Shown: positions 1 to 64,000, counted from the stretch's first letter. The stretch is 64,000 nt of DNA from Lepidodermella squamata (GCA_047495785.1 JBLDXI010000001.1:868001-932000), one strand, 5' to 3'. The notes: a model not told the origin generated them from the sequence alone. Program-made: numbers and translations.

Positions 1-2
1 GA

Positions 3-1618
3 TGGCTGCCCAAGAAGAAATCGAATACCAGGAAAGCAAAGAAAACTCGTCTCGCGTCGATTTTCACTCTATCAAGGACCTACAACCTCGAACAACTGGA
101 GAGTTTCGACCACTGGGATCGATTTTTCGAGTCGGGTGGCGCCATCTTACGTTTGAATCAGCCGAAAGTTGTCAAAAAATCGAAGGGCAAAAGCAAGCCG
201 GCTACAGTCGGTCGCCGTGCCCAGTACTCTCGGATCAAAGAGCTAGGCGACTTTGTTTCCTGGCTTGCGGCGAATGGTCACATCGTCGAATCTCCGAAGC
301 TGAAATCATTGCTCTTGGATACAACGTCGCAGCTTCTCCAAGGCTCAAAACGAGAAAGCGGCCTCAAGAAAACCGAAAGAGCGAAGTTTGCCCATGACAT
401 GGAGCTACCGATGAAATTTTACCAGCACATCGACGAGCTGATCGCTGAACGCCGAAAGGGGCTGAACCTTTACGGGCTCAAAATCGCTCGAATTGCAGTT
501 GCGGCCAATTCTCATACCGGTTGCCGGTGAGTAACAGCTTCGTCTTAATTTTTCAAAGATTCAACAAACGTGAAAAATTTTTTGTAATTTTTTATCGATC
601 ATTTAAATTATTTTTCCAAATTCCATTTCACGTCAAAAAGCATAAATTTCTAAAAAAAATCGTGCGATCGGGAATTTTTCAAATTTAATTTTAATTTAAT
701 TTGAGGGCAATTTTCAAGTTCAAATGCATAAATTTCCAAGGTTGAATTTGATCGGAAATTCCATCAATCCTTAAAACAAACAAATCACCGATTCTGGAAT
801 CGATTATTCGCTTCAGTTTATTTCGCTCAAGTATTCAAATAATTTGGTGCTCACCACCGATTCAGAGGTGGACAAAATATTCAAGGTTTTATCATTTCCA
901 GCTTTTTCATCGTCATTTTTTATTTTTCAGAGCTTCTGGAATTCGGAAAATGAAACTTACTGAGTGGAAAGCGAGGGATGGCGATGCTGATGGAGAAGGT
1001 TGGGTTTGTGTTGAGGTAAAAGGAATGAAAAACTCGATTTCTGGATTCCCGTTCGTCACCTTCGACCCCGCAACAGCCGCCTTAATTCAAAGCTACATCG
1101 ATAATGACCGGCCGGCGTCGAAAAACAAGCGGGTTTTTTTGACTCAAAAACGAACAAGAATCAGTTCCTCGACGCTGAACGAGTACGCAAACCTCGGTTG
1201 GCCGTCGTTCAAAGAAAAGTTTCAGCCGAATTTCAGCCGGCCGCTCAGTGATACCTTTACACTTACCACCCAGCGCCGAGCAATCAATACTACTACGCGT
1301 TCAGAGAAGGACCCCGACCAGCCGCCTCAGGCCAAAGTTAATCAGGCGTTGGTGCAAAGTGAGCCCACGGGCGAGTCGGTCTATACCCTCACCGCTGCAG
1401 TTTCGGAGGCGATCGGGGTCGCAAAATGGGCGTACTACAAGTGTGCGAACCGCCTTGATCCGTCGAACCCAGAGCTACGCCCGTTCGCATACAGGCCTGT
1501 CAAAGCCGTCCCGCTTTCATCAAACAACACCGAGGGGTCTAAGGAGTCGAAGGATAGTGAAGACGAAAATTCCTCGAGCGAAGACGAAAATTCCAGCAGC
1601 GACGATGACTGCTGCTAA
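3..1618 (+). mobile_element. Spliced tyrosine recombinase (Crypton-like), 5' end outside the window; exons 3-526 and 931-1618
   Basis: The frame is open from base 3. Donor gtgagt at 527 and acceptor tttttcag at 930 join ...SHTGC-R-ASGIRKMKL (box I Arg). Further motifs: VEVKGMK (catalytic Lys region), VFLTQK, TTQRR (HxxR position) and QSEPTGESVY (HS...Y position). Acidic C-terminal tail. Confidence 0.7.
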
Positions 1619-2235
1619 AGTATTATTGTCTTGTGTTGTAGTTGATTTTTTACTTGATTTTTCGGCGCTCACATTGATCAAACTTGTGGAAGAAATTTTC
1701 AAAAGAATTAAATAATACAGAAATTCGGGAAGATAAAATTTCATTTTTCGGCGCAAAAAAACGGCGCAAAAAATCTTTTTTTCATCTGTTGCTATGTTCG
1801 CGCTCAATATTTAAAAAATTACGCTTGATCCTCACATTTTTATTATCTTCTTTACTATCTTCTCGTTTGATATATTGCTCGCGTAATTTCACGATGTCTG
1901 ATTTCATGATGTCATGTGATTTCTGTCACAAAAGTTGTTATCCAATTTGGTCTATCGTATCAATAAAAACGCTCGAGTTACGGCGATTACGCGATCTGAG
2001 TCTTGGAAATGCGAATGACGTAGGTGCGATGATGAGATGCGACGCGCAAGGCAGACCGTAAAATGCAACGACGCGCATCGGTTAGGAGAGAGGTGTTAAA
2101 AGCGTGTCCGCCATCGCCATTTTCAGCAACGGCCTTGAGCTACAATGACGCCAGGTGCGTATAAAAACCGGCGGAGCATCATCAGTCCAGCATTGGTATC
2201 ATTTTCAGCAATAAGTTTTTCGATTATTTCTCATA

Positions 2236-2727
2236 ATGCCTTCTTGGTCTGCGTATTTCGACCATCGGCGCCCTTGTCAGCTTTTCCGGGTACTTTGCTC
2301 GCCATCTGCGAGTGAAGGGCCGTCATCGTTTTCGACTGCAACCTCGACTACGACGACTACAACGAGCTCGCTGTCTTCGACTTCGTTCGATGACTTGCTG
2401 AAATCGCCGCAACGTTACTACGACGATATGCACGCCACCTACACCGCTTTTGTTGTAGTCATCGCGATCTTGGCGGTAAGTCTGTTGGTCTCCGTTGCGG
2501 TCGGCGTCGGTTATCTATTCCGCGCGGCCATCGCTAAGCGTTGCTGTCGCAAGGCGCCGATACGGCGACGTTTGAAGAAGCTGCCATCAACGCCGAGCGC
2601 CGCTAGCGACACGACTTTCTCGCGTGATCACCCTCGCCGCGGTCGTTCCGTTCTGAAGGCAGAAATCAAGGCAGAAGTGCATCAACCGGCTGACGAAGAA
2701 TCGCTGGAAGAACTGTTTTCAGCTTAA
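2236..2727 (+). CDS. Unknown single-pass membrane protein with a Ser/Thr-rich segment
   Basis: 163-aa ATG ORF. It has an S/T run, a hydrophobic helix (AFVVVIAILAVSLLVSVAVGVGYLF) and a Cys-Cys/basic cytoplasmic stretch. TATAAAAA lies at about 2160. Confidence 0.5.
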   Translation: MPSWSAYFDHRRPCQLFRVLCSPSASEGPSSFSTATSTTTTTTSSLSSTSFDDLLKSPQRYYDDMHATYTAFVVVIAILAVSLLVSVAVGVGYLFRAAIAKRCCRKAPIRRRLKKLPSTPSAASDTTFSRDHPRRGRSVLKAEIKAEVHQPADEESLEELFSA

Positions 2728-3583
2728 AATGCCGCCTTAAAGCGGACTTAAACCGGCCCTTTTCAGGGCCACAAGTGATTGCAACAGTGTTTTATTCCTG
2801 GTGTTTCCGGAGTATGAAAATAAAGTTCATATGAGAGCGAGCCGCGGTAGATGGTGCGTTGATAGTGTTTAGCCATTGTGTCAACAACTTGAGCGCATGT
2901 TTGCGCATTGCGTAATCGCCTGCTGTGCGCGAGCGCCATTTTGCGCCACAATAATATCGATATTTACAGTAATTATCAGAACTAGAACCGGCTAGTCGCG
3001 GTTCTGCTGATAAAGCTTCAGATAAAGGCCACTACGATAGCGATAGGCAGTGACATGAGAATAAATAAACTTCGTCTTCAGCAGTAATGTTCCGAAATTG
3101 ATATGAAAACGCAAACATATTTAGATTTGCTGGGAAAAAACGAGCGAAAATTTATTAGATCCGCCTTCAATGTCATTCAAGGCTCTTTACCTGCTATTCA
3201 AACAAACATACGAAATAACCTGTATATAACAATTACTATACAGTATTCATTAATGCTGATGAAAAAAACTGGCCGTAAGTTGGCAAAAACTCATGACCGC
3301 AAATACGGTTGTTAGCGTTTTTTTCAGCCAGGTATGTTGACACAGTCAGGTGGAGTGGCGTTTTTTCCCTCAGCTTGTGTATAGTACTAGATAAATTCGT
3401 ACACATTTTTCGATTTATTTCCCATCATTTTGCATGCAATATAACGAGCCGCAAATTGATTGCGGTTAAAAATGCTGTGAAAATCAAGATAGCTGCATCA
3501 TTTAATGTGTGTAACAAGTGGCCCTCGACACAGGTTGATATATTTTATAAATGATAAAATTGATTGATTATCAATCATCCGCA

Positions 3584-4795
3584 TCACTGCTCGTCGAGAC
3601 AAACAGTTCTCACGAGCATTTCAGTGACTAGATACGGGTCACAGTTGGCAGCAGGTCGCCTGTCCTCGATGTAGCCGCAATCGGCGGTTTTGCACGGGCC
3701 TGGAATGCGAACAGAGGCACCGCGATCGGCAACGCCCCATGTAAATTCGGCGTAGGACGATCCTAGTCGCGTTTTGTTGTCCTCGCCATTTTTCATGTCA
3801 TACTTCGGCATGTGAGCGAGATGGCGGACTTTCAGTTTTTCACAAGCAATTTCCATCGCTCTGAAAAAAATATTGAAAAATTGAATTAAAAAGACTAAAA
3901 ATCAACGATATACTTGAATCCGCCTGGTCTGCGCATTTCTTCTGTCGAAAAATTGCAATGAGCACCCGAGCCTAGCCAATCTCCGCCTCCTACGATTGGG
4001 GTAGGTTTGAAGGTGACATCGACGCCGAAATCCTCAGCAACCCTGGCTAGTAGGTAACGAGCCATCCAAACGTGGTCGCCGACATCAATGCCCTCACTAG
4101 GCCCGACTTGGTACTCCCATTGGCCGGGGACGATTTCCGCATTGGTTCCATCAATTTTCACGCCGGCGTACAGACACGCTCGCAAGTGGGAGTCAACTAT
4201 GTGACGGCCGTAGACGCGGCTGGCACCAACTCCACAATGCGCTGGTCCCATAGGCTCTGGGTAGCCATTTTTAGGCCACCCTAATAATTTCTTATCGACC
4301 TCGACCAAAAAATACTCCTGTTCGATGCCAAACCACGGTTTTTGATCTTTCGCTTTCTTCATAACCTCGTTGCATGACGCCCGATGGTTATTTGCTGTAA
4401 TAAAAGAGTTTGAAAAAATTCAGAAATAAAAATGAAAAATTACGGGTCGGTTTGCCGTCGACGTCGATAACATGGCAGAGAACAATTTTATTAGGATCGC
4501 CGAGAAACGGGTCTCGAAACATAGCAATCGGTTGTAGTACATCTTCATAGACAGGTTCGTGAATGTTTTGAGGGTTCGATGGGCGAGGCGACGACCAAGA
4601 GGGGACGGCTTCCAAAGTGGTAGCTTGGTCAGGGTTCAGAACCCGGCTCTTCGCTCGTGTCATTTCACCGCCGCCGGGCCACGTGTCAATCCAGACGTAG
4701 GTGACCACAACCTTACCGCCCTGATCGAGCCTGGCATAGCGGTCGTAAGTCGCCTGATCGAGAACGGCTTCCCTTGCTAACTTCATTGACGCCAT
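3584..4795 (-). CDS. Divergent glutamine synthetase II paralog with a remodelled ammonium site; exons 4795-4444, 4394-3914, 3860-3584
   Basis: Motifs [52 protein letters not shown]. Introns of 49 and 53 nt restore one uninterrupted frame and sit at the same positions as in the neighbouring GS. Confidence 0.92.
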
Positions 4796-5758
4796 TACTA
4801 ATTCAGAAATATTATGTTCGCAACTGCTATCTTAATATTTTCCTAATGAACTAAGTTGACAAGCGCGGGAGCAGTTACGGTCAAAATAGGGTTATCATCA
4901 TGCAGCGGAGACTCTCAAGCCTTATCTGTGTACGGGCTTTTGTTATCAGTAGATGGGACAACGTTGTTTTTGAAACTTTGAGAGATATTAAAATTGCTGA
5001 TAAAAAATTGGGTCTTAAGCTGGATGGGCGAATTTTCGGTTATTATGAAAAGCGCGAAAACATTTTCGATCGATAATTTGAATTTTTCAAGCTCGCGCGT
5101 GGTTGCGAAAATTCAATGAATGGGTAACTTATTGGTCTGCGATAACAAATAGTGAAGCGCATATGGAGTTTACCCAGTAACACGTCAGCAAGTATTTTTT
5201 AACCTTGAAAACATTAATCACTGTATTGGTAAATTAGCAGAATGAGGAAAGGAGGGTGAATTTATTGATCGTGGCGGAATGGGACATTGAGAGTGCCGGC
5301 AACTGATAAGCTCTCAGCAAATGTTCGCTCTTTTTTCTTGTCACCGTTTTTGAGATTTCGTAGAATTGATTCGCATTTCTTGAAACCGACAGGAGCTGCG
5401 GCTTTGAGCCATTAAAGAGGCCAACCATGAAAATGCAAATTTTCCAACTGCCAAAACGCTACAGGGACATTTTTCATTTTTATTTTTTTAGCTCTTAATT
5501 ATATGGCATAAAATTAAATTATATCCGAAACATTTTAATCGCCACGAAAAAAAAGAATTCGAAAAAGCTAACGACCACATAATATGATTATCAACGAGAA
5601 TAGAAGCAAATTTCTGTACACATAAACTTTGCTTATTTTTTTTGTTATATAATTTCCTTCATCAAATTATCAAGCACTGTTAAATGTCCATGTTTTCAGT
5701 TGCCATCAAAAATTGAATCGGAGCTTAAATTTATATAGTCAGTAATATTTCCCGTCGA

Positions 5759-7247
5759 CTATTGTTCGTTGAGGCAAGTCGTGCGAACGATCATCTCGGT
5801 GACAGCGTACGGATCGCAGTTGCTGGCCGGTCGGCGGTCTTCGAGGTAGCCGAAGCCATCGGCGGCGGTTTGACGAGGAACGCGGATCGAGCAGCCGCGG
5901 TTGGCGACGCCCCACGAGAATTGCCCGATGTGGGCAGTTTCGTGGTGACCAGTCAGGCGACGCCTGTTGTCTTCGCCGCCCTTGGGATCATAGCAGCGGA
6001 TATGACACATGTGACGCTTTTCCAACTTGCTGATCGCATCTTCGATGGCCCTGGAAAATCAAGGAGAATTAATCCATAAATTAAATTGAAATAAAAATTA
6101 CTTCATGCCGACGCCTGGGGTACGCATGGCTTCGGTCGAGTAGTTGGTATGGCAACCAGCGCCGTTCCAGTCGCCAGGGATCGGCTTCGGGTCAAGGGTG
6201 ACAATGACGCCGAAGTCTTCGGCGACGCGGTGCAGAATGTAGCGCGAAACCCACAAGTGATCGCCCATTTCGATGCCCTCGCACGGGCCGACCTGGTACT
6301 CCCACTGGCCGGGCATCACCTCGCCGTTTGTGCCGCAGATCTTGATGCCGGCGTACATGCACGCCTTGAAGTGAGCCTCCATGATGTCGCGGCCAAACGC
6401 GCGATCGGCGCCAACTGAACAGTAGTAGGGTCCCTGCGGGCCGGGGAAGCCGTTCTTCGGCCAGCCGAGCGGCTGCTTATCGAAATCAAGCATGGTGTAC
6501 TCCTGCTCGAGGCCGAACCACGGCTTCTCGGCCTTGGCGGCTTCCATCGCTTCGAGGCATGACTTGCGGTGATTCGAGGCTACATAGAAAAAAATTGATT
6601 CAAATTATAAGCATTTTGATAGACCTAAAATGACCCCGACCACCAGGACAAATTATTTGCCAGCCAGGCATATCAAATCGCAGATAACCTAGTTTATCCC
6701 TAGTTTTTTCCCCCACAGAAATTGTGATAAAAAAAGCACTTCTACTGATTAATTGAGCATCAAAATAGATTTTCCCGAAAAGCTCAATTTTTTTAATTTG
6801 AGATTATTTCATCTGCTCATTTCCATTCAAATTCATTTCAAATTTCCAAATGAAGATGAAATAGGCCCTTTGATTTTCTCCGACCGGTAAAAATTACCGA
6901 ATATTTGACTTACCAACAGGTTTTCCTTCAAAGTCGTAGACGTCGCACAGGACGAGGATGTTGTCGCCACGGAGGAACGGATCGGGGAAAATGGCAACCG
7001 GGTTGATGTAGGTGTCCGAGTTGTGGCCCGTCGCCTGACCGGTCGAGGAGCCGTCGAAATTCCAAACAGGCAGCTCAGACACGTTTTTCACCGGGGCCGC
7101 GAGCCACTTCGACTTGGAGCGCAGGTTCTCGCCGCTACCGTCGATCCACAGGTAGGTGGCGATGGCCTGACCCTTCTGGTCCAGGTCCATATAACGGTTA
7201 TACACCGTCTTGTTCAGAGTTGCGGTCGGAGCAACGACGTGCGACAT
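5759..7247 (-). CDS. GLUL: Glutamine synthetase (type II, canonical); exons 7247-6914, 6579-6102, 6050-5759
   Basis: Motifs [83 protein letters not shown]. Splice junctions checked for frame. Confidence 0.97.
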
Positions 7248-9729
7248 TTGAGATGAACGGAAACAAATCAAAAATAACAAAAAACTAGATTCTTTATAGA
7301 GATCACAAGGATATAAAAATGAAGAATTGAATTACGCGGCAATTTCATGTTTCATCGAGCTTACATTTACCACGCATCTACTTGCGCTTCCAGGCACAGA
7401 AATGACAATAGAAAAGAAGCACAATAAATACAGAGTACCCGGCAGATCTAAAGATGCACCTCGATAAACAGTGGGCTATACAATAAATACTGGCTACTGC
7501 GCAACGAACAGCTGAGTACTAGAAATCCATGTGTTTGGCAAGCACTATAATGTATAGCGCCGTTCAGTGTTTACTGGCAGGCGTATCCTATTTTCCACCA
7601 GAAATGATGGTAAAAAAATCAGGCCACATTCGCGCGAGTGGTAAAAAGCAGAACTGATCTTTTTCGAGAAAAAAACACAATTATCACGATTAAGTTGCAT
7701 GGCGTGGCGAAGGCGAGGGGAAAAATTGCGGTGAACCTGCCGTGCCGGTGGGTTAAGTCTACACGGGCAATTGATATCGCGATTTGAGCTGACGTCTGTC
7801 CCATCACGAGGACGCCATGTTATTCGCATATTTTGTAAAAAAAACGCGCGCGGAAGTGAAACGAGAGATAGCAGCAGGCGACCACTTGCTGTGTGTGTCT
7901 GCGCGATAATAAAAGCGTCCTCTAGTGACCTAGAACCTGGAGCGTTATCAGGCCACCCATTAATTAGAAAAGTTAATAAGTGCAACAACGCAATGAGAAA
8001 AAAGGCAATTTGGTATGGTTCAGAGACAAAATTGCTTCGCAAATGACTGGCCTGAGGATTTAAATACTGAGGAAAGCCTGCCGGGTGTTGAATATTATGC
8101 CATGTTATTAGGCAGACAACCGCATCATCTGCGCGAATCGCGTGGGTAATGAGACTTACATGATGATAAATTTCAGACTTGATTACGCTGCAATGGCGTG
8201 AATTTTGAAGACTCTGAACCTTCAAGTGTTGGACCACGTGTTTTCGCGACAAATGGCGCATGGCAGCGTGATTGTTGGCCAAAGTTCAACCATCCGGCGG
8301 GGAGGGACTTGTTTTGTCTTGTTTCCAGCCAGTCTAGGCCATTGAATTCGAACACGTTTTAACCGCGAAAATCGGCGTGGCAATAGATTGTTTTACCACA
8401 CACGACCGATCACTGAATGCCTGAATGCCGGAAAATAAAATTATTGGACCACTACAGGAAAATTAACTGATGCCGCATATGAGAACCTTAAAAAAACTGT
8501 ATGCACTCGAAGAAGACTTTTTCTTGAACTATCGGACATCGGACAATTTACTGGTCAGCTAGTATTGCAAAAAACGATGCACTCGCTGCTGATAAGAGCC
8601 CCGTTAGATATCAGGTATAACGAAACATCCAGACATCTTCATTTCTAATATGATAAAAGTGTATACATTCGCGAAAGTCGGCTCTACCCCAGGGGAACGT
8701 GAAACGGCGGACAAAAAATTAAGCGAATTTTACCCCATGTATAGGTAGAGCTATACTGAAAAGCTGCGGTTATAATAAAATTGTGTCAAAATGAGAATTC
8801 AAATTAGTTCAGCAAATTCCCGGCGGACACTGCGAATGATAATTATTTTGATAGATAAACCTTTATTCTATCATCGCGCATTGAAATAACAATTCTATCG
8901 TCTAACTTTATGATGAATGAAATATCATCGTGCTTCAAGGTCGGCTAATAATAGTTAGCTGTATAGGAAGGGTTTTTCACGCGGATAAGAAATCGATATC
9001 AAACGTGATGGCCTTGTAATTACTGACAGTCAAAGCACGTAGTTGTTATCATAGCGGGGCATTTTAGCGATGCCCTAGTTTCTTCTACGATTTGAATGGA
9101 AATAATATACCAGTAGCAGGTCCGTTTTATCATCGTTGCTGCTTTCATGACCTACTTGATGACGCAACTTCTGCATTCCAATTTTTTTCGAGGTGCACAT
9201 TATACGGCGCGCTTGAACCCTTCGCTATAAAACCTCATTCGGAAACAGAAAAAAACTGTCCAAACCTGAGGTCAAATATTCTGACTCATATTCATCATAT
9301 ATACTCATATTCAAAAAGACGAGATGTTTATTCATCCAAACAAAACTAGGTAAAAAAATCGTCAGATTATCAGCCTTCAAGAATAAAATGAAAGGAGCGA
9401 TAAGAAACAAAACATAATTAAATTATGTATAACAAAAATGGAAGGTTTCAGCAGCAAGAATAAATAGCAAGAATTATCATGGCACAAAGTAGTAAAATAA
9501 AACTATGTCATCTAGAAGTACAAACAATTAAGGCGAAACGTATTCTCAATATTGTCAATGGAATGCGATAAATTATTCAATGCAAGAGGTAAAACTACGG
9601 CTTAGAGCCAAGAATGCTGGCCTGTGATGAGAAGAAGATCTGAGAGTGATTGAAAGATTTTTCGACTTGAACAGCTTAGCACACTTGGCACCTGGCTGCT
9701 ATTATAAAAATATCCATTTCATCGTTTTC

Positions 9730-11645
9730 CTATCTCTCGCTGAGCTTCAGGCGTATCTCATTGTCAGCTGGTACCATGATATGGGTGACATGAACAGGCA
9801 ATCGCTCTCGATCACCAGCGTCGGCCGGCCACAGTTCATATTTACTGAGAATTCGAACCAACGTCAGTTTCAGCTCAAGCATGGCGAAACGTCTCCCGAT
9901 GCACTCGTGCGGCCCCATGCCTAAAAAATAAACAAAATTAAAATCAAATCAGGAAATTAGGTCACAAATTTACCAAAACCGAGAAACGCTCCAGGCGGTC
10001 GATTTGAGCTGTATTCAGGCGCGAAGCGTTCCGGATAAAACTCGCTAGGATCTACTGGACCCCAATACTCAGCATTTTGGTGAATTCTCCAAACATTCGC
10101 TACAACAGAACCGGGCGGTTCAGGAGCTGGGACGCCGCAAATTTCCGTTTCAGCATGCGAAAATCTCGTTATAATGTGAATGGCTTCGGGGTACAGCCGG
10201 ACAGTTTCTAGACACACCCAATCGAGGTACTTCATTTTGTTTACCAACACATCATAGTCAGCTTTCAGGCCACTTTCCAAGCCTAGTTCATCCCGAAACT
10301 GCATTATTTCGTCGTAGAGCCTGTTCTATATATCGGAACATTTTTATAATTAAGTATGAAGAGGAAGTGTGAATTACTAACCTGAACCAAAGGGTTTTTG
10401 GCCAAGGAGTCCAAGCAATATCCGATTGTTGTGCTTGTTGTTTCGTAGCCTTTTTGATCAAATTAAGTGATTTATATGCGAATCTTGGAAAACCATTACC
10501 TGCCATCAAAAGAGCTATTATATTGGTCCTTAGCTCGCCTTCATTAAGGTAGGTCTTGACATTCTTCTCATCAAAGCAGTTTCCGCTATGTGGGCCATTT
10601 TTGAAAGCTGTTTTCTCGATCAGCAGTTGTATCAGGCGTTTTGGTAACTGGGCATGGATAATGGCTGGATTCTCTCGCTGACGATCAGCTTCTCGAATGA
10701 AATGCTGCACGGTGGGCTCGTAAAACCGTGTCAAATTATTGAGCGGACTCAAGACGCCCCAAGAAAACTTCATCAAGAAATTTGTCAAAATCTGATAAAA
10801 ATGTAGTAAAAATCAAGTTGAAAATTCATGTTTAAAGGGCTACATACCTTTATCGGGTATGCGATTTCAGGTAGCGCTGACACAAACAGCATGATTTTAG
10901 GCGGATAAAGGACGACGTTCGAAAACAGTTTGTTGGTTTCGTGGTAGACCTTGTTGCTAAGATTCGTTCCGCTTTGATCCTGCTCTTGCAGGTCCATTTC
11001 AGCGCCTAGAGCAGTTTGACTGAACAACTGCATAGCATAGCGCTGCAGCGGGTCTCTAATGTCGAACGCTTGACCAGAAGCCGCCTTTTGCTGCAACACT
11101 CGCATTAGGATCGTGACATTTGACTCGAACTCGCTAATAAGCTTTCGTAGGTTCGAGTCTGTGAAGAAAGGACTCGCGGCTTTCCGAGCGACTCGCCAAT
11201 GATCTTTCCGACCAATCAGAATGCTCGTCAGACCGCTATGCGGCTCCTTGTCCGAATCAGGTTGAAATACGACAAACTGCGATCGAAAAACAAAAATAAT
11301 GGATGAAATAATAAAATATAATTAAAATACCAATCTCCCGGAAAATGATTTCGATTGTTCGACACACATGCTTTCTACAGCCTTTGGTAGGGAAATCACC
11401 ATCACAGGCCTGGGCCCTTCGTAGTAGCCGAAAATGTCTCCATATTCTTCCGCCCATCGGTTGTAAACAAGATGTCTATCGCCTCTGCTGATTTCTTTGA
11501 GGTTGCCGTAGAAAAAATGAGGCACAGGTCCGCGAATACCTCTGTCAGAAAAGTATGTATGCTTTTTCCGCCGATACATATAGAAAACACCGATCGCAAT
11601 AGCCGCCGCAGCAGGTATTGCCGATAACCAGTTGATCGCAGGCAT
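9730..11645 (-). CDS. Cytochrome P450, CYP3-clan-like, multi-exon
   Basis: N-terminal anchor followed by GIRGPVPHFFYGN. I-helix AG|YETT is split by an intron. Also ETVR (ExxR), FYPERF and the heme motif FG|MGPHECIG. Confidence 0.93.
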
Positions 11646-13782
11646 TTGTTAAGAAAAATGTAAATTTTTGTTTCCTTTGTTTTGCGTGAATCTTTTATAC
11701 GAGTATTCCGGAGGCGCAATGAATGTTTTGCACGATTTTTAAATCCTTTCCGCTGTACAGCGCCTAGTGACGAATTTCTTGCACCGCTAGCAACAGTGGC
11801 AGCTGGAAACCAATGACGTCACCGGGTATATTAATATATTGAGCAACGATAAGGAATTCCGCAGAAAAGAGGCGTTTGTTGTTTTCACAAAGAGGAAACA
11901 GGTAAACAATTGATGCATGCACTAAATAAAAAAAATCGAGCGGTTATATGCTAACGGGGATTGAATTTTCGGCGTGGTAGTGATTCATATTCAGCGCTTA
12001 TTCATATTCAGCGACTGTTAGCGTTCTTAAGAGGCTAGGCCCGATACTTCATCTCCAGCACTAGAATTGAGCTTTCTAATTGAGCTTTCTAACGGAAAAT
12101 TTTTCGTGCAGTTTTCTAGACAACCTGGGACGTAAATATCATGAGCCGCTAATGCTTAATCTTCTCAAGAAAACATTAAAACATTTGCTTCACTGGGCTG
12201 GATGGCGGCGCCCACGCAAAAAGCGCGAACATGCTTTCCAAGCCGCGAAGTCAAGAAATGTCCATAAGATGAACTCTTGGGAGTACGGAAGTGATCCCAG
12301 GTCAAACCACAACATCTAGGTGAACTACGTTGACCTGGTATCAAGTATAAACTAGGGGCTTCAATATGCTTCAGTATTCAGCGATCGAAAAAACGATAAT
12401 TTACGATCTTTGAAACAAAGGATAAGGCAAGTTTGATTAACAGCGTTTTCTCAACGTTCAATATAGTTGAATCTGTTTCAATACAAGCGTTATAAAAAGG
12501 TAGATATACCTGCAGTCGACACTGAAGGATGTGTAAGATTACTCATTTAATATTTTTACCAATAAATTTTCATTTCAACGTCATTTCAACGCCGTAATTT
12601 CAATGAGTGCGTGATGAAAAGCTACGTGCAGAGAGGGAGCCTAATACGTGCGGATTAAAAAACGCGTCATGCTGCAGCTTTTTGGAGATGAAAGCCGTCA
12701 CAGACTTGAAAAACTATTATATTTTGAAACTGAAAAATAAATCATCGATCTGATCGACCTGATTAATGTTAACAATTTCTAATTTGTTTAGAGTTTCGCT
12801 AAATGCACTTGATTATATAATGAATGCTCGTTCGCCAAAGTTAAAAAACGCTTCTCAAAGGGAAATATACTCATAATGTTCTAACTCTACGAAAACCACC
12901 GTACAAGAATCGGGTCTACCTTTGCGGGGAATGCAACACATGGAGCGATCTGCCTCGTCTGATTGGGATGAGATTTCGTAGCGCAATGAAAAATTCTCGA
13001 AAAAGTATAAGAATACAGCTATGAATTGAGAATGCTGCGCAATGCGAGCATGTATTTAACTTTAATAGCGACAAATTAGGATATTTTTAGATCAGATTAC
13101 ACTCATTGCTGATGTCAACCGCACATTAGAATACAATGCGGATTAAAACACAGGTTTTTTGGCGACATTTGCAATGACAAATTGCGCATTGCTCAGGCAT
13201 TAAGTATTGAACAACCTCACAAATAAACTATTTAAAATAGACAAATTTGCCGATAAACCTTGCGATGGAAACTTCCCGTTTCCTTGTTTTCTGATCAAAA
13301 AGATAAGTTTATCTTTCGGATACAATTTCACCCATCTGATCTGTTATATCCATAATCCTTTCCATAATCTGTGATGCATTTTTTATTTGATTCCTTCATT
13401 TTCGCTAAAACCGAAACTCAGAATATTGAACGCGAGAAAAAGGACTTCTCTATGATTCTGCAACAACCCAGAAAAAGACATCCAAGACCGGACAACTGAG
13501 ACAAAATAATGTATAAAAAGAAGTAATGGTTGCAAAGCGCTCTACGCTTATACCCCGCATATTTGCTCAGGCTGTACGTTTTTTTACCCGAATGATAAGG
13601 TGTCCGTTATTCATAGGTGTGCCAGGTAAAGGTCGTGACAAAGAGTAAAAGAGAGAGAGTGAGTAAGAGAGGCAAAATATTTACTCAAGATCGTTTCGTG
13701 CTCTTATAAAATCAGCGCTTTCGTATAAAACGCAGGTATATTATCAAAAATCATTTGTTGAGTGGCTGCTGTTTTAGCGAAA

Positions 13783-15645
13783 ATGGCTCTGTCAGTTCTT
13801 TTCGTTTTACTTTTTGTTGGCGCAGCTGTATCGCAGCGAATTCAAACCAAGCAATCAGTATGATTTCAGAAAAATATCTCCGGTTTGAACATTTCCCTGT
13901 TTGTCAAGGGCTCAGTTGAGTGTACTCAGTCTCCCACGTACGACGTGATTATAATTGGAGCCGGGGCTTCAGGCCTATCAGCAGCTGTTGAACTGTATAC
14001 GAATCGAGGTATTGAAAACTTGATTATCCTCGAGGCGAGGGATAGAATCGGAGGTCGCATCAAAACTGTGCGACGCGGCAATGTCTACGAAGAATACGGA
14101 GCTCAGTGGGTTAGTCGAGTTGGAAAATGAAGACGAGAAAAGTCACATTTTCATCCTCAGGTACATGGCGGTGTTGGCCACGAGCTCGTTGATTACCTCA
14201 GAACGAACGGCTTGTTAGTCCCAGACAGCCAGAAGCCAAATGGCAATAAAGCTTTCTACCGAATGGTCCAGTTTTTATTTTAATTTGAGACTGGAGGCAT
14301 ACTAAATCACGAAACCATTAACTATAGAACGGCACGGCGATTCCAGCCGAAGTGGCTAAAAGCGCTGAACAAGGTTGGAAGTATGCCGATGGTCAGATCG
14401 ACGAGACTTTGACAGCTGCTTCTTGGGGCGGCGAGCTGAAGCGCCATTACGGTAAGCTGTTGTATTACAGGCCACAAATACATATTGATAAGTCTGAAAT
14501 ACAGAAACTTGGTTAAGAAGGAATCCGCTGAATGCGGAAGACAAACGAGCGATTTTCAACTGGTACTACAACTTTGAAAACACAGAAGTCGGAGAAGACC
14601 TAACGAAAGTTGGCATGGAAGAAATTTCAGAGTACGAAGATCTGCGTGGAGACCAAGAAAACCTTGTAAAAAACGGTTGGCTGACAGCTCTGGAAAAACT
14701 CACGGCTGACATTCCGTTGGATTCGCTGCTGCAATTCAACTCACCTGTTAAGAAAATCAAATATTCCTTGGCTTGCGGCGCTAGAGACCCGAGGAAAGTC
14801 GCTGTGTTTCTCACTGACGGTCGCATAATCGTTGGCCGATCAGTAATCGTCACATTGCCATTGGGTGTCCTCAAAACAGGCCTAGTTCAGTTCGAACCGA
14901 CCCTTCCTCAAGCCAAAATCACGTAAGGCTAGATTTGATCATAGTGATCGCCTTTCGAAGTCGTCAATCATTTAGGGCAATCAATCGAATCGGCTTTGGT
15001 TGCATGGTGAAGCTGTTTTTATTCTTCAAGGACGCTTGGTGGGGCAACAGGCTAACTTATGTCAGCCCTGTATTCATGGATTCTATAAACGAGGGCGTAA
15101 ATAGCCAACTCGTCAACGGAACTCAGTGGCATCGCAGCATGGTTGGATTCAACACGATGGTTGGCAACGACAAGGTTCTTCAGGCCTGGCTGACTGGTGA
15201 TTACGCTCGGCTGGTTGAGAAGCTCCCTCCCAGTGAAGTCTCCAGAGTTGTCAACGAAGTGATGAAGAAAGCATTCAGTAAGGCCTTTACGATTCAGGAG
15301 CCGATCTCTATTCAAAGGTATAGGTGTTATTTAGTACATTACTAACTGTTCCTCTTTTTTTCTGATTTTAGGACAGACTGGTGTAACGATCCCTACTCGA
15401 TGGGCGTTTACACTTATGTAGGAGTTCGATCCCCAGCCAAAGACTTCGAAACACTGGCGAATCCTTTACCTGTATCGGGCAAAAAGGTAAAGTTCCGCAA
15501 GCTTTTTCAATCACGCTTATTTTCGCCCATTTTTCAGGTCCTGTTCTTTGCTGGCGAAGCTACTAGTTACGATCAATGGGCTAGTGTTCATGGCGCTTGG
15601 TCGACTGGCACGAGAGCTGCAAAGGAAGTCGCCAGATCTATTTGA
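13783..15645 (+). CDS. Secreted flavin amine oxidase, polyamine/spermine oxidase-like (copy A)
   Basis: Signal peptide MALSVLFVLLFVGAAVSQ. Motifs YDVIIIGAGASG, EARDRIGGR, GAQW|VHG, VTLPLGVLK, FAGEAT...VHGA. Confidence 0.9.
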
Positions 15646-16434
15646 TTTTACCGCAAATGGAAGTGCGGAGAACAGACCTGTCTTAAAGGAATCATTAATC
15701 TATTAGCTCAGACTTGAACTCTGTCTGGGATAATCTATTGAATTATCTAATGAATAGCTTGCTAGTCATTTATAACAACGCTGCAGCCTTATTTTGGTCT
15801 TGCCTTTGCCACACGAAGGAGGAACTCGCCATCCGCACCTGTTTCAAGTTTTCATTCCATCGTACGGGATAAGGCGACGCTTCAATAGGACATAGGTCCT
15901 TGCCTTCAAGCTAAAATCAGTGAAAAGTGCTCGTTCCATTATTCGTCTCGCCCACGTAATATCACAACATCCACACTTATGTTGGTAGTACATACGAGAA
16001 CATCCATATTTACTTAACGCGCCTAGCAACTGCATGAGTCTGAGACCACGACACAGTCTTATTGAATTATTGCTTAATTGTGCGGTGCTCAGAGACATTT
16101 TTGAGTTTTAAAAATGATACCTTTGTTAGAGCCCCTCCCCTGACTGGCATTTCATAAAAAACGCGATTGCTATATATAATTTTAACCTGGAAACAAGACG
16201 CTGCTCCCCATACCCACACTTCCTATTGTAAAGATGAATTGACGAATATTACTGCACTATATGCAACCCCGTTGCTATTGAGCACGAAATCAAAGGAAAT
16301 AATCGTCTTTCATTCAGAACACACACAGAATGAGAATTCCGGGACGGCGTTTTCAATACACAATGTAATGCGCACTTGGAATATTTACCCTGTAAAATTG
16401 GCCGATGTAGATATATATTGTCCAGCGCCCAGCC

Positions 16435-18290
16435 ATGTCTCTAACGTATTCATGGATATTGTTCTTAGCTGTTGGACTCTCGCTGGATGCTCCAATCAGC
16501 AGCCAGAACGTAATGAATTCAATCGCTTTCTAAGTTACTTAATAATGGCCATTTAGGTCGAATGTAGCATCCAGCCGGCTTATGATGTCATCATAATCGG
16601 CGCCGGCGTCTCGGGCCTTTCCGCAGCAGTTGAGCTATATACCAAGCGGAACGTGGGAAATTTTATAATCCTCGAAGCAAGGGAAAGAATCGGCGGCCGC
16701 ATAAACACGGTTCGCCATGCTGATGGTTTGTACGAAGACTTCGGAGCTCAATGGGTAAGATCATTCAGGGCGAAAAACCCGAACTACACACTGTACATTT
16801 TAGGTTCACGGAGCCGGAGATCATGAGCTGGTTGATTACCTGAAGAACAACAATCTCCTTGTACCCGAGAGTCAAAAACCGAGAGGGAATGACGCCTTCT
16901 ATAGAATGGTACGCTATTGTTAAAAGTTTATTACAATTATCTCAAGTGTTTCTTAAGGACGGTAGTTCAGTTCCGTCGGAGGTGGCAGAAAACGCCAGGC
17001 AAGGATGGGAATATGCAAAGGAGCGAGTTGATTATTCTAAAACAAGCTCTTCGATAGGTGACGAGTTGAGACAAATTTTCAGCCAATGGCTGCGAAGCAA
17101 TGCGGGGAACGAGGAGGATAAGACAGCGGTCTTCAACTGGTATTACAATTTCGAAAACACCGAAACTGCTGAGGAACTCACTCGAGTGGGAATGGAACAA
17201 GATTCAAAATATAAAGAACTCCCAGGAGACAAAGAAAACCTAGTGAAAAATGGGTGGTTAACTGCGCTAGAAAGTTTTACAGCATACACTCCGTTAAATT
17301 CTCTGTTGCGCCTCAACTCGACGGTGAAAACCATAAGATACGCGCTCAACTGCGGCGATCAGAGAAGAGTCGCAGTGTATTTGGCTGATGGCCGCATCTT
17401 CGTTAGCAATTCGGTAATCATTACGTTACCACTCGGAGTTCTGAAAGCAGGTTTAATTGGATTCGAACCAAGTCTTCCCCAAGAAAAACTGAAGTAAGCC
17501 TTTCCTTTACCTTCATGCCTGAGAAGTAAGTTCTCTTCTGTTAATCAGCGCTATTGGTCGGGTTAATTTCGGTTGCATGGTCAAGCTTTTCCTTTTCTTC
17601 GACGAAGCATGGTGGGGTACAAGATTGTCCACCGTCAACGCTGTATATCTGAACTCCATTATCGACGACATAACTGGTCAATATGTCAATCCAAGCATGT
17701 CACGATGGTATCGAAACATGGTTGGCTTTAACACGATGGTGGGTAATAGCAGAGTCCTGCAAGCCTGGCTGACCGGTGACATAGCTCGAGTCATTGAAAG
17801 GCTACCTATGGAAGAAGTGTATCGAGTCGTCAGTTTAGTTTTGCGAAAGGCCTTAGGAGAAGATTTCAACGTGAGAGACCCAGTCAACATACAGAGGTTG
17901 CATTCGTATAATTGATCCAAATAGTTACAACTGTTGTGTTTATTTCAGGACCGAGTGGTGTAATGATCCATATACAATGGGTGCCTATTCCTATGTTGGA
18001 GTGGGTTCTCCTGCAAAGGATTTCGAAATTCTGGCGAGGCCAGTACCTTCGGATAAACCCGTGAGACACTTTTTTCTTAGAGTTCATTAGCCTATTTATT
18101 ACTGCTTTAATAGGTTCTGTTCTTTGCCGGCGAAGCCACTAGTCTTAATCAGTGGGCGACTGTCCATGGCGCATATTCGACCGGAATTCGGGCTGCACGT
18201 GAAGCTACGAATTCTGCTCATCAGTTATCTTGCACATGGATGATTGTTTCTGTGTACCCAATTATCCGGATATTTTTGCAGCTTTATTAA
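16435..18290 (+). CDS. Secreted flavin amine oxidase (copy B) with a hydrophobic C-terminal tail
   Basis: Signal peptide MSLTYSWILFLAVGLSLDA. Same FAD motifs and exon pattern as copy A. Ends REATNSAHQLSCTWMIVSVYPIIRIFLQLY*. Confidence 0.88.
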
Positions 18291-18349
18291 TATTAGTTGA
18301 GAAGAGATGAGAAAACCTTTAGAATTGTTGTTCCAAATATGTGACTAGA

Positions 18350-20340
18350 CACGATTGATACACTCACTAGTTTATTGACATGTTCAAGAATTTTTTACAA
18401 GGAATTTACAAGACTTTACAGTAAAGCAAACAATCGATAACAATCCTTGATTCCTCATTCAAGGGCAACAGCCCATTCCAAATTGAACTTGCCATTTGGG
18501 TTCACAACAATAAATCGAATTTGTTAGCGGATCTTGAAGTTCAGCCGATTGCTGGCGGCAAATAGGTCAGTCAGTATCCAGGTATACATTTACTCGCAGA
18601 AAAGTTAAGGGCATTTCAGATGTACAGTTTTGGGCAGAAAATATGAGACAAGATGACACCGTTTGGAGCTCACTCAGTTTGGCTTCGAATGTCCCAAATT
18701 ACCCTTTGAAAATATGATTGAAGCTAGCGAATGCAGTAGTCACAAGTCTCTCATGTTCGAAATGTTTAAAAAACATCAAATGACCTCAGCGGTGCGAGAA
18801 GAAACATCAAACATTATTGTTTCGCCCAAGTAAAAAAAGCTTTACCGATCGATGATATGATGAATAAAAAACTTTTCACAAATTTATTGGACAGGCTGTA
18901 CCTTCAGCAATGACAAAGAACGTACATACTGGAGTATGATGCGATACGGCTTTGCTTTGGATTTTTCTTTGAGCTTGATGGGGTCGAGGCCTTTAATGTG
19001 CGCAAAAACTGAAATTTTCTATAGTAAACTGATGGTTTGAGGCCACTGGAAGGCCTACTTAATTACTTGAAACAAAAAGCGATATAGTCATTTCCACAAA
19101 AATATAGAGGCATTTTCCAAGGGCTAACCAATGGTATCAAAAAAGTGAAAATCAAGGCTCCAAATCAAATGCGCTTCAAAGGCATATAAAAATGTATAAT
19201 CGTTGCCTATCTTTTCTGTCCCATACTGCAATAAAACAAAAAAATTGAATAAGATCAATGTTCTCAATTAGATATTATTTGAGTTCATTTGAACTGTGAG
19301 GAAGTGGCAGAAGTAAGCGTTTGCCAATGTTGACATGCATTTGCGCCAATCATCCTGCCGAAGTCTTTCTCTGGCCTCCCTGTTGGCTTGAACTATAGCT
19401 TTGATGTTGGCTGTTAGTTCATCCAATCGATTGTTCGAGAGATGTCTCTTGTAAGCGGGCACTGCGGGCAATGGCAACGGTAACGGCTTCGGCAACGGAA
19501 GCGGCGACGACATCGGCAACAGCAAAGGCACATTTCTTCGACCCTGAGTCACTTGGGTTAGCAGCATACAAGCGATAAGTAATCTAGTTTTCTTATCCAT
19601 TATGAAACTTTGGTAGTTCAAGGCAAACAAAACCAAGGCTTGTTCGAAGAAAGTGAGATCCAAATTGTTTGAGGCTATCTTTATATAAGGCTATCTTTGC
19701 GTGGATACTAGCCTCCCCCAGGTAATAGTATCCCCCTCACCTGGATGACTTCTGGAGGTCACTCAGTTAGCCCACTACTTTTACGTTGATCGTGAGAGGG
19801 CCTCCGCGAATCGCATTTAGTGACGCAGGAACGAACTAAAAAACGATGCTAAATTATTCAAGACATAAAGTACCTGGTGAGTCATTTCTTATTTTTAGCC
19901 GGCATCGCAGAGGAGGAAACATTGTAGTGAAAGCTAACGATTTTGCGACGATTTAACGCCGCTTCATTTAAAAAAAAATAGGTGGACGTGAAAGATCCAG
20001 GGTTGAATGCTGTCTCATTTCAAATATTTTCACACAAAAATCACTCATTCATGAATCCCTCGATTTCTTTATTATTTATCCGCAACTTAAGTTTTAATGT
20101 GGAGGTCTAGTTGGAGCGAGATGATCGTTTTCACACGTATTTATAAGTTTACGGAATTTCCCAATGGCTTTCCGATAGTATTAGACTTCTGAAAATTATG
20201 GGAGCCGTGAATGCTTTCCTGCCTGAAACAAGTACCTGAAAGCAATGTCAGTTGCGCGCCAGCTCAAGCGATGTATAAACTAGCATGGGCGTAATACTTT
20301 TTCAGGTTGATTTGTTCGAGAGAGAAGCTTAATTGATAAA
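18350..20340. repeat. Segmental duplication, copy 1 (partner at about 22010-24380), containing the peptide gene and its upstream region
   Basis: Colinear blocks are shared with 22010-24380, e.g. acgattgat..tttattgaca and tacagttttgggcagaaa. 19690-20080 is nearly identical to 23540-23920. Confidence 0.85.
19268..19600 (-). CDS. Small secreted protein / peptide precursor of unknown family (copy 1, 110 aa)
   Basis: Signal peptide MDKKTRLLIACMLLTQVTQG, a Pro/Leu linker, and the core HLSNNRLDELTANIKA...DDWRKCMSTLANAYFC, conserved in two other copies. Intronless, with a TATA box about 80 bp upstream. Confidence 0.85.
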   Translation of the reverse strand: MDKKTRLLIACMLLTQVTQGRRNVPLLLPMSSPLPLPKPLPLPLPAVPAYKRHLSNNRLDELTANIKAIVQANREARERLRQDDWRKCMSTLANAYFCHFLTVQMNSNNI

Positions 20341-22009
20341 GCATACCAGCTTTGATCCGATTCGATACTCAGAAACGGTTTTGTAATCAATTCTGTCCCA
20401 GGCTGAGAGTTATAGAAATCATTACGGCGTTTACCAATAGGGCAACTTCCAGAGTGGTCAGTCGCTTTCAGAATGCTCATCCAATCCGTCTGTGTCGGGG
20501 TGGCTCTGGCGCTGGACTGCAACTGATTCTCGCCGACTGCACCGCGTCACCAAAAAGCAGGTAACACCTGTTTGTTTTTACCAATCGCTTATCGTCAGTA
20601 ACCGGGCATAGACAAGCTGCTTTCTGTGCCCGGTCAAGGGTCCAGAGTCCAAGCTTTGAATACACATTCAAGTGCGACGTGTGTGTGCTGCATGGAATTC
20701 TATACCATCTGAGGTCGTGAATAGCTCTCATTTTAATTTCGTTTAATATACTAGAAGCATTGCGTGTAAACTAGAACAATACGCTATATCAGTGGTGAGG
20801 CGCCTTGACGCTTTTTAATTCATAAACGTCGCGAGACAAAATGCGAGACAAAGGTACTATTAAACAATTCTTAATCTGGTATCGAGTCATCAATCTACCG
20901 TTCCCGAATGTAGGAAAACAGGTCGAGAGCTTTTTATATTTCACACATTGAAATTCCTTGGACTCATCTGGCCCCGCGATTATATTTTGGATTAAGCTTC
21001 AGCGTTTAAATTTTCCACAGATTCCTCATCTCCTTGTATGATGGGAACCTCAGCTTTCGGCATACTTTCAGCGAATATCTGCATCAGCGAGTTGCGGGTT
21101 TAAATGACTGATAGCCAAGTCAACGCCTTCGCCATAATCATCGGTATGGAAGACTTTGCACATCAGCTGGAAAATCAGCCATTTACTAAGCTAACCTATC
21201 ACTAATACTACTAGCACTACGCTAAACTAGTACTACTACGACAAAGTCTGTGTTGGCAAGAATTGGAAGTGAAGCGAAACGTCCATCTGGCTACCTTGAT
21301 CTGGCGGGGTTTAAATGGCGAAGCACCGGTTGCGATCGCTGCTTATTTTACCCTGCGAAACGTGGCGGGCTCCACTCGGAGCCAACCTGTTTAGAAAACA
21401 GTGACATACATTCTTAAAATACCAAAAACCAAGTCCAAGACCATGGACACTGTTGCCTGGAACACCACGGGGCAGCGTTTTCGAACAGTTTGCCCGACGA
21501 AGCGCGCGTAGGTAAGTGTAGGAACTTCGTTTAAACCTACTAAATCTGGCTCCCAACGCCGACCTCAACACTCAACAACAAGCCAGCATCTGACATCGGA
21601 TATAAATTTCCATATTTTTCTAGCGTTGCTCAATTTTTTACTGATTAGTTCAACTTTACTCTAATGATGTTTAAAAACTACTCATACTTGTGTACAGTTT
21701 GATCAAATCTCAACGAAGCCATGGCTGTATTTTTTTATAGCTGAGCTTTCCAACTTTTTCTAAAAAGAGCTAAGCTAACAGTCGTGATCAGTAGTCTACT
21801 GTCAATAGCCACATTCTAAAGATGTAAAAGATCTAGCATGTAGTAAAGATCTATGTAGAATAATTCTACAGCAGGATCTCTCATCTCTCCTAACTAAACA
21901 GAAAGCTGCAAAAATATACAGAACATTGGGTATACAAAGGCAATCATCAATGCGCAAGAAAAACGATGAGCAGCATTCGTCGCTTCACGTGCCCAAAGAA
22001 AACACGTCG

Positions 22010-24380
22010 CACGATTGATGCAATCACAAGTTTATTGACATTTACAACCGGAATTTACAATACTTATATTGAAGCTAACGATCAATAATAATCCTCAATC
22101 TCTCTATTTGGGTGGCCACTAATTCCAAATTAACGCAATCTTAAATCGGCTATTTCCGCTGAAAAGAAATTCGCCTGATAACTGGCAGCGGACCCTGAAG
22201 TCAAGCTGATTTCCATAGCATAAAGGTCAGTCTCCGGGCATATTTACTAAGCGAAAAGAAATAGGGACTTGATATTTCAGATATACAGTTTTGGGCAGAA
22301 ATTACAAGCCAGTCAGATACCGTTTGCAGCTAACTCCATTTGGCTTCGAATTTCACAAACTACCATTGGTTGCCATTAGAACATACGAGGGACGCTTGCA
22401 CTTGTTGGCGAATGTATGGCACCATTCAGGGAATTTAATCGCATAGCAAGTAGAGATTTCGGAATTTTCCTGCCATCCTGCATTGATAGAAAGCTATTTT
22501 GATCCACGTGGAAAACCGTGAAAGATGTAATTTCCCTAGTTCTCAACCTAATAAACTACCTTGGTTAGAATTGGACCAGTCACCGGCAAAAGGAAAATTG
22601 TTTAAAAAAATCGAATTACCTCAGAGGTGCGAGAGGGGACATTGAAATCTAGCATAATCGTTTCGCCCAAAGTTTAAAAAAACTTCCACCAACAGGTGAT
22701 ATGGTGAATAAAAAAACTTCTTCAACAATTTATTGAAAAAATGCTGTTCATTCAGCTGTCAGAACAATGATAAAGAACGTACATTTTCTGACATTTTCGA
22801 GGTAAACAGGCTTAGTTGGAGATGCTTTACATGCTGGCTGCATACATTCAGAGCTTGCGCGCTGATGTGAAATTCCAATCGCCTTAAGCTGGCTAAACCT
22901 ATCCGCTGTTTTCATTATGAATGAAGAATGATCCAACAACTCTCTCCGTCTGCTGCGGTACTGCTTTGCAAGTTCCTTCGAATTAAAAGTAACGATGGTC
23001 ATTTTTAGAAAACCATTTTTTCTAAGGGCTTTCCAATGGTATAAAACGTCTATAACGAAGCTCGAAATCGAATGCGCTACAAAGGCATATAAAATGGTAC
23101 CATCAATCACCTATGTCTTCTGTCCTATAAGATCAAAGTTCTCATTTAGATAATGTTATTCGGGTTCATTTGAACTACGAGTACGCGGCAGAAGTAAGCG
23201 TTTCCCAATGTTGACATGCATTTGCGCCAATCATCCTGTCGCAGTCGTTCTTTGGCCTCCCTGTTGGCTTGAACCATAGCTTTGATGTTGGCCGTGATTT
23301 CATCCAATCGGTTGTTCGAGAGGTGTTTCTGGTAAGCGGGCAATGCCGGCAATGGCATGGGTAACGGCAACGGCAACGGCGAACTTCCTGCAGCCTGAGT
23401 CACCTCGCATAGCAACAAGAAATGGATAAATATTCTGATCTTCTTATCCATTTTTCCACTGGGATAGATCGATGCAAACAAAACCAAGACTTGTTTGAAG
23501 AAAGTTTCATCTGAAGTTTTCGCCGCTATCTTTTATAGGGCTATCTTTGCGTGGATACTAGCCTCCCCCAGGTAATAGTATCCCCCACGCCTGGATGAGT
23601 TGTGGAGGTCACTCAGTTAGTCTACTGCTTTGACGTTGGTCGAGGATGGGCCTCCGCGAATCGCATTTAGTGACGCAGGAACGAACTAAAAAACGATGCT
23701 AAATTATTCAAGACAGAAAGTACCTGGTGAGTCATTTCTTATTTTTAGCCGGCATTGCAGAGGAGGAAACATCGTAGTGAAAGCTAACGATTTTGCGAAA
23801 ACGCCGCTTCATATAAAAAAATAGGTGGACGTGAAAGATCCAGGGTTGAATGCTGTCTCTTTTCAAATATTTGAAAATAATCACTCAATCCTGAATCCCT
23901 CGATTTCTGTATTATTAATCTGCAACTTGCTTCGACCAAAATAGCATCCATCTTCTATGCGCGAGAGTAGTTGAGTTTTTAACATTGAAACCTAGTTGGA
24001 GCGATGACCATTTTCACAGAAATTTACAATATTATGGAATTTCCCAATGCCTTTAAAATTGTAGTGAATTTCTGAATGTTATGTGAGCCACGAATGTTTT
24101 CCTGGCTCGTCTTTTCTGCCTCATACAGTATTTGAGGCCCTCTCAGATTCGCTGATTTACGGAAGAAGCTGAGGTCGAACGCACCTTGAGCATTTTTTGT
24201 TATGATGTCGGTGTTTATGCCACGCTCAATTCTCTATCGATTGAATATTGGCTTCTCTCGAAAAGTCAGCAGGAAATTGTTAAGTTAGACTTTGAAAGTG
24301 TATTGTCGTTTGCGCGCACGCTCGAGCGAATGTAGCATGGGCGTCAACGTTTTTCATGTTGATTTTTCGAGGGAGAAGCC
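22010..24380. repeat. Segmental duplication, copy 2
   Basis: Direct, diverged repeat of 18350-20340 with indels. Confidence 0.85.
23146..23451 (-). CDS. Small secreted protein / peptide precursor (copy 2, 101 aa)
   Basis: MDKKIRIFIHFLLLCEVTQA signal peptide, PL repeats and the same conserved core with C-x9-C. Confidence 0.85.
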   Translation of the reverse strand: MDKKIRIFIHFLLLCEVTQAAGSSPLPLPLPMPLPALPAYQKHLSNNRLDEITANIKAMVQANREAKERLRQDDWRKCMSTLGNAYFCRVLVVQMNPNNII

Positions 24381-24917
24381 TATATTCAATCAACAGAGAA
24401 TTGAGCGATCCCTATAGTGGCATAAAACCGAATTCATTATAGGACATTACCGATTACCGACATCATTAACCTTTGACCTAATGGCGCGCTTTATTTAGTG
24501 AGTTCAACAAAGTTCGAGCTCAGCTCCTTCCGTAAATCACCTAGTAGAGACAGATCTGGCCTATGCAGAAGTAATAACCACTAATAACTAATCGCAGAAG
24601 TAATAACCAAAAATCTTATCATGACAGCTGATTAAACTGAAGATTGCTTCCCGCGCCGGCAGATTGTTTATCTTTCGCTGCTGAAATCGAGCGAAACAAC
24701 TGTCGTACTACTTAGTTCTCATCTATGATTTGACTCTTGCAATAGAGAGAGAGAGCAATGTCGAGCATAAACATTGCAATGTTGACGGAGATCTGGCTGA
24801 TCGGCTTGTTTACCTTATTCGTGAATTTATCCTGACGATTCCGAGCAATTCCATCATTTACGGACCTTAAAGGCATATTATCTTCGTAAACCAACACTTT
24901 GAATCCAGAACACAGAC

Positions 24918-26790
24918 ATGCAGCTTGGCATCTTTTTGCTGCTAACATTCGCTTGCTCGTCTCAAGCAGACTTCTTCCTGCACGCGGTAAGATCTCCGAT
25001 GAAATCCGAAAGAGTTCAGAGAAACATCCCACACTATTAGAAAAGAGCTGAAGCTACAGAATGCAGTCCAACCTCAAGCCATGACGTTGTCATCATCGGC
25101 GCTGGTGTATCCGGTCTTTCGGCCGCTGTCGAACTTTACAAAAATATGAAGATTCAAAACATCGCAATCCTTGAGGCTCGTGATAGGATTGGAGGTCGCA
25201 TTAAGACTGTGCGCCATGATGGACTGTACGAAGATTTCGGTGCCCAATGGGTAAGTCACCTCAGAAAGCAGCATATTGATCTTAACTATCGCTTCACAGC
25301 TGCACGGAGGCGGAAACCACCCTCTGGTAGATTTTTTGAAGGCGAACAACCTCCTTGTTCCTGATAACGAAAAGCCAAGTGGGAAGGAAGTCTTTTACAG
25401 AATGGTAATTATTCTTTTCATATTATCGACAACGGGATTTTTTATTCGCGCTCTACAGAACGGAACTTTGATTCCTGAAGAAGTTTCTGACGCTGCAGGT
25501 GATGCTTGGGAACTAGTTGAGACTCAAGTAAATTCCAAATTGGTTGAGTCATCTATTGGAGCAGAATTGAGGGCGAATTACGGTGAATTGATGCAATCTT
25601 AGTAGCTGTAATCTTGAAAATTTCGATTTCAGAAAAATGGCTTGCGGCAAATCCTGAAAACGCCGAAGACAAGAGGGCAATTTTCAACTTCAATTTGAAC
25701 TTCGAAAACACAGAGGCTGGCGAAGATTTCAATAAAGTCGGCATGGCTACGATCACTGGCTACACCAATCTTCCCGGCGACAAGTCCAACCTCGTCAAAA
25801 ACGGCTGGTTCTCTGCCATTGAAAAAATGACCGCTGATATTCCTCTGGATTCTTTGTTGAAACTGAAGTCCGTTGTGAAAAAAATCAACTGGGCGGTCTC
25901 ATGTGATCCCGATGCCCCGAAGAAGGTCGCAGTTCACCTTGACGACGGTCGTATTATCGTCGGCAAAACTGTAATCGTGACCATTCCTCTCGGAGTACTG
26001 AAATCTGGCGCCGTTGAATTTCAACCTGCTCTTCCTCAGCAAAAAATGACGTGAGTTTTTTGCTCGACTATTCTTATGAATACCTCTGATTCTGATGTGT
26101 CAGCGCTATCAATCGTATCGGTTTCGGTTGCATGGTGAAAATGTTCTTGACCTTTGACGAAATTTGGTGGAACGGTTTCTCCAACATCAATGCAGTTTTC
26201 ATGGACTCCGTCCCGGACGGTATCGTTGGAGAATCTGTAAACCCCGAAATGGCGAAATGGTTCCGCGGCATGGTTGGCTTCAACACAATGCTAGGCAATC
26301 CTAAGGTTCTGCAAGCTTGGGTAACCGGTGATATTGCTCGAGTTGTTGAGAAACTACCCCTTGCTGAGGTAACCCGTGTTATCAATCATGTCCTTAAGCA
26401 AGCCTTTGGCAAAGATTTCCCTGTGAAAGCCCCTGTTTCTATTCAGAGGTTCGCCGGATTTACTACCCTTGAATTATTTTTGGCACATATCTAAATTTGA
26501 TAGGAGCGAATGGTGCAGTGATCCTTATTCCATGGGCATCTATGCTTATGCTGGAGTTAAGGGACCTGCCAAAGACTTCGAAGACCTCGCTGAGCCTATT
26601 CCAGCTGCTGACCCGGTAAAAACCAGCCTTCCAACATATTATGAAAATTACCGATTTCCATTTTAAGGTCCTGTTCTTTGCTGGCGAAGCTACTAGTTAC
26701 GATCAGTGGGCTTGTGTTCACGGCGCTTGGTCGACTGGCATCCGAGCTGCCAAGGAGGCTCTAGCATCCCTGAAACAGCCCATTGCTTGA
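24918..26790 (+). CDS. Secreted flavin amine oxidase (copy C)
   Basis: Signal peptide MQLGIFLLLTFACSSQA. Motifs HDVVIIGAGVSG, EARDRIGGR, VTIPLGVLK, FAGEAT..VHGAW. Confidence 0.9.
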
Positions 26791-27074
26791 AGAATTAAAC
26801 CATCATTACCACCGGTGAATAGCGCTTAAGATTTATTTAGCTCTTGACTATCAAGCATCTGCATTAAGGTATAGCTATAAACAAAGGACATGCGATACAA
26901 TGTAACCAATAAAGTACGGTGTTGGGTTGCCTTAAAAAAAGACTTGGTCCAGGCAAATAATACCGCTGTCTCTCTTGATATGAAACTGCAGTGTGGGTGC
27001 AGTGTACTTGAGCCAATCCTACGTTTTTTACGTACCTATTAATCACTGCTGAATTTTCTGAGTTGGGCTAAAAA

Positions 27075-28964
27075 ATGACACGAACTTCGCAGCTCTTCAT
27101 TATTTTTCTTGGAATTGCTGGACACATTTACAAAAGCGATGGAGCAAATACGGTAAAAATGCCACCATCCAGCAACTAATAGCAAAGCATTATATTTGAA
27201 ATTTTTTACACCAGAACCAGACAAATCGCGTTGCCGACGAATGCAACCCAACTTCTGCGCATGATGTCGTGATTATAGGGGCAGGAATGGCTGGTTTAAC
27301 TGCAGCCGTAGAGCTGTACACCAAACACCGAATTCGCAACATAACCATCCTCGAAGGTAGAGATAGGATAGGCGGTCGAATTCGCACTGTTCGACATGAT
27401 GGTGTTTACGAAGATTACGGCGCACAATGGGTGATTATCAATCTTTCATTGGACAATTGGTTAGAAACGTTTTTTGTATTAACCTTTAGTCTCATGGCCA
27501 TCAAGGACATGAGCTGATGGCATTTATCCAAAACAACGACCTTTACGTACCTTGGAGCGAATTGCCGGGATTCGGCACAGCTGCTTATCGCATGGTAAGT
27601 TCACCCAAAGACAGTTTGTTGTTGTAAGGTTTCGGGCTCATGTAGGACGGCACCAAAATCCCGGATGAAGAAATCGCCGAAGTCGCGGAAGCTTACGAGC
27701 GGATTGCGGACTTCTTATCCGAAGAAGGAACTGGTAATTCGGTCGGAGAGGCGATGAGATTTTATTTCGGTAATACCTGCTTGTAAAGAACCGGTTTTTT
27801 ACATTTCTTAATTGCTTTCAAGACGTTTGGCTGCAGAACAGTACTGGCAACTTTGATGATAAACGCGGTTTATTTAACAGCACTTACTACTACGAATGCA
27901 CCGAGCAAGCTGAAGACCTTGAACTAGTTTCTGTTGAAGAGGAATACGTTTACGAAAGAATCCCTGGTTTCCAGGGGAATCTGGTGAAGAATGGCTGGCA
28001 AAGTGTAATCGATCGGTTGACTGCCAGGGTTCCATTGAACTTCCTTGTGAACACGAAGTCCATCGTCAAGAAAATCGACTGGAATGTGTCCTGCCCGGGC
28101 GATAATGATACGAAAGTTGCGGTTCATCTAACCGATGGCAGAATTGTTGTAGGAAAATCCGCCATCTCAACCTTGCCTTTAGGAGTTTTGAAAGCCGGCG
28201 TAGTCGAGTTTCAGCCTGAATTGCCGGGGAAAAAGCAAAGGTAAGGGGGAAATGCTCCTTCCCTTAGCTCTATTAGTATGTGATTGCAGAGCGATACAGC
28301 GGCTTGGCTTTGGATGTGCAGTCAAAGTCTTTATGATCTTTGACGAACAGTGGTGGGATGCTGAGGAGATAGGGTTTCTTAATGCAGTCTTTACGGACGC
28401 AATCAGCGATGGCATCGCATCTAACACAGGCAATAGCACTACTGCGAAATGGTACCGTTACATCGGCGGATTCAACACCCTTTACAGTAATCCAACAGTG
28501 TTGCAAGGATGGTTTACTGGCGACTGGGGGAGATTTGTCGAGAAGCTTCTGTTTTGCGACGTTAAGAGTGTGATGGACCAAGTTATGACAAAAGCCTTTT
28601 CGAAGGCCTTCCCGAAATTCAAACCCTCAAAAGACATGATCAGGTTTGTGTTACTTATGGGAGATATGATAAGTACGAAATATGTTTAAGGACTGACTGG
28701 TGCCAAGACCCCTTTTCCTATGGCACGTATTCATACGTGAAGGTGGGCGCGCAGGCGAGTGATATCGTGGTATTAAGCCTGCCTCTTCCGGCCGAATCTC
28801 CGGTAAAACTTCCCCGCCCTTAAATTCTCCTGTAATTATTGTTTCTCTAGATTTTATTCTTCGCCGGCGAGGCAACTCATCCTTCCCAATGGTCAACAGT
28901 TCATGGGGCGTATTCTACGGGAGTTCGAGCTGCTAGTCAGGTGGCGACAAACTTATTGATATAG
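27075..28964 (+). CDS. Secreted flavin amine oxidase (copy D)
   Basis: N-terminus MTRTSQLFIIFLGIAG. Motifs IIGAGMAG, EGRDRIGGR, TLPLGVLK, FAGEAT..TVHGA. Confidence 0.88.
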
Positions 28965-29322
28965 AAGACGGACAAACAATTGAATGTTCAAACCTTTTGT
29001 TCAAACCCATGAAATGATTAACCTGGCTTGAGCCCTCTCTTAAAATTTTGGAATTTCACGCGTGGGTTTGTTTTGTCAAACTACGAAAAAGAGAAAAGTC
29101 GAGATAACGTAGGTGGTTATAAGTCAATGCAGTGCCGCCATTTTTTATCTAGTGTGGCAGAATCGTTTTTATGCATACCTGAACATGCCAATTATTTGTT
29201 TTGGTCGAATGGCAACCTTCTGCATTTTTTACGCCAGGCTCCAGTTACATAAAGGCTGCCCTAATCGTGTGTGTGTGTGTGAAAGCTTATTTACTTCTAT
29301 ATTTAGGAATTGTAAGCTGGAA

Positions 29323-31246
29323 ATGCGGTTATTTGTTGCGGTGGTTATTTTCGGATTTGCCGCATGTAATCCAGCAGAAAGACTGGTGAGTTGAAACTAA
29401 TGTGCCAGCATTGCGATATACGGCTAAGTTGTGTAGAAACGCGCAGCTGCCGATGCAACATGTAATGGAACTTCGGTCTATGACGTTGTTATCATTGGCG
29501 CCGGGATGTCTGGTTTATCTGCAGCCATTGACCTATACAAGAAGAGAAACATCACAAATATTGTGGTTTTAGAGGCTCGCGATCGCCTGGGCGGTAGAAT
29601 TAGAACAGAACGCCAGAGCGATGGAACCTACCAAGACATTGGAGCACAATGGGTATTATCGGAGAAATTCCTGTCAATATCATTCAAATAAGCTGTTTTG
29701 AAGGTTCATGGAGAAAGTGGCCACGAGTTGATCGAATACATCAAGAAGCAAAACTTGCTTGTAAAACACGCAGAAGACGGTGATGACAAATTCTACCGAA
29801 TGGTATATCTTCTCATTTCCAATCTAAAAGACTAGCGATTGATTTCAGAACGGTACTCAAGTTCCGGAAGGAATTGTCAGCGATGTTGGAGAGGCTTTTG
29901 ACAATATCAAGGAAAATATCGAAGAGGATGATGGCATCAATCTTGGCCAGATCATGGTTTCGAAATTCGGTAAGACTCAAAACATTGATTCTCTCTCGTT
30001 CTCATTTCCTCATTGTTAAGAGCGATGGTTGAGAAGATCCCCGCAAAATCTTGAAGACAAACGAGCAGTTTTTAATTTTTACATGAATGACGAATCAACG
30101 GAACCTGCCGATGATCTAATGAACGTCGGCATTGAGGAGAGCACGGAATACAACGACGCTGAGGGTGACCAGTTAGCTCTGGTTAAGGGCGGCTGGTCAC
30201 TTATTGTCGAGAAATTAACCGCTGATTTGCCCGTTAGCACGTTGGTCAAGTTGAACTCCGTCGTCAAGTCGATCAACTATCAAGCTTCTTGCTCAGGTCA
30301 GGCAGCTAAAAAAGTTGGCGTTGTCACCCTGGCTAATGGCCAAAATATCATTGGCAAAACTGTCATTGCAACACTTCCTCTGGGAGTTCTGAAGGCTGGT
30401 AGTGTCACCTTTACTCCTCAGCTCCCGAGCAACAAATTAGCGCATGTTTTACTGAAAAATTTATTATTTGTTGATAATTCAAAATACTTTTAGTGCTATC
30501 AATAGCACTGGCTTCGGATGCGCGATCAAAGTTTTGCTCTTCTTCAACGAAACTTGGTGGCCGCGTGGAATCGGCTCTATGAATGCAGTCTACATGGACT
30601 CGGTAAACGACAATGTGACTGTGTCATTTGTAGACGGAAACAATACGAAATGGTACCGCAATATGGTTGCCTTCAACACGGCCTATGGCAACGACAAATT
30701 GCTGCAGGCCTGGCTCACCGGAAAATGGGCTCGTTTGGTCGAAGGTCTACCGCTCGCTGAAGTGCAAAATGTTGTCATGCAAGTAATGAGGAAAGCGCTC
30801 GGGAAAGCTTATTCCGTCAAAGAGCCAGTCAAAGTTATCAAGTAACCCTAATTCAGCTTCAAAGTTATCAGGCTTCTGGGAAAATCAATCTTTTGAATGC
30901 AACAGATCTGACTGGTGCAGCGATCCATATACAATGGGCGCTTACTCTTATGTATCCGTTCGAGGAAAAGCAGCTGATTTTTCGACTCTTGCACAATCTG
31001 TTCCTCGAAACGACCCGGTAGGACTTGATCAATTTGTTATTCCTAAAGCTCATCGACTTCCTTTCTCAGGTATTGTTCTTTGCCGGGGAGGCAACAAACA
31101 ACAAGCAATGGGCCTGTGTCCATGGCGCTTACACAACCGGCAAAAGAGCAGCAAGGGAGGTTACCGCTGTCTTGACGGGTCGCAAAAATAAAGATGAGGA
31201 TGACGACGATGATGATGATGATGATGAGGAAGACGACGATGAGTAA
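29323..31246 (+). CDS. Secreted flavin amine oxidase (copy E) with a poly-acidic tail
   Basis: Signal peptide MRLFVAVVIFGFAAC and all FAD motifs. Ends KNKDEDDDDDDDDDEEDDDE*. Confidence 0.88.
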
Positions 31247-31570
31247 CAGCATCGATCGAAACTCGAAACAGCAAACATTTTTTATTAACAATTTTTATTT
31301 CTTTGAATTGCTCTGCTATCTGTTACTCACTCTTGAATAGAATAAAATTGGCGATGCGGTAGAGCTTATATACTCGGAACCTCTATTTAACTAAGGTGTA
31401 TGGCCCCTAAGAGAATATGACCATGGCCAGCCTCCATTGTGATTCCGCTCAATTGCTGTCATTTTTTACTGGGCAATTATTTACTCATCGTTTTTTTCGC
31501 CGCCACCCTCTTGAGAATCACAGGCAGCGCAGAGCTATTGAATACCACAGAAAAGGAGGTTTGCCTTAAA

Positions 31571-33395
31571 ATGATTTTCGTTAAGGTGCTCCTGCTTTTG
31601 ACGCAGTCATATTTAGTCAATTCTCTTGCGATCGGGGTAAAATTCTTGCAGAAAATTGAATTTTTCCTAATTTTGCTTTCTTCTCTCAGCAATATCAAGT
31701 AAACGAGTGTAATCCGACCTCTAGTTACGATGTTGCAATCATCGGCGCTGGAGTTTCTGGACTATCAGCAGCTGCTCAGCTGTCGAAAATACACCATTTG
31801 AACAACATCGCGATTATTGAAGCCAAAGATCGCATAGGCGGCCGCGTGTTGACCATCCATGACGCTGGCAAAGTTGGCGAGTTCCTCGAGCTCGGAGCTG
31901 AGTTTATCCACGGCGAAGTTCGCAATTCGGTGTACGATTATGCCAAGCAGCACGACCTGGTCGTTCCAGACCAGGGCGATCGAGATGGGGATTGGTTTAA
32001 CATGGTCTAATTTAACCTCGTTTCATGCCAAGAATGTAAACTAAAAGCTGTGTTTTTCTTCAAGAATGGTATTCAAGTTGCACCAGCCACCCTTGCTGAG
32101 ATTGACCGAGTTTACCGCCAGATCAGGCAAGAAGTCGAATACGATCGCGATCCATATACATCGGTTGGCAATGCTTTGAAAGAGAAATTCGGTAATAATA
32201 TGATAAAGTTACTGGATGCAAGTTTTTATTAAGCTTTTACTAGAAAAATGGATCCATAACAATATGGATAACGCTCCGACTAAGAGAGCCATTTTCTACT
32301 ACCTTTACATGGAGGAATGTCTCGAAGTCTCCGATGATCTGTTCAATCTTAATATCGATCAAGATCTGAATTACGTGCAATCTTCAGGAGATCCTGAGCA
32401 TGTTGCCGAGAATGGTCTACACAGTGTCCTGGAACATGTTGCAGGTGACCTGCTAAATACCTCACTGCATCTCAATTCGGTGGTTCGGAAGATCAACTGG
32501 GATTTTGAATGCTCGGACGGCAAGCGCGTTGCCCTTCAACTCGCCGATGGCAGATACATCGCAGCTAAGTACGCCATCGTAACTCTACCTCTTGGTGTTC
32601 TGAAAGCTCGGAGTGTGGCATTCAACCCAGAGCTGCCTCAGTCGAAGAATTCGTAGGTTTTTCATTCATTTTGGAAATTTTCGTCATTGCAGGGTTCTTA
32701 GAGCTATCCAACGACTTGGCTACGGATGCACTAACAAAATTATCTTGATTTTCGAGCGAGCCTGGTGGCCAAGACACAGCCAGGTCAACGCCCTTTTCGT
32801 CGATACCATCCCAGACGGAATCGCCTTGGATCGAAAATTATACGACAGTTTCAATTCAACGTGGTACAAGAACTTGGTATCTTTCAACTCGGTCTACGGC
32901 CATCCGCTTGCTCTGGAGGCATGGCTTACTGGCAAATGGGCTCACATCGTCGAGAATATCCCGATGGAAGAAATTGCACATGTTGCTGACCAGATTCTAC
33001 GCCGGGCATTCTCTCGGCAGTTTGATGTCGAAACTCCAGTTCGGGTTATAAAGTAACCTTGGAACTTCATTACGATTTTTTGAGTAATTTTCTTTTAAAT
33101 AGAACTAACTGGTGCAGCGATCCCTACTCTCGCGGTGGTTATTCTTACATCGATATGGATTCCCGTATTACCGATTTCGATTTCCTGGCGAAACCATTGC
33201 CTGAAAATCCAGCGGTAAATTACGAGCTTTTATTGAAAACGGATTGAAGAAGTATTATTTATTTTTTAGGAGAGCCGCCTATTTTTTGCTGGAGAAGCTA
33301 CAAGCCGGACGCAATGGGCGTCCATCCAAGGTGCCTGGGATACCGGCGTGGTAGCGGCTGATCAGGTCGCGGCCAAATTGAAGCATAAAAATTAA
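31571..33395 (+). CDS. Secreted flavin amine oxidase (copy F)
   Basis: Signal peptide MIFVKVLLLLTQSYLVNSLA. Motifs IIGAGVSG, EAKDRIGGR, ELGAEFIHG, VTLPLGVLK, FAGEAT..IQGAW. Confidence 0.88.
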
Positions 33396-33622
33396 ACTAA
33401 CGAAAATTGTCTTCAAGCTTGTTAGGCGGTTCTAAAATTTCGATTTCGCACGTTAGGACAGATTAGCCTAACGGTAAGAGCTTTACCCCATGTGCGTTTA
33501 CTACGCGAAATCAATATACGTCATTATCCTCTCCAGAAACATGTTGACTGTCCGTGCATTAAAATTGCTTTACTGCTATTAGGATTTTATTTCCCATCCC
33601 TGATCGACTGGACAATTTTTCA

Positions 33623-34923
33623 TTAAGATTGAGTGCGGTTAAGATAATGATGGCTGAAATCTGATCTTGAATCAGCCGGTGTGATCGAATTAAGGGGGCG
33701 AACTTTAACCAACTTGGGTCGATTGCGAATCTCATACCAGTACCGCCGAATGTCATCCGAAAATCCAGGCCTGACGCTTTGAATAATCGGCCCCAATATC
33801 ATCTCGAACATGAATAAAAGAATAGTCGCCTTGTGCCAACTTGCGGACAGAACTCGAGGCCCTATATCGTCGTAAAAAATTAGGAAGAAGAACGACAGAA
33901 ATGTCGGGATGTGGAAAAGAGAAAAAGCGAAGAAGGATGCCAGCGATTGCTTCACGAAGAACAATTCGCGCTTCTGCCAATCAACCATTACTTGCGCTGC
34001 ATTACTGGTCCTTGTTTTGGTACCTTTGTTTGCTGTAATTTGACCGAAAAATTTAGTTTTATGGGCGTGAAGCTTGCTAAAGATACTCCTGGAAAAAATA
34101 ACTAAAATTGCTTCAATTCAGCAGATGAAAGCAAACCAGTAGTTGTAGGCTATAAGGATATCAGGAATAAGCACTACGATCAAAACGTAGTAAAGCGAGA
34201 TAAGCAGCGCAGTATCGTAGTTCCCAACCAGCCGCATGTCGAACCCACTGCAAACGGGCACGGGGGTTCCATTATTCGTTAAGCCAGGGATAGACACAGC
34301 CCTTAGCTGGAAAGACTGATAAGGATAGACAGCCAATGTGCCGAAAAGCAGGAATCCTATTAAGGTTGAAATACCTGCCATCACCATGACCTATTAAAAA
34401 TTTAATCTCAAAATTCAAAGACTTAGGTATTTCTGTCAACAACCTTTCTAGTGTTTGCTGAGGAGTTAGGATTATTTGAAAGAAGACAAAGTCGCCTCTC
34501 ATAGCTGATCAACATGAAAAACCAAGTTCCCTGAGAGCCAGTGGTAAAAAGGAACCAAATGGTACCGATACATGTCGATTCTCCCAACTCCCAAAATCCA
34601 GTGGCAGTCGTTACTAATATCGCGAAAGTGTAACCGATACTGAAAATTACTGAACTCAGCGCGAGAAGAGACATCAGCGCAAGAAAATCTTTTCTGACAC
34701 CCCTTCTATAAACTATCACGATGTTAGCTACATTAGCGACTGTAACTAAGATGGTGGTTATAACAAATGCGATTGCAAAAGGCAGTCTATCTTGGAGAGA
34801 GGTCTCGCTAAAGTCGTGAAACCAGCCGACGAAATAAGGACGGGATTCATTGAAACCATTGTCAGGTAGCCGGAGCATCAGCCAAGATGTTCCTATTGTC
34901 GTCAAATTCGGTATTGCTGACAT
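33623..34923 (-). CDS. Orphan rhodopsin-like 7TM receptor, 3 exons
   Basis: Joining the ORFs gives seven hydrophobic helices. TM1 Asn in VANVAN, WELGESTC before TM3, ISYERR as the DRY equivalent, an ECL2 Cys, and FHIP in TM6. The exon 2/3 junction was checked in frame. Confidence 0.82.
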
Positions 34924-35972
34924 TTTGTTATAAGAACATTTTTTGGAGTGACTGACATGAAGAACGATGTACCTGGGCATTTATAGGCCAATTTTAATCC
35001 AAGGTTTTGCGACGTGATAAAAAATTCAATTTGCTAATGCTAATTTTCAACGACTCATTACGCTCATCACTCCTACCTGATGTGCCTGTAAGTTCATGAT
35101 TGCTCGTTTTTAATCCTGAAACACATATATGTGACGAAGATGACGCAAATATGCGCAGGACAAACATTCCAGGTTCTATAACTTGGTCTTACTTCGGACA
35201 GCTGTGTCCGAAATAAAACCACGTTTCAGTGCAGTGTCTTTTAAGGTGAACGAATTCTTTCTAACTTTCAGCGCGTTGAAAAACTGCAAATGCTGGTATC
35301 AATCACGATAAATTAGTACCTGTAACCTGCTGGACAGCCCGCTAGAGGCATGCTGGAGGGTCAAAGGTCACATTTAAGCGATTTTTGCTTCTTTAAAAAA
35401 ATACCGCCGTAGAAAACTGCTTTGAAACTGAAAACCTTGAACTGTTGGACGTCTAATCAGTTTGTCAGGATTCAGTCATCATTTGAAGGTGTAGAATCTC
35501 AACGCTCCATTTTGTCATTTTGAGCGATGCTTAAAACGTTGAAATAAATCCATGATGTTCAAAGCCAAAGTTGTTCAAAGCAAAAATACACCGAATAAGA
35601 CTATTATTTTTTACCTTGATCAATTTGCAGGAACCCTAGTGACCAAGTTGCCTCCAAATATTAACTCCAATTATATCCTTACAACGGAATTCCATTTTAA
35701 CCTCAAATGGAATAGTTGTCCTGGCTATTCCTTCACAGCCACCCCAAGTTTCTGTAAACTTTATGAAGAATCTAGAAATAATCTACAGAAAGTCTCTAAT
35801 AGCTCAATGATGATACCTGTAAAAGCTAAAAGCACAACGCGTGCCGCTTACGCACGCAGAGGTTAAATCGAAAATGTACACAGTGGCGAGGGTTTTTCGT
35901 GCTCAAACGCCTGCCAACGAGATAGCGTGAAGACTATAGTGAATTTTTTCATCGTCTTCATTACATGAAGAA

Positions 35973-37916
35973 ATGGCAATTCTCCAACTGGCGATCATAG
36001 CTGTCTTGCTGCAGCTTACCGAGGTAGCTCAATTCATTTACTGATTCGATTTCGGTGGAAATTCATGCCGACTTTAGGTCAAAGGTCAGCAGCTGAGTGC
36101 TGTTTGCTCCAGCTTGCAGTTTGCTCAGTCTTATGATGTTGTCATCATCGGAGGTGGGGCAGCTGGAATGGTAGCGGCATCCCAGCTTTTCACCAGGTCC
36201 ATTACCAATTTCACTGTCCTCGAGGCTAGGGGTCGCCTTGGTGGGCGTATTCACACAATAGTTCGCGATGAGGATGATGAGGACGTCATTGAAATGGGAG
36301 CTCAGTTCCTTCACGGAAAGGAAGGTAATCCTGTGTTTGACTTCGGCGAGGAACACGAATTGGTGGTTGACGAGGAAGATCTTGACAACTACATCGAATC
36401 TTACTACTACGAGGTATTCAACTTGCGGATTTGTTACTTCCTGATATTAATGTAACCATTAGAACGGCAAAGAGATCAGCGATGCAGACACAGAAGAGGG
36501 TTATGAAATGTTCGAGAATGCTACTTTAGCTGTAGCAACCAAAAACGATACCAAAGTGTCAGCCGGAAAGCAGCTTCTTGACATCCTGAGTAAGTTACCT
36601 CTTTCAGTACACAACAACTCACCTGATGCAATGCTATATAAGAGGATGCGAAGGTTAACGATATGGTGAAGGCTATGTACATGTATTACTACTACGAGAA
36701 AGCTAGCGATTATGCGGATGATCTGACAAACATCAACGTTGAATCCTTCACAAGATTTGTTGACTTCGATGAGAAGGAATTCAACGTTCCCAGCGAAGGC
36801 TATATGGCAATTTTCGACAAACTCATCGAAAAGTGACAAATGCTCCATTGTCAAGTGTTAAGTAACTCAATGCCATTTCAGGTTTAAAACGAAGTTCAAA
36901 ACGAGCACTCCGATCAAGAAGATCTGGTGGCAAGTCAACTGCGGCAACAGCAGCTTTGTTACGAACCGAACGGTAGTGCAGAAGCAAGATGGAACTTACA
37001 TCATCGCTAGATACACTCTTGTTACCCTGCCGCTGGGAGTTTTGAAAACGGACGCTGTTGCTTTCGATCCAGAATTCTCTACAAGTGACAATCCGATTGC
37101 AAAGAGAAAGGCCGCGTAAGTTTTGAAATAACTGATAACCCGGCTTCTTGAACGGCAACAACTTTCAGAGCCATTGACAATCTAAGCTTCGGATGCATCG
37201 CCAAAGTCTTCCTCTGCTTTCCGACCCAATGGTTCGGCAATGAGACCGACGTCCTAGCGATTGTTCTCGATCAGGAAAGCCGGAAAGATATTGGAATTAA
37301 GCAAAACGTATCCTTGTACAAAGTGGTGAGCATTGAATCCAAAAGCATTATCTCTCATAATATCTTTCTAATAGGCTGATGACCGCAACTGGTACAGGTA
37401 TATGATTGGATTTAACTCAATTTATGGAGACGAGAATGTTCTTCAAGCTTGTAATAGATTTTATGCATTCAGTCGATGTGTTAACCTTCTTCATTTCTCT
37501 AAGGGTTCACTGGTAAATGGGCTCGAATTGTTGAGAACCTCCCGCAGAATGAAGTTCAAAGCGTCCTAATGCAGCTGTTGCGGAACACTCTCAAAAGTGA
37601 CTACAAAGACATACCTGAGCCAGAAGCCATTTACCAAACTGAATGGTGCAAAGATGACTACTCTCGCGGTGTCTACTCAGCTCTTAATATGGACTCGTCA
37701 TGGTCAGATATTCAAGCATTGGCCGAGCCCTTACCCAATGCTAACGTAAGTAGCTCGAGAAACTGCCGTTTTTCATCTCATTTCAAGTTTTTACAGCGAC
37801 CTGTGTTGATGTTCGCTGGGGAAGCTACGAATTCTAAGCAATGGGGCACTGTTGCAGGAGCTTGGCAAACTGGAGTTCGTGAGGGGCTCCGTTTGGTCAG
37901 GTTATTGAGAGGATAA
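35973..37916 (+). CDS. Secreted flavin amine oxidase (copy G, divergent)
   Basis: Signal peptide MAILQLAIIAVLLQLTE. Motifs IIGGGAAG, EARGRLGGR, EMGAQFLHG, VTLPLGVLK, FAGEAT..TVAGAW. Confidence 0.88.
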
Positions 37917-38266
37917 CCTAACAGAATAGCCAAATTGTGTTAACGGATGTAGTAATTTAGTGTATTGGTTCATGATTTCAAGATTTAGAAATAAAGATTA
38001 AATACAGGCTCAGTAATTCATGACTTATTATGTACAGGCGTGTAGTTCCGCCTAGTTATTGACGTTGATGTTTTTTAAAAAGTTCCAATCCGATTAGCTG
38101 GCTATTTTCAATTTGAACAAAGGGCGTAGCAACTTTTCACCGTCACGCCATGAACGAGCTAAGCTGCAGCTTAGAGGTTGGAAGAAAACAGATTCAGGGA
38201 GATTTATGACACGACGTTCTCGCTTCTTACAGCTATTTCAACATTGTTTCATACTCAAAGCTTGAA

Positions 38267-40101
38267 ATGTTAAAGACGGTCCTATTCCTTTTGGCTTGTA
38301 TATCCTCTGGTTCAACTCAGGGCAACGAGGTTGATCTTCTTTTTTATTTTCAATGCGATCAATACGTTTTTTTCGTAGAATTCAGGATCTTGCGCTGAAC
38401 TTTCACGATCTAATGCCAGAGTTTATGGAACTTTGATAATTGGCGCTGGCACTGCCGGGCTAGTTACCGCCCAACGGCTAAGCTCGTTGAATATCACCGA
38501 CTATTTAGTCCTAGAAGCTCGAGAACGCCTTGGAGGTCGTATCCAAACCGTCAATGAAAGCGATCATGTCATCGATTTGGGAGCGCAGTGGTTTCGTGGG
38601 ACTGAAAACAACCCGGTCTACGATTTCGCCATCAGGCATGGTTTAGTTGTCTTGGACGCAGAGAATCCATTCTCGCGTGAAGATTACTACACAATAGAGG
38701 GCGAAACTGTTCAGCAGTTCGTCATTGACGATACATGGCAGTTGATTCAAGACAGCGTTAGGGACATCTTCAACACTGAAAACTACGCCCAATCTTATGG
38801 AAATCAGCTGAAAACACAATTTTGTTAGTTTTAGTGAATATTCCATATTATCGGGATTGACATGGCTTTCTAAATAGATCAACGGCTCCCTGCAACAGAC
38901 CCGTTCTACCAGCAGAAGGCTGGTGTATTCCGCCATCGATACAACATCATGTCATCGCAGATTGGCGAAGACATCGAAGCTGAGCACCTTGAGTCTGAGC
39001 TGGCTTATAGCCCTGATAATGGAAACTGGTATGCAATGCCGCGAAGAGGATACCAGTCCATCTTAGATAAGCTTCTCCTAGAGTAAGACCCCGCCATCTC
39101 TAGCTGGCAAGAGAATATAGTGTATTGTTACAGGATTCCAAGCCAAAGCATCATGACCAGGGCGAAGGTAAAGGGAATCTACTGGAACTTGACTTGCCCA
39201 GGAAGCCCTGTGAAAGTTGGCGTTCGCTTGACTGACGGTCGGTTGTTTGCCGGCAAAAGTGTTGTAGTCACTGTACCGTTGGGTGTCCTCAAATCTGGCG
39301 CCATCATGTTCAGCCCTGGTCTTCCCATAGCGAAAAGCCTGTAAAGCTGTCATGGCTAATCGCAATTTCCTTTTATTTTTTTACGCTTTATAGGTCGATT
39401 CAGAACCTAGGCTTTGGTTGCCTTAATAAGGTATTCCTTCACTGGGAACAACCGTGGTGGCATGTTTCCTACGGCACAGTCAATGTTTTGTATCTTAATG
39501 ACACCAGCCGGGTTATTGACCCAATTAAAGTTACTACTTCATTGTATCCAGATGTGAGTTATAAACAATTTCGAAGCTTCTCGTAATTTTAAACTTTTTT
39601 CTAGCCGACTATGCGGCTGTGGTACCGATATGGGACTGGCTTTAATGCAGTCTATGGACAGCCAAATATCCTTCAGACCTGGTACTACGGCACGTGGGCA
39701 AGGTTTATCGAAACCCTTCCCGATTCGGAGATTCAAAGCGTTCTGATTCAAATTTTACGCCTCCGCTTTGACTCTGAGATCTACAAAATTCCGCAGCCGG
39801 TCAAAATAACTCGAACCAACTGGTGCTCAGATGAGTTAACCAAGGGTGGTTTCGTCTACCTGGGCATGAATTCAAGAAGCAGCGATATTGCAAGATTGGC
39901 TGAACCTTTGCCAAACTACGCGGTAAAGCTTGTCAATTTTAATAATTATTAATCATGAGATTTCCGTTAAAGAATCCTAATTTGTATTTCGCCGGTGAAG
40001 CGACTGGTGGCAATGGTAACTGGGCCACGGTTCGAGCTGCTTGGGAAAGCGGACTTCGAGTTGCCAACCAAATTGCTCAGCAACTGAACCGTAGCCCTTG
40101 A
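38267..40101 (+). CDS. Secreted flavin amine oxidase (copy H, divergent)
   Basis: Signal peptide MLKTVLFLLACISSGSTQG. Motifs IIGAGTAG, EARERLGGR, DLGAQWFRG, VTVPLGVLK, FAGEAT..TVRAAW. Confidence 0.87.
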
Positions 40102-40143
40102 ATGATTCATCTAAAAATCGCGGCTTTATTTTGAAATTTCAGC

Positions 40144-41206
40144 TTAATAAATAATGTCAGGATACAACTGAACCAAAGCTGAGCAATTAACAGTTTTAAC
40201 TTGAAGCACCGAATTTTTCAGATGATCGAAATCTCGAGTTGAGCACTTTTCTAGGTTATCAAAATCGATTTGAAGTACTGCTTTTGGATTTCGAGGTGCG
40301 AACGCCTTGACTGACTCGAAGGTAGTCTCTGTTAGCGGTAAAAACAGCTCCCTGGGGTACTAAGAGAAATTGCAATTAAATAGAGACATGATGAAAAAAA
40401 TTCGTACCAAATGGCGGTTTCCAATCCATTTGAAGAAAACCTGTCCGACTCTTGCATTCGAATTATCGAACTCAATGCCCTGGTTTGAGTCGATCGAAAA
40501 AGCCTCTAAAACGATGATATCAATAAATGGCCATCGATAGCTGCCCGCCTTAGTTTCGACTTTGATTGAGCCATTAGTCGGGCTATTTTCGAAAAATTTG
40601 ATGACGTTATACGTGTAACCAGGCATTGCGCTGTAGGAGCGGTGCTGATATTGCTCCCCAAGGAGAGACATTGCTTTAGATAGATTCCGAATGAAATAAT
40701 CAATAGGAAGCTCGGAATTAGCAATAATAGCCAAGTCTATATCATCATCCCAGCTTGATGAAAAAAATGAGATAAATTGATCAAAATTGATGGAAAATTA
40801 GTTTAAAAATGTACGGAATAATTGCACGATTGTGGCGATACCAGCCCAAAAGTGAGCCAGCAAATAAGATTGGCGAGTGGCCAAGCTCCGTCAAGATTTC
40901 AACGCAAGCTTTCAGCGTCTCGATCAGAACGTGATATTCGGCGCTTTCGAGCAGAAAAATTCGTTTAAAGTCTCTTTTGATGTCATTGGAGGTGACGTAG
41001 CTATCATTTTCTTCCGAATTTATTCTCCTTATTCGAGCGTGAAAGCTTTGCTGATCATTCAACTTGCTATTTGGAGAGTAAAAAATAATGCCAGATTGTT
41101 ATCCAACTTTAGCTCACCTTAAGAAAAATGGTGAATGAAGTATTAAAGCCATCAAAGCAGATGCGGATATTATTGAGAGAGCCCGGAAACGGGCATTTCT
41201 CATCAT
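40144..41206 (-). CDS. LicD/fukutin-family phosphotransferase, type II membrane (copy 1)
   Basis: LFAGSLLGWYRH..IIP|WDDDIDLAI, WPFIDI and LFLPL..TFE....APRNP, plus an N-terminal hydrophobic anchor. Confidence 0.85.
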
Positions 41207-41379
41207 CCAGTTGATGGTTCTGCAAGCGTTCTATTAGTCAGGTTTATCATAAAAGAAAAGTCGTATTAGAATTCCTCGTGAAAAAGCGTTGGCTTTACTC
41301 GTTTTATTATTCAAAAATTCAGGCTTGAAACGACAATTAAACAACAATTTAATTAGGACTTTTACATACTTATTATTTC

Positions 41380-42347
41380 TCAAATATTTGTAAATGTGTA
41401 ATAAGGCTCAAGTCGCGAGCAATTCGTCTCTACCTTCGGCTCCTCTTTGTCTTTCAGATGATTGAACCCGCGTGTCGAGCACTTCGCAAGGTCGCCGTAG
41501 GTAACGTGCAGAATTCCGACAACGTGCCTTGGTAAAGGCACGCGCGTTCCTTCAAATAAGCCATATTGCAGCGGGAAAACGTGCTTGCGGGCATACTAAA
41601 AATAAATGACGCGCTTTCAATTAAACGAAATAAAAAAAAAGACGGAACCTGATGATGGGTCTGCGTTTCCCAGTGAAACGAGTCATTGCGCGGCAGGTAC
41701 TTGAGAGGGAAAATGTCTAGGTTAGGCCATCGAAACGAAGTTCCATCAACCGAGCACGTTTCATTGAAATTAAAAATCTTCAAAATCGTCATCTTACGAT
41801 CGATGACGAAGTTGAGATTGAGTGACATTGAATGGGAGACATTTCTTAGAATAGCTGCAATATCTTCTAAGAATTCCTCGCCGGTTTTGCCGGTGATGTC
41901 GAATGGCATAGCAAAATCGATATCATCATCCCATCTGTTTCGAATGGTAAAATGATAGGTAAAACCACGTGAAATTTGACGTCAATAATCTTACGGAACC
42001 ATCGAATAATTGTGCCGAAAATAGCCAAGTAAAGATCCGCCGAATAGAAACCACGGATTATGTCCCTGCCGGTTCACCTCGTTCAAAACTTCGATGGTCT
42101 CGCGGTAACTTTTCAGCAAAACTTCTCGATGCCTGGATCCTTCGGTGAGCTTTGGCGTGAACTGAATCCGCAAATCATCGACAGCAACTTTGCGAATTTC
42201 ATCAGGGTACAGCTTCCCGAGGTAGATGTAGTCAGCAAGGTACAGCAAGCTGATAAGAAAGCTGAAAACGATGAAACTAGCAACGAGTAATGCTCTGACA
42301 GTGAAAGCGCGACTCGGGTGCATTTTTTTTATTAATTTCTGATACAT
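41380..42347 (-). CDS. LicD/fukutin-family phosphotransferase (copy 2)
   Basis: LFGGSLLGYFRH..MVP|WDDDIDFAM, WPNLDIFP and VFPLQYGLFEG..VPLPR, plus an N-terminal TM helix. Confidence 0.85.
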
Positions 42348-42614
42348 TTCAGTACTGATAATGATATGAAAGATCAGTGTTTCTGTTGCGCAACATTTGT
42401 AGTGTAATATCGAACACCAATCAGAAATTTTACAAAATTGTTCCCACGACTAAAAATAAAAACTTTAATCGTTCTTTTCGGTTCAGTGTAGCAAAAAGAG
42501 ATCGGAAATTTGTCGGAAAAAAATAGAAAAAAATTCGTTATTTTTCGAAGAACTTGGCACGGTCATTTTTGAAAAATCTAATAAAGCAATTGAAAAAGAC
42601 CAGTTATTCCAGTT

Positions 42615-42881
42615 TTAAGTAGAATTTGAGTTCATTTGAACTGCGACAAAGTTGCAGAAGTAAGCGTTTCCCAACGTTAGCATGCATTTCCGCAGGTCAT
42701 CTCGTCGCAGTCTTTCTTTAGCATCCTTGCTCGCTTGAACCATGGCTTTGATGTTAGCGGTGAGTTCTTCCAATCGGTTGTTCGAGTTGTGTCTCGTGTG
42801 AGCAGCAACCGGGTAACTTTGAGCAGGACTCACTTGGCTGAGCAGCAGACAAGCGAGAAGTAGTCCAATTCTCAAATTCAT
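42615..42881 (-). CDS. Small secreted protein / peptide precursor (copy 3, 88 aa, no Pro linker)
   Basis: MNLRIGLLLACLLLSQVSPA signal peptide, then HNSNNRLEELTANIKAMVQA...DDLRKCMLTLGNAYFC. Confidence 0.85.
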   Translation of the reverse strand: MNLRIGLLLACLLLSQVSPAQSYPVAAHTRHNSNNRLEELTANIKAMVQASKDAKERLRRDDLRKCMLTLGNAYFCNFVAVQMNSNST

Positions 42882-44059
42882 TTTGATATGTCGCGATTTT
42901 AGTATCGAACAAATCACGTTCAGCTTTGCGGTTAATGACGTCGAAGCCGGCATCGGTGTTGTTATTGTAGCTTTAATCTATAAACAGATCGAGGTAAACA
43001 AAAAACAGTGTTAGACTTGTTTTTAGAAGTTTTGAAAACGTCAAGCAGAAGCGCCTACGTCGCGGCAAAAAATTTGAATCTACCCGCCCTCAGGACATGT
43101 CATCTACCTCGCCAGAGGAGTTGCGGAGGTTTTCTAAAATCTAGCTAGCCCACCATTCTTTGGAGTCGGAGGTGAAACCGCCCCTGCGAATCCCTTTTAG
43201 CGATATAGGTATTCTGAAACTGCCGCTGTAATGGGCTCACATTTGCCGCTAAATTATTGATGAGAGAAATTGCATGGAGTACTTCGAATCATTCTTAATT
43301 TTAGCCGACATCGCGGAGCTTGATGCCGGTTGATAAAAGCTTATAGAACTTCCCCAGCGCATGGGACCAAAAAACTGAAACCGATTCTTCATAAATTGCC
43401 CGCCCAGAAGTAATGGTTGGAACCCAGCCGGCCGAATCACTTGAAGCTTTTGAGTATTGAGTATGCTCGGGTAGAATCGAAATTGAAAAGGGTTAAGAGC
43501 GAATTCGATGTTTTAAATATCGGAAATCACGAGGGCAAAAAAATGTTCGTTCTCCCCCATCCCAGCATTATAAAAGTAATAGCAATCTCCCCCACCAAAT
43601 TATCAACCTCGGCGATAAATTGCCACACTGCTGACGTAATTTGAACGAAACGTCAAAAGTTCAACTTTAGATTTTACATTTCGGCACGTTTTGAAGGTAA
43701 CCAAAAATTAGTCTGTTCGAATTTGCATGCGAATCTGTGCGTCACCCCCGATATAAGAACATTTTTAGACCCTAGACCAATTTAATGATCGTTAAAGTGG
43801 TATTCGCTGAGAAATAAATAAAAATACCTTTGATATGACAGACGAACATCAGACATCAGATTTCCGAAAATTGAATGCGCATTGATGATAAAAAATGAAA
43901 AAAAATTTAAGAAAAACAAAAACCTGCAGCGAAAAAAATAAAAAATAAAATAAATCATAAATAATTATGAAAACGGAATGCGGGTGGCTCGAAATACAAT
44001 TAATAATGTACGTCAAGTATGCTGCTAGTACATATTAGGTTGAATTTTAGTGTTACGGT

Positions 44060-44250
44060 CCAGGGTTTTGATCGATAGAAAAGTGTAAATTTTGCTATTT
44101 TTATACGCAATAATGAACGACCCAATAAGAACCAAACTTTACCTAGCGTTAGGAACTACCTGTGATGGAAAAAATTGCCTCCCCCTCAGGATCACCCATT
44201 CAAATGTTTTCAAGGCTCAAAGTTTCAAATTCTTTCGATCAAAACCCTGG
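44060..44250. repeat. 16-bp perfect inverted repeat pair (MITE-like)
   Basis: ccagggttttgatcga (44060) and tcgatcaaaaccctgg (ending 44250). Confidence 0.5.
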
Positions 44251-44548
44251 TCGAGGGTTAGGTTTGGGCTTAAGTTCAAGCCTCAATATACCAATATTGA
44301 ATAAGCTATTCAATTCATATGTACGAGCAGCAAAACTGTCGCAAATGCTTTGAATAGCAAATCACTCTGTTAATATTGGCTGTTGGGTATTGATGGAGAT
44401 TTGCGCTGGAATCAGTTCGCGTTTATGACTATTGAACATGACAGAGGTCCCGTCACGGAGAATCGCATATTTTTGTTCAAAGTAGTGAATATGCAATTTT
44501 CCAATACTTTAATTGGAAAAACCACCGTGGGCCGGGCATGCTTGATCC

Positions 44549-44632
44549 TGGTTCCGTCACTAGGACTTGAACCCAGTCCCGAGCGATATTCCCACAGAAA
44601 CAGCTCAACAGCCCAACTGAGCCATCTTGCCA
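44549..44632 (-). other. tRNA-derived Pol III element (SINE head or tRNA pseudogene)
   Basis: The minus strand shows an A box (tggctcagttgg) and a B box (ggttcaagtcc) at tRNA-like spacing, but no convincing cloverleaf. Confidence 0.5.
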
Positions 44633-44825
44633 AATCCCATTGGCTATTAACTATTAATAATGCTGATCTTTGCCTGACTTCATCGAAAAACCTTCCTAAG
44701 GTTCCTGATCTCTCCTATTGGTTCCACATTGGTTCCTATTGGTTCCACATTCAAAAACTCGGCGGTAGAAACGAGTATATACTTCAAATATTTTTTAAAT
44801 TCCGCATAGTTATGAAAATACCCGA

Positions 44826-44922
44826 ATAACCATCTGGGCCTATTGTTCCGCTGGGCCTATTGTTCCGCTGGGCCTATTGTTTTCCCCAAGCCCTGAAAAC
44901 AATAGGTCCAGAAGATGGTTAT
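44826..44922. repeat. Small fold-back element with internal 17-bp tandem repeats
   Basis: ataaccatctgggcctattgtt ... aacaataggtccagaagatggttat is an imperfect inverted repeat. The unit ctgggcctattgttccg occurs about 3 times. Confidence 0.6.
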
Positions 44923-47012
44923 AATAAACCGTAACTAGTTGGTAGTCGGCAGTCCGATACTTTCATAATATGGACAATTTCGCAAGATCATCAAATGACC
45001 CGTCTATAGTTTCTTTTGAGACGTTTCCCTGCTTCGATTTCGAAGGCAATTGAGGTTATTGAGGTTTGAAGATTCGGGAACCCCAACGAAAATAAAAGAA
45101 AATGAGCTACGACGACTAACTAGAGAACTTCGAATCTTAGTCAGTTTCAAACGTTGACTTAAGAGAGAAATTTGCTATTCTTCATGACGCAGGTACCCAT
45201 ATCCTAAAAGTGCGAATAGCTATAAACGCTCACTTGCTATTCACCTCGAATAGACCGACCTTATAGAATTTAAAGTTTAATATAATATTTTTAGATTAAT
45301 TATTATTGTTATAATATATTAATAAAAATTAAAAAAAAATAATAATTAAAAATTAACGTAATTTTTCTAATATTCTAGGTTCTAAGCTAACAGTACCTAA
45401 ATAATTACCCGTTACCTGACTTCAGCTATAACGATAATTTCACATGTGATGGTTGGTTGTCCTTGTACAGAGGTGTCTTATTCTTTTGTTGCGGAAAATT
45501 TTAATTGCCCATTTACATCCTTGAAACGCATGGGAAACAGCCGGCTTTCTCATATAATTATACTCAGTCCTGGTGAAAATCAATAAAACCTGACGTCCTC
45601 TTTGATGCTGATAATAATTGAACGAGGCAGTTGATCAATTATCTATTACCACATGACATATTGGGCCCAAGCGACTGATGACTTGCGGTGACACTTGCTT
45701 TGGAAATTCGTGTTAACCGTAATTTAACGGAACTAATGTGTTTTAATTTGTTTAATTTCGAATGAGACAAGAAGTCAGGCGATCATATTATTACTGCGCA
45801 AAAAAGTATCCTGTTTCAATCCATCGTCGATTGTTACGTCTTCTCAAAGAAGATTTCCGCCGCACATGATGGCATTGCCCACTAGCCGCATGCATTTAGC
45901 ATAGGCTTTTTGACGGTCACCTGCCGAATGCGTTTGCAACCATTCGTACCATTTATCAATGAAAGCTCCTGGTTCGTTTTTCAAAGCTGGAAAATGCGAG
46001 ATAATATTTTTGTTATAATGAACGTAAAAACAAGGCTAACCAGTCTCCTCGGTTTTTGTGAATTTAACGCCGAAGCGATTCAGCATTCGCTCTGCCATCT
46101 GGTCAAACTTGGCTGCAATGGCAGAGGGCATCGCCTCGCTATGGCTGACTAACAGGTAACATATAATAGCAACGAACAGGACATGGGGCATCCGCAAGCT
46201 AGTCATTTTAGTCTGGCAGGGCTAGAAAATGAACGTCAAATCGAATTGAAATAAAAGAGCAATAATGCGGAATGAAATTAGCGAGTTCAGGATGGGGCTG
46301 CGCCTGCTCACATGAAATCACACTTTTAAGACACTGTGAGTAGGTGATCAGTTGAGTGCGAATTATTGAAAAATTCACTAAATCGACGAGGCGTGTAATA
46401 AGTAGCGGTAAGAGTGCGAATTTCTGATTGTTTATCATCATGGTTTCCGGCAATAAATCACGCATCTTTATTATGACATTTAATACAACATACAGCTATT
46501 ACCGGTGCCAAAGTGAGAACACGATGACCCATATTGTGGTGTGGCTTAAATAATCGAGGTAAACATTTGAAAAAATAATCTCATTTGATTCGAACTTACG
46601 GCGAAAATTAGCTCACTTTTCGCATTCCATGTAGTATGCTGAGGGGGAAGGTATCAAATTTTTATGATGTATGAATTATTTTAATTTGCTGCGATCAATA
46701 CGTCGTTGGTGCGGCTAAAAGTCATCTGTCCAACATCGAAATTGAGATTTTTAACAGAAGTTTCTAACTCAGTATTTCAAGCTAGTCAATAATCTAAAAA
46801 AACGATTAGTCACATGCGCGTTATTTCTAGGTCATTTTTCCCACTTAGAAAAGACCTATCTCCACGTCACGAGTTCAAACGAGTCAAAATTGCTTTTTCG
46901 ATTTATTGCGCAAAATTGACTCTCCTTGAGCCTAGAAACGCTTCGGATTTTAACTCGCTGGGGAATTCAATTTTTGTTGTATATCTGTCATTATTTCAGT
47001 TTAAGAGAACAA

Positions 47013-47539
47013 CTTTTTTCATCAGACATATGTCTTCTTTTATCAGACATATGTCTTATTTCATCCGGCAACCTAAAATGTGACTTAAAATAACCGACAT
47101 GAAATTTGCCTAACTTCAAACTTTGCCGAACATCCCCGCCCAACAGCCAAGCCCAGGAACCTTAATTCTCAAGTCTTTATATTCTATCCGTGGCTCCAAT
47201 CGATTCCAAAACCAGAAATATCTTGAGGAACCCATGAGTTGGCGGAATCAGGACCTCAAAATGACGTCCTTTGACATAAAAAGGGTTCAATACTGTTCGA
47301 AATCCTGATTTTGAAAAGGTTTTTCTATCTCAAAAATATTCCTAAGCCAAATAACCCTTTGCCGAATCAATATCGACTTCGGAATCACTAGATATCCGCG
47401 GTCACCAAGTCTTTCTTGAAGTTCCCTCATCTGCTAAAAATTCAGTGAAACTTGGTTCCGAGTGAGAACAGTTGTCGGATAATTAAAGTCACATTTTAGG
47501 ATGTCGGATGAAATAAGACATTTGTCTGATGAAAAAAAG
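47013..47539. mobile_element. Non-autonomous fold-back/MITE-like element with inverted arms of about 70 bp
   Basis: ttttttcatcagacatatgtcttatttcatccggcaacctaaaatgtgact.. matches the reverse complement of 47473-47539 with few mismatches. The left arm has an internal tandem duplication of about 20 bp. Confidence 0.6.
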
Positions 47540-49710
47540 CCAAACCCCAGTTTAAAGGCCGCTTCAAACAAAGTCCCTTTCCCTTCCAATTGGCGGTTTT
47601 GTGCATTGAATTCACTATGCTTATGCTTCTCACGACTCACAGAAACGATGTCCATAAATTTATACAGCTCAGCATCGGACAGCCAGGTCGAATTTATGAG
47701 GCAAGCGAAGTCGGGGCAGTGTGAAACGGGTGACACTCGTGGTTGGCAAAATATAATATATTTAGCTCAGCCGACGATCTCATTAATCCTGTCGTATACG
47801 CGGATTACTTCAGCCATATTTTTTTGACAAGGGCTGCTCGGATATATAAAGGGAAGTACACATGTCACATTTAAAAGTTCAGACATGAAGATCGGACAAA
47901 TTATGCTCCGCCTACTAAAATTTAATATCAGATTTACCTGGAATAATTGATTGGACAGTTCACGCTTGACGGGTTGACACAATGAAATTATTCCCACCAT
48001 CACCTGACAACTGCTATCAAATCGTTGATTTGTAATACGAAGAAGTCGGATCAAAGCCTTTTGGAGCAGAGTGTGGCGTCTCACCAGACCTTAACCGTCG
48101 CTTTAGTTTTTATGAACACTAACGATCTGGAGAGTGGCTACAGCCTGTTTTGTTACCAATAAAAAATCGTAATGCGAAGGGCGCTGCTTACATCAAATCC
48201 AAAATGATTAATGACCCGGATGATTAATGACCGATGAGAGCTTCATTCTTCGCGGAGAGTATATAAAATTCCAGGCGCCAAGAAAAATATGCACGCCTAA
48301 CGCGCATTTTTGGAGAAACATGTTGCGCTCCATCTTTTTCCTGTTATCATTTTTTCGGCGCATAACAAATCGCCGTTATATATGAGATTATTACCTATGG
48401 ACTTGATGCCGGCTAGTAGGTGAAATCCGCGCGCGTAATCCACTTTAGATGCGCGCACGCAAAAATAATAGCCTCAGTTCAAAAACTGCGCGCTGTTTTT
48501 TAGCGCGCCGCTCATCCAAACATCTGGCTGTGTCGGCCAAAAGTTCGCCCAAGATTGGCTCGCACAATTTTGCGCGCCATGATAATACCCAGAACCCTTG
48601 CCCTCCACTATAACTATACTCAACGAAAAAATGCTGATTGGAGAAGATGCGGAGCAATAATAATAATAACTAAACTACATCCTCTCTAATGACGAATGGA
48701 GCATCGCATGAGTGGTAAATAAAAATAAGGGCATGGGTTTTAAACCGCCTTAATGTGTTTATATTGTGCTGTGCCAAATAGCGATTCGCTTGCTTTAGCC
48801 TCAGTCGGCCCGTGTAACAGTCACGCTTCGATTGGGGATCATCGATCACACGCAGCGTAGATATCGATGATGATAAGAAGGTAAATGTTTACGAGTATAT
48901 TTTCATTGTGAAATAATTCGCGCTGTAGATGTATAGCGCTTTTTCTTAAACGCGCGCGATAAAAACAACGGCCTCGAAAGGTGCGCTCGCGGCTCTCTCA
49001 ACGCCCGGCGCGAACTCGCTTTAAAATCCATCGCCATTATAGATATAAATAGTAATAAAAAGTCCCGATGAGATAGATAATAAAAGCGCGCTGATCGCCC
49101 GACCAGTGTGCGCAACAACTACGCGAAAATGATCGCATTTATTATTGTTACTTTGAACAAAAATTCGTGTACACACGCCGGTTTTCGCATGATGCGAAAC
49201 TACTGCACGGTTGTTATTCAAAGCTATTACTATAGAATAAATAGCCTAAGAATAGGCGTACGCCACAGAAAAACATGAAGAGCGCGCAAATTATCCGCAC
49301 ATTTTCACCCGTCAGTTCCTTAAATAACTATGAGATAAGCTTTTGTGGAGCTGAAAATCTAAGCTATCAACCCTTAGCTCACCTGTCCTGCTTTTGTTAT
49401 TAATGAACTGAATAACTCACGCACCTGCTCCGCGCATGAGTCTTATCTTGGCGGCATGCCGCAAAAAAGCGCGCGTTTGAGCGCAAAAAACAACGCGCGC
49501 ACCTGCACAACGCCGTTGCTTGTGGGCGGTTGCGTATAATCGCATGCCTAGATAGATAGATAGAAGCATCATCATAGCCCTTGGCACGCGATTTTTTAAT
49601 ACTCATCTTCTGTTCATTATTTTTACCGACTAATATAGCCAACAAAAAACTCACCTGAGTTATATATCGTGCGTTTTCGTCATTACTTATTTTATTTCGG
49701 AATTATTATT

Positions 49711-52700
49711 ATGGCGCTCTTGAAACGTAACCGTTCGATGAACATTAAAAAACCGGTTGTTAATAGCAATAACAACGGTTACGATGACTACGCGCGGCTA
49801 ACAAACGACTGTAACACAATTAACACGCGACTCCGCCACCGCAGCCTTATCATGCCCACGAACACGTCCGAGCATGTTCTCTCTCACCTGAGCTGTAATA
49901 AAAACCCCGGCAGCTGCTCGACTGGCCTGCATTATGACCTCAACGAAGATGTACGTTTCAATCATCAGTATAGGAAGAATAGTAATAGCAACTATGATAT
50001 CAACTCGATGAGCTCGTCGATGCTAAGTGCCGGGAACCGTGCGTCAGCTCAACACTTGCAGGCTCCGCCCGTTTACTACCACGCCCCGCCGACGCCGACT
50101 AACATGACGGTAGGGACCCCGTTCACGAGTACGACGACAACGGGACTTCATAGCGCTAGCAATAACGGCTCGGTGGCCGAGATTCGATACCCGGATTTTG
50201 ACCAATGGATTCAAACTGCTGGCAATATCAGCTACGTGACATCGGTCATGCTCGCTCGCAGCAAGAGCGAAAGCACACTCAGCGAAATGAGTGATATGAC
50301 CAATAGCCGAAAGGTTAGCCTATTTTGACAAATCTGCTCATATTATGAGCTTGAAGACTGATTTGAAATTGATGCAAAAATTTTTTTTAACAATTTTTGA
50401 CGCATTTCAACATTTGGCGCAATTCAAAAGAAAACACACGGGAAAAGGCTCAGACAATCTCTAAAATGAGAGACGATTTTGGGCCAGAAAACTTTCAATT
50501 GCCATGAAAATGGTAATTGGTTGGGAAAATTGCCGACTGGTATGCTGAAGTCAGGAGAAATTCGGTCCTACAAGAAAATTACCGCAGTGCCGAATTACCG
50601 ATAATTAAGAAAATAACCAGCTACCATCGGGATTTTCGGGGTTTCTCCGGTAACCTTTCAATTTCTTTGGCGAATTTCGGGAATTTTCGGGAAGCTCAGG
50701 CTCAAGCAGCTGATGAAATATTTTTCATTTTTCCATGTAAACACCAGAGGTTTTCGGGCAATGAAGTCTTCTACGTGCCTCTGAATTTTTCATTTCAAGA
50801 TGAGCTTCAGAAGTGACCCGAAAATTCGGGGTGAATAAATAAACACACCCATGGGAAATGCTCTTCTTAGGTTTCATTTTAGAAAAATTGAAAAATCAAA
50901 AAATGGCTGCGCAATTTTTGGGACACACCATTTAAATCGCTCATCATTTTTTTAAACGATTAAGCGTTGTACAGAAAATTCGGAAATTATTAGAGATAGT
51001 TCCAGGCAATTTAAAAATAACCTCTGTCTAAAATAATATTTTTTATAATTTAATTGCAGAGGCTGTTTTCAATAACGAAGAAGCCGCAACGGCGATCGAG
51101 GCTAAACTACCACGACCTGGGTAAGAGCGAACTTCGCGACGGGATTCGTCAGCACCATGTAGCTTTACTTCGATGGACCAACCTAGGTTTGAGCAAACAA
51201 AGTCCCAAGAACATAAAAGACCCACATGCTTTTATTTGCGTATATAGTTGGACGTCTTTCAAAATCTGTTTCGTCAGCATTTGGTGATTTTTCTAAAAAA
51301 TTGGAGTCAATCGCAACCGAACTTCGCACGGAAACTGAAAAAACAAACCACATGTTTAGAAACGAGTAAGTGACCCCAATCTTCCTCATCCATTATTTGT
51401 TCAAATGATTTGTCAAATGGCAGGAATGCCAAAAATCAGAAGCCTACATTCGTGCTTGGTCGATCGTTGGACAAAATTTGGTTGACTGTGTTAGACAACG
51501 TATCAGATCAGGCTCGAGTAAGTCCCAATTTATTTATTGGCTCAGCCCAATCTCATTATATGGTAACTTTTTAGATCTTCAGCGATCTTTCAAAAACTCT
51601 GACTCTTGACTTTGCGCCTTCTTTCACGGAGCTCATCGAGCATCATCAGAAGTTTATTGGCCAGATTTACGCTTTTGAATGCGGTCTCGAGAACCTTTTG
51701 ACCGAATACCGCCAAACAACGGAAAAAGTACGCAGTTTAGAATCCACAATTCTGTACATTTTTAAACCCTTTTTCAAACTTCAAGTCCTTTGAAACTGCG
51801 GAACTTGCCAAGCAATTAGCTCTACAGCCAAACTCGGATCCACGACACATGCCAAAATCCGGACTTGGAAGTTTGGCATTTGCGGTCGATGCCCAAAATG
51901 CCTATGTGCTAAATCTTCACAACTACAACACCATGGTGGCTCAATACGAAAATACGCTCATGCCGATTCTTGTCGAGGTAAATATTTCCAAATTATTTTC
52001 AAGAATTTCTATTAATTTTTTGCTTTTAAGGAAATGGAAGAGGCTTCGACCGATTTGATGACTTATGGTGTAAAATTTCTGGACGCGATGACTCAACTTG
52101 TTGGGAAGAGATACGGCGAGTTGAAAGGCCGCATGGAGGTTGTAGAATTCGCATGTCGATATCAGTCGAAGGCTAGGTCCGACATATCGGCCTATGTTCG
52201 AGCTTTTCTCGACGCGCGGAGCCATCAACAGAGTCAGGGATCATTCAACAACGGCAACAATGGCAACAACAAGCTATCACCCGCGCCTTCTTTCGTTCCA
52301 ATCCCGGTTACTCCGAAAAATCAGCTGTTAGCCGTTGATGATAACGAGCATAAGCTATCAGAAACAGCTGATGCGATATCGGAGGAAATTTACGACATGG
52401 CAGATTTGCGACGGACAAAACAAGTCGAGTTGGAAAAATTGGAAGAAAAATATCACGCTTGTCTATCGAATATCAACAACGTAGCGTCCACCGGCAATGT
52501 CGTCGGTAGCAATGGCACGGGAAATGGAGTTGAAAGTAACAACGGCACTTTGACGGGGGCGGGGAACAAGGGCGGAGGAAAAGGTACGGCGAGCCAGCCG
52601 ACGGTTGCTAAGGATGGCCTTCCAACTGTTTCGAATGTAACATTCACTCTGAAAGAAAACATTGCCGATGCGAAGCGAATGGTTGCCCTAGCAACGGCCA

Positions 52701-55700
52701 AGTTGAACTCCTTGAAGCATCAGGTAACTTTTTAAATTTAATCAAAATTTAAGGCGGATTAATTAAAACAAAATAATTAATTTTTCCGACATCGAACATT
52801 ACAATTTGCAGAATATCTTTCAGCGGAACCAAAGGGCAAATTTAGAATAATTTTTTAAAGCGTGACCATGCCACTAACTGAAAGTGAGGACTAGACCTTA
52901 CACTGAATATCACGTAATCGTGAAATTCCTGAAAATTCAGAAAGGGCATTTTTCGTCGAATTAATTTTATAAAATTTGGTTCTGCTAACAGTAAGATCCA
53001 CAAAATTATGATACCCACTTCCCGCTAGTCTATTTTCCAGGTCATTGTTAGGTTCCGGTATTTTGACCCAGCTGGGGTTGTGCCGTAAAAGGCCGGAAAG
53101 CGCGCATACTTCTCCGCTTATTTTTCGTCGCGCACATGGGCTCGTAAAAGATAAACACTTAACACTTAATTGTTTCAGCCAATTTTATTATTATTGTGAT
53201 ATCAAAACTGCGTGTTACAAACAAGATGGTGATGACGCTGATGCGCTGGCGCCTGTTTCGCTTCCTTTTTTTCCGGTGCCGCGCGCGGTGCGCTTTGTTA
53301 TTTTTTGCGCACTGAATCGCGTGCGTTAGCGCGGCGCAATTTTTTAGTGCGCTTCATCGCTTTTAATGCGCGCGTTGCCATTTCGCATGCGTTGAAATAC
53401 GTTAGCGGTTTCTTCTTATTATACTACTGGTATAGGTAGTCAATATGCTTACCTAAGCCGACATTATATTACTCGCATTAGATTCTTTCAGTGCGCTAAT
53501 CAGAATCACAGAACGCGCTTGCTGCCGCGGGCCTCGACTCAATCATTGCAGCCATTGTTGTTTCTTTAGTGAAAATGATTTTTGCGTTACTATTTCGCGA
53601 GTTCTCTTTTCTTAACCGGAATGCACTTTTACTGATTCAAGACTGTCTAATAAACGAACTGTTTTCGCAAATTAACCTCGCTAAACCCTCATCGGCTTCA
53701 ATTCGGAATTCGTCGCTTTTACTTCGTTTTCACCTCAGCTTTGATATTATACCTTTTTCTTTGAAGAACTTCAACTAATAATCGTGAAAAATGTCTGTAA
53801 GAGTGGCAAGTCGGCCCCAAATGATGCCGCCTAAGTTTCACTCTCAGGTAAGAATATTTCCATTTCATTTTTTCAACGTATATATCAATGTGAAAGCGGT
53901 TCTTTTGAACCATTTGTACCGCTGATTCGGTAGTTTTACTTGGCTAGGTGTACGGTTATTGGTAGCAGCAAAACTATCGATTTCTTGTGCCAACTTCGGC
54001 TTTTGCATATGCGCATTACCTACACGATGAAAATACAAAAAAACTGCGATGATCTAATTTTCCGATTCATCTTTTGGTTTCTTTTTTTTGTTTCACGGAA
54101 ACTTTGATCAAACACTATGGTGCATTTGTTTACGTTGTATCGTCAACGATGCGCGGTGAGCTCGCTCAGAGTCTTGAAGTAAAATATTGCGCAGTTTTTT
54201 GTAGCTACCTACAAGGTTAACGACTCTCCACCTGGAAATCAATTTAACAAATGCGCTGCCGCGGGAATGTTGCCTAAGATATAACACACCAGCCTGTTTA
54301 CACAGGCGCGTTTTTTGAAGCGTTTTATTTGCCGCCGAAAGGTGAACACAAGAACACGGAAGAACGGTAATAATGAAAACATACCTGTGAGCGCGCGCAT
54401 TTTTTTGGCGGCTTCATGCGCACAGCGAGCTGTAATAATTCACACAGCGCCAGCAGTAACCAGTATAAGTGGTGATTGAGCATTGATGGTACACACCTTC
54501 CTCCTCTTTTGCGGTTTGCTTTAGATAAAAGTGTACCTTATAATAGCTCATTTTTTGCCCAGATTTATTTTATAATTTTTATTTCAAGACCTCGATTGAT
54601 TAATATTTTCGTAATTTTAGATGGACTTGCTATCCGCAACTCGTCGCCAACCTCCACCTGCTAGTATCGAAGCTGAATTTCGATCGCCAGGGGTAGGCGC
54701 AGGTTCCAACTCATTGGCCGTAAATGGGCGAAACAACCGATTGCCACATCAAAGCGGCGCGAAAAGCAGCCAGAATAGCAAAAGAGCGGGTATCAGGCGG
54801 TCGCTTACACAGTGGTTTTCCTTCCTAACGGTTACCAATGAAAATGCGAACGAAAATGGTAGCACTTCGAGCGGGCGCGGCCTGTCACCGGGTCGAAATC
54901 ACTCAGCCTCGACGGCCTATTTAGGCGGCGCGCATGGCTCGAGTGACGACATCGAAACAGACGATTACAATCAGGATCGGGAGTATCATCCAAATTTCAA
55001 CGGCGATAACACGAATGGCGATGGCGATAGAGGCCGATCGCCGAACAGGATAATCGACAGCACGATTCTCGCGTCTCGGGCTGTTGATAGCGTGCCGAGT
55101 CAGGACGAAGAAAGCACGACTGTTGAGAAAAATCAGCGAAAAAGCATTTTCTCGGTTAAAGGCTTCGTGAGTATTTTTCAAGCTGGATTTAGCTCGATGA
55201 ACTTTTCTTGCGCTTTAGAAAAAGACAATTGATCGACTTCGCCGAATAGCCTCCGAAGATAACGCCGCAACTGCGCAGCCGAGACGGAGGAGAAGTGAGT
55301 ATTGTAGGTCAAGTTTTACTTTTTTGTTCATACCTAACATAGAATTAGGGAGGATTTTTTTTATTTTAATTAATTAATTTTCAATTTAATTTTTCAACTA
55401 AAATTATTCTAACCATTATTTTTTGCTCACGGACCTTACTTATTATCAAAATTTCTGAATAATTTGATGAAATGCTTCCCAATTAAGATCCACGCCGTGC
55501 GGAATCTCATGACCCAGATCCGGTCTACGCGCTGCTCAAATGTGCCGCCAAGCTACACAGCGTCAATCTCGAATCGCACGCGACGAATTGCGCCTGCGAT
55601 GAATGCCCGGCCCGGCGCTTGATGACCGGCGTCTCGAGCGCCGTTCTGCCCGCCCACCTCGCCTTCGCTATGACCGGGCACGGCTTCAACGACACCCAGA

Positions 55701-56035
55701 AGCAGGCGACTCGGGCGCAGTTGCGGAAACAGCAGCAAGTTCAGCAACAACAGCAGGACGAGTTGTTGCAGTCTTCGATGCTGCTGCCGGAACATCCCGC
55801 GGCTTGGTCGCGCCATCGTCTATCCTCCACAGCCTCGGTATCAGCCGGGGCTAACTCTCGCACTTCTTCGACTACGTCACCCAGCAGTGCCAACGCACCA
55901 AACCCGCTTAACGCCGGCCAACGAGCTTCGATGATCGTGCTACCCAATAACCAAGCCGGTTCGTCTCCAGTAGCTAGTTTAGCTAGTCCACCTTACTATC
56001 AGCACCAGACAAGCCTAACAAACTTGAGGCGCTAA
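49711..56035 (+). CDS. F-BAR-domain protein with long low-complexity termini (multi-exon; no SH3, kinase or GAP domain seen)
   Basis: Spliced exons give SLDKIWLTVLDNVSDQAR and AQNAYVLNLHNYNTMVAQYENTLMPILVE|EME, which fit F-BAR helix patterns, followed by a coiled coil ending ATAKLNSLKHQ. Exons at 54621, 55219 and about 55489 join in frame to the stop at 56035. Confidence 0.65.
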
Positions 56036-56325
56036 ATTTCTACGTTTTAGACAATATTCATCAGCGTTATGAGCAAATAATACTCAAAGAGCAAAAACAA
56101 GGTTGATGTTTCGACCATAATCGCTATGTGTCCACCGACTATGCTATAATTTATTATTTTCAATTTCTATTCATTAAAATTTGTGTTATATATCCAAATC
56201 CAATGCTATTGTTGAAATATCAAAGAGCCGAATAAAAATATCAACAAATATTTTCTACTTCTATACCATAGAGTGGTCTTATTTCGAACTGTTGGCTTTG
56301 AGCTATAGCTCGGGTGAAAATTTGC

Positions 56326-57608
56326 TTTCGTTTCATCATGCGGCAAAACCGACTCGCAATGTCTCTACCTAATTTTGAAAACAAAGCAGAAATCAAAAGT
56401 CAATGATATTTCCAACCGAATTGATTCTTTATTTTGATTACGCGCATGTTTTCACAGCGATTTCAAGACAACAGTTATAGACACCTAAGACATCAACAAA
56501 GAGAGTTGTTAGAACAATGTGGTTTCAAATGGCGAGCATATTATGGAAGACATTGTTGGACTAGGTTAAAAAACTGTTAAAAAACGTTCATTTTCTGAAA
56601 GCGCAACAAATCGCATTGATTTAACAAGCGCGGATGGTCCATTCAGACGGATCGTCGATCAACTGGACGCGGCTGCCACTGCTGCTAGTAGGGTGCTTCA
56701 AGAATCGACGGTTGTTGCTATTCTTCAGGTAGATGCAGTCGTCGAATTTGATTTGACCTTTGCCGTTGTTGCATTTGATGATCTGCCAATGGAACTTGCT
56801 ATTCGTGGTGTGACGAGCGTCACGGTAGTACAGCCAAGAGTGGTTCTCGAAAAGCCAGCGGCCGTTAGAGCTGATGAACACGTAATCGCCAGTCGTTATT
56901 TGTTTGCCACGGCTGAGCCCCAAATGGACGAAGATGTGCGGGACGGGCGGGGCCTGGTACTGGCCCTCGTCGTTTGAACCAGGCGTTGAAAGGCCCTTGT
57001 TCGTGTTGCCGAGTAGGCATAATTGCGTGACGCCAGTCCAGATGTACGTATCGACAGGCTTCGGCGTCGTCACAGGCGTCGGGTAGGCCGGAGGTTCGCA
57101 CGAGTCGACGATGCCAGCAGCCTGGGCGTACACTTCGCAGTAATTCTCAAGAGCCATCGTGAGAGCAGCACGTTTCTTAGCCAGAACCGTCGCGTCAAAA
57201 TCTGGGAAGTACTTGGGCAGCAGGACGTTGACAATCGACTGCAGCCTGGTGATTTGAATAGGCACGGGGTTGTCAAAGACTTGGCCGACCCACAACTCGG
57301 CCTTCTTGTCATCAGTGGTCAAGTTCGCTAAACAACGATGAAACAAATAGCTAGAAAATGCGTCATGAAAATAACTTACAGACAGCAGGTGGCTTGGATC
57401 CAATGGAGATGGTTGCCCGGCTTGAGACCTGAAACAAAAAGTTGAACAAAGAAGTTAAATCATGCTAGTTGAACCTTTGAGTTGAACGTAGAGATGCGCT
57501 GTTCGAGTTCCGCTGTGGAGATACCCATCTTGGCAGCAACTGACACGAGACCGTAGGTTCCGGAAACTTCAGTAGCCAACTTGGCATCGGTGGCACGTTC
57601 TTGAAATT
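56326..57608. repeat. Near-identical direct repeat of 62718-64000 (offset 6392 bp)
   Basis: The ORF translations are identical. I saw only two single-base differences (near 56406 and 57499). The repeat continues past the window end. Confidence 0.97.
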
Positions 57609-58391
57609 TGGACGAGTCAGACTCATGAATAGTGAAACGCTCGCCGTACGACGCCCCCATCACCATTGACGCGACAACGTGGGTACCGAAACTTCCGAAG
57701 AAATTGATGTAGCTATTAAAAACAATAAATAATTTCGGTAGTGTTTTAAAAAATTAAATTACGCCTCATCGTATGAATCAGTCGAGAATTTTTCAGGCAA
57801 CTGTTCAACGGCCAACCGAAAGTTGTAGTCGACATTGGGCGTGTCATACGCATTGAGAGACGCAGAGTAAACGCTGCATTTCGCCGATGTCTCGATGACC
57901 AAGCTGCTCGATTTCTCCATTTCCTTGTTGATCGATTTGTAATCGAGGCTTCCTTGGAACGCAGCTTTGGCCAACTTGCCGTAAGACACTTCGCTCTCCA
58001 TTGTGATGCCTTTCCTCAGATCTTCCAGGTAACTGCGGCTGCTGTTCGAGTACTTGGAGCCAAAATCCAGCGAGCACGAAAGGTCGTTGACAACATCGAC
58101 GTATTCCGGGATGACGTAGCGCAAATCAGCGGTTAGCCGGCCGCAGAATTTGCTCATGAGGTCGAAGACGCGCTGGCGGAAGCCCGGGTCGATGCCTAAC
58201 GAATGCGGGTTGCCAGTAAGAACGTCGTAGCCTTTACCGAGGAAGTCGATGTTGTTGAAGACAGCCTTCGTATTGCTTCCGCCTGTTGTAACCGGCATCG
58301 GCGGACACTTCGAACGGTCAGCAGGAGTTGTTTGCCCATGAACCAGTGATATCAGCAGTAGACACCCTATAGCGCTCCAGAACCATAACAT
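56621..58391 (-). CDS. Secreted MACPF/perforin-like protein (apextrin/PLP-type) with a beta-rich C-terminal domain, 4 exons
   Basis: Signal peptide, then IDFLGKGYDVLTGNP..IDPGFRQRVF, AKCSVY and FFGSFGTHVVASMVMGASYG (MACPF signature). SIGSKPP...W..QV.DNPVPI is restored by removing a 52-nt intron. Confidence 0.9.
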
Positions 58392-58858
58392 TTTCGGTGG
58401 ATAAAATTGATAAAATTTGTTAGTAGGACAAGTTGTGTTAAAATGTGAATGGTGGAATAGCTGATCTAAAGCAGGCGCTTATATAGGCGATCGGCTCGTG
58501 ATGTATGCGAATGGGCCAAATTTACACGCGTGTTCTTCATATTGTTGATAGAAGCCGCGCAGTTTGCGCACGTGTTCCGTCAGAGTCGCGCGACTCGTTG
58601 CGCAACCAAATTTTGACAGCCAGTGTAAATAACGCCAAAGCGAAAGTCCAATTTCCCCAAATTCTGGCAGACCGTGAGAATGTATAGAAAATGTTGGAAT
58701 TTGGTTTCACGAGATTGCAACGCTATTCGGTCTAATTCACATTCTTCAAAAGAATACAGTACGATTAGAATACGATTTGTAATAAAATAAGAGTTTCTAT
58801 CAGTGGATCCGATTCAGAATAATATGGGTGGAAATATTTTAGCGGCAGATTTCTTCAA

Positions 58859-58928
58859 GCTAGTGGCGCAGTGGATCAAAAACATGGCTTTATATTCCAA
58901 CATCCTTAGTTCGACTCCTGGTGGTGCA
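58859..58928 (+). pseudogene. Decayed tRNA-like sequence
   Basis: A box tggcgcagtgg and B box agttcgactcc at tRNA spacing, followed by a T-run. The D and anticodon stems do not pair well. Confidence 0.45.
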
Positions 58929-59490
58929 TCGTTTTTTCAGTCTCATTTTTAAGCGAACATTTGTTTCACGACCGCCCGACAACAACGACTGCGCGACTGC
59001 GCGACCAAGACCAGAAAAAAATAATCGACGGACTTTGACCTTAGTCATGTGACTGCAAAGTCGCCCTATAATTATTATATTGTTCTAAAATCTAATAAAT
59101 GTCGCTTAACAAAAGCAAAACTTTTTGAGAATTTTCTGTTTCAAATGTGAAAATTGATGACCATTCTAGGCTCGATTTGCAGTGTCAAAGTCCAACTATT
59201 TTTTCATCGTCGGTCGTGGTGGTGGAGGCGGTCGGAGCGGTGGGGTCGGTCGTTCATTGCAAAAAATTGTATTTCTCTAAATATTATTATTTTTTATTTT
59301 AGCGAATAATTACTACATCGACGTGGAATAAAAGAAAGGCAACAAAATATGTGATTGATAAACCCGATAATTTATGGAAAAGCCGAGTGAAATAAGTCAT
59401 AATATTGCATCTGATTTTATATTATCTGGTCATTTCCCACAATTTCTCGTGCTCGCAGTCTGAAGAAATTTTTCTTAAATTTAGCTAAAA

Positions 59491-61408
59491 ATGGCAGCTC
59501 GCTACTTTAATCCTATAGCAATCGACTTGGACCAGGTTAGAAGAAGGTTGGTTAGGATGAATGGCTCTCTGGGTGCTCTGTCTAAAAGGTCGGCTATTCA
59601 TCGCGCAGAGGTAGCTCAAACTATCGTACTTCAATCGTTGCCTTCAATATGGCCATTCTCCGGAATTATGGACGGGGCTGTGATTAAAAGTGCCAAGTTG
59701 ATTGTTGAATATGAAAATCTCGGAATCGTAGAGTCCACATGGCCGCAGGAAAATCAGCTTCCTAAGAGAGAGCAAGCTGAGTTGAAAGCAAAAAGGTTAA
59801 ACAAATTTTAAAATATATCATCAATTCTTAGGTGAGTTGCGTATTTATTTCCCACAGTTTGGTGGAATTAGGCCTTGAACATGACATCAATGTCACCACT
59901 TTGATGGCGATTAAGAACGAAATAGGATATTCATCTGTTACTAAAAAGTTGTTTTGTCTCGCACGGAAAAAGCTGAGCCAGCTCCACCCAATTACCTCCA
60001 TTTTGCGCTTATCGATCAATTTCTAAGACTTGGATTGAGCGAAAGCAACTTGATCACGACCAGGTTAATGACATACGCTTCCAGGTAAAGAGTTGCGATT
60101 CAAATTACTGTAAAGAACATTTTACGATAGGTGGATGGCATGGCCGCTCGAACGAGCATGGCGGACGGTGTGGTGAGCTCATTTGCTTGTGTTGCTAAAG
60201 CTAAAGAAAAGGTTGGCACCGCTAACGAATTCCAACTGGCAATGTACCAGGGTAGCGAATCGGCTGTAAATTTTCGTAAATTTCTGCAACCGTCTGTCGA
60301 TGAAATGGCAACCTTGGTTCAAGAAGGAATTAAGGTGGACGATAATCACTACGAATTTCGTCTTTTGGTGTGCTGCGACTACCCTGCGACGGTTAAACTT
60401 CTTGGCTGTGGTCACCAAGGTGCGAAATTTCGTTGCACGATATGCCAGCGCGACATTCGCAAATTGAATATCGCAGCTAGGAAACGACGTTTTGACGAGT
60501 TCGATGATTCGATGAAAGGGACACGAGGCTGGTCCAAAGATTACGCCCCGATGCTTCGTTTAGGTCCTGGGAAAATGATCATTATCCCGGACTTTTTCCA
60601 CATGCAGATTAATGATTCCCGCCAGCTAGCTGCAAAGGTAAAACCGAATACCTAGGTGAATACCAGTCAATTTCTGATTTCTAGATTATTCGAGTTTTGA
60701 AGGGGCATGGCTTCAATGATGCCGTTAGACAAGTCGTAGCTTTTTTGAAAGCCAACAGCGCTTCAGGGCGGTTGAATGTTGAGACAAAGACTTCTCGAAA
60801 GGGATTCATTAGCGTCCTCATCAAAAACACGAATCACTACGGCCTTTCGAAGGTATTTATTCACGTATTTTTATGTGCTATGCTTGACTGGCATGGGCTC
60901 TGTAGACTTTTCGTAAGTTTTCGAAGCGAAGGCTGGGAAATCAATCGCTGAATCTTTGTTTCTGCCAACCGATTTTGATAAGCTGAGCAAATCGAACATT
61001 TCTCCTCGGAAAACCCGCTCTGGTCAGGCAAAGTCACCGGCTTTGCGTCAAAAAGCCTTACTGGCAACTTTGAAAGACCTCAGAACGCTTTGCTTGACCA
61101 CTCAAATGGTGTTCAAAGACATTAAGAAGAACAGAATCACTCCCGAAGCAAAGGTTCTGGCCAAGCGCTACAAAAAGATTTGGCATCGCAGCGTTGGACC
61201 AGTTACTTCATACGCCCACCTTTTGGGCTGCCACGTTTACGAATTCTTGGAGATGGGCATTGACCTTGCCAAGCTGTGTACCGAAAGCGTTGAAGTCACA
61301 ATCAAGAAACGGCGACGGACCTTGGCTACATCAACCTCGAACAAATATTCCTTGTCACGCCAGATATTGAAAATGGAAAATATGAAAGAGAATTTAAAAT
61401 TGATTTGA
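59491..61408 (+). pseudogene. RAG1/Transib-like DDE transposase, spliced, with apparent frameshifts
   Basis: In order: IRFQ|VDGM (D1), CCDYP (D2), CTIC, PDFFHM, YAHLLGCH (H-x4-H), TESVE (E). The frame breaks near 60000 and 60910. Confidence 0.78.
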
Positions 61409-61563
61409 ATTTTTTACATTTGATTTCGTTGACATAAAGGTGACGTTTGAAGATAATAAACATAACTCAATCAATAATGACAAGATTCCAACACATTTTT
61501 ATTCGCTTCAGATACTCTGCATATTGTTGGCATTTTTATTTCAGTATTCCCACATTCTACAAA

Positions 61564-62479
61564 TTATCTTGATATGACGCGATAACCGCCACGACCATGG
61601 TCGTATATCAACTCGAACTTATCCTCGAGTGCCCACTGAAAGCGGAACAGACCGGCTCGAATTGCGCTGTGAATTGTTGATATCTGACGAGCGATGGCGC
61701 CGGTAGTTCGGCGCAACTCTCTATCAAGATCGCGATCAGCCGGAGTTGTTGCCATCCAATGTTCCACCATCTTCTTAGGAACCGTGGTCAATTTACCGCA
61801 CTCCACTGCGAAAGCGAAGCAATGCCGAATGCGATTTTTAGATTCGAAACTCCATTCCGTTCTACACCTTAGCGCTATAGTGATAATATTAAAATATAAG
61901 AGATCATTATCAAAAATAAAATAAAATACAGTTAGAGTAGGAGAGAGCGGTACTTCGTATATGGTTCCATGACAAGAGGCCATGGTCATCGAAATTTCCA
62001 ACATCTCGTCGGCTGTTCGATACGCTGAGAAAGCGTTCGCGCTTGCGGCTATCATTCAGCAGAGAACCAATTGTGTATTCCTGGCCATCTTCATCCTCCT
62101 CCACATCCTATTCTTTGTCCTGCTCCATTGGCTGAATAGCTTCACCGGTGGCAGGAACGCTCGGCTCATGATGTGGCTCCACATTGGTATCCGCGGTTTC
62201 TTGAGATGCAGCCGCTTTATTCTTGCTTTTCTTCGCTGACATTGAAACCGGTTCTTGACCAGCTTCATCAGCTTCATCAGCTTCATCGAAAGTTTGAGAA
62301 GCAGCATGATGATCAGTAGAGCCTCTCCGCTGCTCCACCTGCCCCAGTCGTTCCATTTGACGCCGGGCTTCGTTAGCTAGGCGGGTGCGCTCCTTCTCTT
62401 CCAGAAAAAGCTCCTGTCGAGCAGCTTCCTTTGCAGCTTCTTTTGCTGCTTTTTTATTTTCAACACCACGAGTCGCCAT
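61564..62479 (-). pseudogene. Transposon ORF2: charged N-terminus and Myb/SANT-like C-terminus, with an in-frame premature TAG
   Basis: ORF 62479-62108 continues in the same frame after the TAG (DVEEDEDG...). A short intron then joins it to RTEWSFESKNRIRHCF...RRTTGAIARQI. Confidence 0.55.
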
Positions 62480-63012
62480 AAAATGTAGAGAGAACTCATA
62501 AAATAGATTTCACGCACTGATCGCTAAAAGCTAAAGCTAAAATAAATAATCGCAAATAATTTCTTGATGCAAAAAATAGACCGACACGAACGACCAGCCC
62601 CACCACTCCGACCGCACAACATGGGGACAAAAATAACTGGGACTTTGACACTGCAAATCGAGCCTATAATGACTTCGATTTTCTGTTTTAAGTACCTGAG
62701 ACTATTTTTGGCTGCAATTTCGTTTCATCATGCGGCAAAACCGACTCGCAATGTCTCTACCTAATTTTGAAAACAAAGCAGAAATCAAAAGTCAATGCTA
62801 TTTCCAACCGAATTGATTCTTTATTTTGATTACGCGCATGTTTTCACAGCGATTTCAAGACAACAGTTATAGACACCTAAGACATCAACAAAGAGAGTTG
62901 TTAGAACAATGTGGTTTCAAATGGCGAGCATATTATGGAAGACATTGTTGGACTAGGTTAAAAAACTGTTAAAAAACGTTCATTTTCTGAAAGCGCAACA
63001 AATCGCATTGAT

Positions 63013-64000
63013 TTAACAAGCGCGGATGGTCCATTCAGACGGATCGTCGATCAACTGGACGCGGCTGCCACTGCTGCTAGTAGGGTGCTTCAAGAATCGA
63101 CGGTTGTTGCTATTCTTCAGGTAGATGCAGTCGTCGAATTTGATTTGACCTTTGCCGTTGTTGCATTTGATGATCTGCCAATGGAACTTGCTATTCGTGG
63201 TGTGACGAGCGTCACGGTAGTACAGCCAAGAGTGGTTCTCGAAAAGCCAGCGGCCGTTAGAGCTGATGAACACGTAATCGCCAGTCGTTATTTGTTTGCC
63301 ACGGCTGAGCCCCAAATGGACGAAGATGTGCGGGACGGGCGGGGCCTGGTACTGGCCCTCGTCGTTTGAACCAGGCGTTGAAAGGCCCTTGTTCGTGTTG
63401 CCGAGTAGGCATAATTGCGTGACGCCAGTCCAGATGTACGTATCGACAGGCTTCGGCGTCGTCACAGGCGTCGGGTAGGCCGGAGGTTCGCACGAGTCGA
63501 CGATGCCAGCAGCCTGGGCGTACACTTCGCAGTAATTCTCAAGAGCCATCGTGAGAGCAGCACGTTTCTTAGCCAGAACCGTCGCGTCAAAATCTGGGAA
63601 GTACTTGGGCAGCAGGACGTTGACAATCGACTGCAGCCTGGTGATTTGAATAGGCACGGGGTTGTCAAAGACTTGGCCGACCCACAACTCGGCCTTCTTG
63701 TCATCAGTGGTCAAGTTCGCTAAACAACGATGAAACAAATAGCTAGAAAATGCGTCATGAAAATAACTTACAGACAGCAGGTGGCTTGGATCCAATGGAG
63801 ATGGTTGCCCGGCTTGAGACCTGAAACAAAAAGTTGAACAAAGAAGTTAAATCATGCTAGTTGAACCTTTGAGTTGAACGTAGAGATGCGTTGTTCGAGT
63901 TCCGCTGTGGAGATACCCATCTTGGCAGCAACTGACACGAGACCGTAGGTTCCGGAAACTTCAGTAGCCAACTTGGCATCGGTGGCACGTTCTTGAAATT
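63013..64000 (-). CDS. Second MACPF gene copy (3' part; the 5' end is beyond the window)
   Basis: Essentially identical to 56621-57608. Confidence 0.88.

Follow-up and report, generated by a model that had tools for sequence, protein, structure and literature searches.

Within the 64,000-nt window (the whole stretch of Lepidodermella squamata DNA that was analysed), the gene at 3584-4795 on the minus strand, here called gene A, is a tandem duplicate of the type II glutamine synthetase (GS-II) of this organism, functional, transcribed and maintained by selection. We put the probability at about 0.5 that its product is an active ligase with a changed substrate, a predicted activity that would include the gamma-glutamyl-amine case. 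Gene A is an animal-type GS-II copy with a bacterial pattern, in that the phosphoryl-transfer core is kept and the acceptor pocket is rebuilt. Its expression, selection and conservation together make it a candidate for a new eukaryotic ligase activity.

The tandem pair of glutamine synthetase genes

Gene A and its neighbor, gene B, lie on one strand about 960 bases apart. They are 54% identical, and both introns occupy matching positions and are in matching phases in the two genes. The features of the pair that are discussed below are as follows:

3584..4795, minus strand: gene A, divergent GS-II paralog of 369 aa in three exons, with an open spliced translation
4444-4795, 3914-4394 and 3584-3860, minus strand: exons of gene A, the last of which includes the stop codon
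4395..4443, minus strand: intron 1 of gene A, 49 nt, GT..AG, phase 1; joint 4394/4444 in an X3 contig
3861..3913, minus strand: intron 2 of gene A, 53 nt, GT..AG, phase 2; joint 3860/3914 in X1 and X3 contigs
4565..4597, minus strand: N-domain loop WSSPRPSNPQN of gene A (aa 67-77), with D63 lost and a basic residue gained
4234..4248, minus strand: GPAHC of gene A (aa 167-171), GPYYC in canonical GS-II, with Y161A and Y162H
3958..3990, minus strand: GGGDWLGSGAH of gene A (aa 253-263), with N248 changed to Leu, a 2-aa insertion and the metal ligand H253 kept
3743..3769, minus strand: RLGSSYAEF of gene A (aa 309-317), with R299 kept and a 5-aa deletion that takes out the E305 flap
3656..3733, minus strand: VADRGASVRIP ... 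PCKTADCGYIEDRR of gene A (aa 321-346), with R319, R324, Y336, E338, R340 and R341 kept
5759..7247, minus strand: gene B, canonical GS-II of 367 aa, with exons 6914-7247, 6102-6579 and 5759-6050

Full-length homology, including the catalytic domain, places gene A in the GS-II superfamily. In HMMER searches of the PDB with the separate exons, GS-II chains matched at E=1.7e-14 (exon 1), 5.8e-64 (exon 2) and 6.1e-21 (exon 3). The best matches are all GS-II, and GS-I chains reach only E about 1e-5. The Pfam domain Gln-synt_C is recovered in exon 2 at 45.4 bits (cut-off 24), and Gln-synt_N was not detected in exon 1. In gene B the ammonium-site residues are all canonical. A tblastn search of the 64,000-nt window found no third GS-like sequence.

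Contigs from two public cDNA-like runs (X1 and X3) and one DNA-like run (X2) were placed on positions 3400-7400. The cDNA contigs show both introns of gene A spliced out at the predicted joints (3860/3914 in X1 and X3; 4394/4444 in X3) and spliced joints at both introns of gene B. Their coverage is zero in the introns and the intergenic DNA, and SMART cDNA adaptor ends are present in one of the libraries, while X2 covers the region evenly throughout, with no splice joints. In X1 the word depth, which reflects expression only poorly, is near 109 for gene A as against 500-3000 for gene B. Comparison of the runs with the window yielded strain differences in the coding sequence of gene A, 23 of 24 of which are synonymous, the exception being V222I. 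Given their transition/transversion mix, the neutral expectation is 30% synonymous (P = 1.2e-11). The strain differences in gene B are likewise all synonymous (7/7). Gene A is transcribed and under strong purifying selection; it is a real and constrained gene, and no decaying copy. The intact ORF and splice sites claimed in an earlier reading made from the sequence alone are borne out by the open 369-aa translation and by the presence of both joints in cDNA. The refutation which that reading had named, no expression with dN/dS near 1, is ruled out by the spliced cDNA and the excess of synonymous differences.

The two copies show a sharp contrast in codon usage, with a GC3 of 0.55 in gene A versus 0.78 in gene B, and the lower value is consistent with lower expression of gene A. 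Elsewhere in the window, a multi-exon cytochrome P450 gene lies directly past gene B (9730-11645, minus strand; Pfam p450 E=7e-15 in one exon). An ORF at 16859-17497 on the plus strand, about 12 kb from gene A, matches the Pfam flavin-containing amine oxidoreductase family (E=2.1e-10), a relation to gene A of proximity only. The ORF at 34423-34980 (minus strand) has a weak match, at 20 bits and under the cut-off, to the rhodopsin-family 7tm_1 domain. Two ORFs on the minus strand, 56621-57403 and 63013-63795, encode identical proteins of 260 aa each, without a Pfam match, and look like a recent segmental duplication; the first of them adjoins a MACPF-like ORF at 57759-58391. The 7tm_1-like and MACPF-like ORFs, along with best named matches to animal GS, make an animal origin of the genome likely. 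An Rfam scan of the window, and of the scaffold L002 described below, returned no match.

Active-site residues kept and replaced in gene A

Active-site residues were tabulated by site in vertebrate numbering and compared in HMMER alignments to solved eukaryotic GS-II structures. Gene A keeps the metal ligands E134, E136, E196, E203, H253 and E338, the ATP residues N255, S257, R262, R324 and Y336, and the arginines R299, R319 and R340, which contact the carboxylate and phosphate. All 12 of the metal, ATP and carboxylate ligands that were checked are kept in gene A and in G4 and G3, two genes of a relative, despite overall identities of 50-58%. The earlier claim that gene A had kept the ATP/metal machinery is thus upheld.

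The four motif replacements that the sequence-only reading had described are each seen in both the HMMER alignments and the site tables. WNFDGSS of canonical GS-II has become WSSPRPS, within WSSPRPSNPQN (D63 to Pro, G64 to Arg), and GPYYC has become GPAHC (Y161 to Ala, Y162 to His). G(D/N)WNGAGCH has become GDWLGSGAH (N248 to Leu), with a 2-aa insertion just upstream, ahead of GDW; a separate 3-aa insertion lies past the WID motif. Where canonical enzymes have RLTGxHETxxIxxF, gene A has RLGSSYAEF, and the alignment confirms the claimed deletion of the Glu flap, five residues including E305 being missing. The losses of Y162 (His), N248 (Leu) and E305 (deleted) are as had been claimed. For the D63/S66 pair the claim stands in part, since D63 is clearly lost (Pro) and S66 is still opposite a Ser in a gapless alignment. 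In the pocket loop two acidic residues are gone and a conserved Arg/Lys has been gained, and position 304, near the former flap Glu, is occupied by an aromatic residue, Tyr.

In canonical enzymes Asp63 is the proton acceptor from ammonium and Glu305 stabilises the intermediate (PMC5192420); the Salmonella counterparts of D63, E305 and Y162 are D50, E327 and Y179 (PMC6529630). Glutamate is coordinated in the Salmonella enzyme by N264, G265 and R321 (PMC5403932), the counterparts of N248, G249 and R299. G249 and R299 are kept in gene A, and N248 is Leu in gene A and G4 and Phe in G3.

The distribution of the changes was examined over 81 alignment columns that are at least 95% invariant among 251 canonical GS-II sequences. 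Gene A and its ortholog (G4) keep 62 of these 81. The other 19, which have changed, fall into a few groups (the 63-75 loop, 146/158/162, 248 and 302-306), and none of the ATP-site or metal-site columns among the 81 is changed. As the changed columns cluster and the ATP and metal columns are untouched, the residue pattern is not due to chance.

Related genes in a relative and in other animals

An exhaustive HMMER profile search with exon 2 recovered only two sequences bearing the signature of gene A, P0002 and P0003. The two are on a single eukaryotic scaffold (20.5 kb, 38% GC, short introns) of an ENA metagenome assembly. This scaffold of a relative (L002) holds four GS genes:

L002 7757-8909: G2, canonical GS-II, 81% identical to gene B
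L002: G4, intact ortholog, 58% identical to gene A, with WSHPRPSNVHN, GPAHC, GDWLGSGLH and the matching 5-aa deletion
L002 10001-11142, plus strand: G3, 53% identical to gene A, with an in-frame TAG at a Trp position, YSCPKPTS, GPAFW, DDWFGSGAH and a 6-aa deletion
L002 6164-7236, minus strand: G1, which needs a frameshift and is without the GPYYC segment

The signature shared by gene A and G4 comprises WSxPRPSN, GPAHC, GDWLGSG and the RLGxxY deletion, and the remodelled loop is among the best-conserved stretches between the two. In G3 the counterpart of the loop WSSPRPSNPQN is YSCPKPTSVKD. G1 and G3 are either pseudogenes or errors in the assembly of the metagenome scaffold; the TAG of G3 falls exactly at the expected Trp of the xWG motif. 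Between gene A and G4 dN is 0.33, versus 0.13 between gene B and G2; dS is saturated for both pairs, so that only dN and the within-species polymorphism test can be used. Gene A evolves about 2.5 times faster than gene B, yet it is constrained. A C-x5-C pair in the segment aa 321-346 is common to gene A, G4 and G3; it was rejected as a marker of their clade, as other GS-II sequences commonly have the two Cys as well.

Word-based searches with P0002 and with exon 2 returned nothing nearer than canonical GS, at 55-68% identity. Back-translated GPAHCGVGA gave 20 matches over the JGI metagenomes, all on contigs of 53-74% GC and none GS-like by tblastn, and these were rejected as chance matches and not taken as members of the clade. 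Outside the GS cluster, a comparison of synteny found nothing in common between the window and L002. The best named matches of the relative's canonical GS are to molluscs, cnidarians, an annelid and a bryozoan (70-73%). In two trees gene B (5759-7247) and G2 branch outside Cnidaria plus Bilateria (99/96 and 98/92), a placement that contrasts with the spiralian best named matches.

Beyond the relative, we considered a set of 516 collected proteins plus five gene models built here. Several GS-II-like proteins in the 516-protein set keep the 12 ligands and have lost some or all of D63, Y162, N248 and E305. Examples are two proteins of the orthonectid Intoshia linei (OAF70327 and OAF71571), proteins of the mites Oppia nitens (XP_054166545) and Medioppia, of the snail Pomacea canaliculata (XP_025112718) and of the beetle Henosepilachna, and those of several fishes. 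In the GS-like proteins of moths, E196 and H253 are lost as well. His162 occurs in ten alignment rows, two of which (G4 and P0002) represent one gene. D63, N248 and E305 are missing too from eight of these ten rows, in which position 248 is usually hydrophobic and position 304 aromatic. Across the 516 proteins and five models, the change of Y162 to His together with loss of D63, N248 and E305 and full ligand retention is found in at least five lineages. The rows P0028, P0387, P0081, P0190 and P0086, which include mites, snail and beetle, have His162 with the loss of D63, N248 and E305 and all aligning ligands kept; P0387 is a C-terminally truncated fragment, so that its ligand count covers aligning positions only. 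Such proteins may constitute a recurrent functional class. A literature search for animal GS-II-like ligases or pseudoenzymes found no paper on these proteins.

Gene A, G4 and G3 form a clade in the tree (100/99). This clade groups with the Intoshia, Oppia and Pomacea proteins, and in a second tree with the beetle and further divergent proteins, on long branches. Holding gene A, G4 and G3 together with gene B and G2 is not rejected by the AU test (p=0.47), and constraining the snail protein to mollusc GS gives a tree slightly better than the unconstrained one (p=0.59). Given the long branches and these two results, common origin and convergence, the latter being what the sequence-only reading had proposed, are inseparable for the animal GS-like proteins. 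A single ancient clade of all the divergent proteins, with support of 96/93 on long branches and with neither alternative rejected by the AU test, is accordingly not claimed here.

Predicted activity and comparison with known systems

As a ligase with a changed substrate, the gene A protein most likely binds ATP and two metal ions and would carry out the first half-reaction of GS, in which a carboxylate is activated to an acyl phosphate. Binding and deprotonation of ammonium and closure of the Glu305 flap would no longer be possible. With the ammonium site and flap gone, the second half-reaction would probably proceed on another, larger nucleophile, to which the acyl group would be passed in place of ammonia. 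The change of N248 to Leu alters the amino end of the acid pocket, so the acid itself may be a derivative of glutamate or some other carboxylate. His162 is a candidate replacement for the general base lost with Asp63, and the same change recurs in proteins of other animals. Retention of the ligands in gene A, G4 and G3, with the changes confined to the ammonium loop, 158/162, 248 and the flap, argues for this ligase, as do the expression of gene A, the purifying selection on it, the intact ortholog, the bacterial precedent and the recurrence of His162 in other lineages. Against it count the compatibility of ligand retention with a nucleotide-binding pseudoenzyme as well, and the recovery, across all searches, of only one other locus with A-like genes. 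The lost equivalent of N264 and the shortened flap also count against it, and the shift from acidic to basic residues in the pocket loop speaks against a cationic amine acceptor. Moreover, two of the three divergent copies in the relative contain a stop codon or frameshift, so the wider family does decay.

A non-catalytic role is possible, though we think it unlikely: gene A might encode a pseudoenzyme or regulatory subunit that co-assembles with the product of gene B, or a moonlighting protein that only binds. The active sites of GS-II sit between neighbouring subunits, so a gene A neighbour would present a gene B subunit with a loop lacking Asp63. The changed loop does belong to the inter-subunit part of the site (PMC6529630, together with established knowledge of GS structure). 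Both residues of the second half-reaction (D63 and E305) are gone, and the two genes stand in tandem and appear in the same cDNA libraries, gene A at the lower word depth in X1. What tells against such a subunit is that the 12 ligands and every ATP-site invariant column have been kept across three paralogs at about 50% identity, when the moth GS-like proteins without E196 and H253 show that unneeded ligands can drift. The conservation of the replacement loop between gene A and G4 also suggests a new binding function over mere loss. Were gene A to prove a pseudoenzyme, it would provide a clear example of a regulatory subunit of GS, and under this reading or the ligase reading alike the automatic label 'glutamine synthetase' would be wrong. 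By comparison, the view of gene A as a duplicate that is decaying into a pseudogene could call upon the higher dN of the A-G4 pair, the lower GC3 and the broken sister copies G1 and G3 in the relative. It is essentially refuted by the open ORF, correct splicing, expression, the 23 of 24 synonymous polymorphisms and the intact ortholog with matching derived motifs.

We know of no gene assigned to the enzyme that conjugates monoamines with gamma-glutamyl in invertebrates. The sub-case of the changed-substrate ligase that the sequence-only reading had put forward, a gamma-glutamyl-amine ligase joining Glu to a polyamine or biogenic amine, would offer one, and we regard it as doubtful. In its favor, D63, Y162 and E305 are lost as in PauA7 and GlnA4, and gamma-glutamyl conjugation is named in the literature among the ways in which invertebrates metabolise monoamines (PMC8402476; PMC6434831); the flavin amine-oxidase-like ORF lies 12 kb off, again as proximity only. 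However, the Glu contact N248, which GlnA3 and PauA7 keep as N264, is Leu in gene A and G4 and Phe in G3. The loss of acidic residues and gain of Arg/Lys in the pocket loop disfavors a cationic amine acceptor, and the scaffold is that of GS-II, whereas all characterised members are GS-I-like. A wider proposal, to which we assign a low probability, makes gene A part of a recurrent animal class of GS-II-derived ligases, ancient or repeatedly evolved, that would conjugate biogenic amines or other nucleophiles through gamma-glutamyl or related acyl groups. The marks of the class may be His162, a hydrophobic residue at 248 and an aromatic one at 304, with the ATP/metal machinery intact. If true, it would supply the gene for the long-reported gamma-glutamyl (or related acyl) conjugation of invertebrates. 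That gene A still encodes a glutamine synthetase, in which other residues such as His162 handle ammonia, would accord with the retention of the first-half-reaction machinery and of R299, R319 and R340. It is rendered very improbable by the absence of Asp63 and Glu305 together with that of Y162 and N248, and by the adjoining canonical and more highly represented GS.

In comparison with known systems, gene A shares with canonical GS-II (human GLUL, 2OJW/2QC8/8DNU; Drosophila GS2, 7CPR; gene B) its full-length homology and two-domain layout, metal, ATP and carboxylate ligands that all match, and the lack of a targeting peptide. It differs from them in the replacement of D63, Y161, Y162 and N248, the deletion of the E305 flap and the insertions of 3 aa and 2 aa.

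To our knowledge, the repurposing of GS into a gamma-glutamyl-amine ligase is documented only for bacterial and archaeal GS-I-like enzymes. These gamma-glutamylamine synthetases (PauA7, PuuA, Streptomyces GlnA2/GlnA3/GlnA4, NpaA1 and Haloferax GlnA-2) resemble gene A in retaining the metal and ATP residues and in having other residues at the equivalents of D50, Y179 and E327; as with Tyr 304 of gene A, they have an aromatic residue near the former flap Glu. PauA7 and GlnA4 retain the residues for metal, Glu and ATP but lack D50, E327 and Y179 (PMC6529630), and in GlnA3 and PauA7 the Glu-binding N264/G265/R321 are kept (PMC5403932). The parallel with bacterial GS-like synthetases proposed earlier is real. 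It extends to the loss of D50, Y179 and E327 as in PauA7 and GlnA4, but not to the equivalent of N264, which the bacterial enzymes keep and gene A has lost. Further, the loops at the flap are enlarged in PauA7 and GlnA4 and the flap of gene A is shortened (PMC6529630), and the bacterial and archaeal enzymes are built on a GS-I-like dodecamer scaffold, whereas gene A is GS-II-derived. The tree places gene A among eukaryotic GS-II, outside the GS-I-like lineage, which points to independent evolution and not to membership of the bacterial family.

Lengsin of the vertebrate lens is a GS-I-derived protein with degenerate catalytic residues, and offers a precedent for an animal paralog of the GS superfamily that no longer makes glutamine. 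Unlike lengsin, gene A is GS-II-derived with all catalytic ligands kept. A lengsin-like dead enzyme with lost metal and ATP ligands, which the sequence-only reading had named as an alternative, is contradicted by the 12 of 12 ligands kept in three paralogs. The GS-like proteins of other animals (Intoshia, mite, snail and beetle) are, like gene A, GS-II-derived with every aligning ligand kept, and His162, a hydrophobic 248 and an aromatic 304 recur among them. They differ at the flap, which carries substitutions in the Intoshia, Oppia and Pomacea proteins and is gapped at E305 in that of Henosepilachna, as against the 5-aa deletion of gene A. GS-like genes that bear the signature of gene A are thereby present, though unstudied, in an orthonectid, in mites, in a snail and in a beetle.
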